Positions 1 to 61,590 are shown, counted from the first letter of the whole stretch. The stretch is 61,590 bases of DNA, filler included, from Actinobacteria bacterium UBA7524 (GCA_002478275.1; 6 parts of 6 records of this genome joined end to end with filler, not necessarily neighbours in it); one strand, 5' to 3'. Numbers and translations are program-made. The notes: a model not told the origin generated them from the letters alone.

Positions 1-49
1 GCTGCACCGGCATCGTAGCGCGGTGCTCTTAACCAGATGTGACTTGCAT

Positions 50-3000
50 CTAAAGGCCCGAAGAACCATCCCCATATGGGGTATCCGGCTCGGAGTCCAT
101 GGCCAGGATCGCTTCGTACAGGCGCATCGTCTCGGCGGACGGGTCGATACCCAGGTCCTCAGTCAGCTTACTTCNNNNNNNNNNNNNNNNNNNTTGCAGC
201 GCATCATCGCCTGGTACACGTCCTCGCGCCACGCGTCGACCGATGACGCGCGGCGTAGGTACTCCAGCGCCGAATCGTAGTCGCCGCGCGTCTCGAAGAA
301 GCGTCCGGCCAGGAGCATGGCTGCGCAGAAGTCCTGGCGAGTCCGCNNNNNNNNNNNNNNNNNNNNNNNNNNNNNNNNNNNNNNNNNNNNNNNNNNNNNN
401 NNNNNNNNNNNNNNNNNNNNNNNNNNNNNNNNNNNNNNNNNNNNNNNNNNNNNNNNNNNNNNNNNNNNNNNNNNNNNNNNNNNNNNNNNNNNNNNNNNNN
501 NNNNNNCGCAGAAGTCCTGGCGAGTCCGCTCCCGGATCTCGCCGAACCAGTCGTCATAGACGTCGCCAGGCAGGAGCTCCCCCCTGTAGACGTCGGCGAC
601 CGCCCGGGCCGCGGATGCCATGCACTCCACATCACCGGCCCGCTCGGCGGCCTTCAGCTGTGCGATCGCGGCGTCCAGGTCGTCCAGGTCGCTCGACACC
701 GCCGCGGTGACGCGGCACAGTCCACCCGCCGTGTGCACGTAGTTGTCCGCATGTCGGGGCGTATGCTTGCCGCCGAGGATGCTCTTCANNNNNNNNNNNN
801 NNNNNNNNNNNNNNNNNNNNNNNNNNNNNNNNNNNNNNNNNNNNNNNNNNNNNNNNNNNNNNNNNNNNNNNNNNNNNNNNNNNNNNNNNNNNNNNNNNNN
901 NNNNNNNNNNNNNNNNNNNNNNNNNNNNNNNNNNNNNNNNNNNNNNNNNNNNNNNNNNNNNNNNNNNNNNNCACGTGACGTAGTAGTTGTTGCGAGCGCT
1001 CTCCAGACTCAGGTTCGGCCACAGATGCTCGAGCAGCATGTCACGCGATACATCCTGCCCGCGACGCATGACGAGCATCAGGAACATGGCGCGCGCTTTG
1101 CGCTTGCGCCACGCGACGTCTGGGATTGCGCCGTACTCGGTGGTCACGCGAAGTCCGCCGAACAGTTGGACGCGACAGAACGCCTGTGACTCGGCATCGG
1201 ACTCGAAGGACCCTGCCTCGTCCGCGCGCACCGACGCACTGAGGCGGGAACGCAGCGCCTCTACGGTCTCCGGGTCGCAGATCTCGGGGGCCGCGAGCAG
1301 TGCCTCTGCGGCGGTTTCGGGTGGAAGGAGCGCTATCAGGCGAGTCGGCAGCATCTCGGCCCCCANNNNNNNNNNNNNNNNNNNNNNNNNNNNNNNNNNN
1401 NNNNNNNNNNNNNNNNNNNNNNNNNNNNNNNNNNNNNNNNNNNNNNNNNTCCTGGATCCGTGCGTCCTGCACCCGGGCCAGCGACCGCAGGACCACTTGC
1501 GAGGCCAGTGTCCCGGCAAGGATCATCATCGCCGCCGCCAGCAGCGGCAGGAGCGCCGGGAACGACCGGATGTAGAACGAGCCCTGCAGGTTGAGGGAGC
1601 CGGTGCTGATGTACTCGGCATGCGGCGCGAGACGGGTGATCGCGGTTGCGGCGTCACCGTCGCGACGGTCACACTCGGCGAGCACCAGGTCCGCCTTGAG
1701 GTGGTGAGCGCAGGCGTTGGGGTCGGGAAGCTGCTGCTTGACGGACTGAGCAGCACGCGCGGCACCTTGCTGGTCGCCGAGCGCAAGGAGCGAGGCAGCG
1801 ACCTCGATGCGCGCGGCGAGCCGGAAAAGGTCGAGGGAGCCAGCCAATGGCGCCATCGCCCCGTCAGCCCGTTCAGCAAGCGCAAGTGCACGACCGGCGT
1901 CGCCGTGCGCGCGAACTGCCTGTGCGTACATCGCCCAGCCAACGGCCAATCCGAACGTGTCATCTCGCCCCGCAAGCAGACGGGATGACTCAGCGAACGC
2001 GTCCTCCGAATCGCGCAACCCAGCCCGTGTGGCGAGAACACCCGCGAGCGTCCCTAAGACATAGCCCCGCAGATGATGGAGTCCGAGGCTGTCGGTCTCC
2101 TGAAGCACGCTCGCCAGCAGCTGGCGCGCATCGTCGACCAATCCAAGTTCCAACAGCGTGACACCGTGGTTTGCGCGTACCATGAGTCGCTGCACCGAGG
2201 ACAGGTCGCCGCGCCTGCTCACCCTACCGACCGCTGATTCGGCGAGGTCCCAACGCCCGCACGCCCCCCCTTGAACAGCCGCCAGTGAGTTCACCGCAAA
2301 CACGTGCTCGTCAGAACCCTCGTCTACGCCGGACAGCATTCCCTGTACGCGCACCGCACATTCGAGCGCGATCGCGAGATTCCCCGCATGCGAGTGGGCG
2401 ATGGCCCGGTATGCCTCAATAACGCAACACACGAGCGGAGGAGCAGCGGACAGTGCGGTTGTCGAGAGGTCTGCGATGATTCCCGGCACTTCTCCACTGC
2501 GTCCCACATCGAGCGCGAGGCGGGCCATCAGCATCGCGGACTCCACTACCAGCTCGTTCTCACCTGCATGCTCAGCCAGACGCCGGGCCAACACAGCGTG
2601 GCTCATCGCCTCATCGATGCGCTCCTGCTGCCGGAGCACCGTGGCGCTGAGGAGCAGGAGTCTCGGATTGTCGGATAGGGAGATTGGCGAAACACGCGCC
2701 AGGCACTCGGCCATCGCGAGCGGCCCCACCGCCCGCAGTACCCTCGGTCCGACTGACTCACACCATCGCGCAACCTCATCGGGAGTGCAGGCTCCCGTCA
2801 GTACACCCAGCACGCGCACGTAGTCGTCGTGGGTCAGTAGACACTTGATGGCTGCAGTTCGGATGCACTCAGCAGTCGAGGGGTCCAGTCGTTCCGCCGC
2901 CACCTCGACAACCACCTCACGTAGCGAAGCATGCGTTCTGAACTGGGCGAGCTCGTTGAGTTCCTCATGCGAGAGCCGGAATAGGGGAACCGCCCTGCTT

Positions 3001-3854
3001 AGCGCACGGAAGTCGATGCGGACGGCGGGCCCGTCAAGGCAGTTGCGTACGTCACGCAGTTCACCGACCTGGAGCATCGATGCAGCGTAGAGTGCTCGAA
3101 CCGACTCGTCCTTCAGGGCCGTGAGCATGCGTCGGATATGCCACCTCAAGTCACGCGACAGCGGACCGTCGATGTCGATTTCCGGGTGGCTGATCATGAG
3201 ACACACCAGTGCAGGCTGGCCTCCTGAGCGATCCAGGAGCGCGTCCACCACCCCATCAGGCCCTGGCTCTCCGAGCCAACCGTCCATCAGCCTGACCACT
3301 TCATCGCGGGTGAATCGGAGATCGAGATCCTCGATGACCCATTCCGTGGCAGGACTGACGGGAACCGAGTCCTCAAGCGACCTGCACGTGACCACCAGAC
3401 ATGTGCCGCCGCTCGTGCGCTCGCGCAGTGTCTGGGAGAGGTCTCGAACTGACTCGAGGTCCTCCAGGACATCGGCGCCGTCAAGCACGATGCACAGGGG
3501 CTGCCCCACCATGGAGTCCAGTTCGCCCATCAGAGACAGCATCCACCCGGAGCGGGCTGACTCTATCGGGCCCACTGCAGCAGTGGGCCCCTGGCGCTCA
3601 GTGCCTGGGTCCAGCGCCGAGACCAGCGCTGCCAGGATGTCTTCCTCGGACCCTCCGCGGTCCCCGAGATTCACCCAGAAGCAGGCCGCGAACCCCCGTG
3701 ACCGCGCAAACTGCGCTGCGAGCACGCTCTTCCCGTAGCCGGACGGCGCCACGATAATCGTCAACGCCGGAGCGCGCCGCTTGAAAAGCCTGACAAGACT
3801 ACTGCGTTCGAGTACGTTCCCGAAGTCGGGAATCGCACAACCCACCGTCTCCAT
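50..3854 (-). CDS. MalT-like STAND NTPase/TPR transcriptional regulator with C-terminal winged helix and BTAD (SARP-type) domains; split across N gaps
   Basis: N-terminus LERSSL...IVAPSGYGKSVL (Walker A), LCIVLDGAD, DLRFTRDE as in MalT. ORF 632-1519 gives VQLFGGLRV...WRKRKARAMFLMLV...SRDMLLEHLWP (SARP wHTH). ORFs 163-738 and 50-232 give VYRGELLPGDVYDDW...DAWREDVYQAMMRC...LTEDLGIDPSAET (BTAD). All frame changes fall at N gaps. ATG at 3854 follows an AGGGGGAG RBS. Confidence 0.85.
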
Positions 3855-3900
3855 AGCACTCCCCCTCACACCGGTGCTGGAGACCCCCCGTGATGCGCAC

Positions 3901-3932
3901 TATTGCACCTGATACTGTGGCGGAATGCAATA
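3901..3932 (-). promoter_or_regulatory. Inverted repeat TATTGCA-N18-TGCAATA overlapping a possible TTGCAT-N17-TGCAAT promoter upstream of the regulator
   Basis: Read directly from the intergenic gap between the DUF5317-like gene and the regulator start. Confidence 0.35.
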
Positions 3933-3969
3933 ACCTGTCCGCACTCAACTCCTTGATGCGTGCCGACGC

Positions 3970-4521
3970 TCAGGCGACCGGACGCCTGCTCGCGACGAAC
4001 ACCCACCCGCCGAGCCCGAACGCCAACAGCAGGTCCCCCACACTCACTACGCCCCGCTGCCACGCCGGACCGGGCACCGCGATCACGTCGGCAAGGAGCG
4101 TGAGCCGTGTGCCGTCCTCAATCGGCCGATGCAGGCAGCTGGCTTCCATCGCCAGTCGCGCCGCTTCACGCGAGCCCCCGAGCTCGCCGGCAGCCTTGAG
4201 GCTCACCGGCATGCCGCTGTTGAAGCCGATCACGAGGATGTTCATCGCGATCCCGAGTCCGGCGAACGCCAGCATCCAGCGCCTGGGCGCGTTGTAGAAG
4301 AGCACAAACGCCAGGACCGCCATCATCAGCAGCCAGACGATGATACTGAGCGCACACTCAAGCCCAAGGCGAGCGGAGATCATCGGCCACAGCACCTGAA
4401 GCGGCAGCACGACAAACAGCACCGTCTCACCAGCAAGCTTCTCACGCTGCAACAGCCGCAGAGAGCCCCCGGTGACGAGCGAGAGCGCCAGCCACACGAC
4501 GATGATCTCGAACATGATCAC
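3970..4521 (-). CDS. DUF5317-like multi-pass membrane protein; putative intramembrane peptidase
   Basis: 183 aa, hydrophobic, with motifs GGSLRLL, GIAMNILVIGFNSGMPVS, LTLLADVIAVP and VSVGDLL typical of DUF5317. Start overlaps the upstream stop. Confidence 0.75.
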   Translation of the reverse strand: MIMFEIIVVWLALSLVTGGSLRLLQREKLAGETVLFVVLPLQVLWPMISARLGLECALSIIVWLLMMAVLAFVLFYNAPRRWMLAFAGLGIAMNILVIGFNSGMPVSLKAAGELGGSREAARLAMEASCLHRPIEDGTRLTLLADVIAVPGPAWQRGVVSVGDLLLAFGLGGWVFVASRRPVA

Positions 4522-5738
4522 CGGATCGGCCCGCCGGTCTCGGCAACGAACCGCACCACGCGGTCCAACTCCTCAACGACCGCCAAGCGACGTCCGGACT
4601 CCTCGGCCCTGAGCGTCGCGAGCGCCGGACTGACTCCCTGACTGCGCCGCAGTCGATCATAGTGGGAACACACGCCGATGATGTCCGCGCCGAGCGGCGC
4701 GTCTGGAGAACCGGCGCGCTCGTGATGCTCCGCGATCAGCGGCGCGACCGGCGCGAGGAACGGGATCTGCGCCACGATGTCGGCTCCTCGCGCCGCGTGG
4801 ACCGCCTCCTCCTCGTCCTCGGGATGTCCGATGCGTCCAAGGTCGTGCAGTAGCGCTGCATATCGCAGGTGTTCTAGTTCAGCGCTCGGCAGAGCCATCC
4901 TCCGTCCCACTGCAATCGACAGATCGGCCACGCGCTGCGCATGCCCGGCGTCGTGCGGCCGGTCCAGCTCGGCCGCATGCGCCAGCGCCTCGATGGTGTC
5001 GCCATACGCGCGCCGAATGCGTAGGTACAGGTTGAAGCTGTTCTGCAGAATGAGCGTCATGAGCACCGCGATGGCAAATCCCCACATGCCCAGCGCTGGA
5101 TAGACCCGCAGAACGACCGCGGCCATCGCGATGTGGACGAGGTACACGTTGGCAAGCGGACGGAGCAGTAGTTGGACTCCCTGGATGACCGATGCACCGC
5201 CGGTCAGACGCTCCTGGACCGAGACTGTCAACACGTCGAGCAGCGCGTAGACGAGGCCGACGGCGAGTATCGGGATCAGCGCCAGATCACCCACCCGCTC
5301 ATCCGTCAGCACTATCCTGAGCAGCGGCTGCGTCGGCGCGACCAGTCCCAAGACGGCGACGGCTCGCACCGCATCGATCCCGCGACGTGCCGACTGGGCG
5401 CCGGGGGATTGAGCGAACCGCGCGGCCGCATCCAGCAGTCCGACGGCAGCGGTCGAGGCAAGCGCCTCGGGCACGTCCAGGACGCCCAGTGCACACAGTC
5501 CCGCCATCACGGTGATGGGGACCTCATCACCCTGGGGCAAGCGCAGAGCCATCAACCTGAGAACGAAGAAGGCTACGGCGAAGCCTCCAGCGGACAGGTA
5601 GTCGAAGCCTGCCGACGCATCCGCCTGGCTCGTTGCATAGAGCGCAGCAGTGACTCCGGCCACGGACAGCAGGACCACGAAGAGTACCTGCGCCGTAGCC
5701 CCGTTGGCCTGACGTTCCGGCACCCTCGGCGCCATCAT
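4518..5738 (-). CDS. Membrane-sensor HD-domain protein with a degenerate HD-GYP domain
   Basis: About 240-aa multi-TM N-terminus, then GHAQRV...AALLHDLGRIG...EHHER. The DGxGYP loop is absent and the AVxDxYDAM segment reads GVCSHYDRL. Confidence 0.85.
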   Translation of the reverse strand: MMAPRVPERQANGATAQVLFVVLLSVAGVTAALYATSQADASAGFDYLSAGGFAVAFFVLRLMALRLPQGDEVPITVMAGLCALGVLDVPEALASTAAVGLLDAAARFAQSPGAQSARRGIDAVRAVAVLGLVAPTQPLLRIVLTDERVGDLALIPILAVGLVYALLDVLTVSVQERLTGGASVIQGVQLLLRPLANVYLVHIAMAAVVLRVYPALGMWGFAIAVLMTLILQNSFNLYLRIRRAYGDTIEALAHAAELDRPHDAGHAQRVADLSIAVGRRMALPSAELEHLRYAALLHDLGRIGHPEDEEEAVHAARGADIVAQIPFLAPVAPLIAEHHERAGSPDAPLGADIIGVCSHYDRLRRSQGVSPALATLRAEESGRRLAVVEELDRVVRFVAETGGPIR

Positions 5739-7003
5739 GAGACGGCCTCTCCGGGCAGAGGCTCGTCGGACAGCGCATTGAATGCGGCCACCAGTCGCTC
5801 ATCGAGTTGCCTGCCTGCAACGCGCTTGAGTTCGGCGCGCGCGGCTTCGTCGGACATTCCCGGGCGATACGCACGGTCCGAGGTCATCGCGTCATACGAG
5901 TCGACGACGGCCAGAATCCGCGCGAGCAGCGGGATGGCCGGACCGACGAGTCCGTCAGGATACCCCGCCCCGTCGATGCGCTCGTGGTGGTGCCTGATGA
6001 TCGGCACGACATCTGAGAGGAACGCGACGTCCTCGGCAAGTTCCGCGCCGATCACCGGGTGGCGCCGCACCTGCCGCACCTCGACGGCACTGAGTTGCTC
6101 GGCCGAGGTGAGTGTCGACTGGCTGAGGCCGATCTTGCCAACGTCGTGCAGCAAGGCCGCTCGCTCCGCAAGGTCCACCTCGGCAGGCGTGAGGCCGAGC
6201 GCTGCTGCCAGGCGCCGCGCGTGTACTGCCACGCGCTCGGAGTGGCCTCGGGTGTAGCGGTCCTTCGCCTCGATCGCCGTGACAAGCGAACGTACGGTCT
6301 CGGTGTAGGCCTCATTCAACTCCGCGTACACCCGGAACGTCTGCCGGGCCATCGCGAACGGGAGTACGAGCAACAGGAGGCCGAACCAGGAGGATGAGGC
6401 GATGAGGTGAGCCATCAGCCAGCCCAATAGGGCCAGAACCAGGAGACTGACCCAGTACGAAGCAGGATTCAAGGCGTCCACCGCGTCGCGTGGGCTGACG
6501 CCAGTACGCAGAACGACGGCGACGCCCACGAGTGTCAGATTGACCACGAAGAAGACCACGACGCCTGCTGCAGCGGCCAGCAGGCCACCTTCGACCGCTC
6601 GATTCAGTGACTCAAGTGACTGCATCGGGACTCCCCCGAGCGCAATGAACACGCAGCCGGACGCAGCGCCCGCAAGGAACAGCTGGGCGAGATTCCCAAG
6701 CATCAGCACCGGTGACTTGTGGTCACGGATCTCTTGTATGGAAACCGCACCTGCAAGGGCCAACAGCCCGCCAGCCGCCGGACCCGCATAGAGGACGCCG
6801 GCGAAGACCGAAGCGAAGATGAGCGAGAGCGAGACAGCGAACGGTAGCTCAATCTCCATGTTCGACAACGCCGCAGTGAGCATCAACAGAGCAACCACGG
6901 GCCAGGGTTCCGTGATCGGCCACTGCCGAAACACGAACTGCCCCACGCCAACGGCCACGCCTGACAGGAGCAGCACATACGTGATGAGGCGATGCCGAAT
7001 CAT
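5735..7003 (-). CDS. Membrane-sensor HD-GYP cyclic-dinucleotide phosphodiesterase
   Basis: Multi-TM N-terminus plus the complete motif set KDRYTRGHSERV, AALLHDVGKIG, HPVIG, HHHERIDGAGYPDGL, ARILAVVDSYDAMTSDRAYR. Confidence 0.93.
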   Translation of the reverse strand: MIRHRLITYVLLLSGVAVGVGQFVFRQWPITEPWPVVALLMLTAALSNMEIELPFAVSLSLIFASVFAGVLYAGPAAGGLLALAGAVSIQEIRDHKSPVLMLGNLAQLFLAGAASGCVFIALGGVPMQSLESLNRAVEGGLLAAAAGVVVFFVVNLTLVGVAVVLRTGVSPRDAVDALNPASYWVSLLVLALLGWLMAHLIASSSWFGLLLLVLPFAMARQTFRVYAELNEAYTETVRSLVTAIEAKDRYTRGHSERVAVHARRLAAALGLTPAEVDLAERAALLHDVGKIGLSQSTLTSAEQLSAVEVRQVRRHPVIGAELAEDVAFLSDVVPIIRHHHERIDGAGYPDGLVGPAIPLLARILAVVDSYDAMTSDRAYRPGMSDEAARAELKRVAGRQLDERLVAAFNALSDEPLPGEAVS

Positions 7004-7026
7004 GCCGTCGCCTCAGGAAGGGGATG

Positions 7027-7248
7027 TGGGCCAACACCGCGCTCGAACTGGTTTACATCTTCCAGGCAGCTCCGCCCCCGATAACGAGAGCGGCGAGTGA
7101 CGCGAGGAGAAAAGCGATACGCTTCATGTGAGAAGACCCCCTGTCTATGTGGTGTCTTCTCCCACCCCGCTAGTGATGGAAGAACCCTGTCCGCTCCGCT
7201 CGATCGTGTGCTGACAGTGTCCAAACCGGTGCTCACGGCGTTGGCCCA
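7027..7248 (-). promoter_or_regulatory. Predicted mRNA structure around the peptide gene: 15-bp long-range helix plus an RBS-sequestering hairpin
   Basis: mRNA UGGGCCAACGCCGUG (7248-7234) pairs with CGCGGUGUUGGCCCA (7041-7027) with two G-U pairs. GAGAAGAC/GTCTTCTC stem at 7130-7161 encloses the RBS. Confidence 0.55.
7053..7127 (-). CDS. Small signal-peptide-like precursor, 24 aa (MKRIAFLLASLAALVIGGGAAWKM)
   Basis: Translated by hand; below the ORF-track cutoff. ATG at 7127, TAA at 7053, AGGGGG RBS upstream, co-oriented inside the cluster. Basic n-region, hydrophobic h-region, GGA, short tail. Confidence 0.8.
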   Translation of the reverse strand: MKRIAFLLASLAALVIGGGAAWKM

Positions 7249-7258
7249 AACTTGGGAT

Positions 7259-7921
7259 CTATGTGGTTGTCAAGAACCCGAGCCGCCTGTTGATCGCATC
7301 AAGCGTTGCTCGGACGATGGAGTCTTTGTCGTTCTGACGCACCAGCGCAGAACCGGCGAAAGCCTGCTCGCCGAGCGAGGTCACCAGGACCACGCAAGAG
7401 ACCGCGACGCTCTCCCTCCCCAATCGGATGATCTCGACATCTTCAAGCGCGAAGGTGAATGCGCCCTGGAGATACTGCGCGATGGCATCGAGCGTGGCCT
7501 CGGCCACCAGGCGCTCCCTGCCCGTGCGACTCGCCGGACCAGTTGCCTTGCCAACGAACAACTCGCCTTCAAGCTCGAGCGCCACGCCGATGTTGACGTA
7601 GACGCCAACGACCTCGGCGTTGATGCTCTTGATCTGGGCGCGTGCGTGAGGCTTGACCGCCTCGGCCTGTGGGACACTCTCCTGGCCGAGCTGGGCAATG
7701 GAGATCTTCTTGTGGTCCACCGCTATGCCGAACGCCGCCATGAGTGTGGACTCGATGTCGCGCACGAGTTGCTTGGGCGCTTTTGACGGCAGCGCGAGGA
7801 CGTGTATCTCGTCGATGTGTCCGGCTGGGGACGTGACCACCCGTGCTGCGCGAATCTCGGAGACCTGCGAAAGGGCCTCTTCCATCTCGCTGATGATCGC
7901 CGGAGATACCACGGGCTCCAT
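7259..7921 (-). CDS. Conserved hypothetical protein with two LeuA-regulatory-domain-like repeats
   Basis: 220 aa with RBS AAGGAG. N-terminal DEIHVLA...PKQLVRDIESTL...VDHKKISIAQL, then two similar modules ending VAEATLDAIAQYL and IVRATLDAINRRL. Confidence 0.7.
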   Translation of the reverse strand: MEPVVSPAIISEMEEALSQVSEIRAARVVTSPAGHIDEIHVLALPSKAPKQLVRDIESTLMAAFGIAVDHKKISIAQLGQESVPQAEAVKPHARAQIKSINAEVVGVYVNIGVALELEGELFVGKATGPASRTGRERLVAEATLDAIAQYLQGAFTFALEDVEIIRLGRESVAVSCVVLVTSLGEQAFAGSALVRQNDKDSIVRATLDAINRRLGFLTTT

Positions 7922-8040
7922 CCGGGGCTCCTTGCTTCAACGAATGCTGCGACTGATGCTGCAGATGTGGTGCGCCTCGGTCCGTCCTTTGGTCACACTA
8001 TCCGCGACAAGCGAGCGTTGTCAACCGACGAGCGGCTGTG

Positions 8041-8062
8041 GAGCGCGTAAGGATTCGGGGGG
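8041..8062 (+). repeat. 22-bp sequence repeated at a contig end; probable terminal repeat of a multicopy IS
   Basis: GAGCGCGTAAGGATTCGGGGGG matches 53529-53550 at 21/22 positions; both copies run directly into a contig break. Confidence 0.6.
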
Positions 8063-8162
8063 NNNNNNNNNNNNNNNNNNNNNNNNNNNNNNNNNNNNNN
8101 NNNNNNTTAATTAATTAANNNNNNNNNNNNNNNNNNNNNNNNNNNNNNNNNNNNNNNNNNNN
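8063..8162. other. Artificial contig linker (N-TTAATTAATTAA-N)
   Basis: 100-nt spacer with stops in all six frames. Identical linkers at 12581-12680, 38926-39025, 50516-50615 and 53551-53650. Confidence 0.97.
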
Positions 8163-10474
8163 GAACCTGGAACTCGCGGGCGACACGAAGCCCGACGAAG
8201 TTGTCGAGGCTGTAGCGTTGGTACACGAACGACAACGTGCGCGACCCGGCGATCGAGCGGGCCTCCTCGAGCAGTGGCTCGTTGTAGCTGGCGAGCCACA
8301 GCTCCCCCAGGTCCCGATAGCGAGGCGACGGGCGGACCACGTGGGATTCGATGTGCTCCGACACCGTGGATATGTCGTCCGACGAAACGAACACCGGCCT
8401 CCCGCCAAAGTGCTCGAGGTTGTTCAGCACTCCGGCGATGTGACCGAGCGAGCCGCCCGAGATGATGCCGAAAGCGAAATCGGTGCGGAGGTAGAGCGGC
8501 GTGCCCTGAAGTTCAAGATGGCGCGTGGGCGGTGACCCCTCGAGCTTCCCGACCGCCCGCGTCAACCGTCGCCTCAGTGCCCCACGAGAGAGCACGTCAC
8601 GAAGGAAGGCCCACATCAACCCTGCGAGGAACCCGAGGGTCACCCGCTGCTGGAATCCCTCCTCATCCGTGATGAGACACGGACCGGCCGTGAGTACCCG
8701 CAGTGTCATGGCGGTCGGAAGCAAGCGNNNNNNNNNNNNNNNNNNNNNNNNNNNNNNNNNNNNNNNNNNNNNNNNNNNNNNNNNNNNNNNNNNNNNNNNN
8801 NNNNNNNNNNNNNNNNNNNNNNNNNNNNNNNNNNNNNNNNNNNNNNNNNNNNNNNNNNNNNNNNNNNGTCATGGCGGTCGGAAGCAAGCGGCCGAGCGTG
8901 GGGTACAGGTACGTCCGCATCTCCACGCTGCGATAACGAAACAGGCGCCGGATGATCGCACCGCTCATCGCCCAGCGCTTCAGATCGGTGAACATGATGA
9001 TATCCGTGCCAGGAGTCGGGTCAGGCGATCGTCGCGCCATGTTGAGGACGATGAGGTCGCGCGCATCGGGCTTCTTCGCACGGCCCACAGGAATGTTCCG
9101 GGTTGTAGTGCGCGGGGAATCAGCATCAGCGGGCTTGTCCCGGCGAATACCCTGACCACGCGCTGACCATCGCAGCGAATTCCAGACGCCGCGGACAGCG
9201 CGTTGGTAAAGACCGATGTCCTCCGCCTGCACTAGCAGCATACGGGAAAGCGGAATACCACTCGTCCTCGGGAACATCACGCAGTACACGGCGAGCGGGA
9301 CAGAGTAGGCGATTGATGAGGCAACTGCGGCGCCAATCGCTGCATACCTAGGGATGAGCAGCACGTAGCCTGTGACTGCCACCACCATTGTTAGGAGAGA
9401 TACCGCAGACGTCGTGCCCGGCCGTCCCAGCTGACCAGAGTAATAGGTGCTGATGGGCCTACTCACGGCTATGGCGACGGTTCCGGGCAGCAAGCAAACT
9501 AGAGCCGTCGCTGCCCCACCGAATTCGGGGCCGTACAAGAGCGGGATGAGGAATGGCGCCAACACGCCGACGGCCATCGAGATGCTGCCGCTCACAAGTA
9601 GTAGATTGCGCGCAGTGCGGGCGGCGAGCGCTCCGGCTCTGTCCAGGTCATCGGCGATTACGGAAGGAGTGACCGCCTGTCCGACCGAGGTGTCGAGAAG
9701 CCACAATCGTTCAGCGAAAGACGTCGCCACACTGTACTGCCCGACTGGCGCAGGACCGGCAATCCAATTGAGGATCAAGGCGTCTGCGCGCAGCCAGACT
9801 TGATTCGAGACAGAACCCAGGTACGCCTTCAAACCGTAAGTGATGGACTCACGGAACGCTGCACAGAATCCCTGCGCTCTGAATCCATAGGAACGTCCCG
9901 CAAGGAGCAGATACGCAACCGCCATCGCTGCATTGAAGACCAGGGCCATGACAATCAAGCCGTCGAGCACATGTTCTGCCGTGACCACAACGAGGACGGT
10001 AAGCGCAGACATGCAGATTCCACTCAGTGCTTGTAGCTTCGCGATGAGCTCCACATCGCCGGCACCCAGGAAGACGTTGCTGAGGAAGAAGCTCGCGAAC
10101 GCGAAGGGGATCACCGCTGCGCTTGTCCACACTTGCCATGTGTTGAGCCCCTGTAGCCACGTGTCGATGAGTGATGACCCGAACACACCGACCACCACTG
10201 CGAGTGGGACGCCGATGGTCATGGCCGATAGCGCAGCAGCGGCCACCCATACATCTCGGTCGCCGGGCCTCTTACCGGAGAAGAAGGCGTATGCCGTTGG
10301 AAGACCGAAGGTCGCCAACGCGAGCGCCATCTGGGCGACCAGTCCCGAGATGGCAAGCGCGCCTCGACCCGTTGCACCGAGTGCGCGCGCTACGATGACG
10401 GACGTCACGAAACCCATGGCTAGTACAGTGACTTGAGCGCCAAAGGAGTAGGTGGATTTCCGCAGAATGCTCAC
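8163..10474 (-). CDS. Wzx-like polysaccharide flippase probably fused to a GT4 glycosyltransferase; 3' end truncated at contig edge
   Basis: First ~430 aa form a multi-TM flippase (IVARALGATGRG, WLRADALIL, VGQYSVA, LLIPRYAAIGAAVASSIAY). The frame continues without a stop to LLPTAM, which repeats after the gap, then into GGSLGHIAGVLNNL...FVYQRYSL (GT4 N-terminal domain). Confidence 0.75.
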
Positions 10475-11556
10475 GCAGCCACCCCGCGGTACGCGAGCAG
10501 GACGGCCTCCAGGTTGTCGGACGCCTCTCGCTCATAGTGCGCACGCACTCCTGAGGCCTCTATGGACCCGCGTTCGAGAGCACGCTTCAGGGCATCGAGG
10601 AGCGACTCTTCGTCACCGAAGTCGTACGGTATGGTTCCCATCGTTTGCCCGGCTTGAGTCGCAACCACCGCGACGCCTTCCATGATGGCCTCCACCTTGG
10701 CCATGCCATAGGACTCTACTCGGGTTCCGCGAACCAACACGTCTACATATGGTAGTGACGCCAGAAACTCGCCGTGCGTTCTGTCCCTCATGAACACCAC
10801 ACGATCGGTTACGGGTCTAACCGCTTCTTCTACCAGGCTGCGGTATGTGGGATCTTCCGAGAAGCCGGTCTCAAACACTGCCAGAGCAACACCGGGGTCT
10901 CTTGCTGCAAGTCGAGCGAACGCACGTGCGCCGGTAAGGAAGTCGTATTCGCTCCTGATGGGTCCAGACAGAGCAATCAATCGGGAGGACCCCTCGGCCA
11001 AAGAAGCCAGTTCGCGGGGAGCGGCGGTCTTCATTTCGTCCAGCAGGGGAAGGATTGGCGAACGGACGTCTATTCGCTCTCGCGGCACGCCGCAATAGGA
11101 CAAGAAGTCGGCCAGAGGTTCGCTCATTGCGAAGATGACTCTGGCCTTGGCCCATACGCGACGCGCCAACACACTGTCTTCGCGGCTGAAGAGCTCGTAG
11201 CGCTCAGGCAGCGTCCCGTCGTGCAGCGTCATGACGAAGTTGTCTGCCCACTTCTCTAGGAACTCAACGTAGGCGGCAAGGGTAGGCGTGTGAGGATAGG
11301 TGGATATGCCCGAGTGATCGTGCAGCACGTTCTGTCCCCGACCAGCACGCAGCAAGCGCAGGCGCCTGCTCAGTCGTGGATCGACGGTCACGGCTTGGAT
11401 GCGACGCCCAGGACGGAAGTCCCCGTAGCCTAGGACTCTCACGCTGACTCCTGCATGCAGGAGGTTGCTGCGCAGAAGCTGCAGGTGTACCGCGACACCA
11501 CCGTACGGCGGGGGCCAGGGCCCAAGCAGCGTGACACCTGTTCGTGTTGTCATCAT
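10471..11556 (-). CDS. Glycosyltransferase family 4
   Basis: LGPWPPPYGGVAVH at the N-terminus and ESYGMAKVEAIMEG (Ex7E). ATG at 11556 overlaps the methyltransferase stop. Confidence 0.85.
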   Translation of the reverse strand: MMTTRTGVTLLGPWPPPYGGVAVHLQLLRSNLLHAGVSVRVLGYGDFRPGRRIQAVTVDPRLSRRLRLLRAGRGQNVLHDHSGISTYPHTPTLAAYVEFLEKWADNFVMTLHDGTLPERYELFSREDSVLARRVWAKARVIFAMSEPLADFLSYCGVPRERIDVRSPILPLLDEMKTAAPRELASLAEGSSRLIALSGPIRSEYDFLTGARAFARLAARDPGVALAVFETGFSEDPTYRSLVEEAVRPVTDRVVFMRDRTHGEFLASLPYVDVLVRGTRVESYGMAKVEAIMEGVAVVATQAGQTMGTIPYDFGDEESLLDALKRALERGSIEASGVRAHYEREASDNLEAVLLAYRGVAA

Positions 11557-12549
11557 GTGGAGGGATGTCCGATCACCAGCATGTTGGGCGACAACCAAGA
11601 GAGCAGCGGATTGTGTGAGCGCGAGTCGTACAGAACTCGGGACCTGAAGCCCGCCGCTGAAAGCATCGCCGACAGCTCCCGGTAGCTCTTGATGTTGATG
11701 TGCACCTGATCGTAGTAGATTTGCTCCGCGGTTCGCTCGAAGCCCCTCCACCCATGACGCCATCTAAGGTAAGCCACGTACGCACGGGATAGAACCGTAC
11801 TGTCGGTCCCATTGCATAGAGCGAGCCCGTTGGGCGTGTGGATGACGACCTCACCTCCACGTCGAAGAATGGCGCGAATCGATAGGAGCAGTGGGCGCAG
11901 TTCTCTATCCGAGAGGTGTTCGGTCACGTCGTTCATGACCACGAAGTCGAACTCCCCGAGAGTAGTCAGGTCGTCGGGAACAAGTTCAAAAGACACGTCC
12001 AAGCCGTTTCTGACTCGAGATTGGGCTTTACTGAGCGGCGCCTTAGCCGCATCCACACCGACAACACAGATGTCTGCGGAGGCCCCAAGGGCTAGCGCGA
12101 AGTCACCATTGCCGCAACCAAAGTCCAGTACACGGAGGTCGGGCCGCAGGCGGGGTGACAGGTAGTCGAGAGCGAACCGGGTGTACTCGTTCACCACGTA
12201 CTCGCCGGCGATAACCTGCTCCGCAGCGTGTGAGCTGACTCGGCGAAAGTACTCGTCATCGTAGAGCGCCGAGACATCNNNNNNNNNNNNNNNNNNNNNN
12301 NNNNNNNNNNNNNNNNNNNNNNNNNNNNNNNNNNNNNNNNNNNNNNNNNNNNNNNNNNNNNNNNNNNNNNNNNNNNNNNNNNNNNNNNNNNNNNNNNNNN
12401 NNNNNNNNNNNNNNNNAGAGCGCCGAGACATCTCTCGAGTCCAGATGTTGTCGATACCCGTTGAAGAACGAGTTCAAGAAGACCGAACCCTGGGGCTGCC
12501 CCAGGCGCTCTAGCATCTCCCGGATCTGATCACGGCTCAGATACAGCAT
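11553..12549 (-). CDS. Class I SAM-dependent methyltransferase (spans an overlap gap)
   Basis: VLDFGCGNG motif I, FDFVVMNDVTEHL, LRRGG...TPN. The N-terminal part joins through DVSAL, duplicated on both sides of the gap. ATG at 12549 with GGAGGGG RBS. Confidence 0.85.
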
Positions 12550-12680
12550 CAGGCCCCTCCGCACGGACGAACCGCTTCCANNNNNNNNNNNNNNNNNNNN
12601 NNNNNNNNNNNNNNNNNNNNNNNNTTAATTAATTAANNNNNNNNNNNNNNNNNNNNNNNNNNNNNNNNNNNNNNNNNNNN

Positions 12681-14165
12681 CCGACGTCTTCATCTCGATC
12701 CACTGCGACTCGTTCACCAACTCCGCGGCTCGCGGAACCGCCACCTACTGGTACCCCTACAGCGAGACCGACCGCATCCTGTCCAAACAGCTCGCGGATC
12801 ACGTACAGGGCGGGATGATCTCCTCTCTCTCACCGCACTACGCGATCGAGAACGACGGGGTCAAGCAACTGTCCCTTTACGTCGTCCACTGGTCGAACAT
12901 GCCCTCTATCCTGGTAGAGAGCGCGTTTCTGTCCAACACCTACGAGCGCGGCCTACTCAGCGACCCGGCGTTTCGGCGCAGGCTCGCCGCCGGTGTCGCC
13001 GAGGGCATCGACTCGTTCCTTGCCACCGACCCGTTCTACCGCGTCTGGCCACGCGTCGACGGCTCCGATCGCTACGACACAGCCGCCCGCCTGGCTCTGG
13101 GAGCGAAGCCGTCAGGCGCCCAGACGGTACTCCTGGCGTCCGGCGCCGCCTGGCCCGACGCTCTCGCGGCCACGCCGCTCGCCACCAAGCTCGACGCCCC
13201 CCTGCTTCTGACCTCCCCCGGCCGGCTCCCTGCCGCCACGCGCGACGCGCTCGCCGCGCTCTCGCCGACCGAGATCGTCGTACTCGGCGGACCCAGCGCG
13301 ATCAGCGAGACCGCCACAGCGGAAGCGGCCACGGCGGCAGGCATCGCCCCCGGCTCGGTACGCCGCATCGCGGGGGCCGACCGCTACGAGACCGCCGCCG
13401 CTATCGCCGAGGAAGTCGGGACGGACTCCGGTACCGTTGCGGTCGTCTCCGGAGCGGCCTATCCCGACGCCGTCTCCGCATCTGCGTGGGCCGGCCGCAT
13501 CAAGGCGCCGATACTTCTCACCCGGCAATCGACCCTCCCCGCCCCCATCGATGCGTTCCTAGCTCTNNNNNNNNNNNNNNNNNNNNNNNNNNNNNNNNNN
13601 NNNNNNNNNNNNNNNNNNNNNNNNNNNNNNNNNNNNNNNNNNNNNNNNNNNNNNNNNNNNNNNNNNNNNNNNNNNNNNNNNNNNNNNNNNNNNNNNNNNN
13701 NNNNNNNNNNNNNNNNNNNNNNNNNNNNNNNNNNNNNNNNNNNNNNNNNNNNNNNNNNNNNNNNNNNNNNNNNNNNGGATCTCCTCGGCGGTCATCGTAG
13801 GAGGAACGGCGGTGGTAGGCGCCGAAGTGGCCGCAGAGCTTTCGACCTACGCCTCGACGGCGCGCGTCGCGGGACCCGACCGGTACCAGACGAACATGGC
13901 GCTCGTGCAGCGGTACTGGCCCAGCGGCAAGATGGGGATGCTCGTCGCGACAGCACTCGACTACCCAGACGCGCTGTGCGCGGGCGCGGCGGCCGCTCGC
14001 TCCGGCCAGGCGGTCGTGCTGATGGGCGGGCGCTACCTGCACCCCAAGACCCGGGAGTTCCTCGAGAACAACGAGTCGCGGTTCACGACGATCACCATGA
14101 TCGGCGGCGACAACGCGCTGCCACCGGTCACAGACTGGATGATCCGCAAGTCGCTGGCACGCTAG
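12681..14165 (+). CDS. N-acetylmuramoyl-L-alanine amidase (Amidase_3) with cell-wall-binding repeat 2 domains; 5' truncated
   Basis: DVFISIHCD...PSILVESAFLSN amidase motifs. Three CWB2 modules (GSDRYDTA...WPDALAA...PLLLT; GADRYETA...YPDAVSA...PILLT; GPDRYQTN...YPDAL). Confidence 0.9.
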
Positions 14166-14204
14166 CTTGTGGCGCGAAGACCCCGCACTCGCCGCTGAGG
14201 TGCG

Positions 14205-14738
14205 TCACTTGAGCGTCTCGAGATCGGGAGGCGGAATCTCTCCCGAGGCGATAGCGGTCAAGACGTCGGGAGTGATACCTTCGGCCTTGTCCGCGATGAA
14301 CAGGTCGAAATCCACGCCCGGTCGAGGAGCTCTACCCTCATAGATGGAAAGCTGACCCTCTGCCGTGAGTTCGAACCTGAGCATGCGTCGCGTACCATCT
14401 TCGAGATACATATCGATCTCGACGCTAACAGTCTCTACCGCATTCGTTCGATGCATAGCTGCCAGAATCCGAAAAGGGTCGGCTGCGTCGAATTCCTCAC
14501 CCTCGGAAAGAGTCGCCCTGGCGCAAGTGGGCATGTACTCATCGGCAAGGTCGACTCGTGTGACCTGCAGACCTGGGGTCACAAGAGAGTCACCCAGCTC
14601 GCGTATGAGGGCCCCCTCATAAGAGGCCTCGTCGCTGATGACGTCACAGCCGACTGCCCCCGACATCACTGACGACGACAGTATGACAAGCAGTAGAACC
14701 GTTGTTACCCGTCGCCGCCCCACGTAGAAGCCCCCCAA
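14205..14738 (-). CDS. Hypothetical lipoprotein
   Basis: RRR plus hydrophobic stretch plus AVGC lipobox-like motif; exact start uncertain. Confidence 0.55.
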   Translation of the reverse strand: MGGFYVGRRRVTTVLLLVILSSSVMSGAVGCDVISDEASYEGALIRELGDSLVTPGLQVTRVDLADEYMPTCARATLSEGEEFDAADPFRILAAMHRTNAVETVSVEIDMYLEDGTRRMLRFELTAEGQLSIYEGRAPRPGVDFDLFIADKAEGITPDVLTAIASGEIPPPDLETLK

Positions 14739-15511
14739 ACCAATAGACGACCTGAATGGGCGTCCACGAATCCCTGCGTCATGCTGCCGAAGGCATCATC
14801 GCCTGTGATGAGTTCGACTTCCCAGCAAAGGTGCTGCTCACCCGAGGGGTCGCGCTCAACCACCAACTGCACGTCCTCGTCAGCCCACCGCTGCAGTCCG
14901 GACTCTCGGGCCAGTGTTTCGATGGCCTGACTCTCAGAGATACTCGGATGCATTGAGACATCGACGTCCTCGTCCTGGACGATCAGCCGCCAAAGCGTGC
15001 CATCTGGCAAGAACTCCATGTCCAAAGTATTGAACGTCGGAATTCCATCCAGGTGCTCTCGATACACGATCGCGTAGTGATTACCGGACTCGCCCCGGTC
15101 CACGCGCTCAACCGTCTCGACCATTGACGCCCGGCGCTTAGAATCGACGGCACGCCGAAAGTAGCGCCTTGCCTGCCCAAGCACTCTCGCTTCACCCACG
15201 TCGACGCGACCGTCCAAGTCCGTGGCGGCGTCGTTCCTATAGCGCCATATCTGACCGGATCTTCTCTCGATCCAATACTCATCGCCACTGCTCTCGTCCA
15301 CGGCCTCGATCATCGGCTCGAAGAACTGAAGTAAACCAGCGTCAGAAACAATCAGGTTCACCGAACTCCTGCCCGAGAGCTGTGCCGCCCTGACCCTGGC
15401 CGCATCAGCAAGACGCTGGGTCTCCCTGACGTGCGCTCCGGTCGCGTACGTCACAGAGCCAGCCAGTAGTATCAGTATGGCAACAAGTGATATGGCTAAC
15501 GACTTCTTCAT
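14705..15511 (-). CDS. Secreted protein with FTP/PepSY-like propeptide domains
   Basis: Signal peptide MKKSLAISLVAILILLAG. YREHLDGIPTF (FTP-like), then PSISESQAI...LCWEVEL...FVDAHSGRLL (PepSY-like). Confidence 0.65.
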   Translation of the reverse strand: MKKSLAISLVAILILLAGSVTYATGAHVRETQRLADAARVRAAQLSGRSSVNLIVSDAGLLQFFEPMIEAVDESSGDEYWIERRSGQIWRYRNDAATDLDGRVDVGEARVLGQARRYFRRAVDSKRRASMVETVERVDRGESGNHYAIVYREHLDGIPTFNTLDMEFLPDGTLWRLIVQDEDVDVSMHPSISESQAIETLARESGLQRWADEDVQLVVERDPSGEQHLCWEVELITGDDAFGSMTQGFVDAHSGRLLVWGASTWGGDG

Positions 15512-15520
15512 GGCAGCCCC

Positions 15521-16165
15521 CTAGATGCAGCCGTTTACTCCATAACGCTTGAACTTGTCGTATCCCAGATACTTGAAGTGATACCACTCCACCTGATCGC
15601 GACCATCCAGGAGCGCATTCGCCTGCGGTTTCCCCTCATCCAGCGACTTCCAGTATTTCGCCGAGAAGTTGTACGCCGGCGTCCTGAAATTCCAGCCCAT
15701 GCCCACAGCCGTTATCTTCCCGTCAAAACCTGAAGTCGTTCGCACGCCACGAAGATTCGCCTGACGAGCCGTCTCTGCGGTATTGCATCCCTGCACGTGA
15801 AACCAAAGACACGTCGGCACGTTGCTCAAGCTCCGAAGCCTGCTCTGTTGCACACACTTGAACGTCTGGTCCCCGATATTGTGATTGTGATTCGCGTCTT
15901 GAGAGTCCGAGTTGTAGAGACAGCTTGCCGACCCTTCTCCGTCCTTCGGGCGCAAAACAACACGCTCAGAGTTGCCGTGTGAGTAGACGCTTACGATTCT
16001 GTACCGATAACCAGTGGGGTCTGTGTCTGCAAGCTTTTCGTAGATGTTACGGCCAAGCGCACGAGATCTGTTCATCGCAGTGTACCCCGCCAAGCCCTGG
16101 TAGTAGCCCGCACGTTCCGCAGCATCGAGGCGGCTGATATCCCCCGAGACATTCGTCCAGTCCAT
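15521..16165 (-). CDS. Hypothetical protein with caspase/CHAT-like His-Cys dyad; putative clan CD cysteine peptidase
   Basis: IVSVYSHG ... [10 protein letters not shown] ... GFDGKI ... [19 protein letters not shown] follows the caspase-fold motif order. N-terminus may be incomplete. Confidence 0.5.
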
Positions 16166-16185
16166 GCCGTAGTTAGCGGCCGCGA

Positions 16186-16215
16186 ATACTGCCCCCCCCC
16201 CCCAGGACTTGTCAA
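16186..16215 (-). promoter_or_regulatory. Putative promoter TTGACA-N18-CAGTAT with a G12 homopolymer in the spacer
   Basis: Consensus -35 at 16215-16210, C12 run on + strand at 16192-16203, weak -10 at 16191-16186, just downstream of ychF. Confidence 0.5.
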
Positions 16216-16246
16216 TTCAGTCTTACCTGGCAGCGATGTGCCAGCC

Positions 16247-17430
16247 TCACACGTTGAAGCGGAAGTGCACCACGTCCCCGTCGGCGATGACGTACTCCTT
16301 GCCCTCGATGCGCAGCTTGCCCGCCTCGCGGGCCGCCTTCTCGCCGCCAAGGCGGTCGTAGTCCTCGTACGAGACGACCTCGGCCTTGATGAAGCCGCGT
16401 TNNNNNNNNNNNNNNNNNNNNNNNNNNNNNNNNNNNNNNNNNNNNNNNNNNNNNNNNNNNNNNNNNNNNNNNNNNNNNNNNNNNNNNNNNNNNNNNNCTC
16501 GGCCTTGATGAAGCCGCGTTCGAAGTCCGTGTGGATCACGCCTGCCGCCTGCGGTGCGCGCGCGCCGATCGGCACCGTCCAGGCCCGCACCTCCTTCTCG
16601 CCCGCAGTGAAGTAGCTCTGCAGCCCGAGGAGCCGGTACGCCTCACGCACGAGCGCGTCGAGCCCAGGCTCGGTCAACCCCACCGCCTCGAGGTACTCGG
16701 CCGCCTCGGCCGGGTCCAACTCGGCCAGCTCCGCCTCGACCTTCGCGCAGATCGCGATAGGCTCCACCCCGTCGATCGGCTCGAGGTCCGCGCCGAGCGC
16801 GTCCTCGTCGACGTTGGCCACGTACAGCATCGGCTTCATCGTGAGCAGATGAAGATCGGCTAGCGCCGCTCTCTCCTCGGCAGTCATCTCCATGCGCCCG
16901 GCGCGGTGCCCGCGCTCCATCCAATCCTGCACTCGCTTGACCGTCTCTATCTTGCCGAGGAGCCCCTTGTCCCGCTTCAACTCCTTCTCGAGCCGCACTA
17001 GCGCCCGCTCGACGGTGTCCAGGTCGGCCAGCACCAGCTCGGTCCGGATCGTCTCGACATCGTCGGCCGGGTCGACCCTGCCGGTCACGTGCACCACGTC
17101 AGGGTCCGAGAAGTAGCGGACGACCTCACAGATCGCGTCGGTCTCGCGGATGTTGGCGAGGAACTTGTTGCCGAGCCCCTCACCCTTGCTCGCGCCCTCG
17201 ACCAATCCCGCGATGTCGAGGAACTCGACTGTGGCGGGAACGACTTTGGCAGGCTCGACGATCTCGGCAAGCCGGTCGAGTCGCGCGTCCGGCACCGGGA
17301 CGATACCGACGTTCGGATCGATCGTCGCGAAGGGGTAATTGGCCACCACCCCGGTCTTGCGGGTGAGCGCGGTGAACAGGGTCGACTTGCCCACGTTGGG
17401 TAGGCCGACGATACCTATCGATAGAGACAC
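16247..17430 (-). CDS. ychF: Redox-regulated ATPase YchF
   Basis: [57 protein letters not shown]-terminal HFRFNV. Internal gap has duplicated flanks. Confidence 0.96.
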
Positions 17431-17550
17431 GGTATGCACTCCCGGGTATAGATAGCAGGACGGTAACGAACGCTTCTGGCGGCGTATTCCGCTCTGGTAC
17501 TGTACTCGATGGTTCGACCGCCCGCCAGCAGAGACAAGGGACGACCGCTG

Positions 17551-18699
17551 ATGCGAATCGGCATGTTCACGGACATGTACAAGCCCCACATAAGCGGAGT
17601 GACGAACTCGATCGCGCTCACCAAGCGCCAACTCGAGCGGCTCGGGCATGAGGTGTTCGTCTTCACATTCGGCAACGAGTCGTACCGCGACGATGAGCCC
17701 AACGTCTTCCGCTCGCCCGCGATCCCCTGGGGCAAGACCGGCTGGCAGGCCGGTGTCAGCCTGTCCAAAGAGGCGAGACACCTCGCGCGCACGCTCGACA
17801 TCGCCCACACCCACCACCCCTTCGCGTCCGCCCGTATCGCGATCCACGAGTGCGTTTCCCGCGGCATCCCCGTAGTGTTCACGAACCATACGCGTTACGA
17901 CATCTACTCGGATGCATACGCGAGGTTCGCTCCCCGGCGCATGCGGATGGCTTTCCTCAAAAACTACCTCAACGACCTTGCCGAGGACGTCTCCATGGTC
18001 ATCGCCCCATCCCCGGGCATCGTCGATTGGCTGCGTGATTTCGGGGTTACCGATCGCGCGGTCCTCATCCCCAACGGTATCGACACCGAACCCTTCGCGC
18101 ACCCGGCGCGCCCGCATGCGCGCACTGAATTCGGCTGGACCCCCGAGAACGTCATCTTCTGCTACCTTGGTCGCCTGGGGCCGGAGAAGAACCTCGGGAC
18201 TCTCATCGACGCGTTCGTCACACTTGCGGCGCACGACCCGCGGCCGGTCCTGCTCCTGCTCGGCGAAGGCCCCGCCAGAGGCCTCGCACAGGAGAAGCTG
18301 TGGGCCCACGGACTTTCCGATCGGGTCCACTTCGCGGGGCAGACGCCGTACGAGGCGGTGCCCGATCTCCTCGGCGCCGCCGATGTGTTCGTGACCGCCT
18401 CAGTCTCCGAGGTGCACCCCCTCGTGCTCATCGAGGCGATGGCTGCAGGACTGCCCCCAGTCGGTATCCGCTCGCCCGGCATCGCAGACATGATCGACGA
18501 CGGCATCACAGGCTTGCTCGCCGAGGAATCCGCCGACGATCTCGCGGCCCACATGGCGCTCATCGCCGGCGACCGATCGTTGCGGACGACGATGAGTGCG
18601 GCGGCTTCAGTCAAAGCGAAGGAGTACGACATCCGGCGAACGGTTGACGTGCTGCTCAGCCACTACCACGGGTTGCTGGAGACTCGAGTCGCGGTCTGA
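17551..18699 (+). CDS. GT4 glycosyltransferase, monoglucosyldiacylglycerol-synthase-like
   Basis: MRIGMFTDMYKPHISGV, HTHHPF, NHTRY, GRLGPEKN, SEVHPLVLIEAMAAGLP. Confidence 0.88.
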   Translation: MRIGMFTDMYKPHISGVTNSIALTKRQLERLGHEVFVFTFGNESYRDDEPNVFRSPAIPWGKTGWQAGVSLSKEARHLARTLDIAHTHHPFASARIAIHECVSRGIPVVFTNHTRYDIYSDAYARFAPRRMRMAFLKNYLNDLAEDVSMVIAPSPGIVDWLRDFGVTDRAVLIPNGIDTEPFAHPARPHARTEFGWTPENVIFCYLGRLGPEKNLGTLIDAFVTLAAHDPRPVLLLLGEGPARGLAQEKLWAHGLSDRVHFAGQTPYEAVPDLLGAADVFVTASVSEVHPLVLIEAMAAGLPPVGIRSPGIADMIDDGITGLLAEESADDLAAHMALIAGDRSLRTTMSAAASVKAKEYDIRRTVDVLLSHYHGLLETRVAV

Positions 18700-18724
18700 C
18701 CTTCGCCAGCCGGCTCGACCGACC

Positions 18725-19066
18725 CTATATACCGTCGATCAGAGGATCGAACGCCTCGACGTTCGGATCGATCCCGAGCTCTGCCAGACGAGCGAAGTAC
18801 CCCTCTTTGGTGTACTCGTGGTTGAGTATGTGATACTGCGCGCCGTTGAGCCCCACGCAATACGAACAGTCCCGGCAGTCCACACACTGGACGCACTCGA
18901 TGACGCTGTCGCAGTTGTGACAGCTGATGCAGCCCCGGGCGTTGTAGACGTAGTTGCAGTTCCTGCAGGCCTCTACGTTGAAGCAACCATAGTTGTTGGC
19001 GACGTCTCTGTCGTGCGTGTGCTCCGCCCGCAGATTCGTCCACTCCCGCATGAATTCCTGGTCCAC
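18725..19066 (-). CDS. Small cysteine-rich repeat protein (CxxCxxC)
   Basis: GTG at 19066 with GGAGGGG RBS. CRNCNY...CISCHNCDS...CVQCVDCRDCSYCVGL...ILNHEYTKEGY. Confidence 0.75.
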   Translation of the reverse strand: MDQEFMREWTNLRAEHTHDRDVANNYGCFNVEACRNCNYVYNARGCISCHNCDSVIECVQCVDCRDCSYCVGLNGAQYHILNHEYTKEGYFARLAELGIDPNVEAFDPLIDGI

Positions 19067-19171
19067 AGCGCCCCTCCAGCTGTCCGTCACAAATCGAAAC
19101 CATCGGCCCCGCGCACCAAGCAGTCTACTACACAGAGGACCGCCTCGCGCCAACGTAGGTGAAAGATAGCC

Positions 19172-19200
19172 GAGGACCCCGACCTACGGCCGGGGTCCTC
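19172..19200 (-). terminator. GC-rich hairpin downstream of groEL
   Basis: GAGGACCCCG...CGGGGTCCTC 10-bp stem. Confidence 0.7.
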
Positions 19201-19259
19201 ATGGGAAGAGGTATGACACACGAATCTGCGGTAGACCCGCCGAATCGCACTCAGAAGGA

Positions 19260-20891
<1,632 letters not shown>

Positions 20892-20933
20892 CTAAGGTAT
20901 CTCCTCCTTCTGGGATAGTCGGGGTTCGGACTC

Positions 20934-21227
20934 CTAGTCGACGACGACGGCGATGATGTCGCGCTCGGCATCGAGAATCTTGTACTCCACGTTGTCGATC
21001 TTGACTTCGCTACCACCATACTTGCCGAAGATGACCGTATCGCCGACCTTGACGTCGATGGCGATGCGGGTCCCATCGTCCTTGAGCTTGCCGTCGCCTA
21101 CGGCAACGACCTCTCCGCGCTGCGGCTTCTCCTTGGCGGTATCGGGGATGAACAGGCCAGATGCGGTCTGCTCCTCGGCCTCCGCCGGCTTGACGATCAC
21201 GCGATCGCCCAAAGGCTTCAAGTTCAT
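20934..21227 (-). CDS. groS: Co-chaperonin GroES
   Basis: [12 protein letters not shown]...[18 protein letters not shown] with AGGAGG RBS. Confidence 0.98.
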
Positions 21228-21339
21228 GTGCTGCCCTCCTGCTGTCTCGTCCGTCTTCATCGACCATGCACGACGCATAGCTGCGATCCTGCTAGCTGCG
21301 AAGGATACATACCCCTTTCGCAACCGAAAGCCACATCTG

Positions 21340-21366
21340 CTAGCACTCCCTACCTTTGAGTGCCAG
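21340..21366. promoter_or_regulatory. CIRCE element (HrcA operator)
   Basis: CTAGCACTC-N9-GAGTGCCAG against consensus TTAGCACTC-N9-GAGTGCTAA, upstream of groES. The inverted repeat extends over 21335-21371. Confidence 0.92.
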
Positions 21367-21375
21367 CAGATATGG

Positions 21376-21404
21376 ATTCTAGCGCGATGGAGTCCGACGT
21401 TCAA
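21376..21404 (-). promoter_or_regulatory. Housekeeping-sigma promoter of groESL
   Basis: TTGAAC-N17-TAGAAT immediately upstream of CIRCE. Confidence 0.8.
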
Positions 21405-21487
21405 CCCCTCTCAGCAGGTATTCTTGACATCACATTGAGTCCCCTGGACTCAGATTTCCCGCGATCAGCACCGAACCCGCACAACAA

Positions 21488-21517
21488 GAAGAGGGCCGGT
21501 TCGCACCGGCCCTCTTC
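21488..21517 (-). terminator. Rho-independent terminator
   Basis: GAAGAGGGCCGGT-4 nt loop-ACCGGCCCTCTTC perfect 13-bp stem, followed by TTGTTGT on the minus strand. Confidence 0.85.
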
Positions 21518-21543
21518 GTCAGGAGCGTGTCAGGAACTGGCGT

Positions 21544-23115
21544 CTACGGCAGGTACTCCATCCACAAGTCGCGGAAGGCCATGTACGTGGCCTCACTGAC
21601 CGCAGCAGGACCACCGAGGACGTAACAGCCCATACCCTCGTTGTAGTCACCAGTGTCAGGATAGCCGATCGCGCCGTTCTCATCGAAGTAATCGACGACC
21701 TGTGGGTGCAGACTGGCCTGACGCGTCAGAAGCACCGGAGCGCCCGTCCACCAGCTGATAGGCGCAGCCGACAGAGCGTCCGGGAAGTTCTCGCCCGACA
21801 CGAGGGTCGCCAGCGAGGGCTCCATGCCAGCGTTGTCGACACCCCAAAGAGCGACCTTCTTCGCGGTCTCGTAGCGGTTCACACCAGCCACGCGAGTGAC
21901 ATCGAACGAGGCGTCCAGCTCGGCGTATGCCGTGGCATCCACGACCGCTTCGCCGCCGACCACCACAACGTCGGTGATGCCGTTGTCATCCATCCAATCC
22001 ATGGTGACCGCCGGCACGCTGCTCTTGCGGGTCATCAGCACGACGCTCTCGTTGTAGGCGGCAACCGGAGCGACTGCCAGAGCATCGGGCCACGCCTCGC
22101 CGTTGACGACGAATGCGGTAGTGCCGACGGTCGCAAGGTCGACGGTCGCTGTTGCGATCTCAGCAGCGGTGGCGTAGCGGTTCGCGCCCGCCAGCCGCTC
22201 CACGTGCGTGATGGACCGGATTGACTCAAGCTCGCCGACGACGTCATCACTCACGGCAGCAGGTCCGCCCAGAACCAGCACAGTGATATCCATCGAGTCC
22301 CAGAATCCCGACTGAGTGACCCGTTCGATCTCCATCCAGGTCTCCCACGGCAGGTAGTCGCGGTTGGTCAGCAGGACGATGCCTCCCAACTGTGCGGCAA
22401 GAGCACCGCCAGCGAGCGCATCAGCAGGGTTACGGCCGTTGGCCACGACGATATAGTCAGGGCTGTAGCCCGTTCCCCACCATGGGTTGTCGGCGTAATC
22501 CCACATCAAACGCGATACCTCGGCTGCCGTCTCGAAGCGATTGTGTCCCGCGACACGACGGGCATCGCCCACGGTGATATGCAACCAGTACGCGAACGGC
22601 GGGTTGGAGTCGGCGTAGGGGTAGACCGCGACGTAGTACGTGCCGGGTTCGGGAGCGAGGAAGTACGATGACGCAGAACCCGAACCGTCCGGCCACCAGT
22701 CGCTGTCGTCCTGGTAGACCAGAACGGTGCCCTCAGAATCCTCGATCTCGACCCAGGAGTCCGCGAAACCGTCGATGTACTGGGTCTCCACCCAGATGGG
22801 GGTGTCGGTCTCCGTCACCGTGACAGCGACATAGTCGACTTCGTCCTCGATCTCACCGTTGGCGCCGTGGATCGTGCGGTACGACGTCCAGGTGTTGCCG
22901 TCAACCGCCGGGTTGTAGACGTACGCCGTCGCCCTTGTGTCATCGGGCTCGAACTCGTCCTCGTAGAACACTGCGGTCTGTGCATCGACGCTCTGGGCGC
23001 CGACCTTCCCGGCGTCCTTGTCCTTGGCCGCGAAACCCGTTGCCGGTGCCACGGTGGTCACCAGCAACGCGAATGCGACCACTATCGCAAGCCTTCTCCT
23101 CAGTGCACTACTCAT
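21544..23115 (-). CDS. Secreted cell-wall-binding repeat 2 protein with PPC-like N-terminal domain
   Basis: Signal peptide; DEFEPDD...DYVAV...PGTYYVAV (PPC-like); three CWB2 modules (GHNRFETA, GANRYATA...WPDALA, GVNRYETA...FPDALSA...PVLLT). Confidence 0.85.
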   Translation of the reverse strand: MSSALRRRLAIVVAFALLVTTVAPATGFAAKDKDAGKVGAQSVDAQTAVFYEDEFEPDDTRATAYVYNPAVDGNTWTSYRTIHGANGEIEDEVDYVAVTVTETDTPIWVETQYIDGFADSWVEIEDSEGTVLVYQDDSDWWPDGSGSASSYFLAPEPGTYYVAVYPYADSNPPFAYWLHITVGDARRVAGHNRFETAAEVSRLMWDYADNPWWGTGYSPDYIVVANGRNPADALAGGALAAQLGGIVLLTNRDYLPWETWMEIERVTQSGFWDSMDITVLVLGGPAAVSDDVVGELESIRSITHVERLAGANRYATAAEIATATVDLATVGTTAFVVNGEAWPDALAVAPVAAYNESVVLMTRKSSVPAVTMDWMDDNGITDVVVVGGEAVVDATAYAELDASFDVTRVAGVNRYETAKKVALWGVDNAGMEPSLATLVSGENFPDALSAAPISWWTGAPVLLTRQASLHPQVVDYFDENGAIGYPDTGDYNEGMGCYVLGGPAAVSEATYMAFRDLWMEYLP

Positions 23116-23232
23116 CAGCATCACTCCCCAACCTCTTGCCGGTCGATCACGAGACACTCTGACCCTGTCCGTGTCGACACTCAACGGATACGGGTGTAGA
23201 TGTACCCTTAATAGGCGCGCCTGGAACACGGG

Positions 23233-24786
23233 TCAAGCAGAATCCAGCCGCAGTCCCGGAGCCGCGTCATCCGCACGGGACATCCTCTCTCCCCGTGCAT
23301 AGCGAAACAACCCCGCAGTGGCGACCATAGCAGCATTATCCGTACACATATGCAACGCCGGTACAGCGACCTCGATCCCGCGTGATCGCATGGCATCGGT
23401 CAGCCCTTGACGAAGTGCTGTGTTCGCCGCCACGCCGCCGGCGATGACGAACGATGAGACGCGATACTCCTCGGCGGCGCGTACGGCTTTTGCGACCTGC
23501 ACGTCGATCACGGCCGCCTGGAACGACGCTGCCAGGTCGGGAAGATGCAGTTCGCGCCCTGCCTCACGCTCGTGCGAGACATGGTTGATGACGGCTGTCT
23601 TGAGCCCTGAAAGCGAGAACGAGTAGTCTCCCGAGTGCAGCATTGCGCGCGGGAACTCGATCGCGGCCGGGTCGCCTTGCTCTGCTAGACGGGAGATGAT
23701 CGGCCCGCCGGGATAGCCGAGTCCCAAAGCCTTGGCCACTTTGTCGAAAGCCTCGCCGGCGGCGTCATCAAGCGTCTCGCCCAAGACGCGGTACTCGCCC
23801 CATTCGGGCACATAGACGAGCGACGTGTGCCCACCACTCACGACAAGAGCGATCAGTGGTGGCGCCAGGTTCGGGTCCTCAAGCAGGGCGGCGAAGATGT
23901 GGGCTTCGAGGTGGTTGATTCCGATCAGGGGTATTCCGGTGGCAAGCGAAAGTCCCTTCGCATACGCCAACCCCACGACGAGAGCGCCAACAAGCCCCGG
24001 CCCGCGGGTCACGGCGATAGCATCGACGTCGTCGAACCCGAAAGGTCGGCCTAGAGTGCCTGCCGCCTGGGTGAGGGCCTCGGACACGACCGCGACTATC
24101 GCCTCCGTGTGCTTCCGTGACGCGATCTCAGGCACGACCCCTCCGAACCGAGCGTGAAAGTCCACCTGTGTGGCGACGACATTCGCGATCACCTCGTTGT
24201 GAGCACCCACGACAGCTGCAGCGGTCTCGTCACACGATGTCTCGATACCGAGCACGTACGGATGACCATCATCATCCGAGGCATAGGAGTACCGGCGCGC
24301 TCGTGCCCTGAGGATATCGAGCCGGGCGTTCATCCCCGGGCTGTCCAGATCGTCGCTCCACATGACCACGGCACTCTCGCCGGTCTCGACGTAGTAGCCT
24401 GGTCGTTCCCCGACTGCGTGCATGCCGGCCGACTCGTACAGCGATATCGCGGCGTCATTGTTCTCTCGGACCTCCAGCGTGACTCCGTGCGCACCTCGAT
24501 CCCTGAGAGCGTCGATGAGTCCGGAGAGCAGAACGGTCGCGACGCCCTGACGGCGCGCTCCAGCAGCAACGGCAAGGTTCATCACGTGCGCCTCTCCGAG
24601 CTGCATCATGGCTCCGGCGTAACCCACGACCTCCCCATCGCGCTCGGCGACGAACCACATACGATCGGGCAGCCCCAGCTCTGCGGCGAACATCCCCTCA
24701 GACCACGGTCGCGGGAAGCTCGCCTCCTCGATGGCGAGGACTGATCGCAGGTCCTCGGGGCGCAGAGGTCTCAACCTGACCCTCAT
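23233..24786 (-). CDS. tsaD: Fused RimI acetyltransferase and t6A threonylcarbamoyltransferase TsaD
   Basis: N-terminal GNAT (IEEASFPRPWS, TLEVRENN, RPGYY), then VLGIETSCDET, GGVVPEIASRKH, HLEAH, SGGHT, DDAAGEAFDK, CTDNAAM. Confidence 0.96.
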   Translation of the reverse strand: MRVRLRPLRPEDLRSVLAIEEASFPRPWSEGMFAAELGLPDRMWFVAERDGEVVGYAGAMMQLGEAHVMNLAVAAGARRQGVATVLLSGLIDALRDRGAHGVTLEVRENNDAAISLYESAGMHAVGERPGYYVETGESAVVMWSDDLDSPGMNARLDILRARARRYSYASDDDGHPYVLGIETSCDETAAAVVGAHNEVIANVVATQVDFHARFGGVVPEIASRKHTEAIVAVVSEALTQAAGTLGRPFGFDDVDAIAVTRGPGLVGALVVGLAYAKGLSLATGIPLIGINHLEAHIFAALLEDPNLAPPLIALVVSGGHTSLVYVPEWGEYRVLGETLDDAAGEAFDKVAKALGLGYPGGPIISRLAEQGDPAAIEFPRAMLHSGDYSFSLSGLKTAVINHVSHEREAGRELHLPDLAASFQAAVIDVQVAKAVRAAEEYRVSSFVIAGGVAANTALRQGLTDAMRSRGIEVAVPALHMCTDNAAMVATAGLFRYARGERMSRADDAAPGLRLDSA

Positions 24787-25541
24787 CAGCGCTCACCGGG
24801 TCCCTGACGCGTACGGGCTCGCTCGTTCTCCTCGGCATCGGAGAGTCGTGTGTAGACGGGCAGGACGGTGGCCGGATCGCCATCGCCGAGGGCGCCGTCG
24901 AGCAATGCCGAGTGGAAGGCGGCCAGCAGACCTGATCCTGAAGCGGACCACTGGGCGGGATCGGCAACCGTCGTGCTTGCCGGGAGAACGGTCGCGAACA
25001 GGTCATGATACTTCGTCAGCCCGTTGCCTGTGAGGACAAGGGAGTTCTCGAGCGATGCCCACTCCCCGGCCACGGCATCGGGAGTGGCGACCCGGTCAGA
25101 GGTCAGGCGCTTCACTCCGTCGGGGGTGACTTCGAACAGGGCTGGGTAGACTTCCCCGCGCATCGCATCACCGAGCACCCCGATGAGTGTTCCGGGTCGC
25201 AACGAACCTGCGAGCCTCCATGCGACTGCATCGAGTGTGCTGACCGCATAGAGGGGGACCTCAAGGCCGTGAGCAAGTCCCTTGGCCGCCGACACCGCGA
25301 TCCTCACGCCGGTGAATGAACCAGGGCCATGACCGACGACCACCTCCGAGACGTCCGACGGTCGGACTGCGTGATCGATCAGGAGATCCTCAACGGACGG
25401 GAGCAGTCGGGCGAGTGCGGCCCGGGGCGCCTCGGCATCCCTCGTCCCGATCACCTCGAGCGCTTCTCCGGTCCTGAGGGCAAGGCCGATCGCGATATGC
25501 TCAGTGGCGGTATCGAAGGCAAGGGTCAACGTTCCGGTCAC
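24786..25541 (-). CDS. tsaB: t6A biosynthesis protein TsaB
   Basis: LAFDTAT, GPGSFTGVRI, DAMRGEVY, PVYTR. Confidence 0.93.
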   Translation of the reverse strand: MTGTLTLAFDTATEHIAIGLALRTGEALEVIGTRDAEAPRAALARLLPSVEDLLIDHAVRPSDVSEVVVGHGPGSFTGVRIAVSAAKGLAHGLEVPLYAVSTLDAVAWRLAGSLRPGTLIGVLGDAMRGEVYPALFEVTPDGVKRLTSDRVATPDAVAGEWASLENSLVLTGNGLTKYHDLFATVLPASTTVADPAQWSASGSGLLAAFHSALLDGALGDGDPATVLPVYTRLSDAEENERARTRQGPGER

Positions 25542-26041
25542 AAGAACACCACCCCTGGCAGTCCGACGCACGCGTCGGCCCAGGAAGCCGCAAGCTGCAT
25601 TCCCCTGTCCCCGACGCCCGCGATAGAGAACTCCCTGCTCTCGTCACCGGTGATGGTGATGCGGAGCTTCACGTGGTCACCGACTGCCGCCTCCGGAAAG
25701 CGATCGCCCCACTCCACCAGGGTCACACCGCCGGCCTCTATCGTTTCGAAGTAGTCGATGTCCTCCAGCTGCGACGAGTCTTCCAGCCTGTAGAGATCGA
25801 CATGGTACAGGTCGAGTCGGCCGTGATGTACCAGGAGTATGTTGAACGTGGGGCTGGTCACCGGCTCCGCGACACCGAGCCCCTCGGCCACTCCCTTCAC
25901 CAACGCCGTCTTGCCTGCCCCCAGGTCGCCGGCGAGTAATACGAGATCGTCAGCTGCCAGCAGCGGCGCCAGAGAGCGGCCGACCGCTTGTGTGGCAGAG
26001 GGGGACGAAGTGGTGAACCGGGGAGTCGACATGAGGCTCAC
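25538..26041 (-). CDS. tsaE: t6A biosynthesis ATPase TsaE
   Basis: GDLGAGKT, VTSPTF, HVDLYRL, VEW. Confidence 0.95.
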   Translation of the reverse strand: MSLMSTPRFTTSSPSATQAVGRSLAPLLAADDLVLLAGDLGAGKTALVKGVAEGLGVAEPVTSPTFNILLVHHGRLDLYHVDLYRLEDSSQLEDIDYFETIEAGGVTLVEWGDRFPEAAVGDHVKLRITITGDESREFSIAGVGDRGMQLAASWADACVGLPGVVFL

Positions 26042-26667
26042 TCCTCGAACAAGCTCGGCTGGCAGGGAGGCGGGTCGACATCGGTCCCGCTTGTTCGCTG
26101 ACCGGGGACAGACCCGATGATCTCCCCGAGAACCCGAAAATCGGCGAGAAGCACGTCTCGCTTGGTCACATCATAGAGTGCCGCGGCAGGGTGGAATATG
26201 GGGAACACCTTCAGGTCGGCCTGCTGTTGCGCCCGACCGCGAACGCTGGTGATGCCGTCGGTGGTCCCCAGGATGTACCGTGTCGCGAAGTTGCCCATAG
26301 TGACCACCACCTCGGGAGCTACCAGCTTGATCTGTTCCCTCAGGAACGGTGCGCACGTCTCGATCTCCTGGGCACTTGGATTGCGATTCCCGGGCGGTCT
26401 ACATTTCAGGATGTTGGCTATGTAGACGTCTGAACGCTCGACACCGATCGATGCGAGCAGCTCGTCGAGCAGACGGCCCGCCGCGCCCACGAACGGCTCA
26501 CCACGCAGGTCCTCGTTGCGTCCTGGCGCTTCACCCACGAACATCAGGCGGGCACCCGGGTCGCCCACGCCGAACACAAGCGTCGTGCGCGTCGAGGCGA
26601 GGGCGCACCGCTGGCAGTCACCCATGCGGTCCTCGAGGCCCCTCAGGCTGTCGAACTCACCGAGCAC
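26038..26667 (-). CDS. Uracil-DNA glycosylase family 4
   Basis: [31 protein letters not shown]. Confidence 0.95.
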
Positions 26668-26669
26668 GT

Positions 26670-27185
26670 CTAGAGCCAGGTCGTGAGCTCGTCGATCGAC
26701 CTTCGGCTGGGACGCGCGGAAGATTCGGCCGAATACCCGATCGGAAGGATGGCTACCGGGGTCACCGGCGCGACCAGACCGAGCGCTTCGCGTACCGCCG
26801 CCTCATCGAACGCCCCTATCCAGCACGATGAGAGTCCGCGGTCGACCGCGGCCAGCAGGATGTTCTCAGTCGCTGCGGCTGTGTCCTGGATCGCGTACAG
26901 CATCTCTCCCCGCCCCCCATAACGAGCACCACAAGGACGAGGATCCACCGACACGACTATGACCACCGGGGCCGATGTAGCCCATCGCTGCTGGAGTGCA
27001 TCTGCGAGTCGCTGTCGAGACTCGGGGCTCTTGAGCACAGTGAACCGCCAGGGCTGAATGTTCCCAGCCGAGGGAGCACTGATAGCTGCGAGAAGGAGCG
27101 CGCGAACGTCCTCTTCCGTGACCGCGAGTCGCGTGTTGTAATGGCGCACGCTGCGCCGTTTCGCAAGTGCTTCGGAGAACTCCAT
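26670..27185 (-). CDS. Nitroreductase family protein
   Basis: [26 protein letters not shown]...[11 protein letters not shown]. Confidence 0.92.
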
Positions 27186-27359
27186 GGCAACCCCTGCTCT
27201 TCCGGAATAATGGCCCGCGCACATTCTAGACCAACCTGTGGTTATGCGCCCCGAGTCCTGGCCCCCTCGACACCACAGAACAGAAACGGCCTGCCGGACG
27301 GGTAACTAGAAGGATATGGGCCCAACAGGGCGAAAACTGCAGCAAGGGAGGTGTGCCCC

Positions 27360-27698
27360 ATGAGCATGAACCGTGACGTTACCGACGAAGACATCGGCAT
27401 GCGAGCGTTCCAACTCCGTAAGGCGAAGGCCGTGGAGCGGGCCGTCGAGAGACTCCGGTACGCGCTGAAGCAGGACTGGCCGTCACTCACCAGCCATGAG
27501 GTCGAGGAGCTTGAGTGGGTGCTGGGCGAGCTGTGGGCCTACGTGGCGCGAAACGAGTGGGACGACCTGCGCTTCGGTCGCGTCTCCATGGCCGATCTGC
27601 ACAAGATCCTGGGACTGGGGCGCGAACTCCGGCAACACTCACGCAATGCGGTCGAGGTGCTCAAGGAGATCGACACTCTCATCCGCAGCCGCCAGTAG
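27360..27698 (+). CDS. Hypothetical helical protein
   Basis: AGGGAGG RBS, codon usage like its neighbours, divergent from the nitroreductase gene. Confidence 0.7.
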   Translation: MSMNRDVTDEDIGMRAFQLRKAKAVERAVERLRYALKQDWPSLTSHEVEELEWVLGELWAYVARNEWDDLRFGRVSMADLHKILGLGRELRQHSRNAVEVLKEIDTLIRSRQ

Positions 27699-27842
27699 GA
27701 CGCTCCCGCGAGCGCACTGATCACCCTCAGTTTGAGAGTACACAGGGCTCAGGCACGCGCCTCTTCCGTGCCTGAGCGAACCTGTGGGGCGGTCCGCACC
27801 CCCCGGTCGACGGATCCGCCCCACATATCTGTTCGCACGCAA

Positions 27843-28493
27843 TCAGCCGGCTTGTTGTTCCGCCTTCTTGCGCTCGATCTTCTTCTTGACCTTCTTCAGT
27901 CGGAAGAGGTCTTCGCGTGCACGCTCATCCAGCGTCTGACGAATATAGGTTACCTGCTCCCTGAGCTGAGGAACGGTGACTTGCTCAAGGGCGTTCACTC
28001 GACGATTGGTCTTCTGGATCTCCTCGCCGAGCCGTTTCAGACGCGTCTCGATGTCGGCATACTCGATGATGACATCGAGAATCCGCTCATGCTTGTCTGC
28101 GGTTTCGTCGACACGGCTCGAGACGCCTGTCACCGCGTAACCACGCGTGAAGGTGGTCCTGATTGGGCTTTCACCCTTGGTCACCACCGGAACGGACACG
28201 CCCATGATCTTGGTTCCGGTCATGTCTACGACGACCTCGCCCTTCGTCGCCAGACCGGCCGACCGCAAAGCGACGGTACCGTCAACAGCCTTGGCGACCG
28301 CAAGCGAGTACTGGGCCTCCGACACCGAGCGCTGCAGCGACTCGGAGAGCCGTAGAGTCTCATCCATGACGCCCATGAACTCGATCAGCAGGGCGTCTCG
28401 CTTCTGCTTGAGCAGATCCATACCTTGCTCGGCGAGCTTGATCTGCTCTCGCCGTTCAAGGAGTTCTGATCGTGTTGGCCGTACTTCTTCCAC
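27843..28493 (-). CDS. ntpD: V/A-type ATP synthase subunit D
   Basis: PTRSEL, LLKQKRDAL, KTNRRVNALE, RLKKVK. Confidence 0.95.
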   Translation of the reverse strand: MEEVRPTRSELLERREQIKLAEQGMDLLKQKRDALLIEFMGVMDETLRLSESLQRSVSEAQYSLAVAKAVDGTVALRSAGLATKGEVVVDMTGTKIMGVSVPVVTKGESPIRTTFTRGYAVTGVSSRVDETADKHERILDVIIEYADIETRLKRLGEEIQKTNRRVNALEQVTVPQLREQVTYIRQTLDERAREDLFRLKKVKKKIERKKAEQQAG

Positions 28494-28504
28494 GCCGTCG
28501 CTCC

Positions 28505-29938
28505 CTAGAGGTCGGCTTGTTCGTCAGGATTCGGATGATACTTGGGGATGAAGTCACGGACTCTCTTGAGCTCACCCATCGGTAGCCCGCTCATCAGGTC
28601 CCAGCCGATCTGGAGTGTCTCCTCGATCGTGCGGCCTTCCTCGCCCTGCCCGACGATGCGGGACTCGAAGTCATCGGCGAAACGCAGGTAGCGCCTGTCT
28701 GTCTCGGAGAGCGCCTCCTCGCCGACGATAGCGACCAGCTTGCGAAGGTCGCGACCTTGCGCGTACGCAGCGTAGAGCTGGTTTGCCACGGCGCGATGGT
28801 CATCACGCGTCTTGCCATCACCGATACCGAGGTTCATCAGTCGCGAAAGACACGGGAGCGTGTCGATCGGAGGATAGATGCCACGGCGGTGCAGATGGCG
28901 TGAGAGCACGATCTGACCTTCCGTGATGTATCCGGTCAGGTCGGGGATGGGGTGCGTGATGTCGTCATCAGGCATCGACAGGATCGGCAACTGCGTGACC
29001 GAGCCCTGGCGGCCTTTGATGCGGCCAGCGCGCTCGTAGATCGTGGAGAGGTCGGTGTACATGTAGCCAGGGAACCCTCGACGACCCGGAACCTCTTCGC
29101 GCGCAGTGGAGACTTCACGCAACGCCTCACAATAGTTGGTCATGTCGGACAGGACGACGAGCACCTGCATGTCCTTCTCGAACGCGAGGTACTCGGCAAC
29201 CGTCAAGGCGCACTTGGGCGTCAACAGGCGCTCGACCGTCGGGTCATCCGCAAGGTTCAGGAAGAACACGACTCGTTCAAGCGCACCGGTCTGCTCGAAT
29301 TGCGACATGAAGTAGCTCGCTTCACGATGGGTGATGCCCATCGCGCCGAAGACGATGGCGAACTCCTCACCACTCTTGACCCGCGCCTGACGGATTATCT
29401 GGGCGGCAAGCTCGTTCGCCGGCAGACCCGACCCCGAGAAGATCGGCAGTTTCTGGCCCCGAACGAGCGTGTTCAAGCCATCGATCGCGCTGATGCCGGT
29501 CTCGATGAAATCCGCCGGCTTCTCGCGCGTGTACGGGTTGATCGGTGCGCCCGTGATGTCGAGACGCGCCTCCGGGATGATCGGCGAACCGCCGTCGATC
29601 GGCTTGCCGGTGCCGTTGAGTACCCTGCCGAGGAGTTCTGGCGCCACGTCGATCTTGGCGACTTCCTCGAGAAAGCGGATCTCGGTGGCATCGACATCGA
29701 TACCCTGAGTGCCCTCGAATATCTGGATGACGGCGATCTCGCCTGCGATCTCCAGAACCTGTCCTGTGCGGCGGGACTCGTCCGGCATCCGGATCGAGAC
29801 CATCTCGTTGTAGGCCACGTTATGGACGTTGTTGACGAACACGAGCGGTCCCGTGACGTACGAGATGGTACGGTAGTCCGTCGCAAGCAGTGACTGCTTC
29901 GGGGACTCGCTGGGCTTTGCAATCGTCTCTGGGGCCAC
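28505..29938 (-). CDS. ntpB: V/A-type ATP synthase subunit B
   Basis: [53 protein letters not shown]. Confidence 0.97.
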
Positions 29939-29939
29939 G

Positions 29940-31691
29940 TCAGTACACCTCTATCCCTGCGATATCCTCGGCCAACGTTGCGGCGAACACCGGTAGATCC
30001 TCGATGGCCTCGTCGTGCGGAGTCACCTTCATGCCGGCGATCTTGTCCTTGATCGGCAGGTCGAGAACCTGCCTGAGCGACACGCCCCGGTTAAGCGCGG
30101 CTACCGCGGCATCGTAGAAGGCCAGAACGACCTTGAGCATCATGTACGCCTTCTTGGGAGGACAGTATGCGTCAACATCGTCGAACGCGAACTGCTGGAG
30201 GAAGTCCTCCCTGAGCATACGCGCGACCTCAAGGATCACCTTCTCCGATTCGGGAAGCGCATCGGGTCCGACCAGCTGTACGATCTCCTGCAGCTCGGTC
30301 TCCTTCTGGAGAATGAACATCGCCCTGTCGCGGAGCTCCTGCCAATCGTGCGCGACATTCTCCTCGAACCACCCACGCACCTGTCCGCCGTACAGCGTGT
30401 ACGACTTCGTCCAGGAGATCGCCGGGAAGTGCCGGCGATGCGCAAGCGACGTATCAAGCGCCCAGAACGCCCCGGTGACTCGGAGCGAGTTCTGCGTCAT
30501 GGGTTCCGACATGTCTCCGCCTGCCGGCGAGACGGCCCCGACCATCGTCACCGAACCAACGCGGTCGTCGGAACCGAGCGGCTTGACGCGTCCGGATCGT
30601 TCGTAAAAGGCCGCAAGCCTCGTCGCGAGGTACGCGGGGTATCCCTCTTCCCCGGGCATCTCCTCGAGACGGCCTGAGACCTCTCTGAGCGCCTCGCCCC
30701 AGCGGGACGTTGAGTCGGCCATCATCGCGACGTTGTAACCCATGTCGCGATAGAACTCCGCGAGCGTCGCACCGACGTAGATGGATGCCTCGCGAGCTGC
30801 GACCGGCATGTTCGAGGTGTTGGCCACAAGCACGGTCCGGTCCATCAGCGGCGCCCCGGTACGCGGGTCTTCGAGCTCAGGGAACTCGGTGAGGACCTCT
30901 GTCATCTCGTTACCGCGCTCGCCGCACCCGATATAGACGATGATGTCCACGTCGGCCCACTTGGCCAGGGACTGCTGGGTAACCGTCTTGCCCGTGCCGA
31001 AACCACCGGGGATGATCGCGTTACCACCGAGTGCGATCGGGAAGAACGTGTCCAGGATCCGCATGCCGGTGGTGAACGGGTGGGTGGGGTCGAGCTTGCG
31101 CACGTAGGGCCTGCCCTGGCGGACCGGCCACCACTGGCTCATCTTGATCTCGGCGCCGCCTTCGAGCGTGGCCATGACCTCGTCGACCGTGTACTCGCCT
31201 TCCGGCGCGACACTGGCCACTTTGCCCGACATGTCCGGCGGAACCATGACCTTGTGAATGATGGTCTGCCCCTCGGGTATGGTCCCGACCACGTCGCCGG
31301 GCTGAAGTTCTTGGCCAACCGCCACTCCCGGGGTGAACTGCCACTTCCTGTCCCGATCGAGAGCGCTTGCGACCGTACCTCGCTCGATGTAGTCCCCCGA
31401 CTGCTCGGCTATCACAGGCAGTGGTCTTTGAACGCCATCGTAAATGGAGGAAAGCAGACCCGGTCCGAGCTCCACCATAAGCGGACCGGCGGTCGACTCG
31501 ACCAGGTCGCCTACGGTCAAACCTGACGTATCTTCGTAGACCTGAATCGTGGCTCGGTCGCCTTCGAGGCGGATGACCTCACCCATCAGGCCCTGCTGGC
31601 CGACGCGAACGATGTCGTACATCTTCGCGCCGAGCATGTCCCGGGCGACAACGACCGGTCCGGTGATTTTATGAATCGTTCCGACTATCAT
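29940..31691 (-). CDS. ntpA: V/A-type ATP synthase subunit A (catalytic)
   Basis: [39 protein letters not shown]. Confidence 0.98.
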
Positions 31692-32023
31692 CAGCCTCGC
31701 CTCAGTGTGATATCGAACCCTATGGCTCTCCGGATGAGACGTGCGAGGTACGCCCTGTGGTCCTCGCCCATCTCCAATTGCTCCTTGATCGGCAACGAGA
31801 TGACAATCGGGCGGTAGATCGAGTCGATCTTGCGTTGAGTCCTCTCGTCGATCACCGCCATCATCTTCTCGTTCACCGCGATGATGCCCGTGGCGTCATC
31901 GTCCAGCAGCGCGCTCAGGCGCGCCCTCGCCATCTCCGAGGAATCCGCGGTCTCCACGTCGACCCCTGCGAGCCTGAAACCGTCTGCGGTCTCACTATCC
32001 GTGAGTACGACAAGCCTATACAA
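31691..32023 (-). CDS. V/A-type ATP synthase subunit F
   Basis: [13 protein letters not shown]...IRRAIGFDI and operon position. Confidence 0.93.
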
Positions 32024-33110
32024 GGATAAGCTCCCCTCTCACGCGCTCGACCGGCATCCCCACGGCCTTGCCTCTCACGATGATCCGCAAGTTCGTCATT
32101 TCGTTCTGCTTGGCCCACAGATAGGCGATTGCGACGCCCACACCCAGCGGGTCGCCTTTTGCGAGACCGAGCGCATGACGCATCAGGTAGTCCTCCAGCG
32201 ACCGCTCGAACACCGATATCGAGTTCTGTGACAGATACTCGATAGCCACCGCGTCAAGGATCTTCCCGTAAGGTGTCTCGCGCAGCTTGTCCAGTATCTC
32301 GTCGATATCGGACATGGCCGCAAGTTCCTCGTAAAGGCTCTTGGAGAAGTCACGTCCGCCCTCCAGGAAGTAGCGATCCGCCACTTCCGTCTCGAGGCTC
32401 TCTTTGGCCGCCCGCAAGACCGTCAGCAGGTTGAGTGTGTCGACCTGCATCCTGACGATCGAAAGCGCAAGCCGTGAGTTCGCCTGGCGCTTCTTGAGCC
32501 GCTGGGTGGCCCACGTCGAGTAGTAGCGATCGAGCGCCAGCTCCAGATCGGCGAGACTCTCGGTCTCCAGATACTCGGCGTAGCCTTCCCGCAGCGCTCC
32601 CGCAAAGGGAAGCCCCCAGGTGACGGCGGTATCGATCACCGTCTTGATGTCCTCGCCGCCCGCCAGTGCCTCAAGTTCCACCGCGGTCAGTTGCCCGGCA
32701 GGCAACAGACCTTCGACGATCTCATCGGTTGCGGCGTCGATGTGCTTTCCTCGCAAGATGGTCTTGATGTTGAAGATGTCCCACCTGCCCAACAGCGTTT
32801 GGACCAGGTACAGTCCCTCGTCGTTGAGGAAGGAGAACACCTTCTGGTACGTCCTGATCATGTGGTTCTTCAGGGCAGCCTCTATGGTCGCCGCGTCCCT
32901 GCCGTGTATCAACGCGTCCTCCAGGTCCGGCCCGTACTCCGTGGCCGTCAGGTCCTGGATGAGCGTCTTGATGTCGGGAGCGGCTATGAGATTGTCGAAG
33001 AACGCACGATTGAACAGGCGGGAGCGCATACCGCGAAGTCTCGCGTTCGCATACCCGTATTCCTTGCCCGATGCTGGGCGAGTGCGTACCTTGGCCGCTT
33101 CAGGGCTCAT
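32016..33110 (-). CDS. ntpC: V/A-type ATP synthase subunit C
   Basis: YGYANARLRGMRSRL, WDIFNIKTILRG, EMTNLRIIVRGK. Confidence 0.93.
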   Translation of the reverse strand: MSPEAAKVRTRPASGKEYGYANARLRGMRSRLFNRAFFDNLIAAPDIKTLIQDLTATEYGPDLEDALIHGRDAATIEAALKNHMIRTYQKVFSFLNDEGLYLVQTLLGRWDIFNIKTILRGKHIDAATDEIVEGLLPAGQLTAVELEALAGGEDIKTVIDTAVTWGLPFAGALREGYAEYLETESLADLELALDRYYSTWATQRLKKRQANSRLALSIVRMQVDTLNLLTVLRAAKESLETEVADRYFLEGGRDFSKSLYEELAAMSDIDEILDKLRETPYGKILDAVAIEYLSQNSISVFERSLEDYLMRHALGLAKGDPLGVGVAIAYLWAKQNEMTNLRIIVRGKAVGMPVERVRGELILV

Positions 33111-33685
33111 GAGAACAGAATCTCCGCCACGTCCGCCTGAGTGATACCGGCGACCTTCTCCAAACGGTCCTCGAACGTGTTGCGCCTCATGACCTTGCCA
33201 CCATAAGCAGCCACCACTACCCCACCCCGGGTGCTGAGAGTGGTCTGCAGCCCGGCATCGACCCCCAGCTCCTTGATGGTAGATCTCGCCAGTTCTTCGT
33301 CCGCCGGATCGACCAGGAGTGTGATGTCACCATCAACTCCGGCTATGGCTTCTTCCGTCAGCGCCCGGAACATGGCGGCATAGTCCTTGGCCCCACGCAA
33401 AGAACCGAGCTCATCCCGAGCAGCTTCGATGACGGCCTCGACCGCAGCCTCCTTGACGGCCGCGACACGCTTCTTGCTTTCGAGCCGTGCCTTGTTCAGT
33501 GATTTGGCAGCCTTGAGCCTGGTCGCCTGCTCTGCATCGGCCACCCTGTCAGCTCTGAGCTTATCCGCGTAGTCTGTTGCCTCGTCACTGATGGCCTGCG
33601 CCTGTTCGCGGGCGTTGCGGAGTATCTCGTCGGACTCCTCCCGACCCTGCTCCTCGAGCGCCCTGAAGATGTCTTCGAGTGCCAT
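33107..33685 (-). CDS. ntpE: V/A-type ATP synthase subunit E
   Basis: Coiled-coil N-terminus, GGVVV...NTFEDRL, operon position. Confidence 0.9.
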   Translation of the reverse strand: MALEDIFRALEEQGREESDEILRNAREQAQAISDEATDYADKLRADRVADAEQATRLKAAKSLNKARLESKKRVAAVKEAAVEAVIEAARDELGSLRGAKDYAAMFRALTEEAIAGVDGDITLLVDPADEELARSTIKELGVDAGLQTTLSTRGGVVVAAYGGKVMRRNTFEDRLEKVAGITQADVAEILFS

Positions 33686-33733
33686 GTATTCGGTTCCTTC
33701 CGCGTGCTTGGTCTGGTTTGAAGTCGCCTGTTA

Positions 33734-34057
33734 TCAGCCGGCGATGATGATCGCGGAGACGAAACCGAGCAGGACGATGACTTCCGGAAGGACCTGCAGC
33801 GTGATGGCCCAGACCGAGACCTCAGGACGCTCGGCCAGGGTGCCTGCGGCAGCCGTACCGATCTTCGCCTGAGCATAACCTGCCGACATGGCCGAGATGC
33901 TCATCGCAGCTCCTGCCGAAGCCGCCTTCGTCACGCTGACGCGCCAGTCGAACGGCTCCGTGCTTGCTGCCTCAGCAGCCGTGGCGAACGCAGGCACCAG
34001 CATCGTCAGCAGGAACGTACTGCCGAACACCTTCCTTGCGAGCCGATTGTTGAACAT
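33734..34057 (-). CDS. ntpK: V/A-type ATP synthase proteolipid subunit K/c
   Basis: GYAQAKIGTAAAGTLAERPE...LPEVIVLLG with the conserved Glu; N-terminal signal-like extension. Confidence 0.92.
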   Translation of the reverse strand: MFNNRLARKVFGSTFLLTMLVPAFATAAEAASTEPFDWRVSVTKAASAGAAMSISAMSAGYAQAKIGTAAAGTLAERPEVSVWAITLQVLPEVIVLLGFVSAIIIAG

Positions 34058-34062
34058 ACGCT

Positions 34063-36045
34063 CTAGTCACCTCCGGTTTTCGTGAACGGACTGTACTGCT
34101 GTTCTCCCGTCTCATGGAACTTGGTGAAGAACTCCAAGAAGTTGAGACGTATTGCATGGATTGAGGGGCTCACCACGACGATGACGAAGTTCAACGTGTG
34201 GAGCAGAACGCCCAGGAATATGCCTGCGAGCGGGACGTCGGCGAGATCTGCGACGATGCCGTTGACCGCGTCGGCGAAGATCGCACCTGCCAGACCGACG
34301 GCCATGATACGGATGTAGCTCGCCATCCCGGAAACCGACTCCAGGATCTCCACGAGCGCCATCATCTTACCTGCCATCACCGCGACCACGAGCCCTACGG
34401 CAGCCACGCCCGCGAAGAGCCACCTGCCCGCGATCGACCAGTCACCGATCGCGCCGGTGACCAGGGGTGTCGAGAAGACCACTGCAGCCCCGGCACCAAG
34501 CAGAAGTCCCAGGATGCCGAGCTTCTCATGGAGATGGTGCTTGCTCTTGGTGCGCACTGCGTTGACCGCCCCGAGGACCAGTCCGAGCAACACATGCACG
34601 ACTCCCACCCCGATGGCCATGTACATGAAGACCATCATGAGGTCGGCGCCAACCCGGTGGAACGGTAACTCGATGCCCAGAACCGTGATGGGCTTGATCC
34701 AGTCCAGGTAGTGGGGACCCAGAACGTCTCCGAAGAACTCGCCGTACAGCAGGCCGAATATAACGACGCTCGTCGCCGCCGGGCCCAAGATGGACGTGGC
34801 CATCTGCACACCCGCGTTCTCCTTGAACTTGCGCCGCATCCAGATGACGAGGCCCAGAAGCACAAGTCCATAGCCGAAGTCGCCTACGATCATGCCGAAC
34901 AGCAGCGGATAGAACAGGAACAACATGATGGTCGGGTCGATCGTCCCGTACTTGGGCAGACCGCGCAGGTTCGTGAGGAGCTCGAACGGCTGGGCGTACT
35001 TCGGGTTCTGCAAAGCCACCGGGGTCTCGTTGAACTCCTTCTCGGTGATCTCGGTCTGGTTGACGATCACATCATCGCCCCAGTTCGAGCCGATCAGTTT
35101 GCGCAGTCCGCCTACATCGTCCACGGGCATCCAGCCGGTGATGACGAAAGCGTACTCGGTCCGACCGAACTTCGGGATCGCGCCGATCTCATCGATCTTG
35201 TCGGTGAGTACGTCGCGAATGGCAGTCAGGCGAGTCTGCCAGGAGATCGACATACGCTCCAGCTCGGCCGAGACACGCTTGAGTTCCTCCGGCAGACTCT
35301 TGCGTCGGGCCTTGAGCTCGTCGTATGCCACATCAAAGGGCATGTCGTTGAACTCGTTGGGCAGACGGATCTGGTTGACGTTCTCCATGGCCAGGAACTT
35401 GTGTACCGGGTCGGAATAGGTCTTGGAGAACACGATGATCGCGGCGGTCGTGTCCTCGTCCACATCCGTCGAGACGATCTCGCACTGCTTGTGCGTGAGC
35501 TTGTCGAGTTCTTCCTTCAGCTGTTCGAGCGCGGTCTTGTAGCGGCGCTCGACCAGAAGGGCTACTGACTCGTAGGCACCGGTGGTCACGATCTGCTTCG
35601 CCAGCGGCTGGATCTTCTCAAGGATCGGTTCGTAACGCGCGAGAAGGGCGATCTCGCCCTCCAGAGAGGTGTGACTGGCAGCCAGCTCCGCGGTGCGGTC
35701 CTCGACCTCTTCGACCACGTTCGAGATCTCCGACCCCAACTGTTCGGGGTCGAGTTCATAGAGACGCCCGTACTCCTTCTTGCGCTCCTCGGCATCGACG
35801 AACGTGTCTTCGCGCTGGAGCGCCTTGACGATCGAGCGCACGCGGATCAGGAGCTCCTCCATACGCTCCTGGTCGCGCAACTGCTGATCGTAGACCTCCA
35901 TGCGGTCGAGCGGGACCTCTCCCGACTCGATCTTGCGCGTCAGGTCCTCGATGTGCAGGCTTCCTTGCTCGTGAATGAGGCTGACCACGTCGAAGAACAG
36001 GTTCTTCGGGCCTATGATCTCCACTTTGGCCATTGGAACGAGCAC
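34063..36045 (-). CDS. ntpI: V/A-type ATP synthase subunit I/a
   Basis: LPKYGTIDPT, FGMIVGDFGYG, YGEFFG, SYIRIMAVG (essential Arg), HAIRLNFLEFF. Confidence 0.96.
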   Translation of the reverse strand: MLVPMAKVEIIGPKNLFFDVVSLIHEQGSLHIEDLTRKIESGEVPLDRMEVYDQQLRDQERMEELLIRVRSIVKALQREDTFVDAEERKKEYGRLYELDPEQLGSEISNVVEEVEDRTAELAASHTSLEGEIALLARYEPILEKIQPLAKQIVTTGAYESVALLVERRYKTALEQLKEELDKLTHKQCEIVSTDVDEDTTAAIIVFSKTYSDPVHKFLAMENVNQIRLPNEFNDMPFDVAYDELKARRKSLPEELKRVSAELERMSISWQTRLTAIRDVLTDKIDEIGAIPKFGRTEYAFVITGWMPVDDVGGLRKLIGSNWGDDVIVNQTEITEKEFNETPVALQNPKYAQPFELLTNLRGLPKYGTIDPTIMLFLFYPLLFGMIVGDFGYGLVLLGLVIWMRRKFKENAGVQMATSILGPAATSVVIFGLLYGEFFGDVLGPHYLDWIKPITVLGIELPFHRVGADLMMVFMYMAIGVGVVHVLLGLVLGAVNAVRTKSKHHLHEKLGILGLLLGAGAAVVFSTPLVTGAIGDWSIAGRWLFAGVAAVGLVVAVMAGKMMALVEILESVSGMASYIRIMAVGLAGAIFADAVNGIVADLADVPLAGIFLGVLLHTLNFVIVVVSPSIHAIRLNFLEFFTKFHETGEQQYSPFTKTGGD

Positions 36046-36088
36046 ACGCCACACCCCCTACAGGTCACAACCTGTGGCCCAGACGAAG

Positions 36089-36457
36089 CTACACGCTCGT
36101 GACACGCTCCGCCACGAACGTCACCGCCGATGCGGTTCTGTCCTTGATGAGTCCCTTGAGCGTCTCGATCTCCTCGCCTGTCGAGACGTCGAGCTGAGCT
36201 ATCTCCCTGTCGACCTCTGCCAGAACCTTCTTCTCATGCTCGGCCGCGAGCTTGTCCGCCTCGTCTTCCGCACGGTTCTTCAGCTCCACCGCCTTCTTGC
36301 GGGCGGCCGCCACGATGTCCTCGGCTTCTTTCTTGGCCGCGAGAACCTGCCCTGAGATCTCCATCTCCTTCTCGCGTATGAGGTGCAGCGGGGAGTTGGC
36401 TTGTCGAGCCACCGTGTCCTGGTGGAACCGGATATCCTCGAGTACCTTCTCTTCCAC
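36089..36457 (-). CDS. V/A-type ATP synthase peripheral-stalk subunit G/H
   Basis: Charged coiled coil (AKKEAEDIVAAARKKA) at the head of the operon; GGAGGG RBS before GTG. Confidence 0.8.
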   Translation of the reverse strand: MEEKVLEDIRFHQDTVARQANSPLHLIREKEMEISGQVLAAKKEAEDIVAAARKKAVELKNRAEDEADKLAAEHEKKVLAEVDREIAQLDVSTGEEIETLKGLIKDRTASAVTFVAERVTSV

Positions 36458-36565
36458 GTACCTGCCCTCCATCTCGTGCGTACCTTTGCACGTATGACCT
36501 GCCGTGCTGTCACGGCTCCTCACTGGTAGGTTTCGACATTCGTGAACCCGGCTCCTGCTAGGAAA

Positions 36566-37717
36566 TCATGATATAGACCCGGCCCCCGCCTGTTCGCCTT
36601 GGACGAACCGCCGTCCCAGCCGCATGCCGAACGCGCACGCCATCTCGTAGTTGATGGTCCCGGCCGAGTCGGCGAGTTCATCCATGGCGATGGACGTATC
36701 GCCCTGCACCCCCACCAGGACCGCCTCGTCGCCTTCCTGGACCACGAGTCCCGCGGGTACCTCGACCATCAGCTGGTCCATACACACCCTGCCGACTTGC
36801 TGACAGCGCCTGCCGCCCAGCAAGACGGCCATCTCGTTCGACAAGACCCTGTGGACCCCATCGGCATAGCCGAGCGGCAGTGTGGCGATGACCGACGGTC
36901 CCCCCGCTTGCCAGGTAAGGCCGTAGCTCACCCCGTCCCCCATCCCGATACGCTTGACCAGCGAGACGCTGGCCTTGACCGCCATCCCGGGGACCAGGCC
37001 GACAGCGCTGTGAGTCGCGCGCGACGGATGCAGGCCGTAGATCGCGATACCGCACCTGACCATCCCGAAGTGCGTCTCGGGATGCAGGATCGTGGCAGCG
37101 CTGTTGGCGGCGTGCACGATCCCCGGTTCGACGCCCTCGTCCCGCATGCGCTGCAGCGCCAGCGTGAAACGCTCCAGCTGGCGCCCGAAATCCCAGTCTC
37201 CCGGCGTGTCGGCGGTCGCGAAATGCGTGCACGTACCCTCAAGCTCAAGGCCGGGGAAGCCGGACAACGCAGCCGCGAAGACATGTGCTTCCTCGGCGCG
37301 CACGCCGATGCGGTTCATCCCGGTGTCGATCTTCAGGTGGTATCTCAGCGATCGCCCAAGCCCAGCCGCCAGCCTACCCGCTTCCTGCGCGAATCCACGA
37401 GTGGTCACCATCGGGATCAGGTCATGTTCGAGCAGAAGCGCGACGGAGGACAAGGGAGGCTCGGACAGCAGGTGCACGTCGGCGCGGATCCCCGTCTTCC
37501 GAAGCTCCACGGCCTCCTCGACCGTCGCAACCCCCAGGCGGTCCGCCCCCGCGCCGAGCGCTTGCCGCGCGACCTGCACGGCGCCGTGCCCGTATCCGTC
37601 GGCCTTGACCACCGCCATGAACAGCGTGTCATCGGGTACCAGGGACTTCAGCGTCCGGACGTTGGCGGCGATCGCCGAAAGGTCGATCTCAGTCCATGCG
37701 CCGCGCGCGTAGGACAC
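36566..37717 (-). CDS. alr: Alanine racemase
   Basis: AVVKADGYGHG, KIDTGMNRIG, HAANSA, GYADG, GRVCMDQ, TINYE. Confidence 0.97.
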   Translation of the reverse strand: MSYARGAWTEIDLSAIAANVRTLKSLVPDDTLFMAVVKADGYGHGAVQVARQALGAGADRLGVATVEEAVELRKTGIRADVHLLSEPPLSSVALLLEHDLIPMVTTRGFAQEAGRLAAGLGRSLRYHLKIDTGMNRIGVRAEEAHVFAAALSGFPGLELEGTCTHFATADTPGDWDFGRQLERFTLALQRMRDEGVEPGIVHAANSAATILHPETHFGMVRCGIAIYGLHPSRATHSAVGLVPGMAVKASVSLVKRIGMGDGVSYGLTWQAGGPSVIATLPLGYADGVHRVLSNEMAVLLGGRRCQQVGRVCMDQLMVEVPAGLVVQEGDEAVLVGVQGDTSIAMDELADSAGTINYEMACAFGMRLGRRFVQGEQAGAGSIS

Positions 37718-37720
37718 CGC

Positions 37721-38182
37721 TCACTCCTGGTCGAGCAGGGAGCGAACGATATCGGACTTGCTGATCACGCCCACCAGCTTGCCCCCGTCGAGCACGGGCA
37801 GCCGGCTGACGTCGCGCTCCACGAGCAGGGTGGCAGCGTCCTCGACCGAGGCATCGGCCTGCACAGTGACGGGATTCGCGGTCATGACCGACCTCACGTC
37901 GGCCGCGACGGCCTTGCGCAGCTCGTTCTCGAACCGCGCCGTCGCGGGCGGGTACATGATGAACCCGTCGAGCAGGTGCAGGTACGTCGGGAACTCGAGC
38001 TTCACGTCTTGCATGATGAGGTCGCCCTCGGTGACGATCCCGACAAGCTCGCCGTTCTCGATCACGGGCAGCGCGCCTATCCGCTTGTCGACCATCAATC
38101 GCGCCACGGAGGTGACCGTGTCCTCGGGTCCGACCGTCACGGGATCGACTGTCATCACGTCTCGTACCGTCAGCTCCGCCAT
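37721..38182 (-). CDS. CBS-pair domain protein
   Basis: Two CBS repeats (VRDVMT...LPVIENGELVGIVTEGD; VRSVMT...LPVLDGGKLVGVISKSD). Confidence 0.93.
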   Translation of the reverse strand: MAELTVRDVMTVDPVTVGPEDTVTSVARLMVDKRIGALPVIENGELVGIVTEGDLIMQDVKLEFPTYLHLLDGFIMYPPATARFENELRKAVAADVRSVMTANPVTVQADASVEDAATLLVERDVSRLPVLDGGKLVGVISKSDIVRSLLDQE

Positions 38183-38234
38183 CGCATGGGCTCCTTGTCA
38201 TCTCGCGTACGTATCGTCTCTGATGTCACTTCTC

Positions 38235-38925
38235 TCACCCGCCGAGGAGACCCTTCATCGCTTCAGGCACGAATCCGGGCAGGTCCTCCGCTATCACGCA
38301 ACGATCCGTCAGCCGGGCTGCCGCACGGTCCCCGGCGAGCCCATGCAGATGCGTTCCCAGCACGCCGGCGTCGAATGGCTCGACCCCCTGGGCGAGCAGC
38401 GCGCCCATCATCCCCGCGAGCACATCACCGCTTCCCGCCGTGGCAAGCGCCGGCCCTCCCGACAGGTTCAGTGCCGACCTGCCCGAACCGCTGACGACGG
38501 TCCGCGCGCCCTTCAGCACGCACACGAGGCCGTCACCCGAAAGCCTTGCTCCATAGAATAGTCTATCCCCCTGGATCTCGCCGGTCTCGACCTGCAGCAG
38601 CCTAGCCAGCTCACCCGGATGCGGCGTGATGAGCGTCGGCGCACCGCGCTCAGTCAGCAGCCCGGTCGCGTCGACCAGTGCGTTGAGCCCATCCGCGTCG
38701 ACCACCAGCGGCAAGGCCAGGTCCTTGACGACCTTACGGGCGACCAGCACCGCGCCGTGAGCGACCGTCAGGCCTGGGCCCAGGACCACGGCGTCGTGCT
38801 CCCTCGCAAGATCGAGTATCTCCTCGGCGGACCGCGAAGCGAATGTGCGCGTCGGATTCTCCGGCATCCCGACGCCCACCGCCGACGTCAGCTTCGTCTG
38901 TACCGCCGTGGCAAGCGCCGGCCCT
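38235..38925 (-). CDS. nnrD: NAD(P)H-hydrate dehydratase domain (Nnr C-terminus); 5' truncated
   Basis: VLGPGL, VDADGLN, ITPHPGELARL, VLKGA, LATAGSGDVLAG. Confidence 0.93.
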
Positions 38926-39025
38926 NNNNNNNNNNNNNNNNNNNNNNNNNNNNNNNNNNNNNNNNNNNNTTAATTAATTAANNNNNNNNNNNNNNNNNNN
39001 NNNNNNNNNNNNNNNNNNNNNNNNN

Positions 39026-39193
39026 ATCATCCACTACTTCATGATGTGGGTGTTCATCGTGTTCACGGCCATCCATGCCTATCTGGCCAACGTCGAAGGC
39101 TTCGCTCCATCACGGCTGATCTTCGGCTGGAAGGAGTCCGAGGGTATCCACTTCGACGCCAAGACCGGCAAGATCGTGGGCGGAGGGCACTAG
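39026..39193 (+). CDS. C-terminal fragment of a cytochrome b (Ni/Fe-hydrogenase-type) membrane subunit
   Basis: Hand translation IIHYFMMWVFIVFTAIHAYLANVEG...GH*, with the heme-ligating H-x13-H TM helix. Confidence 0.7.
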   Translation: MIHYFMMWVFIVFTAIHAYLANVEGFAPSRLIFGWKESEGIHFDAKTGKIVGGGH

Positions 39194-39234
39194 TACCTCC
39201 CAGACGTCCGCGACAAAGATCGATGCGTCGTGAC

Positions 39235-39271
39235 GCGAGACCCGGAGACTCACTCCGGGTCTCGCTCTTTT
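39235..39271 (+). terminator. Rho-independent terminator
   Basis: GCGAGACCCGGAG-ACTCA-CTCCGGGTCTCGC followed by TCTTTT. Confidence 0.85.
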
Positions 39272-39468
39272 CCTCCATATGCAGGACATCGCATGCCAGT
39301 TGTCGTAGGATAGAAGCGGATACTGGAAGTTCCCGGCAAGAGCCTGGGAGACGTCGACGATGTGCGCCAGCGCATCGGGGTCAGGGGTGACGCTCGACAT
39401 CGGCTTCCGGTTATCCGCACACTCCGGCGCGTTATCGTCCGCCCCAGACCGTCGAACTGGAGGGCTTG

Positions 39469-40794
39469 ATGCTCTCGGAGCGTGCCATCACCGCTGCACT
39501 GCGCTTGCTGAATCGCGACTACCTCGCACAAGACCCGGTTGACATGGACTCGCTGCCTGGCCCGGTACCGGGAACCGGGTACGTGCTCTACGCACACGTG
39601 CCGTTCTGCGAGAGGTTGTGCCTGTACTGCTCGTTCAACCGCTTCCTGTATCGTGAGGACAGAGCAAGGACCTACTTCCGTCATCTCCGGGACGAGATGC
39701 GGATGGTCGCCGAGCTGGGCTACGACTTTCCCTCGCTCTATATCGGCGGCGGGACGCCCACGATATTGCTCGACGAACTCGCCGCCACGATCGACCTGGC
39801 CAAGGATCTCTTCTCCATCACGGAAGTCTCGTGTGAGACCAGCCCCAACCACCTCGGTCCTGAGCTGGTCGACGCTCTGTCCGAACGGGTCCAGCGACTC
39901 TCGGTCGGCGTCCAGAGCTTCGAAGAGAAGCTGCTCCGACAGATGGACCGCTTCGAGAAGTACGGGGACGGCAAGACGCTGTTCGACCGGGTCTCAGGCA
40001 TCGTCGGTCAGTTCCACTCGTTGAATGTCGACATGATCTTCAACTTCCCGAGCCAGACCGAGGAGATACTCAGGAAGGACATCTCCCTTCTGCGGGCGAC
40101 CGGCGCGAACCAGACGACCTTCTATCCCCTCATGGCTTCACCCAAGACGCGCAGGGAGCTCTCCCGCGCAGTTGGAACCATAGACTACGTCCGGGAAGCG
40201 CATTACTACGACCTGATCACGGAGGTCCTGTCCAACGAGTTCAAACCGACGTCAGCGTGGACGTATTCGCGAGACCGTGACGCCATGATCGACGAGTACA
40301 TCGTCGACTACGACCAGTACGTCGGTGTCGGCTCGGGCGCACTGTCCTTCCTCGGCGGACGAACGTATGGGAACACGTTCTCGCTCAAGGACTACGGAGC
40401 ATCCATAGGGGCTGGACGCATGTCGGTGATCAAGCGCGGCAGACCTTACAGTCGCAAAGCGCTGATGCGCTACCGCTTCGTCACAGACCTGTTCGGACTG
40501 AAGCTGGACAAGGACCGCTTCAAGGCGGACTTCGGGGTCCCCGTCGAACAAGGGCTTTGGGCGGAGATCGCATTCATGCACGCTGCCGGCGGGATAGCGT
40601 CGCATACCGCCGAGGAGATCACTCTCACGCAAAAGGGTCGCTATCTCCTCATGGTGATCATGAGAGAGACCCTGGCAAGCAGCAACGATGCGCGGGACCA
40701 GGCGCGTGAAGCGCTGCCGCTCGAGGAGAAGATGCTGCTTCTGGAAGGCGATGCATGTCACGAGATGGTGTTCCCGGAAGCCGCTGCGGTCTAG
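39469..40794 (+). CDS. menK: HemN-like class C radical SAM methyltransferase; likely menaquinone C8-methyltransferase (MenK/MqnK)
   Basis: YAHVPFCERLCLYCSF (CxxxCxxC), GGGTPT, RLSVGVQSF, and QTTFYPLM matching the QxTxYPLM MenK signature as recalled. Confidence 0.75.
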   Translation: MLSERAITAALRLLNRDYLAQDPVDMDSLPGPVPGTGYVLYAHVPFCERLCLYCSFNRFLYREDRARTYFRHLRDEMRMVAELGYDFPSLYIGGGTPTILLDELAATIDLAKDLFSITEVSCETSPNHLGPELVDALSERVQRLSVGVQSFEEKLLRQMDRFEKYGDGKTLFDRVSGIVGQFHSLNVDMIFNFPSQTEEILRKDISLLRATGANQTTFYPLMASPKTRRELSRAVGTIDYVREAHYYDLITEVLSNEFKPTSAWTYSRDRDAMIDEYIVDYDQYVGVGSGALSFLGGRTYGNTFSLKDYGASIGAGRMSVIKRGRPYSRKALMRYRFVTDLFGLKLDKDRFKADFGVPVEQGLWAEIAFMHAAGGIASHTAEEITLTQKGRYLLMVIMRETLASSNDARDQAREALPLEEKMLLLEGDACHEMVFPEAAAV

Positions 40795-40898
40795 AGGCAA
40801 CCCCTGTGGTGTGACTTGTTCAAGCCGTGTGTCCCGCTGTGGCGCGCCAGCGGCTACACTGTCTGACAGGCCACGAACTCAGCCAGGGAGGCGAACAC

Positions 40899-41750
40899 GT
40901 GCATCTCGAACTCGAGACCGCGAGGAGAGCTGCCAGAGCCGGTGCGAAGATCGTCAGCACGCGCGGTCGCGACCTCGGGGCGGTTCAGAGCAAGAGCACC
41001 GCAACGGACATGGTCACCGAAACGGACATCGCGGCGGGAGTCGCTGCGGTCCGCGAGATCATGGCAATCGATTCGAGCGCGCGATTCGTCATCGAGGAGC
41101 CCGAAGTCCACGAACTGGCAGACGCCCCGCGCGGTCAGCTTGACGACCCGGAGGTCTGGGTCCTCGACCCGCTCGACGGCACAACGTCGTACGTCCACGG
41201 ATATCCCTGCTTCTCGGTCGCGGTTGCGCTACTCCGCGAAGGAACACCCGTCGCGGGAGCCGTGTACAACGTGGCAATGGACGAACTGGTCAGCGCTGCC
41301 GAGGGGTTTGGAGCTTGGTCCGGGGACGCGTCGATCCGGACCGGCACGGCGACGCGACTCGATCAGGCGTTGCTGATCACCGGTTTTCCGTACGACCGGG
41401 GCGCTCTGCTCGACAAGCAGCTGGAGATACTCGGCCGGTTCCTCCGCTCACCGGTACACGGTATCAGGCGCGATGGCTCAGCTGCGGTCGACTGTACCCA
41501 CGTCGCGGCGGGTCGGGCGGACGGTTTCTGGGAGTTCGGCCTCAAACCGTGGGACATGGCGGCCGGGATCATCATCCTTCGAGAAGCAGGCGCTCACGTC
41601 ACCGGGATCGACGGCAAGCCCTGGTCCGTTCGATCGACGGGGCTGATAGCCGCTAACCCCCACCTTCACGAGCCGATGAGTCAAGTCATACTAGGTGAAC
41701 TCACGCACAGTGACTTATCGGACGGCAGCGATGGGCCAGCCTCGGACTAA
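40899..41750 (+). CDS. suhB: Inositol monophosphatase family protein (SuhB-like)
   Basis: DMVTETD, WVLDPLDGTTSY, TGFPY, RRDGSAAVD, LKPWDMAAG. Confidence 0.88.
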   Translation: MHLELETARRAARAGAKIVSTRGRDLGAVQSKSTATDMVTETDIAAGVAAVREIMAIDSSARFVIEEPEVHELADAPRGQLDDPEVWVLDPLDGTTSYVHGYPCFSVAVALLREGTPVAGAVYNVAMDELVSAAEGFGAWSGDASIRTGTATRLDQALLITGFPYDRGALLDKQLEILGRFLRSPVHGIRRDGSAAVDCTHVAAGRADGFWEFGLKPWDMAAGIIILREAGAHVTGIDGKPWSVRSTGLIAANPHLHEPMSQVILGELTHSDLSDGSDGPASD

Positions 41751-41785
41751 GACCCGCTGCCTCCGGCGACCGAAAGGAAACAGCC

Positions 41786-42142
41786 ATGCCACTTGTCAAC
41801 GTAGACATCGTCGGTCCCCGAACAGCCGACTACGTCGAGGGACTGCTCACTGCGGCTCGCGAAGCCGTCATAGAGGCGCTGAGCGTCGATGACGATACGA
41901 TCATCGTCCGCGTCAACGAGGCACCCCGATCGCATGTCGGCCTACCACCGTGTCGGACGGACTCATTCACTCAGGTGCAGGTCGTGATGTATGACGGGCG
42001 CAGCGATGAGCTGAAGGCCAGTCTGATCGATGCGTTGCGCACACGATTCGGCCAGGCTGCGGGTCTGCGGCCATCGGATGTAGCCGTGCACCTGTGCGAG
42101 GCTCCGCGAACCGAGCTGGACGTGCTGCCCGGCATCGACTGA
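41786..42142 (+). CDS. Tautomerase family protein
   Basis: N-terminal Met-Pro (catalytic Pro1) and two beta-alpha-beta units including GRSDELKASL. Confidence 0.82.
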   Translation: MPLVNVDIVGPRTADYVEGLLTAAREAVIEALSVDDDTIIVRVNEAPRSHVGLPPCRTDSFTQVQVVMYDGRSDELKASLIDALRTRFGQAAGLRPSDVAVHLCEAPRTELDVLPGID

Positions 42143-42183
42143 GGACCAACAATGCGCGATCATCAGTGCTGTTGAGCTGAAAC

Positions 42184-42217
42184 GAGGTCCTGTCCGGGTG
42201 AACCCGGGCAGGACCTC
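42184..42217. terminator. Hairpin between convergent genes
   Basis: GAGGTCCTGTCCGGGT...ACCCGGGCAGGACCTC long stem. Confidence 0.75.
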
Positions 42218-42238
42218 AAGACGCAGTTTGTGCGACGG

Positions 42239-45200
42239 TCACTTATGGATGACTATACTGCCGCCTCCCAACGCAGTCACCGGAGTATCACTGTCACCGG
42301 CACCCATCTGGTTGTCATATACGACAGCCCCGGTCTCTGAGTCCCAGACCTTGATGCGAAAACGGTCTACGCCGCCGCCACCGGAGAGTCTTCCATCGAC
42401 CGCAGTCAACATGAATCCATAGCCTGCCTCTTGACCGACTCGGCCGACTCCCTTGTACTGGGCCTTCGGCCCGGCAACGACCAGCCAGTCATAAGCGATG
42501 CTGTGAAACTCGAATCCACCCGCTCTGAACTGGAACTGTGTCTGGCCTTTTGGCACCGAAGCGCCCTTGTCGTACTTGGAGACGAACCCGAAGCTCGCCT
42601 TGCCAGTCAACGAGGGCTCCAGCGCATAAGCCCCGAGGGGCGAGGTGATCCAACCCCCTCCCGTGACCCAGCCGGCAGTCGGGTCGTAAACGACCACGTA
42701 GTGCTCGGAAACAGCTGATCCCACAGCACCATCACTGTCGATGACGTCCACAGATACCCTGTACACGCCCGGGACGGAATACACATGACTTCCCAGCACG
42801 TGCCCCTCAATGTCGACAAGGCCGCTCGACACCGAACCGTCACCCCAGTCCCATGACGCCGTATGCCCATCGAGGACTCCTGGATCCACAAACACAGCAG
42901 TCATCTGCACGTCTGTCCCTACAACCACGGGATCGACAACGACATCATCCATGTAGACCGTCGGCGCGACGTTCTGCGCGATGAGCTCGAACGTCTCCTC
43001 ACTGACGTTTCCGTGCCCATCGTGTGCGCGCACGGTTACGGTGCGGCCGTCCGCCGGGCCGTCCACCACAGCAAACTGCCACACCCAGTCACGGCATACA
43101 GGGTCGTAAGAGACCGTCCCATCCGAGACTTCGACGACCACCTGGCCCAGCGCGTCCTGTGCGAAAATCCGATTCTCGGCAACGCTCCCCTCATCCGTGA
43201 AGAGACTAGTACTCTCCAACATCAGATTCGGAGCCTGGGTGTCCAGCCTCAACGTCAGGCTCTGCACGTCTTCGACATTCCCAGCCAGATCTATCGAGCG
43301 GAAACGTATGTCCACCAAACCCTCGGTCTGCACTTCGAACGGATGGGTGTACTCGACCCACTCACCGGTTCCGTATGCGTACTCGGTACGCGCCACTCCT
43401 GAGCCATCCTGGTCGTCTGCGACAAGAGTCAGAATCGGAGGGGTGACGTACCATCCCGCAATGCCGTCAGGTTCGACGGGTGTCAGAGAGGCACTGGTGG
43501 TCGGCGCCGTGACGTCCTGTCCATGTACGGGCCGGGACAATGGCAGCTCATCTACTCCCGTACTCAGCAGGTAGGGCAGATCCACGAATCCGTCTTGATC
43601 GTCATCCGGCTCGACCCAGTCACTCCAGTGATTGCCACCGACCGGCCTATCCAGGTTGAACGTGTTGGACGCAAGGTTAGACCTCGCCTGAACGGTATTG
43701 CCGACGAAATCGTTTCGATAGACCACGTTTCCGCTGGAGCGCTCTAGGCGAAGCCCGACATCGTTGCCGGTCATCACGTTCTCCGTGATCAGACCAAGCC
43801 CCTGGATGCTGGAGCTACTCCCCACAAGGATGCCGGTCCAGCAATCAGTCAAGCGATTGCCGCGGACGGTCCCGCCTACATCGCCCGAGAGCTCCAAACC
43901 GACTCTGCTGTCGGACACCGAGTTCGAGACGTACTCACTCTGGGCACATGCCGCAGCAAGTACGCCCGAATATGTCATTCCTGACATCGAATTGCCGCTG
44001 ATGACGCTGTTGGCCGATGCTGCGGCATACACGCCCCAGCCACCGCCGCTGATGGTGTTCTCCTCGACCCATGCCTGTTGTGAGCCTTGATACAGGAGGA
44101 CCGACTCCATTCGCAGTGCCTCGAGCGTGTTCTGCCGCACGACAACCCGATCGCTGCCGAGCGCCACCACGCCACATCTTCCACCAATTATCGTGCCTCC
44201 CAAGACCTGAGCGTCAGGACTGTTCCGCACCTCTACCGAGTAGCGGCAGTCTGAGGCAGACAGTCCCGACACGACCGCATCCTCGGTCCTGCAGAGCAAT
44301 AGACCGTTGTTCTCCACAGCCTGCGAACCGGTCACCCGCGCGCCTTCGACGATCGAGCCATCTGCATCAGCAAGTATCAGTTGTGCCAGCTCCGGGGTAC
44401 CAGACAGCGTGACTGTCTCATTGAAGTACCAGATGGGCCTTCCTCCAGAGCCGAGCACGTTACTGACCGCGTTCCTGCAACTCCCGTCGCTGGTCGCGGT
44501 CAGATTCAAATCATATAGCCGGTTGTCACGCAGCTCACTATCGGCCACCAGCGCATCTGCGGTCTCGGCAAACGACACCCCTGCCATGTAGTTATTCCGT
44601 ATCAGAGAATCCCGGACCTGATTGGCGGACCCTCCGGCGATAGCGACTCCCCTGTCGTTGTCGGAAGCATGAACGCCGTCGGCAAGACACTCCCGGCTGC
44701 GCGACATGAGGACACCGTCCCTGCGATTGCCTTGAAGATCGCAGTCTCGAATGGTTACCCGAGTACCGTCCTGGATATCGATACCGAAATAGTTGGCGGA
44801 GGACTGTACCCGCTCGAGTATCACATCCGCTGACCACGCGACAAGAACTCCATTGTTCTGTAGCGTCGGGGATCCTTCGATGTGAACATCACGCACCACC
44901 GAACCGTGCGCCTGCCCCAACACCAGTTGCGCAACGGTCGTGTCCTCCAGACTCGCAGCACCCTGAAGGTAGACGATAGGCAGACCGCCGGATCCCACGT
45001 TTCCTTCGATTCGATTGGTCTGAGCCCACACCCCGCTGCCGGTGGTATAGCTCAGGTCGTAGATCGTGTTCTCCTGGAGCACGTTGTCGACGGCCTCAAG
45101 ACCACGAACGCTCGTGTCGACATACAAGCCGTTGGAGCAACCGTAGACCTCGCAATCGCGCACTCTTGAACCCGAAGCCGAGGATCGAACAAGGATACCG

Positions 45201-45982
45201 TGCATGGCACTTCCGCTGACGGTCACGGCGTCTATCAGAATGCTATCCCCCCCGTTAAGATGCACTCCATTGTTGCCCCCGATGACTCTGAGGTCACGAA
45301 CCACGACGTTGTTCCGACGGTAGATCAAGACTCCGTCACTGGAGGGCGGAACGATGATGGCGTGCCCTGAACCATCCAGTACTGCCCCGTCAACCTCTAT
45401 TCGAACCTGTTCATAGACGTCCTGACTCAGACTGGCGACCCGTGCGAGCGGATCCCATGTGCCTACAAGGGGATTGCTCCATCCCTCCTCGGTCAAGTAC
45501 AGAGTCGACGGTGCAGTCTGCAGCATGATGCTGACCGGCATGAACAGATCGGCATCGAACTCGATGCTGCCGTTCTGATCCGCAACCAGGGTGTCGAATT
45601 CCCTTACGTCGTCTACGTACTTGTAGTACGTGGTGCCAGGTATCAGGCCGGCCAACGTAAGCTCCGAGCTGAGCGCGCCCTGCAATCCCTCCACGAATAC
45701 GGACACCGCGTGCTCGCCTGCATCCATCTGCACCCGGATCGGGCTGGTGCTGCGCAGGGTTATCGCCCGCGGGTTGTCGGAGATCCTGAAATCATGCCCA
45801 GTCCCCTCTACAGAGCCGTAGACGGGAAGATGCGAGTACATCTCGGCGAGTTCTTGCACCGTTCCCCCGGGTGGAGTCCCGGGCTCGACCTCGTCGGCCA
45901 CGGCGACCGACACGGGTACCCCGACCTGCAACACCAGCATAGAACACAGAACGACGGCGACGATCCTCGCACAGAACATCAT
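42239..45982 (-). CDS. Large secreted right-handed beta-helix (NosD/CASH-like) protein with Ig-like and PKD domains
   Basis: Signal peptide, many PbH1-type repeats, NHWSDW...DGFVDLPY, an Ig-like module (DVTAPTT...SIDLAGNVE...DTQAP), PKD motif WDWGDG...HVYSVPGVY. Confidence 0.85.
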   Translation of the reverse strand: MMFCARIVAVVLCSMLVLQVGVPVSVAVADEVEPGTPPGGTVQELAEMYSHLPVYGSVEGTGHDFRISDNPRAITLRSTSPIRVQMDAGEHAVSVFVEGLQGALSSELTLAGLIPGTTYYKYVDDVREFDTLVADQNGSIEFDADLFMPVSIMLQTAPSTLYLTEEGWSNPLVGTWDPLARVASLSQDVYEQVRIEVDGAVLDGSGHAIIVPPSSDGVLIYRRNNVVVRDLRVIGGNNGVHLNGGDSILIDAVTVSGSAMHGILVRSSASGSRVRDCEVYGCSNGLYVDTSVRGLEAVDNVLQENTIYDLSYTTGSGVWAQTNRIEGNVGSGGLPIVYLQGAASLEDTTVAQLVLGQAHGSVVRDVHIEGSPTLQNNGVLVAWSADVILERVQSSANYFGIDIQDGTRVTIRDCDLQGNRRDGVLMSRSRECLADGVHASDNDRGVAIAGGSANQVRDSLIRNNYMAGVSFAETADALVADSELRDNRLYDLNLTATSDGSCRNAVSNVLGSGGRPIWYFNETVTLSGTPELAQLILADADGSIVEGARVTGSQAVENNGLLLCRTEDAVVSGLSASDCRYSVEVRNSPDAQVLGGTIIGGRCGVVALGSDRVVVRQNTLEALRMESVLLYQGSQQAWVEENTISGGGWGVYAAASANSVISGNSMSGMTYSGVLAAACAQSEYVSNSVSDSRVGLELSGDVGGTVRGNRLTDCWTGILVGSSSSIQGLGLITENVMTGNDVGLRLERSSGNVVYRNDFVGNTVQARSNLASNTFNLDRPVGGNHWSDWVEPDDDQDGFVDLPYLLSTGVDELPLSRPVHGQDVTAPTTSASLTPVEPDGIAGWYVTPPILTLVADDQDGSGVARTEYAYGTGEWVEYTHPFEVQTEGLVDIRFRSIDLAGNVEDVQSLTLRLDTQAPNLMLESTSLFTDEGSVAENRIFAQDALGQVVVEVSDGTVSYDPVCRDWVWQFAVVDGPADGRTVTVRAHDGHGNVSEETFELIAQNVAPTVYMDDVVVDPVVVGTDVQMTAVFVDPGVLDGHTASWDWGDGSVSSGLVDIEGHVLGSHVYSVPGVYRVSVDVIDSDGAVGSAVSEHYVVVYDPTAGWVTGGGWITSPLGAYALEPSLTGKASFGFVSKYDKGASVPKGQTQFQFRAGGFEFHSIAYDWLVVAGPKAQYKGVGRVGQEAGYGFMLTAVDGRLSGGGGVDRFRIKVWDSETGAVVYDNQMGAGDSDTPVTALGGGSIVIHK

Positions 45983-46188
45983 CACAAGCCCCCTTCGCGT
46001 TCCCGACGCGTGTGCAGCCACTGCCGGAGACGCTGCGGCACTGGCGCCTATGAGGGCTGTATCGGCATGCGAAGTAGGATGGTAAAAGCCAGCAGACGAA
46101 CGGCACGTGCTGATGAGACTGAGGCGCCTTCACCGGCAAACGGCGACGAATCGAACGGGACGACCAGGGCATCATCTCGCAACGAACG

Positions 46189-47703
46189 TCAGTAGAGCCG
46201 CTTCTCTTCGACGGAGTCTTCGGCCAGCGCTATGCCCCACTCGCCGAGAACCTTGGAGACAGCACGCTCCCCGCTCTCGATGCAGTTCGGAAGCCCTACT
46301 CCCGTATACGACCCGCCTGCTAGCGCAAGTCCTTCGATGTCCGAAGCGCGCTCTTCGATCATCTTGACCCGGTCCAGATGACCCAGGGTGTACTGAGGCA
46401 TACCACCGTCCCACCGGTAGACACGGCTGAACAGAGGATCGCCCTTCACGCCCAGGATGTCACGCATCTCGGCGAGAACGATCTGGACCAGCTGCTCATC
46501 GGAGTTCTCCATGATCGCCTGGTTGTGTGGGCCGCCGACGAAACCGCGCATAAGTACCTTGCCCTCGGGCGCGCGTCCCGGCCACTTAGTCGACGAATAG
46601 GTGGCGGCCATCAGCGAGCGACCCTCCACCAACGGACACAGCACGCCGAACGCCTCCATATCGATACCGATCTCCTCGGCACGAAAGCCCAGTGAGACCG
46701 TTGCCGAGGAACTCGAGGGGATCGCCGCAAGCGCATCGGCAATCGCCGGATCGATCTCACGCATGAGTGGCTCGGCCGCCCAACACTCGGTGGCGAGGAT
46801 GACCGCGTCGCCCTCGATCCGGGTCTCGTCGGACAGATGGACGGTCCAGCCCTCAGGGCTTCGCTCGATCCGGGTCACCTTGACGCCGGTGCGGATGTTG
46901 TCGATGCCGGCCGCCCGAGCCATCGTGTCGGGCAGGACCTGCATGCCCTCGGTGAAAGAGGTGAAGAAGGTGCGGGGCTTCTGGCCCGGCTTGGGCGGAT
47001 ACTTCTTACGCATCTCCGCTACCTTCTTGCGCGCATCGACGAAGCCACCGATCATGCTGCCGTACTTCTGTTCCATATCCAACAGTCGGGGGAAGGTCGC
47101 GGCCAGGGACATCTGGGCAGGGTCCGAAGCGTGGACGCCGCCTACGAGCGGCTCGGCGAGACGATCGAGGCATTCGCGACCCATCCGCCTGACGACGAAG
47201 CTCTCGAGCGTTTCATCGTGCTGGGCGGCGGTGTCGCCTTCGGGCCAGCGCTCTTTGCGGGGGATCAGCAAGTCCATACCCATCCGTAACTTGCCGGGCC
47301 ACGAGAACAGGCCCGTGGTAGCGAAGGGGACGAATTTGGTGGGCGCGAACATCATCACGCCGTCAGGCATCTCATGCAGACGCCCCCGGGAGAGTATCCA
47401 GGTCCTCTTGCGCGAATCATCGGTTGGCAACTCATCTTCAAAGATGCCGGTCAGCTTCGCGATCCGGTGGACTCCAGGTTTTTCGGTAAGGAAGCAGTCG
47501 GGTCCCCCGTCGACGATGAACTTGTCGTCCTCCGCGCCCCCCCATTCATCGGGGACATGTTCACTCGCGATCTTGCCACCCAGACGAGAGTCTTTCTCGA
47601 TCAAGGTGAAAGAGAGCTCATGGCCCTCCTCGGCGGCTCGTCTTACTTTGTACGCAGCGCCCAGGCCAGCGACACCGCCGCCGATGACGATCACATGCTT
47701 CAC
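46189..47703 (-). CDS. hemG: FAD-dependent protoporphyrinogen/coproporphyrinogen oxidase (HemY/CgoX type)
   Basis: GGGVAGL, RLGGKI, GPDCF, EPLVGGVHA, MPQYTLGH, GVGLPNCI; clustered with hemH and hemE. Confidence 0.92.
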   Translation of the reverse strand: MKHVIVIGGGVAGLGAAYKVRRAAEEGHELSFTLIEKDSRLGGKIASEHVPDEWGGAEDDKFIVDGGPDCFLTEKPGVHRIAKLTGIFEDELPTDDSRKRTWILSRGRLHEMPDGVMMFAPTKFVPFATTGLFSWPGKLRMGMDLLIPRKERWPEGDTAAQHDETLESFVVRRMGRECLDRLAEPLVGGVHASDPAQMSLAATFPRLLDMEQKYGSMIGGFVDARKKVAEMRKKYPPKPGQKPRTFFTSFTEGMQVLPDTMARAAGIDNIRTGVKVTRIERSPEGWTVHLSDETRIEGDAVILATECWAAEPLMREIDPAIADALAAIPSSSSATVSLGFRAEEIGIDMEAFGVLCPLVEGRSLMAATYSSTKWPGRAPEGKVLMRGFVGGPHNQAIMENSDEQLVQIVLAEMRDILGVKGDPLFSRVYRWDGGMPQYTLGHLDRVKMIEERASDIEGLALAGGSYTGVGLPNCIESGERAVSKVLGEWGIALAEDSVEEKRLY

Positions 47704-47720
47704 GCGAGATCCCTTCCCTT

Positions 47721-48761
47721 TCAGTCTTCGTCTGCCGTTGCGGCCATGGAATTCCCCTGGATGTATGAGGCGATCATCATGGCGATTCCTACCACCAACT
47801 CGGGATCGTTGTTCGGCACGCCGCCCCGAGCGAACAGCAAGTCGGCCTCAAGGAGACGGTCCGCTGCCTCGATATCAAGGTCGTAGAGGGTCTCAAGGTG
47901 TTCGAGCGCGAACCCGATGGGGCTGATCGCGACACCTTCATACTGGGAAGCGACGATCGCATCGATCACATCGCCCAGGTCGGGACCGAGCCACTCACCC
48001 CCTCGCTTTCCCTTCGACTGATAAGCGATCAGCCACGGACGTTCCCCTGAAAGGGAGCCGTAGGATGATATGCCAGGAAGCGCGGGGTCATCGGAGAACT
48101 CGGATCCCTGAGCCAGACCAAGCAGATTGGCCGCCGCCTCGGCTACGTTGCGAACGCCCGACACGTACGGATCATTCGCCGGATCCTCGAGATCGGCCAA
48201 CGGTAGACTGTGTGCCGTGAAGACCACCGGGACCTTGGGATCTGATTCCCGCGGAAGCTCATGCAGCGCCGTCGCCAGACCGCCGACGTGGGCATCCACG
48301 TACTGCCGGAGCATCGAGATCAGGGGTGCGCCAACGACCTCAAGACCCTCAAGACCCTCAGCGGCTTCCTCCAGCTCAGCGCGATATGCCTCCGTGGTCG
48401 TCTTGGACTCGAAGGGGCTCAGGGATACCGCGATGATTCGCCGCACACCAGCGTCGTACATCCGCCTGACCGTGTCACCGATCGACGGCTTCGTGTAGCG
48501 AAACGCCGTGTCGACGATAAGGTCGAGGTTAAGCAGGTTGAGTTGCTCAGCGAGGTCCGCAGCCAGGGTGCGAGCGAGTTCCGGCAGCGGCGAGCCCCCA
48601 CCGATAGCGAGGTAACGCCGCTCTATCCTGGTGCAGAGCTCATCCGAAGGCTCCTCGCCGATGAGCTCACACATGAACTCCCGCACCTGAGCGATCTTCT
48701 CCGGACCGCCATAAGCCAGGAGCAGTACCGCGTCCTTCGGTGTCGAGGCGACATCCATCAT
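47721..48761 (-). CDS. hemH: Ferrochelatase (coproporphyrin ferrochelatase type)
   Basis: LLAYGGP, YLAIGGGSPL, FTAHSLP, YQSKG...WLGPD, HLETLYDLD. Confidence 0.92.
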   Translation of the reverse strand: MMDVASTPKDAVLLLAYGGPEKIAQVREFMCELIGEEPSDELCTRIERRYLAIGGGSPLPELARTLAADLAEQLNLLNLDLIVDTAFRYTKPSIGDTVRRMYDAGVRRIIAVSLSPFESKTTTEAYRAELEEAAEGLEGLEVVGAPLISMLRQYVDAHVGGLATALHELPRESDPKVPVVFTAHSLPLADLEDPANDPYVSGVRNVAEAAANLLGLAQGSEFSDDPALPGISSYGSLSGERPWLIAYQSKGKRGGEWLGPDLGDVIDAIVASQYEGVAISPIGFALEHLETLYDLDIEAADRLLEADLLFARGGVPNNDPELVVGIAMMIASYIQGNSMAATADED

Positions 48762-49987
48762 CCCGTCTGACCTCCCCTGATACGAGCGGAATGCTCGTGT
48801 ACATACCTGATCATCTTGCGGGCCTTCTCCGGATCACTCGTCTTGTGGATACCGTGCCCAAGGTTGAAGATGTGTCCCGGACGCGTCCCGACAGCTTCCA
48901 GTATCTCGACGACCATGCGCTCGAGCTCCTCGTCCGGCGCGAACAGAGCCACCGGATCGATGTTGCCCTGGATACCGAATGATGGGTCGATGACTTCTAC
49001 CGCCTTGTTCATGTCGAGACGCCAGTCGACTCCGATGATGTCTCCCCCGGCCTTCTGGGCCAGATCGAGCATCGATGTGGCTCCGTTCGGGAAATGGATG
49101 ACCGGCACACCGCCTTCGACCGTGGCGTCGCCATGCGCCTTGACCTCGGCCAGCACTCTGGCGCTGTAAGGTAGGACGTAACGTTCGTAGTCCCGTGGAG
49201 CCACGTACCCGACCCAGCTGTCGAAGAGCTGGACGACCTGCGCGCCCGCGTCGATCTGGGCCTTCAGGTACGCGATCGTCGTCTCCGCGAACTTGGTGAG
49301 CAACGCATCCCACGCCGCCGGCTCACCCCACATAAGCGCCTTGGTGTACTCATAGTCGCGCGTTCCGTGCCCCTCGATCGCGTAGCTGGCCAGGGTGAAA
49401 GGAGCACCGGCGAAACCGATCAAGGGTACCTTGTGCTCCAGTTCGCGCCTGAGTATCTTGATGGCCTCCATGACGTAGCCGGTCGCCTCATGAGCGTCAG
49501 CGACCCTCAGCGCCTCGACATCGGCTGCCGAGCGGATCGGGTTGTGGATGATCGGTCCCTCGCCCTTGGCGAATTCGAGATCCAGACCCATTCCCGGGAA
49601 CGATACGAGGATGTCCGAGAAGAGGATCGCCGCATCGACGCCGACCAAGTCGACCGGCTGCAAGGTGACCTCGACTGCGAGTTCCGGTGTCCGGCACATC
49701 TCAAGGAAGCCGTNNNNNNNNNNNNNNNNNNNNNNNNNNNNNNNNNNNNNNNNNNNNNNNNNNNNNNNNNNNNNNNNNNNNNNNNNNNNNNNNNNNNNNN
49801 NNNNNNNNNNNNNNNNNNNNNNNNNNNNNNNNNNNNNNNNNNNNNNNNNNNNNNNNNNNNNNNNNNNNNNNNNNNNNNNNNNNNNNNNNNNNNNNNNNNN
49901 NNNNCCGGCCTGACGCATCATCCACACGGGAGTGCGTTCGGTGGGCTCGAGCCGGGCTGCGCGCAAGAACAAGTCATTGAAGGCCAT
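48758..49987 (-). CDS. hemE: Uroporphyrinogen decarboxylase (internal N gap)
   Basis: TPVWMMRQAG, DAAILFSDIL, IGFAGAPFTLASY, QLFDSW, QGNIDP, IFNLGHG. Confidence 0.96.
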   Translation of the reverse strand: MAFNDLFLRAARLEPTERTPVWMMRQAXXXXXXXXXXXXXXXXXXXXXXXXXXXXXXXXXXXXXXXXXXXXXXXXXXXXXXXXXXXXXXXXXGFLEMCRTPELAVEVTLQPVDLVGVDAAILFSDILVSFPGMGLDLEFAKGEGPIIHNPIRSAADVEALRVADAHEATGYVMEAIKILRRELEHKVPLIGFAGAPFTLASYAIEGHGTRDYEYTKALMWGEPAAWDALLTKFAETTIAYLKAQIDAGAQVVQLFDSWVGYVAPRDYERYVLPYSARVLAEVKAHGDATVEGGVPVIHFPNGATSMLDLAQKAGGDIIGVDWRLDMNKAVEVIDPSFGIQGNIDPVALFAPDEELERMVVEILEAVGTRPGHIFNLGHGIHKTSDPEKARKMIRYVHEHSARIRGGQTG

Positions 49988-50377
49988 GAGGGGTGTGTCC
50001 TTTCGTGATGAATCCGAGCTTGAAACCGTCCGCCAGTCTACCACGATACGTGTCCATTCCACCCGCCCGAGAATCGACGAGGCCGGACCTCCGTGGCAAC
50101 GGTACGCGTCGCTGGCGGAGGGCAAGGACCGTGCCAGCACAAGAACGAGACAGGNNNNNNNNNNNNNNNNNNNNNNNNNNNNNNNNNNNNNNNNNNNNNN
50201 NNNNNNNNNNNNNNNNNNNNNNNNNNNNNNNNNNNNNNNNNNNNNNNNNNNNNNNNNNNNNNNNNNNNNNNNNNNNNNNNNNNNNNNNNNNNNNNNNCAC
50301 AAGAACGAGACAGGTCCCCCGCAACCCCGAATCGGGTGTCGCGAGGGACCCGCCGCAGTCACTCGGAACAAGTTCGC

Positions 50378-50515
50378 CTAACCGCCCGGACGGGTCTCCA
50401 GGATCGTCTTGACGATAGAAGGATCGGCGAGCGTGGAGATGTCACCAAAGGCATCCATGTCGCTCTCTCCCGCAGCGATCTTTCGCAGGATACGGCGCAT
50501 GATCTTGCCCGAACG
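50378..50515 (-). CDS. acs: C-terminal fragment of acetyl-CoA synthetase
   Basis: Hand translation [35 protein letters not shown]...*. Confidence 0.88.
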
Positions 50516-50615
50516 NNNNNNNNNNNNNNNNNNNNNNNNNNNNNNNNNNNNNNNNNNNNTTAATTAATTAANNNNNNNNNNNNNNNNNNNNNNNNNNNNN
50601 NNNNNNNNNNNNNNN

Positions 50616-50764
50616 CCCTGCACGACAGCGACACCGCGACCGTGGCTTGTGAGCAGTACAGGTCTGCCAGTCTCGTCAACGCGACGCACGACCTTGCCGG
50701 GGTTGATCTTCATGTCGCCGAGCGGGACGACGTCCTCCGAGAACTTCACTGCGGGGCTGCGCAT
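50616..50764 (-). CDS. Phd/YefM-family antitoxin; 3' truncated
   Basis: EDVVPLGDMKINPGKVVRRVDETGRPVLLTSHGRGVAVVQ with GGAGG RBS. Confidence 0.85.
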
Positions 50765-50780
50765 AGCGGACCTCCAAACC

Positions 50781-50811
50781 GCACCGATATTCTGGTGCTT
50801 ATTGTAGCACC
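50781..50811. promoter_or_regulatory. Overlapping palindromes upstream of the antitoxin; putative autoregulatory operators
   Basis: GCACC-N8-GGTGC (50781-50798) and GGTGCT-N6-AGCACC (50794-50811), with TACAAT on the minus strand inside the second. Confidence 0.55.
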
Positions 50812-50872
50812 TGCAATGAGGTCCTGTTGAGTGCGCCTAAGTCGATCACGCCAGACCTCAGCGGGAAAGGGC

Positions 50873-51388
50873 TTATGAGCGCTCCGTCAGCGCATCTGGG
50901 AAAGCGGACTGGGCTGGAACGGACGCTGCACGCCACATGTTCATGTACCAGTAGATCGGCCAGCCGATGAATCCCGCGAAGGCTACGACGCCCACATGAT
51001 TCGGGCATTCCCATCGAGTCGCGGGTTGCGGAACACGTCAACGAGGAATATCGCGACGAGCGCCCAGCACAGAACGATGATGCTCACGTGCGCGACCGGT
51101 ACTACGTCGAGGAACCAGGGTGCATCACCGGTACCGGGTACCGGTGACACCGTGGTCACCCCCCGCGAAGAGCGGGGTCGCCCACACGAACATGCGGTCA
51201 TTGGACAGGTCGCTCCAGAACAGGGCGTGCATGATCGAGAGCGCAATGTACGCGAAGGACAAGAGCACCGCTACGGCGACCACGACGAACAGCCACATGA
51301 AGGCTCGCTCGTCCAACACGTTGAGCAGAATGAGACCTGCGCCCCAAACGGCTCGCAATGCTCGAGGAATGCGCATTCTGTCAGCCAA
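50873..51388 (-). pseudogene. Frameshifted membrane protein with PLDc_N-like motif
   Basis: Coding-like sequence passes through three frame segments: ...VWATPLFAG / VTTVSP...DVFRNPRLDGNARIMW / VVAFAGFIGWPIYWYMNMWR...*. Shifts fall at a G6 run (~51160) and near 50990. Confidence 0.55.
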
Positions 51389-51455
51389 GTCCCCGCCCCC
51401 AGTTCAGTCCGTAGTGCTGGCGCGTGTCGGTGGTCGCCGCGATCACCAGACGCTG

Positions 51456-51929
51456 CTACCCCGCCTGCACTTCCGGCACGGGTTCCGCCGCTTGCACTCC
51501 GCCGCGTGGCCGCTCGAACAACATCTTGACTGACGGCCTGAGCAGAACAAGGAACGTCAGCACGCCGATGAGAGTCCCGAACGGGATGAACACACAGGAG
51601 ATGCCAGCGGTGACCAGACATGCGATACGACGTCGACGCTTTCGAATCCAGAAGCCGGTCAGAATCTGGAGAGTTGCGAGAGTGCCGAACATGAGCAAGA
51701 AGGCGAGGCCCATCCCGCCGAACAGAATCATGAACATGCCTGGCGGCGGAGCCTCGGCGGGGCCGCTGGCCTGCTCGAACGGGATCGTGGAGAACATGAC
51801 TCCCATAGCGATGTAGAACAAGCCGTACAGCGACATCATCGCGGAGGTGGCGCCAAGAACCCAGTAGCACACGGGTAACGGCCGCAACTGCTCCTCATCG
51901 ACGATCGCTTGCCTCTCGATTGCCTCCAC
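51456..51929 (-). CDS. Hypothetical membrane protein
   Basis: GTG with AGGGGGGA RBS; 3-4 TM segments; FIPFGTLIGVLTFLVLLRPSVKMLF. Confidence 0.75.
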   Translation of the reverse strand: MEAIERQAIVDEEQLRPLPVCYWVLGATSAMMSLYGLFYIAMGVMFSTIPFEQASGPAEAPPPGMFMILFGGMGLAFLLMFGTLATLQILTGFWIRKRRRRIACLVTAGISCVFIPFGTLIGVLTFLVLLRPSVKMLFERPRGGVQAAEPVPEVQAG

Positions 51930-51949
51930 TGCGATCCCCCCTAGGTTGA

Positions 51950-52675
51950 TCAGCGTTCCTGGTTCGGATTGGGAACTTCGATTTGCCCGAACACCGCTCC
52001 TGCCCATTCGCCGGTGACTGGGTCCCTCGTGAACGTGGCGTAGTGGTCCGGCCACATGTCCTCGACGTACGTACCCTGTCGATTTCGGCGCGCCACCCAG
52101 ACAACGTATTCCTCACGGCCTTGCGAATCGGTGCCATCGAACCAAACTGCCGAGACCACCGCGTTTGGACCTGGCCGAAGCGGCGCGTACGCCTCAATGA
52201 ATCCGTCAACATCATAGTTCATGCCTGTGCGAGGGTCCGGCGTCATGGTCTGCGCGTGCCGGAAGAACGTTTCGGCAGTCGACCAGCCATCGGACAGCTC
52301 CTCACGCGGGGGGCCGGCCCACACAGCGAGCCGACCCTCATTCTCGAAGCGGACATCCAAGAGCAACTCCTCATGCCGCTCGCTCCGAAGGATGTAGCCG
52401 GACATTGTGGAATCCACGATCCGATAGCCGGGGTAGCCCTCGTCGATGAATGGGCGCATCACTGACATCGAAGCGGTTTCCGTCGAAATGAGCCGCCATA
52501 CGGAGTAGCCAGCGCAACCACACACAGACAACAGCAGCAGCACAGCGACGCTTACCGCGATGATCACGCGCTTCCTGGTCCAGAACCGCCGCGTCTCCGG
52601 CACGGCCACCGGCGCGGGTGCGTCAAGCTGCACGGCCTCGCTCGACGCAATCGAGTTTGGAGATTCCTCTGTCAT
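51950..52675 (-). CDS. Hypothetical membrane-anchored protein
   Basis: Single N-terminal TM after RKR; GGGGG RBS directly after the attC-like site. Confidence 0.7.
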   Translation of the reverse strand: MTEESPNSIASSEAVQLDAPAPVAVPETRRFWTRKRVIIAVSVAVLLLLSVCGCAGYSVWRLISTETASMSVMRPFIDEGYPGYRIVDSTMSGYILRSERHEELLLDVRFENEGRLAVWAGPPREELSDGWSTAETFFRHAQTMTPDPRTGMNYDVDGFIEAYAPLRPGPNAVVSAVWFDGTDSQGREEYVVWVARRNRQGTYVEDMWPDHYATFTRDPVTGEWAGAVFGQIEVPNPNQER

Positions 52676-52694
52676 GTAGCCCCCCAGCTTCTGT

Positions 52695-52798
52695 GTCGAA
52701 CGCTTGTGCGGATGAGCAGCGATGCGCTGCCATCCGTGATTCTCACCCGAGTGTACCTCGTCACGCGGCGTATTGACTGCTCAATCCGCGGGTTGGGT
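52695..52798 (-). mobile_element. attC-like recombination site (104 bp)
   Basis: Minus strand: ACCCAAC (RYYYAAC), 5 nt, GATTGAGCAG ... CTGCTCATC with one extra base in the left arm, then GTTCGAC. Starts 6 nt after the upstream stop and ends 19 nt before the next ATG. Confidence 0.6.
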
Positions 52799-52804
52799 GG
52801 CATG

Positions 52805-53410
52805 TCAAAACGAATGCGACATCCCGTCCGCCGACCGGGTGGCGTCCACGCTGAACTCCGCAACGACCGGAACGTCCCCAACGGGGAGACTGAGCCTGAC
52901 ACCTGATGCGGCGAGATCAACGGAAGGCCCCAGATGCACCGTCAGCACGAGGTCGGTCGCTCCTCGGGGCAGCTTGAACGTCCGACGTGTGTAGAAACCG
53001 GAGGTTCGGACCGGGCTGTCTTTGTCGGTCCATGCGGGGGCGCCATCATCGGCGATGATGATTGTGTCCGTCTCGGTGATCGCGGCGATGGACCACAGCG
53101 GATTTGCCTGGATAAGAGCCTGGACCGAATCGGCGGAAAGCTCAGCATATACGTCCGGTGCGTCCGTCCCGTCCGGGGCGAGTCGCTGGACCCGCATCGT
53201 AACACCGAGAACTTGTGCCCCGGAATAAGCCTCCGTCGTCGCAGTCCCCCACTCGGCCTCGGACTCCTCAGAGACGGTTTGGGCCGAATCCGTGTCCCCT
53301 CTCGTGAGCGTGACAGGGGGCGGGGCGGCATCGAACTTGGCGCAACCAGCGACAAGCAGTAGGGCGAAAAGTGCTGCTGCGAGCATGACCTCGGTCGTCC
53401 GATTGCTCAT
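52805..53410 (-). CDS. Hypothetical lipoprotein; putative gene cassette
   Basis: LLLVAGC lipobox; flanked by two attC-like sites. Confidence 0.72.
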   Translation of the reverse strand: MSNRTTEVMLAAALFALLLVAGCAKFDAAPPPVTLTRGDTDSAQTVSEESEAEWGTATTEAYSGAQVLGVTMRVQRLAPDGTDAPDVYAELSADSVQALIQANPLWSIAAITETDTIIIADDGAPAWTDKDSPVRTSGFYTRRTFKLPRGATDLVLTVHLGPSVDLAASGVRLSLPVGDVPVVAEFSVDATRSADGMSHSF

Positions 53411-53432
53411 CGCACAAGCTGCCCTTCGTTCC

Positions 53433-53526
53433 ACCTAGTGATTGCGCATGACCACAACGCCGCGCCCGATTCCCGCCCCAATCACCCTACCGATGCGACG
53501 AGCCGTTGTCGATGCGCAAGTTCGAC
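53433..53526 (-). mobile_element. Degenerate attC-like site (94 bp)
   Basis: Minus strand: GTCGAAC-TTGCGCAT[C]GAC...GTCATGCGCAA-TC-ACTAGGT; extra C in the left arm and a decayed core site. Confidence 0.5.
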
Positions 53527-53528
53527 AG

Positions 53529-53550
53529 GAGCGCGTAAGGTTTCGGGGGG
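53529..53550 (+). repeat. Second copy of the 22-bp IS-end-like sequence at a contig end
   Basis: GAGCGCGTAAGGTTTCGGGGGG, 21/22 identical to 8041-8062. Confidence 0.6.
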
Positions 53551-53938
53551 NNNNNNNNNNNNNNNNNNNNNNNNNNNNNNNNNNNNNNNNNNNNTTAATT
53601 AATTAANNNNNNNNNNNNNNNNNNNNNNNNNNNNNNNNNNNNNNNNNNNNCTTGTATTGGGCTGGGGTGGAAGCTAGCACAGGGGGCCGGCGGTCCCGGA
53701 CTTTGTGGTCCGAGGGGGGTGGGCGTGGTGTGGTCGATGGGTTTGGTCATGGCGGGCATAGCGAGCGACGGATCAGCTCGACCAGCCAGCGCGCCACGTT
53801 CTATCAGGCACTCGCTATGTGTGCAACGAGGGCCTGAAGTGCAATGTCGCAGGGATGCAGTATCCTCAGGCAGAGGACGAGACTTGGCAATTGGAGCTGA
53901 GGGCTCCAAAGCCACCGGTTGTTCAGACGGGGGGGTCT

Positions 53939-56900
53939 ATGCAGAGCGAGAATCCACAGCTGAGCCTGAGATACGTCGCCGATTCGGAGCTGAATCTCGA
54001 TGGCGGCACTGATCTCCTGGCTACCAAACCGTACGTCGATGTGCTGGAGCGGACGGTGCTCGACTGCACACCTCCGTTCACCATCGGTCTCTTCGGCAGC
54101 TGGGGCACGGGTAAGTCGTCTGTGGCAGCGACATTGTGCAAGCGCATAGACGCAGCCAGTGAGCAGACCGGCGTGGCAACGTTCACATACGATGCGTGGA
54201 AGTACTCAGGCGACGCGTTCTATCGGGCCTTCCTTCTGCAGTTGCGGTCACGCTTCAGCCTCGTTGGCGACGATCTGTACGATGAGTTCTACAAGGACAG
54301 CACTGCGGATGTTGGGCACGAGGTTGTTGCCTCAAAGTCCTTCGCTGTGGCCCTCGCTTCGTGGCTCCCGATGATTCTGCTTATCCTCTGGCTGATGTGG
54401 GCGCAGCCAGAACTCGAGACCGCCGTCCTCGTTGCGCTTCTGGGCGCGGCAATCACCGTTCTCGCCCAGGTGACTAGGAACGCGTTCATCACCTACACAG
54501 TCACCGTGAACCGACCGAGAACATTCGCCCCTGAACAGTTTGCCGAAGCGTTCAATGCCGCAATTGGGGCGATTATCGGACAGCCGGTCAAGGCGAAGTG
54601 GTTCAAGCGATGGGGTGGTACCAAGCTCAAGCGGCTGGTGATCGTGGTAGACAACATCGATCGATGCGACGGGCAGACCGCTGGAGATCTTCTCCTGAAC
54701 ATCAAGAACTTCCTTGAGCGTGAGGACGTCGTCTTCCTGCTGCCTCTAGACCCGGATGCCGTCAAGCGATTCCTGGACTTGGGTGAGCCTCAGGCATCTG
54801 AGTATCTGCGAAAAATCTTCACGGCTAGCATCACAATGAAGACCTTCACCACTAGCGAGCTGTTCGATTACGCCCAGGATCTGAATGAGACGAACGGGCT
54901 GGGGCTGCCGCCAGAGGCCGTTTCTCTTGCCTGCCAAGAGTTCGCCACGAATCCGCGCAGGATCATCCAGTTCTTGAACACTCTTCAGAACGAGGTGGCG
55001 TTGGCAACGGCGCAAGAGACTGACGGTCACATCGATTCGGGCGTCGTGTCTGGCAATGTTGCGTTCCTCGCGAAGCTGCTTGTCTTGAGAGAGGAATGGC
55101 CGGACTTCTTCGCGGGGGTTTGCGCGGAAGGCGGGCTGCTGGCGAGAGTCAATGAAGCCATCAAGCACGGGAAGTATCAACCGCATCCAGGGAATCCCGG
55201 CCAGTGGTCAGGTGAAGGAGTGCCGCTGCTGGAGACGGGGCTTTACCGATTCCTCATGCGCTCACAGACGATGACTGCTGATGCGCTGGATCCGTTCGTG
55301 GTCAACAAGGACGTGTTCAGAGGCGTGCCGGATTCGCTGAATGAGTTAGTGGTGAGTCAGAGCTGGGATGAAATCGTCGAAGGTATCAAGGCTGCGGCCT
55401 GGTCGCTCAAGCAGGTCGTGGACCTGGCCCTGCGTATAGGGGACAGAGATCTCGTGCAACGCAACTTGATGCTCACATCGGGATACAACGTTCTGGGTCT
55501 CTTCGGTGCCGCGCTCAGCGATTCCACCTACAATGACGCCGTGATGGATCTCCTGGGGGAGACGGAGGTTCACAGAATCGCCGCCATGTGTGAGTTGCGT
55601 TCGGTCGAACAGGTACTCGACAAGTTCAATCCCTCCAGACTGGTGGCTCTCGCGCGATTCCTACTCGAGCGTGGACATCCCACACTGGCGACCAGGGCAG
55701 TGGCACACGTCCGCGCAGCGTTCACTGGGGAGGGTTCTGTTGACCCCGCACCTAGGGACCTTCTGACCGAGATGATTCTTGGAATGGCTGATCATGCGGA
55801 TATTCTCGCCGAATTGGCTGTTCCGTTCGGCATATTTGCTGCAACGGCTCCCGTTGAAGCAGCTGCCCTCATTGCGGAGGTGCCGGAAGCAGCAAGAGTT
55901 ACGGTGCTGAGCGAACTTGCTCCGATGTCCCTGCTCGCTTGGGTTGAAGGTGAGTCCCCCCATGAGAGTCCCCATGATGAGCAGAGGTGCATTGACGCTG
56001 TCTTTGGACTGCTGCGTGAGGCCAGAAGCGCCGAGCACGTCAGCGGAGATGATATCGATGCGCTGGTCACGGCCACAGCAAGGCGAATGGAGCAAGAACC
56101 CGATCTCGATTCGCGAGAGACTTGGCTTCAGAGAATCGAAGGCTGGATAGACGAGGGCTCCGGGAGTCTGGTCCTTGGTGAACTTGCTGCAGCTCTGGAT
56201 CCCTTGATTGCACCGACGAGACTCGCAAGTGGGTCGGGTGAAGGCCTGCTCGCTGTGCGAGTCGCGGACAGGCTGATTCAGGATACAAGTGCCGACCTGC
56301 CTCAGCTGGAGAATCGCCTCGCGGAGGTAGCCACGTCTGACGATCTCAACGATGAACTGTCGGGATTCGCAACGGAGTCACTGATAGCCGCAGTGCGCCT
56401 TCATGCGCGTGGTTGGCCCTTCGTTGACGCAGTATTCTCGGTCGCAGAATCGCTCCAGGTCAATTCGAATGCATTCGCTAGAGCCGCCAAACTGCTCGGT
56501 GCAGTCATCGATTCGGACTCACCGGCGAACCGCCTGGACGACGCTCAGATTCAACGTCTGGCCAGCATCGTCTGCCGCGAAGGGGTGGCGGAGACCTGTT
56601 CTGACCTTTTGGCCAGCGCGCTAATGAACGAAGAGACTGCGCCACCAGTCACGCAGCATGTGTTGGATCTGCCGCATCGCTCACAAGCATTGACCGCCGC
56701 AATCTGGCGTAGTCGTCCCGAGTCGAGAGTGACGCTCTTGGACCAAGCGCTAGACACATACTCCTCAACAACCGTCCAGGCAACGATCACGGGGATTGCA
56801 GCAACTGTTGATCGTGATTCGCTCGGTCCTAGCCTCGCAGACTACGTTGATACCCTGCGCGATCCCATGACCGCTGCGAAGGTTGTTCGAGGGGTTCTTC

Positions 56901-57157
56901 GGTCGCGGGTTGTGGTTCCCAGAGACCGGCTGTCCGCTGCAATGTTCCGAGGAATTGTGAGAAGTGATAGGACGACTGCGATCCAGATTCTCGACCGGGC
57001 CCTCGGTGACGAGCTTGCAGGGTTGAGCGACGACGACTGGAAGACAGCAGCAAAAGGGCTGGACATAGGCAGTCTGGGCAAGAAGCAGCAAGCCACGATG
57101 AAGAAGGCGCGCAAGGTGCTGAAGTACATGAGGGCCAGAGAAGCGAAGCAGGCGTAG
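53939..57157 (+). CDS. KAP-family P-loop NTPase with long helical C-terminal region
   Basis: PFTIGLFGSWGTGKSS (Walker A), YDAWKY, two TM helices inserted after Walker A, RLVIVVDNIDRC (Walker B), EYLRKIF, NPRRIIQFLN. Confidence 0.92.
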   Translation: MQSENPQLSLRYVADSELNLDGGTDLLATKPYVDVLERTVLDCTPPFTIGLFGSWGTGKSSVAATLCKRIDAASEQTGVATFTYDAWKYSGDAFYRAFLLQLRSRFSLVGDDLYDEFYKDSTADVGHEVVASKSFAVALASWLPMILLILWLMWAQPELETAVLVALLGAAITVLAQVTRNAFITYTVTVNRPRTFAPEQFAEAFNAAIGAIIGQPVKAKWFKRWGGTKLKRLVIVVDNIDRCDGQTAGDLLLNIKNFLEREDVVFLLPLDPDAVKRFLDLGEPQASEYLRKIFTASITMKTFTTSELFDYAQDLNETNGLGLPPEAVSLACQEFATNPRRIIQFLNTLQNEVALATAQETDGHIDSGVVSGNVAFLAKLLVLREEWPDFFAGVCAEGGLLARVNEAIKHGKYQPHPGNPGQWSGEGVPLLETGLYRFLMRSQTMTADALDPFVVNKDVFRGVPDSLNELVVSQSWDEIVEGIKAAAWSLKQVVDLALRIGDRDLVQRNLMLTSGYNVLGLFGAALSDSTYNDAVMDLLGETEVHRIAAMCELRSVEQVLDKFNPSRLVALARFLLERGHPTLATRAVAHVRAAFTGEGSVDPAPRDLLTEMILGMADHADILAELAVPFGIFAATAPVEAAALIAEVPEAARVTVLSELAPMSLLAWVEGESPHESPHDEQRCIDAVFGLLREARSAEHVSGDDIDALVTATARRMEQEPDLDSRETWLQRIEGWIDEGSGSLVLGELAAALDPLIAPTRLASGSGEGLLAVRVADRLIQDTSADLPQLENRLAEVATSDDLNDELSGFATESLIAAVRLHARGWPFVDAVFSVAESLQVNSNAFARAAKLLGAVIDSDSPANRLDDAQIQRLASIVCREGVAETCSDLLASALMNEETAPPVTQHVLDLPHRSQALTAAIWRSRPESRVTLLDQALDTYSSTTVQATITGIAATVDRDSLGPSLADYVDTLRDPMTAAKVVRGVLRSRVVVPRDRLSAAMFRGIVRSDRTTAIQILDRALGDELAGLSDDDWKTAAKGLDIGSLGKKQQATMKKARKVLKYMRAREAKQA

Positions 57158-57225
57158 CCGGTCATCGACGGTGATCACTAGCCTGCGCTTCAGCTGAAAT
57201 GCAAATACTACGAGGAGGGGGAGGC

Positions 57226-57492
57226 ATGAAGTCGATTGAAGTGGCATGGAGACGCATCTTGCAGCGCGAGGGTGAGCGATTCGAAACGCTGACCGGTGGG
57301 CCATTCACCTACACCGTGACCGGCCATGTGCTTCGTACGGATCGCACCGACTTCAATCTCCCGAGATCCCAGTTTGAGAAGGCGCTCGATCTCGTGCCCG
57401 CCGCTGGCCCAGGCGAACTTCGTGACTTGCGCGGGCCCTCCTACATCTACGCAATTCTCCACGACAAGCGAATCCGTCAGGCAGACTGGTAG
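57226..57492 (+). CDS. Small hypothetical protein (88 aa)
   Basis: Strong GGAGG RBS; GERFETLTGGPFTY...EKAL...GPG...RGPSYIYAILHDKRI. Confidence 0.75.
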   Translation: MKSIEVAWRRILQREGERFETLTGGPFTYTVTGHVLRTDRTDFNLPRSQFEKALDLVPAAGPGELRDLRGPSYIYAILHDKRIRQADW

Positions 57493-57494
57493 GG

Positions 57495-57950
57495 GTGCCG
57501 GTGGGTGACGTCAGTTACCTGAATGAGAACGACGTGGTAGCCGCTGTCTGCGACTACCTGGAATCGCATGGGTACACGATCCATAGCACCTGCACCACGA
57601 AGCAGACCGGTGAAGACATCGTGGCAAGCAATGCCTCGACGGGGGAGAGGTTGTCCGTCGAGGCAAAAGGGGCCACTAGCGCTCGCGAGCGCAGTGCTCG
57701 ATTCGGCCAGCCATTCGACAGTGCTCAGATCCGGGTCCACGTGTCAGAGGCCGTCTTCAAAGCCGTGCAGGTCTTGTCGGCAGCGACCGAAGGTGAGCCC
57801 GTCACTGCCGGTATTGCTCTGCCGGCCACGTCATACCATCAGTCGATGGTGGGTCTGGTCATGCCGATACTCGAACGCTTAGGGGTCAGGCTGTTCTGGG
57901 TTCTCTCTGATGGCAGCGTTACGACCGGAAGTCCGCCGCCACCTTCCTAG
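57495..57950 (+). CDS. PD-(D/E)XK restriction-endonuclease-like protein
   Basis: ENDVVAAVCDYLESHGY...GEDIVA...LSVEAKG gives the E...D...ExK pattern of Mrr-like nucleases. Confidence 0.75.
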   Translation: MPVGDVSYLNENDVVAAVCDYLESHGYTIHSTCTTKQTGEDIVASNASTGERLSVEAKGATSARERSARFGQPFDSAQIRVHVSEAVFKAVQVLSAATEGEPVTAGIALPATSYHQSMVGLVMPILERLGVRLFWVLSDGSVTTGSPPPPS

Positions 57951-58093
57951 GCAGTGCCCCCACGCAGGCGGCGCCCGCGAGTCGAGCGCAGGGCTACTAG
58001 GCAAGCGGCCTCGCAAGTGATGATGGGCCCGTTCCATGTCAGACTCGCGTGGTTCACTGTCTGTGATGATCCGCACAAGTGACGGGGGTCTTG

Positions 58094-58564
58094 ATGAAGC
58101 GAGACTTCGGCGGGATGACGCTCGAGCGAGTCGGCGCGATTGACCCGGAGTGTGACGCGGCGGGTTCGGTTCGGGAATTCATGCCGCAGTCTCGGTATGC
58201 CAAGGCGGATTCGACTCCCCTTAATCCCAACGGTGCTGGCCCATTCTGTCGTTTCTCAATTGGCAAGGGCATCAACGCAGCCGGGGTCTATGTCCTGACC
58301 GTCGACGGTGCGCCAGTCTACGCGGGCAAGTGCGAGAACCTCGCTAAGCGATGGGGCGGTATGGGCTATGGCGCGATCTCACCCAAGAACTGCTTTGTCG
58401 GGGGTCAGTCGACCAACTGCAAGATCAACAACCGAGTCCTGCGTCACGCTCAGGCTGGTTGCACACTCGAGATCTGGTTCCATCCCACCGCTGATGCCGC
58501 TGCCGCAGAGCGGAGGCTTATCCTCGGCCTTCGCCCACAGTGGAACAGCCAGGTTCCCTGGTGA
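58094..58564 (+). CDS. GIY-YIG nuclease family protein
   Basis: GVYVL...VYAGKCENLAKRW...ERRLI...RPQWN. Confidence 0.85.
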   Translation: MKRDFGGMTLERVGAIDPECDAAGSVREFMPQSRYAKADSTPLNPNGAGPFCRFSIGKGINAAGVYVLTVDGAPVYAGKCENLAKRWGGMGYGAISPKNCFVGGQSTNCKINNRVLRHAQAGCTLEIWFHPTADAAAAERRLILGLRPQWNSQVPW

Positions 58565-58567
58565 ACG

Positions 58568-58855
58568 GTGGCTCAGATGTTCAGCACTCCTGAGACGGTC
58601 GCGCTGATCTTCGCAGCCGGAGTGATCGAGCGGGAGAGGCAGCGCGAACATGCGCTGCAGGTCGTCCAATCTCTGGGCCTTGATCAGCGGCTCGTGCCTT
58701 TCATCCCGCTGCCTCCGCGCAAGCGCAAGTTGCGAGCAGAGTACGAGCGTCTGCTCTCGACACTGCAGGAGATCTCCGCGATGCCCGAACCTGAACGCTC
58801 AAAGACGATCGATGATGTGAGGATCGCCGCTGCAGTCGTTGGGTGGCATGCGTAA
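58568..58855 (+). CDS. Hypothetical protein
   Basis: Fills the gap in the co-oriented cluster; its stop overlaps the next start. Confidence 0.5.
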   Translation: MAQMFSTPETVALIFAAGVIERERQREHALQVVQSLGLDQRLVPFIPLPPRKRKLRAEYERLLSTLQEISAMPEPERSKTIDDVRIAAAVVGWHA

Positions 58856-61460
58856 CGTGCCCCGTGCGGTATGCTCGGGTGGCGATCCGCTCACAGGGAG
58901 GACCATCAAAGTGGATTCGAATCAACGCTTGGTATGGTGGTCCTGGGCCGACATCATCAAGCATGCCCATCAGCTGGGTATTCCGAACTTCCAGCGGGGT
59001 GCGGTCTGGGGCTCGGCCAACAGGACCGCGTTGCTTGAGTCGATGTTCGAACGATCGCCGTGTGGGTCGTTCGTGCTCTGGCAGCCAATGGATGACGGTG
59101 ACCCGCGTCGTCATGGAGTCCCGGTGCTGTCGCTCTCCTTCTCCCAGGGCACTGCGCCGATGTGGCTCGTAGACGGTCAGCAGCGCACACGCGCAATGCT
59201 CGACACCTATCGACAGTTGTTCGCAGTCCCGATGTCAGAGGGTTGGACCCTCGTTCGCGACGAGGATCTCGAAAGCCTTCGCGCCCTCGGCCCGACTGGG
59301 TTGGATGAGGCCCTGATACACGTTGCTCCTGACCCCGAGGACAGTGAGGAGGACCTCGGCACGAGGTGCTGGGTGGTTGTCCTGCCGGCAATGCGTCAGT
59401 TCGATACCGACGGGGACAACTACTTCGCTGACCGGAGTGAGTCTCGCGGAGTGCGGCGTGGGGCCATGTTCCGCCGAATCAGTCCCTCCGCGCGAGTGCA
59501 GCGCGATGCAGGGGGTCGGATCAAGCGGCTTCCCCCCGGGGTGCCGGGAACGCTGCCGCTTGCGCTGGTGTTAGCCCCCTCGGGCGTGTTCAGTGACGCT
59601 GACGCGCGGCAAGAGGCCGCGAGGGTTCTTGCTACCCTGACGAGCGACCACCCGGACTTCGAGCGGCTCGACGATCTCCTGCCGTGGGGACCTCAATTCG
59701 TCACGGGACACACCTATGAGGTGATCGCGGACGGAACGCGTGTGCCGATGCGCTGGGCGGACGTTTGTCGCCGCGCAGCAGACGATGATGTGCGATTCAT
59801 GGTCTCCCGGCTCGAGGGCGTACTGTCAGGCGACCGATGGCAACCCGTATTCGATCAACTCAAGGAGATGCTCACAGGGGGACGGTTCGCAGTTGGCTGG
59901 CTTCCAAAGAGCGACGTAAGCGCTGCGATCGACGCGTACGTGCGCATCAACCGCGCCGGGATTCGCGTCCGACAAGAGGAGCAGGCGCTCGCCCTGCTGT
60001 CTCGAGCACATCCGCACCTGCTGGATGAGCTCGCGGAGTTCATCAGGGTGCGGGATGGAGAGATGTCTGCGGAAGACGGCCGGTCTCTGCTTGTGCATGA
60101 GTCCGATCGGCACATGGGATTTGCGGTATGGATGCGTGCCGTAACTCGATACTCCGCCCTGGCGCTGCTCGGGACGACCGCGTGCGGTTGGCTTGGCACC
60201 TCGGCTATCGACAAGGACACCTTTCGCTACCGCCTGGGGCGAGTCGGGCCTCGCGAGACCAAGGCTGGGACCAAGACGTGGGCGCGCGGGGATTACTCCA
60301 ATCCAGGCGAGCTCGTGCGCGAGTGCTCCACCCGCGTATCGCGCGCCTTGGCCCTGGTGGACTCCGTCCTATCTGGGGAGCTCCTGTTCGACCACCGGAT
60401 GGCCCGTCCATCCACTTGGGCTCTCACGCCGCTGATTGATCTGCTCTATCGCGTTCCTGAGCAAGCGTTCGATCAGATCGACCGCGACGCGGAATTCCGC
60501 GCAGCAGTCGCGCGTCTCCTGCACTGGGCGCTTCTCGCGCCCTATCTCGATCAGGCGGACCTGCGGCGCCTCATCAGTGACGTTCATGACGCTCCTGGCA
60601 ACTACGTGGAGCAGCCGCTGTCTCCATGGAGCTTGACCAACGACCAGTGGCGAGTTGAGTTGCGGGAGTCTCTGGGGCGGTATCAGACGACGCTGCTGCA
60701 CCTTTGGAGCAGGAGGGACGCCGCCGCTGCCGAACGCGAGGGCGCTCACCCCGTTTCGATCGAGCATATCCCGCAGTCACAGGCGTTGACCGAGCTCGCG
60801 GTTCGCGCCTTCGAGAACGATGTGCGGGAAGCGCGTTCGCTGCAGCACCCCGCCGTGGGCTGGCTGTACGCTATTGAGCGCCTGGGTGGAGCGCGGGAGT
60901 TCCTGTGGCAGGCCCAGTACCAGGCGTATGCAGAATCCGCAGGTGGAATCGGGATTCCTACGCCCTCGGTTCCGTACTGCGAGGAAGCGCAACTTCAGAA
61001 GCCGGATCGGGGCTATCAGCAGGCGCTGTATCCGGAGAAGCAGCACATCGTCCCCTTCGATTACGCGAGAAGGATTGCGAACAAAGGCGGAACTCGCTCG
61101 ACGGCCTCTCCTGCGAATGCCATCGGCAATCTCACTTGGCTGAGCCAGCGCCAGAACGGTCTGGACGGCTTCAGTAACCGCTGGACTGCTATGGATCCTG
61201 AGCGGGATTACGAGAATCTTGCAGCTCGGGGAATTCTCTGGCGATCCTCCTCGGATGCGGAGTCTCCGACCGCGCTCGGACTGTACGAAGGTGTTCGCGA
61301 TGCGGTGCGCAGCGGTAGGGTCGCCGACGCGGCAGATTCGTTCGAAGCATTCTGCAGCGTACGCAGCGACTGGATGGTGCATCGGATGCGAGAGTGGCTT
61401 GAGATGCCACTAACGGAGGCCGCGGTTTGGTGGCTTGATGCAGGAGCGGAGTCTGTCTGA
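58848..61460 (+). CDS. GmrSD-like protein: N-terminal DUF262 and C-terminal HNH-like (DUF1524-like) nuclease
   Basis: IPNFQRGAVW, LLESM...PCGSFVLW, LVDGQQR, YVRINRAG; C-terminal EKQHIVP...IGNLTWLSQRQN. Confidence 0.85.
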   Translation: MRNVPRAVCSGGDPLTGRTIKVDSNQRLVWWSWADIIKHAHQLGIPNFQRGAVWGSANRTALLESMFERSPCGSFVLWQPMDDGDPRRHGVPVLSLSFSQGTAPMWLVDGQQRTRAMLDTYRQLFAVPMSEGWTLVRDEDLESLRALGPTGLDEALIHVAPDPEDSEEDLGTRCWVVVLPAMRQFDTDGDNYFADRSESRGVRRGAMFRRISPSARVQRDAGGRIKRLPPGVPGTLPLALVLAPSGVFSDADARQEAARVLATLTSDHPDFERLDDLLPWGPQFVTGHTYEVIADGTRVPMRWADVCRRAADDDVRFMVSRLEGVLSGDRWQPVFDQLKEMLTGGRFAVGWLPKSDVSAAIDAYVRINRAGIRVRQEEQALALLSRAHPHLLDELAEFIRVRDGEMSAEDGRSLLVHESDRHMGFAVWMRAVTRYSALALLGTTACGWLGTSAIDKDTFRYRLGRVGPRETKAGTKTWARGDYSNPGELVRECSTRVSRALALVDSVLSGELLFDHRMARPSTWALTPLIDLLYRVPEQAFDQIDRDAEFRAAVARLLHWALLAPYLDQADLRRLISDVHDAPGNYVEQPLSPWSLTNDQWRVELRESLGRYQTTLLHLWSRRDAAAAEREGAHPVSIEHIPQSQALTELAVRAFENDVREARSLQHPAVGWLYAIERLGGAREFLWQAQYQAYAESAGGIGIPTPSVPYCEEAQLQKPDRGYQQALYPEKQHIVPFDYARRIANKGGTRSTASPANAIGNLTWLSQRQNGLDGFSNRWTAMDPERDYENLAARGILWRSSSDAESPTALGLYEGVRDAVRSGRVADAADSFEAFCSVRSDWMVHRMREWLEMPLTEAAVWWLDAGAESV

Positions 61461-61550
61461 CTTCAAGTCCGATCGTCGCTACTCGACTTGCTCATTGTCG
61501 CAAGACCCCCGGGTTGGGGGATGCGCTGACGCCATAATCGCGCCCCGGAG

Positions 61551-61571
61551 TTGTTGCCCGATTTGTTGCCC
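61551..61571 (+). repeat. Tandem 9-bp direct repeat resembling tyrosine-integrase arm-type sites
   Basis: TTGTTGCCC-GAT-TTGTTGCCC in the non-coding tail after the defence cluster. Confidence 0.5.
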
Positions 61572-61590
61572 AAATACATGGTACTTGTTG

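Follow-up and report, generated by a model that had tools for sequence, protein, structure and literature searches.

The locus studied here raises the question of what a 24-codon ORF, placed before two membrane HD-GYP genes and a DUF5317 gene, might do. An earlier note on this DNA had read the cluster as a peptide-signalling system in which the small ORF encodes a precursor, the DUF5317-like protein cleaves it and the HD-GYP proteins sense the released tail. ORF calling placed all five ORFs of the cluster on the minus strand within the interval which that note had given (Table 1). The co-oriented layout with overlapping stop and start codons that it described was recovered as well, with a 4-nt stop/start overlap at both HD1/HD2 and HD2/DUF5317. 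Counts of such overlaps in relatives are biased towards overlap, as the script took whichever start codon was closest to the stop upstream. The window, that is the whole stretch of 61,590 nt that was analysed, consists of concatenated contigs, and the cluster lies on the 8,062-nt contig G000:C12; the polysaccharide genes past ~8,100 are therefore not demonstrated neighbours of the cluster. The STAND-type ATPase gene adjoins the module in this order only. A homologue of 1101 aa is placed between HD2 and DUF5317 in genome G022, and the version in genome G020 carries TPR and BTAD domains.

Table 1. Features of the cluster and of the adjoining gene, in window coordinates.
Feature	Position	Strand	Description
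p220	7921..7259	minus	ORF, 220 aa; conserved cytoplasmic protein
Structured RNA leader	7244..7128	minus	from alignment and covariation
Small ORF	7127..7053	minus	gene for a 24-aa hydrophobic micro-protein; sequence matches that quoted in the earlier note
HD1	7003..5735	minus	422 aa; Pfam HD_5; intact membrane HD-GYP
HD2	5738..4518	minus	406 aa; Pfam HD / HD_5; degenerate membrane HD-GYP paralogue
DUF5317	4521..3970	minus	183 aa; PF17248
STAND-type ATPase regulator gene, partly masked	3869..1041	minus	AAA_22/AAA_16 domains

Comparison of homologous loci indicates that the 24-codon ORF is a real, conserved gene. It encodes MKR, 17 uncharged residues ending in G-G-A and a 4-residue tail, has a ribosome-binding site (AGGGGG) 9 nt upstream of its start and sits 49 nt upstream of HD1. 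The ORF was found at 31 of 36 loci of the order, where the five misses had no spacer DNA, at 67 of 80 p220-anchored loci, where the 13 misses had <210 nt after p220, and at 9/9 co-directional loci from other classes. Counting testable loci only, its presence is 31/31, 67/67 and 9/9. A small ORF that runs from a basic start through hydrophobic residues and G-G-A to a short tail is thus kept at homologous loci, as the earlier note had anticipated, and its view of the gene set as a conserved functional module held. Among 17 loci with p220 divergent and DUF5317 convergent, the ORF is directly upstream of and co-oriented with HD1 in 11 and absent from six, which implies that the enzymes are able to work without the micro-protein. 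Four loci keep DUF5317, HD1, HD2 and p220 without a hydrophobic small ORF.

The 79 distinct peptides are 24–26 aa long, with M1, R3 and A20 invariant and K2, L11 and G19 at least 90% conserved; L11, A12, A13, G19 and A20 are kept across several classes. The pN/pS ratio was 0.379 for codons 2–20 and 0.787 for the tail; the shifted frames gave 0.93 and 2.59. The far lower value in the helix than in the other frames indicates purifying selection on the codons of the small ORF. Nucleotide entropy by codon position was 0.93/0.41/1.37. The constraint lies on the helix (residues 8–20) and is weakest in the tail, whose aromatic and basic residues are typical of an anchor at the membrane interface; this speaks against the earlier suggestion that the tail is the signal. 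No Pfam family was found for the small ORF, and the 79 peptides contain no conserved Cys. An RNA-library contig matches 7020–7185 with one mismatch, a stretch holding the small ORF together with a portion of the leader, and gives neither RNA levels nor ends.

Just upstream of the small ORF lies a conserved structured RNA leader that the earlier note had overlooked, with three AGCGG boxes and two hairpins. It includes the segment AGCGGAGCGG at 7200–7191, followed by the hairpin CCAUC/GGUGG (7179–7175 paired with 7166–7162), whose loop at 7174–7167 holds the third AGCGG. The last stem, GAGAAGAC/GUCUUCUC (7161–7154 paired with 7137–7130, with a variable loop), covers the spacer between the ribosome-binding site at 7142–7137 and the start codon. 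The covariance model of the leader (R1) matches the window at 7119–7244 with 133.6 bits. In the alignment of 76 distinct sequences, which had been fitted to the model and so favours pairing, 96.6% of the cells were paired and 11 of 17 pairs had changed on both sides. Compensatory changes were observed in 31 cells against 8.9 expected; none of 500 shuffles equalled the pairing, and slid controls reached 43–63%. Compensatory changes were also seen in distant classes; examples of double changes that keep the helices are CCAU/AUGG to CCGU/ACGG in G020 and AGAAGACC/GGUCUUCU to AGUAGACC/GGUCUACU in L161. Each module has one copy of the leader, and none was found elsewhere in 41 genomes. Its orientation and distance to the start codon are always fixed, and the AGCGG boxes stay 45–70 nt upstream of the small ORF in divergent-arrangement loci. 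Rfam gave no match to the leader, the sole hit in 3800–8000 being a chance match to CRISPR-DR29 (E 0.2) inside HD1. With its three boxes, the leader seems likelier to bind a protein than to form a pocket for a small molecule.

HD1 matches Pfam HD_5 (E 4.7e-34) and is the intact multi-TM HD-GYP gene that the earlier note had seen in it: all catalytic motifs are kept, and 28 orthologues have H254, H286, D287, H315, H339, H340, E341, G347, Y348, D368 and D371 without exception, whereas the P of GYP varies among them. The description of the second gene as degenerate also proved correct. HD2 matches HD (1.2e-10) and HD_5 (2.7e-09) but has no intact HHE..GYP block, reading EHHERAGSPD in the window with GYP missing. 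This block is gone from most of the 29 HD2 orthologues, the HD pair is also gone in several, and the only invariant positions in the alignment are M1, T248, E257, G265 and L296. HD2 is predicted from sequence to be a catalytically dead pseudo-enzyme partner of HD1. The membrane domain MASE9 (PF20972) matched 17 of the 28 HD1 orthologues (best E 2e-11) and did not match the window's own HD1 at E≤1; comparison of HD1 with MASE9 clusters gave an atlas feature score of 0.91 with 203 shared features. HD1 and HD2 thus appear to be counterparts of two published arrangements, the MASE9 HD-GYP architecture and the Streptomyces hdgA-hdgB pair. Genome-wide, the c-di-GMP network comprises 8 GGDEF and 13 HD_5 matches.

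The assignment of the last gene to DUF5317 was confirmed with 76.6 bits against PF17248 (cut-off 25; E 2.6e-21). The AF2 model (pLDDT 95.9) has five membrane helices and a small beta domain. Near-invariant polar residues are N77, N94, N101, D145, S160 and D163 (84–85 of 85 distinct sequences); D145 and D163 are each present in 84/85, the latter in S-x-G-D at the start of the last helix. Structure searches including Foldseek gave no PDB fold match, and no GxGD-type protease (presenilin, prepilin peptidase) appeared among the Foldseek or VIA rows for this protein of only five helices. DUF5317 was found nowhere in genome G133 (99% complete), which carries HD1 and HD2 along with p220 and the small ORF; in family f52 DUF5317 is unlinked from the module and adjoins EamA/panCD genes.

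No family was found for p220 in Pfam or NCBIfam. Its identity is 58–90% in 25 of 26 aligned orthologues of the order, and 46% in the 26th, a frameshifted row. In the AF2 model (pLDDT 84), residues 1–80 match ferredoxin-like domains (Z 7–8.5) and residues 93–215 match 3f6g_B (Z 8.9, rmsd 3.1, 109 aligned); Foldseek returned 3f6h_B with E 1.3e-05. The model points to an N-domain of ferredoxin-like fold and a C-domain resembling the allosteric regulatory domain of LeuA/citramalate synthase, and the structure comparisons recognised no RNA-binding fold. In a phylum sample of 301 genomes, 62 had p220 and DUF5317, 21 p220 alone, 52 DUF5317 alone and 166 neither. An HD-like ORF lies ≤1.5 kb from DUF5317 in 18 of the best 30 loci. 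In other classes, hpf and secA flank the module.

The explanation that we prefer, and to which we give about an even chance, is a single-pass micro-protein that modulates a MASE9 HD-GYP complex behind a gating RNA leader. The locus would be a membrane phosphodiesterase module of the HdgA/HdgB kind, probably acting on a c-di-GMP-type substrate, with HD1 active, HD2 dead and both coupled translationally to DUF5317. The 24-aa product would stay uncleaved, with its basic N-terminus cytoplasmic and its aromatic/basic C-terminus at the outer interface. A stripe of conserved small residues (S10, A13, S/A/G17, A20 and G18-G19) may pack on the MASE9 domain of HD1/HD2 and/or on DUF5317 and so set or relay the input of the enzyme, as small membrane proteins do for sensor kinases; the direction of regulation, like these partners, is what we infer. 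The structured leader would gate synthesis of the micro-protein and probably also of the enzymes behind it, with the AGCGG boxes as a putative factor-binding site for which p220, always linked and of a ligand-binding type, is the obvious candidate.

Counting against an anchor is the cleavable-signal-peptide layout of the micro-protein. By inspection it has MKR, a 13-residue hydrophobic core, G/S/A at -3 and the invariant Ala at -1, with a 'mature' part of just 4–6 residues, so that cleavage is possible. Even very divergent relatives retain the G-A that precedes the tail, a retention that a pure anchor would not require. A widened precursor model, in which DUF5317 or signal peptidase cleaves after the invariant G-A (A20 with G19) and the MASE9 domains read either the externally released tail of 4–6 residues or the helix that stays behind in the membrane, so that a peptide controls cyclic-dinucleotide breakdown, is unlikely, and draws on this layout. 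Variability is highest in the tail, as expected of a specificity determinant: the 79 peptides carry 71 different ones. The two modules of this genome bin also have differing tails. DUF5317 has its near-invariant polar set of two Asp, three Asn and one Ser, and its beta domain would face outward like the tail by the positive-inside rule. SHP/Rgg, PrgQ and the enterococcal pheromones are precedents of signals cut from signal peptides. However, the helix and not the tail is most strongly constrained, the G020 variant is entirely without G-G-A, and Sec export would be disfavoured by a conserved basic residue three positions past the putative cleavage site. In the loci examined, no gene for an exporter or a protease of the site-2 type was seen. 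No peptidase family or fold was found for DUF5317, and the G133 module, the unlinked copies in f52 and the four loci with DUF5317 but no hydrophobic ORF all count against the peptidase role proposed earlier. The reading of a peptidase with a secreted signal is without direct support. That DUF5317 is a new Asp/Asn-based membrane peptidase or exporter, cutting the precursor after G-A to yield a tail or helix as MASE9 input, we regard as quite unlikely. If true, c-di-GMP turnover would gain a peptide layer, with p220 as ligand-binding protein and a new RNA leader as its gates; such a system would be spread through deep-branching Actinomycetota, and the long-sought MASE9 input would be found.

Two further explanations are both improbable. 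The small ORF could serve chiefly as a cis-acting upstream ORF: translating it, or inserting its product co-translationally into the membrane, would control expression of HD1-HD2 together with the leader, and the peptide would have no further role. SecM and MifM, arrest peptides that monitor insertion, are precedents. The ORF lies inside a structured leader just before HD1, the stem over its start region hints at gating of translation, the library contig spans just the ORF and part of the leader, and the hpf-secA position in other classes would fit; from that contig, however, RNA levels and ends cannot come. The residue-specific conservation over several classes also argues against this explanation, no arrest-type motif is evident, and the small-residue stripe would be needless for a purely regulatory ORF. 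Alternatively, the upstream element may be a DNA operator or promoter whose AGCGG boxes are bound by a transcription factor with no RNA structure involved. The boxes are three direct repeats, the element lies in the divergent p220/small-ORF intergenic region in many lineages, and its sequence conservation far exceeds its base-pair variation. Against this stand the compensatory double changes, the collapse of the slid controls and the fixed placement of the element relative to the start codon.

Several known systems resemble parts of the module. Agr logic combines a precursor, a membrane peptidase and a membrane receptor, and the Firmicutes pheromone precursors of SHP/Rgg, PrgQ and ComS, like that of agr, are encoded by very short ORFs that begin with basic residues and continue with a hydrophobic body. 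Unlike these systems, the loci examined showed no AgrB, Eep-type or ABC exporter genes. The module lacks a histidine kinase and an Rgg-type receptor, its peptides have no conserved Cys from which a thiolactone could form, and conservation in the small ORF centres on the helix and not on a C-terminal 'mature' end. With no AgrB or kinase family matched by the five proteins either, the module does not have the components of agr-type quorum sensing. Also similar in form are MgrB-PhoQ, SafA, KdpF and AcrZ, small single-pass membrane proteins of ~20–50 aa with one hydrophobic helix that modulate membrane sensors or enzymes. They are encoded beside or co-regulated with their partner and act inside the membrane. 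The micro-protein has no sequence relation to them, and its putative partner would be a cyclic-dinucleotide phosphodiesterase, not a kinase or pump. The leader resembles riboswitch expression platforms and leader RNAs that sequester the ribosome-binding site in being a structured 5' leader with its last helix over the spacer between ribosome-binding site and start, but differs in having no Rfam family match.

The earlier note had known of no characterised system with this architecture; the HD pair in fact has the layout published for hdgA-hdgB, and its membrane domain is probably the MASE9 sensor already described. In S. venezuelae, hdgA (vnz24090, 6TM-HD-GYP) and hdgB (vnz24095, 6TM-degenerate HD-GYP) probably form an operon, and the excerpted accounts report no phenotype for the hdgA-hdgB deletion and make no mention of a micro-protein, RNA leader, p220 or DUF5317 partner (PMC6205966, PMC13232838). 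Like HD1-HD2, they are described there as adjacent co-oriented membrane proteins in a probable operon, the first intact and the second without the GYP residues; the likeness is one of published architecture (PMC6205966). In the excerpted text of Galperin and Chou (bioRxiv 10.1101/2021.11.05.467447), where 'DUF5317' does not occur, T. maritima TM1467-type MASE9-HD-GYP proteins likewise have a polytopic N-terminal membrane sensor fused to HD-GYP, and ligand binding within the membrane is proposed. The micro-protein is a candidate input of this MASE9 sensor domain.

The five minus-strand genes named by the earlier note were all found, and the HD1/HD2 and HD2/DUF5317 junctions are each 4-nt overlaps. 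Their contig (G000:C12 of the window's genome bin) is 8,062 nt long, with its end some 140 nt upstream of p220. Because the window consists of contigs joined by runs of N, genes past about 8,100, polysaccharide genes included, are not shown to be neighbours, and an exopolysaccharide context for the module was rejected since those genes sit on another contig. A promoter scan returned a single sigma-70-like site, 76 nt upstream of p220, which is at chance level (1 found against 0.5 expected), and a terminator scan found none inside the cluster. An Rfam match to CRISPR-DR29 at 6663-6700 (plus strand, E 0.2) lies within the HD1 coding sequence and was dismissed as chance. A large STAND-type ATPase regulator (1041-3869, minus strand) follows the module in genomes of this order and lies outside it in other classes. 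The genome of one relative, G022, has such a regulator between HD2 and DUF5317 (L150 4456-7761), and the version in another, G020, carries TPR and BTAD domains.

Genes of the module on the minus strand of the window
Feature	Position	Strand	Length and matches
p220	7921..7259	minus	220 aa; no Pfam family
Small ORF	7127..7053	minus	24 aa; no Pfam family; AGGGGG ribosome-binding site 9 nt before ATG
HD1	7003..5735	minus	422 aa; Pfam HD_5, E 4.7e-34
HD2	5738..4518	minus	406 aa; Pfam HD/HD_5, weak
DUF5317 protein	4521..3970	minus	183 aa; PF17248, E 2.6e-21

We collected 8 kb around every DUF5317 match in 40 genomes of the same order, and the gene order p220, small ORF, HD1, HD2, DUF5317 recurred in these relatives. 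The earlier note had posited a conserved small ORF at homologous loci, and this was borne out. A homologous ORF of 24-26 codons was present in 31 of 36 sequences from the same-order loci; the five misses fall at a contig edge or where the upstream DNA was absent from the fetched piece, and one of them (L102) does carry the ORF once that DNA is included. At loci anchored on p220 in named genome records the ORF was found in 67/80, all 13 misses having less than 210 nt of DNA after p220, and all nine co-directional loci taken from the phylum's other classes had it. Of the 79 distinct peptides, 56 are 24 aa long, 19 have 25 aa and 4 have 26 aa. M1, R3 and A20 are invariant among them, conservation of K2, L11 and G19 is 90% or more, and the tails are 4-6 residues long and track phylogeny. 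Nucleotide entropy across the three codon positions was 0.93/0.41/1.37 (31 sequences). The pN/pS ratio came to 0.485 for the whole ORF, with codons 2-20 at 0.379 and the four codons of the tail at 0.787, compared with 0.93 and 2.59 for the same DNA in the other two frames. As judged from these alignments, the small ORF is constrained at the protein level, most strongly in its helix. At locus L198 (2197-2669) the micro-protein gene is duplicated: two near-identical 29-aa hydrophobic ORFs stand in tandem upstream of an HD gene, itself oriented divergently to DUF5317.

The roughly 120 nt preceding the small ORF, which the earlier note did not mention, are conserved far above the flanking genes. 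This leader has three conserved parts: AGCGGAGCGG; a 5-bp hairpin whose 8-nt loop holds a third AGCGG; and an 8-bp stem, GAGAAGAC/GUCUUCUC, around a variable loop of 20-50 nt. The 3' arm of the 8-bp stem occupies the spacer from the ribosome-binding site to the AUG. No Rfam family matched the leader. A covariance model built on 76 sequences matched in 36/41 genomes of the order, always next to p220, with one match per p220 copy and none at any other place. In an alignment of 49 sequences, other classes included, 96.6% of cells were paired and 11 of 17 pairs showed changes on both sides, figures that carry a bias toward pairing because the sequences were fitted to the model. None of 500 shuffles scored as high as the observed values, and sliding the pair partners lowered pairing to 43-63%. 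Compensatory changes are visible by eye in G020 and in other classes. At loci where p220 is divergent, the distance from the AGCGG boxes to the downstream small ORF is still 45-70 nt; the leader therefore belongs to the operon of the small ORF and HD genes rather than to the 3' end of p220. We considered the AGCGG boxes as a CsrA-like GGA motif and set the idea aside without evidence for it. A short frame beginning 'MGED...' and starting at (A/G)UGGGAGAAGAC (window 7166-7128, minus strand) overlaps the leader, in many cases running as far as the small ORF's AUGA; it is probably no gene, since its frame and length vary between loci. The leader is a candidate new cis-regulatory RNA motif.

One soil metatranscriptome run contained a 168-nt contig covering 7020-7185 with one mismatch and a second, partial contig inside HD1. 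These contigs attest presence in an RNA library only, from which level, ends and strand are not readable and to which DNA carry-over may contribute; stretches without RNA cover are uninformative. In a biofilm metagenome run (X4), a contig of about 200-fold word depth matches p220 and the leader (window 7110-7889) with many differences. An abundant relative thus has the same module.

The invariant linkage is leader, micro-protein, HD1, HD2, in that order, and gene order around it varies. Of 301 genomes sampled across the phylum, 83 were found to have p220 and 114 to have DUF5317: 62 have the two together, 21 have p220 without DUF5317, 52 have DUF5317 without p220, and 166 have neither. Related genomes are non-independent in these tallies, and ten flagged unpublished genomes are included. 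The 20 genomes sampled from the class's other families have neither gene. Some classes keep the order seen in the window, with the module sited between hpf and secA; secA follows the module in L165, L167 and L170, and an ORF resembling, by eye only, a ribosome-hibernation factor precedes p220 in G022 (L150 239-817). Other classes have p220 divergent and DUF5317 convergent. The small ORF lies directly upstream of HD1 in 11 of 17 loci of this divergent arrangement, which were selected for p220 and DUF5317 being close together. A gamma-glutamyltranspeptidase gene is found on the far side of p220 in L177, L178 and L182, from other classes.

Individual parts can be missing or displaced. Four loci of families f44 and f73 (L220, L222, L224, L226) keep HD1, HD2, DUF5317, p220 and the AGCGGAGCG box and lack the hydrophobic small ORF, whose place is taken in L224 by a non-hydrophobic ORF of 33 aa. 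The 99% complete genome G133 has p220, small ORF, HD1 and HD2, and DUF5317 was not found in it, while in three f52 genomes DUF5317 lies elsewhere, adjoining EamA/panCD genes. The divergent module of G020 (L149 1720-1917) has a leader with compensatory hairpin changes, a divergent 30-aa hydrophobic ORF without G-G-A, a single HD-GYP gene of 526 aa, a 358-aa ORF without a family and a p220 with an in-frame TGA; DUF5317 is absent. Among the best 30 DUF5317 loci of the phylum, 18 have an HD-like ORF within 1.5 kb. In three of these loci, HD genes are preceded by other small ORFs, whose peptides open with basic residues, continue with a helix and close with G-A, two further residues, K-W and one final residue.

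A 125-kb contig of the same bin carries another complete module (L048, G000:C30:113279-121713), with p220, leader, a 24-aa ORF ending MARL, HD1, HD2 and DUF5317. The module in the window is nearest to genomes of another family (p220 identity 91% to G039 and 95% to named MAGs), and may be a true second, paralogous copy or a mis-binned contig.

The AF2 model of p220 (pLDDT 84) has a ferredoxin-like N-domain and a C-domain that can be overlaid on the regulatory domain with which citramalate synthase/LeuA binds amino acids (Z 8.9, rmsd 3.1 over 109 residues; Foldseek E about 1e-5). On this model p220 has the look of a ligand sensor, without a recognised RNA-binding fold. DUF5317 is modelled with pLDDT 95.9 as five helices plus a small four-stranded domain. 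Foldseek against the PDB gave nothing at E<=0.001, and the wide VIA search gave a top Z of 9.0 to generic helical rows, below the tool's meaningful level for helical proteins, so that DUF5317 has no convincing PDB neighbour; these searches are evidence neither for a new fold nor against a peptidase fold. No fusion of DUF5317 to a longer protein was found at E<=1e-5, which is weak evidence. Residues N77, N94, N101, D145, S160 and D163 are kept by 84-85 of the 85 distinct sequences compared, which come from several classes. By the positive-inside rule, these residues and the beta domain are predicted to face outward.

Constraint on the peptide falls on an uncharged span of 19 residues that carries a stripe of small ones, and the tail of the peptide is aromatic and basic, typical of an interface anchor. 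This small-residue helix and anchor-like tail, together with the linkage of leader, micro-protein, HD1 and HD2, lead us to a reading to which we give about an even chance. The micro-protein would stay uncleaved and span the membrane once, packing against the putative MASE9 domains of the HD proteins, DUF5317 or both, and in so doing would tune phosphodiesterase activity; the leader, perhaps with p220, would set the amount made. The earlier note instead had DUF5317 cleave the peptide and release its tail as a secreted signal. In favour of this are the peptide's likeness to a signal peptide, an invariant G-A ahead of the tail and the enzyme-like polar set of DUF5317; however, DUF5317 and the peptide are each found without the other, and no peptidase relation of DUF5317 could be demonstrated. 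We consider a secreted signal unlikely. Lesser rivals are that the small ORF serves solely as an upstream regulatory ORF, or that the conserved upstream element is a DNA operator. The small ORF represents one more bacterial micro-protein family, probably unannotated. The literature searched does not mention DUF5317, nor does it describe the micro-protein, the leader, p220 or a tie to DUF5317. Nor did the accessible texts of the literature searched tie an HD-GYP protein to a small membrane protein; in a text with both terms, the latter comes from the title of a cited SmeA paper and is unrelated.

The HD-GYP catalytic residues of HD1 are all conserved across 28 orthologues, and HD2 is degenerate throughout its orthologue alignment. 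With 8-15 GGDEF and 8-13 HD_5 matches per genome, c-di-GMP would be a reasonable substrate. The MASE9 Pfam model matches 17 of the 28 HD1 orthologues (best E 2e-11; the window's own HD1 has no match at E<=1), and an atlas feature search also pointed toward MASE9, so by sequence similarity the N-terminal membrane domain of HD1 is probably MASE9. MASE9 was defined on T. maritima TM1467 with eight predicted membrane segments, and its authors propose that a ligand is bound within the membrane; the accessible text of that source gives S. venezuelae HdgA as the sole studied member (10.1101/2021.11.05.467447). S. venezuelae hdgA encodes a 6TM-HD-GYP protein and the gene after it, hdgB, a degenerate 6TM protein that has no GYP, the two probably sharing an operon; according to the accessible parts of these reports both proteins are membrane-bound and their deletion had no phenotype (PMC6205966, PMC13232838). 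HD1/HD2 and HdgA/HdgB thus share one layout, an intact membrane HD-GYP protein and then a degenerate one, and the paired membrane HD-GYP receptors of the earlier note are the HdgA/HdgB arrangement rather than a new architecture. In the texts accessible to us such enzymes are described as widespread, with a sensed input not known to the field. In several classes of Actinomycetota the enzyme pair is accompanied by a micro-protein, a leader, a ligand-binding-type p220 and DUF5317, and these four parts offer concrete, testable handles on the input of the MASE9 and HdgA-HdgB enzymes.

Follow-up and report, generated by a model that had tools for sequence, protein, structure and literature searches.

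A predicted lipoprotein gene between two attC sites: a probable integron gene cassette in an actinobacterial genome related to Coriobacteriia

Sedentary chromosomal integrons, for which those of Vibrio provide a comparison system, have many cassettes per array, sites that are similar within a lineage, cargo that is mostly orphan or toxin–antitoxin genes, and a high prevalence across the taxon that carries them. Those of Xanthomonas are described in the accessible part of PMC12444791. A different layout, defined as the inverted-integrase arrangement in the available portion of PMC13323075, has intI upstream of the cassettes and on the same strand as these, and is represented in Spirochaetota (e.g. 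Treponema) and Cyanobacteriota. Loci with attC sites and no integrase form the IntegronFinder category CALIN (PMC4889954 and PMC9024848, in the accessible sections of each). Within the Actinobacteria the record is sparse. The accessible text of two complete-genome surveys reports no complete integron in the phylum and integron parts as extremely rare (PMC4889954, PMC9024848), that of a 2026 metagenome study refers to a "virtual absence" in Actinomycetota MAGs at about 0.2 per genome (PMC13323075), and the remark in the original prediction that integrons are rare in Actinomycetota agrees with what these three sources say in those sections. In excerpts from other papers, integrons are given as absent in early actinobacterial genomes (PMC2426708), Actinobacteriota appear among the phyla with integrons detected (PMC8618304), and a mention of clades previously without any integrons is followed in the next sentence by a defence system of Bacillota and Actinomycetota as an example (10.1101/2024.07.02.601686).

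The window, by which we mean the whole stretch of 61,590 nt that was analysed, consists of six contigs set end to end; they come from a metagenome-assembled genome of 1.81 Mb in 60 contigs (MAG; G000 in our samples, 83% complete with 0.58% estimated contamination), and contigs that adjoin in it are not physically linked. The locus of interest is on contig C20 (window 50616–53550; 2935 bp), which is separated from the other contigs by linkers; that between C20 and C22, recognized from the N-run map and contig mapping, is the artificial sequence N44-TTAATTAATTAA-N44 at 53551–53650. Because C20 is a separate contig, its neighbours in the window are irrelevant to the cassette. The minus strand of C20 carries all of its credible genes, with membrane-protein ORFs among them (ORF list and Pfam), and at the left end of the contig there is a truncated Phd/YefM antitoxin gene (50616–50764, minus strand; PF02604, E = 1.4e-8, 34.8 bits against a cut-off of 29.8). 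The right end consists of the first 22 nt of an IS terminal inverted repeat (53529–53550, plus strand), which is recognized by the presence of the same 22 nt at other contig ends: it faces outward at the ends of C1, C3, C12, C35, C36, C49 and C53 (with a variant of 1–2 nt or an offset in C12 and C53) and is also present at C9:40–61. IS target duplications of 8 bp pair C49 with C3 and C1 with C35. On C20 the IS end lies 2 nt beyond the R'' box of the nearer attC site, and the expected 8-bp IS duplication was found on no contig of the assembly.

The central gene is an ORF on the minus strand at 52805–53434, with a likely ATG start at 53410 giving a 201-aa product (52805–53410, with the TGA stop at 52805–52807) and an alternative GTG start at 53434. 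The translation contains a signal peptide and an LVAGC lipobox, and a scan for promoters of the sigma-70-like type found none in 52600–53550, in keeping with the promoterless lipoprotein gene of the original prediction. There is no Pfam match, and relatives are few. One of 100 related genomes (G020) encodes a protein with 32% aa identity, likewise inside an attC-bounded cassette, and a search of 5.8 billion proteins gave one relative, of 140 aa and 63% identical. None of the 287 pattern-matching stretches from a metagenome scan was confirmed as a relative, and the best ESM Atlas score (0.84) is below the useful range, with DUF4352 and DUF5067 as weak leads only. The predicted lipoprotein is thus an orphan.

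Read along the sense (minus) strand, C20 presents the IS end, a degenerate attC belonging to the preceding cassette (siteR), a 27-nt leader, the lipoprotein gene, 6 nt, and the cassette's own attC (siteL). Some 20 nt with a GGGGGG ribosome-binding site then lead to a 241-aa membrane-anchored protein ORF (51950–52675, minus strand; no Pfam match), the start of which is 16–20 nt past siteL, and the covariance model R1 described below finds no further attC after this ORF on the rest of C20. The two attC sites are 738 bp apart, and the cassette, with its short 5' leader, gene and attC, would extend over ~737 bp from 52701 to ~53437, sense on the minus strand. We consider it very likely that this stretch is an integron gene cassette between two attC sites, and within this known kind it is an ordinary representative.

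The 104-nt siteL is at 52695–52798 (minus strand as a feature of the cassette, with the bottom strand being the plus strand here) as defined by its R1 match and its row in the alignment. On the plus strand it starts with GTCGAAC and ends with GTTGGGT, so that the top strand reads R'' ACCCAAC to R' G|TTCGAC, and the crossover point is inferred to lie between 52700 and 52701. R1 matches it on the plus strand at 52691–52802 with 67.8 bits, and copies 84–91% identical are present on C27 and C58. The upstream site, siteR, is degenerate and 93–94 nt long (about 53434–53526, minus strand; R1 match and MAFFT alignment), running on the plus strand from CCTA..G to GTTCGAC. Its R1 match (53429–53530, plus strand) scores 45.7 bits, and a copy 77% identical is at C27:1890–1981. 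The R'' box is intact (plus strand GTTCGAC, 53520–53526), but the crossover box is CCTA..G, without the AC of the AAC triplet, and both MAFFT and the covariance model place a 2-nt gap there; the spacer that follows this gap fits the family consensus, and the second stem is poor. The imperfect palindromes of the original prediction, with extra bases on one arm, are thus present at both ends of the gene, but siteL and siteR taken alone are suggestive only.

Complementarity between the two sites had been used to propose that the cassette inserted into an existing attC. At the outer ends the 8-nt TGTCGAAC (52694–52701) is indeed exactly complementary to GTTCGACA (53520–53527). The inner 9-mers CCACCCAAC and ACTAGGTGG fall three transitions short of complementarity, as had been noted; the transitions are in the sequence, although they are better read as the 2-nt deletion in the siteR crossover triplet. 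It is plausible that attC x attC recombination inserted the cassette into an attC already present, which fits the exact complementarity of the outer boxes, but this complementarity would arise equally if the preceding cassette had an attC of the same subtype, and because the IS cuts C20 just past siteR the evidence on insertion is hidden. Since siteR has lost two nucleotides of its crossover triplet and an IS abuts it, the lipoprotein cassette is probably fixed, and probably no longer excisable on its own.

For siteR the minimum-energy fold is the attC-type long hairpin, although it is not better than shuffled sequences (z of -2.1 and -1.4). For siteL as a single strand the minimum-energy fold consists of three local hairpins (-26.1 kcal/mol; z about -4), and the attC-type fold (-23.7 kcal/mol) is 2.4 kcal/mol less stable. 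Hairpins of the attC type had been predicted for both sites; the prediction agrees with the best fold of siteR and with the covarying structure of the 15-site alignment described below, and not with the preferred fold of siteL. In Logan contigs from one run, the attC arm at 52747–52789 has a unitig depth of 53–150 against 16–19 in its flanks; this run (X1, with 88% of the sampled words) is maybe the source sample and hence not independent evidence. Its contigs show no joints and give no cover at 53412–53550, so that they bear neither on excision nor on the IS junction.

Sites of the same family are present elsewhere in the MAG. BLAST and nhmmer identify copies of siteL and siteR with 77–97% identity on the small contigs C27 and C58, and many weaker matches, full-length and in the same orientation, 300–2000 bp apart, on C28, C31, C34, C42 and C58. 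Fifteen sites of the MAG make up alignment A1, from which R1 was built. Scans that combined a pattern with pairing did not discriminate (4751 against 3789 and 275 against 179 in the reversed-genome control), and the covariance model was used instead. The sites in A1 are 87–105 nt long with intersite spacings of 295–2012 bp and, on the strand opposite the genes, share an architecture consisting of an AAC-ended box (typically GCCTAAC), a 6-nt spacer, two 6-bp stems, a further G+C stem, a variable centre, a return arm with two single extra bases, a 2-nt spacer and a GTT box (typically GTTAG). The R boxes are CTAAC/GTTAG-like, the left ones ending in AAC and the right ones starting with GTT in 13 of the 15 sites each. 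This agrees with the general plan of attC sites, in which R boxes at the outside (RYYYAAC and GTTRRRY) and L stems further in enclose a variable centre. Read on the strand opposite the ORFs, both extra bases fall in the 3' arm; the one nearest the R box, beside the 6-bp stem, is G in 14 of 15 sites and A in siteL, and the second is T in 11 of 15. The spacers of 6 nt and 2 nt replace the 7 and 9 nt originally given for the right-hand ones.

The proposed structure has 19 pairs, and over the 15 sites 92.9% of cells are paired, as compared to 26–41% when the partners are slid; this structure was derived from the same 15 sequences on which it was tested, which favours it. Changes on both sides of a pair that preserve it are seen at nine of the 19 pairs (28 cells). 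None of 500 shuffles reaches the observed values, and chance palindromes are rejected on this result and the slid controls. R1 gives 25 matches in the MAG at E<=1, 22 of them with E<=3.5e-8 and ten not used for training; run without filters it reports 23 matches with E<0.001 on eight loci. Scores depend on the strand, with 12–14 bits for the reverse strand of the sites against 77–89. Tandem runs of sites are present on C27, C28, C42 and C58, and sites are also found on the 16-kb C42 and on the 32–60-kb contigs C34 and C54. In 24 of 26 sites an ORF on the opposite strand ends between -9 and +67 nt relative to R'', the box on the GTT side, and the remaining two sites are at contig ends; in several cassettes the stop codon is inside the box, and the next ORF begins tens of bases on, behind a G-rich ribosome-binding site. 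This site architecture and the position of the ORFs constitute the layout of integron gene cassettes, and the scan bears out the expectation that further copies would be found at gene boundaries.

Among the 26 cassette ORFs, 14 are without a Pfam family, seven are parts of toxin–antitoxin systems, four belong to other families and one has a sub-threshold match only; by analogy with described arrays, such cargo is typical of sedentary integrons. There is no Rfam match on C20 or in C42:11000–16036; to our knowledge, Rfam is without an attC family. C42 has no tRNA gene, and a comparison at the DNA level of its array-distal flank (C42:9000–13500) with four genomes of the same family shows only matches of 33–42 nt, to a palindromic element.

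A comparison with a class 1 integron shows what these sites share with known attC sites and where they differ. In the 12.9-kb class 1 locus of pDCPR1 the only significant R1 match is the attC of blaVIM-2, between blaVIM-2 and aac(6')-Ib4 (23.2 bits, E = 1.4e-4), on the strand opposite the cassette genes, as are the sites in the MAG; the attC of aac(6')-Ib4 scores 7.6 bits and is not significant. The blaVIM-2 attC has the same AAC/GTT R boxes, 6-bp stem, extra base 8 nt from R'', further stem and variable tip. However, it scores 23 bits as compared to 45–89 within the family, its crossover-side spacer is 3 nt rather than 6 nt, its first extra base is C rather than G, and its length is ~70–80 nt rather than 87–105 nt. 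Judging from these sequences, the sites described here are attC of normal architecture with a sequence flavour of their own. A divergent attC class, as had been suggested from the spacer lengths, was considered and is not upheld, the distance from R'' to the first extra base being 8 nt in both.

No integrase is encoded in the window, as previously noted, and none was found in the assembly. The highest score with TIGR02249 in the 83%-complete MAG is 81.5 bits, the cut-off being 265. Five tyrosine recombinases are present in the assembly, none of them on C20, and they are two Xer-like and three phage-type proteins. The assembly likewise does not include the intI-proximal end of the array, and no attI or cassette promoter was identified. 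As assembled, with two attC on the contig and an integrase neither there nor elsewhere in the assembly, the C20 locus is a CALIN, although the label is formal and depends on the assembly; unlike a CALIN as such, it has relatives with complete integrons and may be a piece of one.

Those relatives belong to the host order. Kinship at the level of order and family is GTDB-based, and the host-order sample has 101 species-level genomes including the source MAG. R1 matches 93 of these at E<=0.001, in all 25 sampled families, and an IntI above the curated 265-bit cut-off of the NCBIfam equivalog TIGR02249 (scores of ~280–490 bits) is encoded by 69 of the 101 and by none of 14 control genomes. Two of four genomes of the same family encode a full IntI (475.7 bits); another, G002, is 99% complete and shows six site matches, with no IntI found at E<=1e-30, and in G003 there is only an IntI fragment of 85 aa. 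In 17 cases an IntI and R1 matches among those listed are on one contig; in all 17 the sites are on the strand opposite intI, and in 16 of them, as judged by the listed matches, the sites begin within 30 kb beyond the intI 3' end. In G078 an array of 19 sites spanning 11 kb begins within 800 bp after intI, and its cassette ORFs share the strand of that gene; G021 has 22 sites in an 18.5-kb stretch ending 1.6 kb from intI. The relatives thus have intI and cassettes on the same strand, which is the inverted-integrase layout. The IntI-like recombinase sought by the original prediction is therefore present in 69 of the 101 genomes, adjoining arrays, and is missing from the MAG assembly.

G001, a genome of the same family, encodes an IntI that shares 50.3% identity with IntI1 over 95% of its length. 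Relatives with 62–73% identity are mostly in records titled Actinobacteria, Actinomycetota, Actinomycetes, Coriobacteriia or Coriobacteriaceae bacterium, although some IntIs of this actinobacterial clade are in records labelled Eubacteriales, Desulfuromonadales and Bacteroidetes. In a tree of IntI sequences, those of four same-order genomes are identical to named rows, three labelled Actinomycetota and one Eubacteriales, and all 32 actinobacterial rows form one group together with two rows that are labelled otherwise (SH-aLRT 93). This group is sister to that of Spirochaetota and Cyanobacteriota, and the joint clade is separated from the rest, IntI1 included, with SH-aLRT 99; the tree comes from a quick search with a midpoint root, and the sister relation is provisional. 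The actinobacterial arrays share the layout of the Spirochaetota and Cyanobacteriota integrons, with intI upstream and on the same strand, but differ in host phylum, and the IntIs of the two sets are 55–60% identical as compared to 62–73% within the actinobacterial clade.

Like the sedentary integrons of Vibrio and Xanthomonas, the arrays have many cassettes (up to 22 sites in 18.5 kb) and sites that resemble each other within the lineage, with cargo that is mostly orphan or toxin–antitoxin genes and a high prevalence across the taxon. They differ from these in integrase orientation and in having Gram-positive-type, high-GC, small-genome hosts, and in the MAG, IS elements split the array into fragments and the assembly shows no integrase. 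The available data support a host that is a small-genome, high-GC actinobacterium related to Coriobacteriia, and the titles of records from same-order relatives agree with the apparent actinobacterium first proposed. The host order may be the OPB41/Anaerosomatales lineage. A search of openly available main texts found no papers on integrons in Coriobacteriia or OPB41, and the word "integron" has 0 occurrences in the accessible text of the paper describing Anaerosomatales.

Outside the host order both genes and sites are scarcer. In a phylum-wide sample, an IntI above the cut-off is encoded by 23 of 401 genomes, including three of four from the host order but none of the 27 that represent its class outside this order; the remainder are in about ten other families, chiefly f36 (6/10) and f38 (7/21). 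R1 matches nine of 150 genomes at E<=1e-6, the source MAG counted, and the other eight belong to families f36, f38, f52 and f61, of which f36, f38 and f52 hold IntI-bearing genomes. Four genomes of the phylum sample have an R1 match beside intI in the same layout as in the host order, and there is no match in ten same-class genomes from outside this order. Two genomes that are unpublished, G182 and G248, are counted in these phylum figures.

We propose that the C20 locus is one cassette of a chromosomal integron-type array in a Coriobacteriia-related actinobacterium. As in canonical integron biology, the attC bottom strand (the plus strand here) would fold into a bulged hairpin, in this case with a paired R box of the CTAAC/GTTAG type, two 6-bp stems split by extra bases (G, and usually T) and a variable tip. 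This hairpin would be bound by an integron integrase, with strand exchange at AA|C in the R box, and cassettes would, again by canonical steps, leave the array as circles and enter it once more at attI or a further attC. In host-order relatives intI is found directly upstream of the arrays and has the orientation of the cassettes; in the source MAG the integrase may be unassembled or lost, with the array represented by attC clusters without an integrase and broken by IS elements. The integron-cassette reading that was originally advanced is supported by the further copies at gene boundaries, the strand-specific attC architecture and a recombinase in the lineage.

Whether the array is still active bears on how the missing IntI is interpreted. 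A fossil array, from which the integrase has truly been lost and in which the sites are relics that act at most as terminators or spacers, would account for the lack of IntI in an 83%-complete assembly, and in the same family there are precedents in G002, with sites and no IntI, and G003, with its 85-aa fragment; the 2-nt deletion in the siteR crossover triplet and the IS elements that interrupt the arrays point the same way. However, 17% of the marker genes are also missing from the assembly, and integron regions assemble badly, with contigs and scaffold gaps that break inside attC arms. As half of the four same-family genomes encode a full IntI and most of the sites in the MAG have intact AAC/GTT boxes and stems, we regard a true loss as rather unlikely, though a possibility of some weight. 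This fossil reading is a sub-variant of the proposed explanation and concerns present activity, not identity.

The assignment of C20 to this MAG rests on binning and on a site sequence that is typical of the lineage, which raises the question of whether the contig comes from another community member and the cassette is not actinobacterial. C20 is short and IS-bounded, its G+C is 0.62 as compared to 0.63–0.65 in the large contigs of the bin, and IntIs of the same clade occur in the records with Eubacteriales, Desulfuromonadales and Bacteroidetes labels. Against this, the same site family is present on the larger contigs C42 (16 kb), C34 and C54 (32–60 kb) and in 92 of the 100 other host-order genomes, with few occurrences elsewhere in the phylum sample; estimated contamination is below 1%, a lower G+C is usual for accessory cassettes, and at worst the contig would derive from a related strain of the same order. 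Misbinning therefore appears improbable. Still less can be said for the palindromes being ordinary intergenic repeats unrelated to integrons, such as REP-like elements, MITEs or shared terminators. Their position as hairpins between genes, directly behind stop codons, would fit such repeats, as would the preference of siteL for local hairpins and the lack of an Rfam match. In relatives, however, they have a fixed orientation beside bona fide IntI genes; they show AAC/GTT boxes, extra bases placed asymmetrically and a specific strand, and a model built from them cross-detects a class 1 attC. Moreover, no T tracts follow the stems, no terminator is listed at either site, and there are no target duplications. 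REP, MITE or terminator repeats are contradicted by the co-location with IntI and by these attC features, and we give this explanation almost no credence.

With the integron-cassette reading thus preferred, the notable point is the presence of integrons across a lineage of Actinomycetota, and not the single cassette. It seems likely that sedentary integrons with the inverted-integrase layout are ancestral in a whole Coriobacteriia-related order of small-genome, mostly uncultured organisms and have been passed on in it largely by vertical descent, and that the same type is present in a few other deep actinobacterial families; public annotation pipelines probably label these integrase genes already. 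If true, order-wide integrons would contradict the view of Actinobacteria as being without complete integrons, and that of a barrier to their establishment. If confirmed with IntegronFinder, the supposed phylum-wide barrier would not be general, integron biology would become testable in monoderm, high-GC anaerobes, and a lineage-specific attC model would be available for assigning metagenomic cassettes to these hosts.

The window was built from six contigs of the G000 assembly (C12, C13, C16, C17, C20 and C22) concatenated through artificial linkers of the form N44-TTAATTAATTAA-N44 at positions 8063-8162, 12581-12680, 38926-39025, 50516-50615 and 53551-53650, and gene neighbourhoods that span these linkers are artificial. 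Contig ends in this genome repeatedly carry IS-like terminal repeats, of which there are at least four kinds. One, ending in TTTCGGGGGG, is found on C1, C3, C9, C12, C20, C35, C36, C49 and C53, with examples at the ends of C20 (window 53529-53550) and C12 (window 8041-8062); others start with CACCACTTGACGGGAC (C7, C8, C34, C44 and C55), CACTTCAAACTTGAACTCAGGC (C27, C28 and C31) or GTTAACGTCCCCGGAAGTGGTG (C29, C38 and C44), and the start of C6 is a variant of the reverse complement of the last of these. From 8-bp target duplications we derive the contig adjacencies C49-IS-C3 and C1-IS-C35.

A 1112-aa ORF on the plus strand of C22 (window 53819-57157) carries a P-loop motif (GSWGTGKS) near its N terminus, is predicted to contain membrane helices, and is a candidate KAP-type NTPase. 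A gene on the minus strand of C34 (20672-22960; 6676-8961 in locus L020) encodes a 762-aa AAA_13/AbiEii-like ATPase (Pfam E-value 2.3e-39); it is flanked by two weak attC matches (22-26 bits) and may be a large defence-type cassette. On C42, a palindrome some 40 nt long with the core AATCTGATAATCAGATT (12506-12548 in locus L018) adjoins a start codon. It is also present in three same-family genomes (G001 contig C48, G004 contig C92 and G003 contig C43), is kept at 85-91% among genomes of the family within flanks that otherwise do not align, and resembles an operator that would control a gene for a small regulator or an antitoxin close to the array's distal end.

Several integron integrases inside or beside the actinobacterial IntI clade (loci L050, L069, L044 and L065) come from records labelled Eubacteriales, Desulfuromonadales or Bacteroidetes/Bacteroidota, and one has an exact match in the IntI of a genome from the same order as G000. 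These findings point to mislabelled bins or transfer.

Many attC sites share a conserved motif in their otherwise variable tips, consisting of CCGAG, 2-3 nt, TACC and then CAC.G, which can form a small hairpin; examples from the centres of such sites are at window 52750-52772, C27:1125-1147 and C58:4290-4312. Scaffold gaps within contigs start exactly inside attC arms (C27:1750-1889 and C58:2808-3006; loci L015 and L016), and Logan unitigs from one run, possibly of the source sample, are likewise broken at window 52747-52789, where depth is 53-150 compared with 16-19 in the flanks. Short-read assembly is broken by the attC hairpin repeats, and cassette arrays in MAGs of this kind are therefore probably under-assembled.
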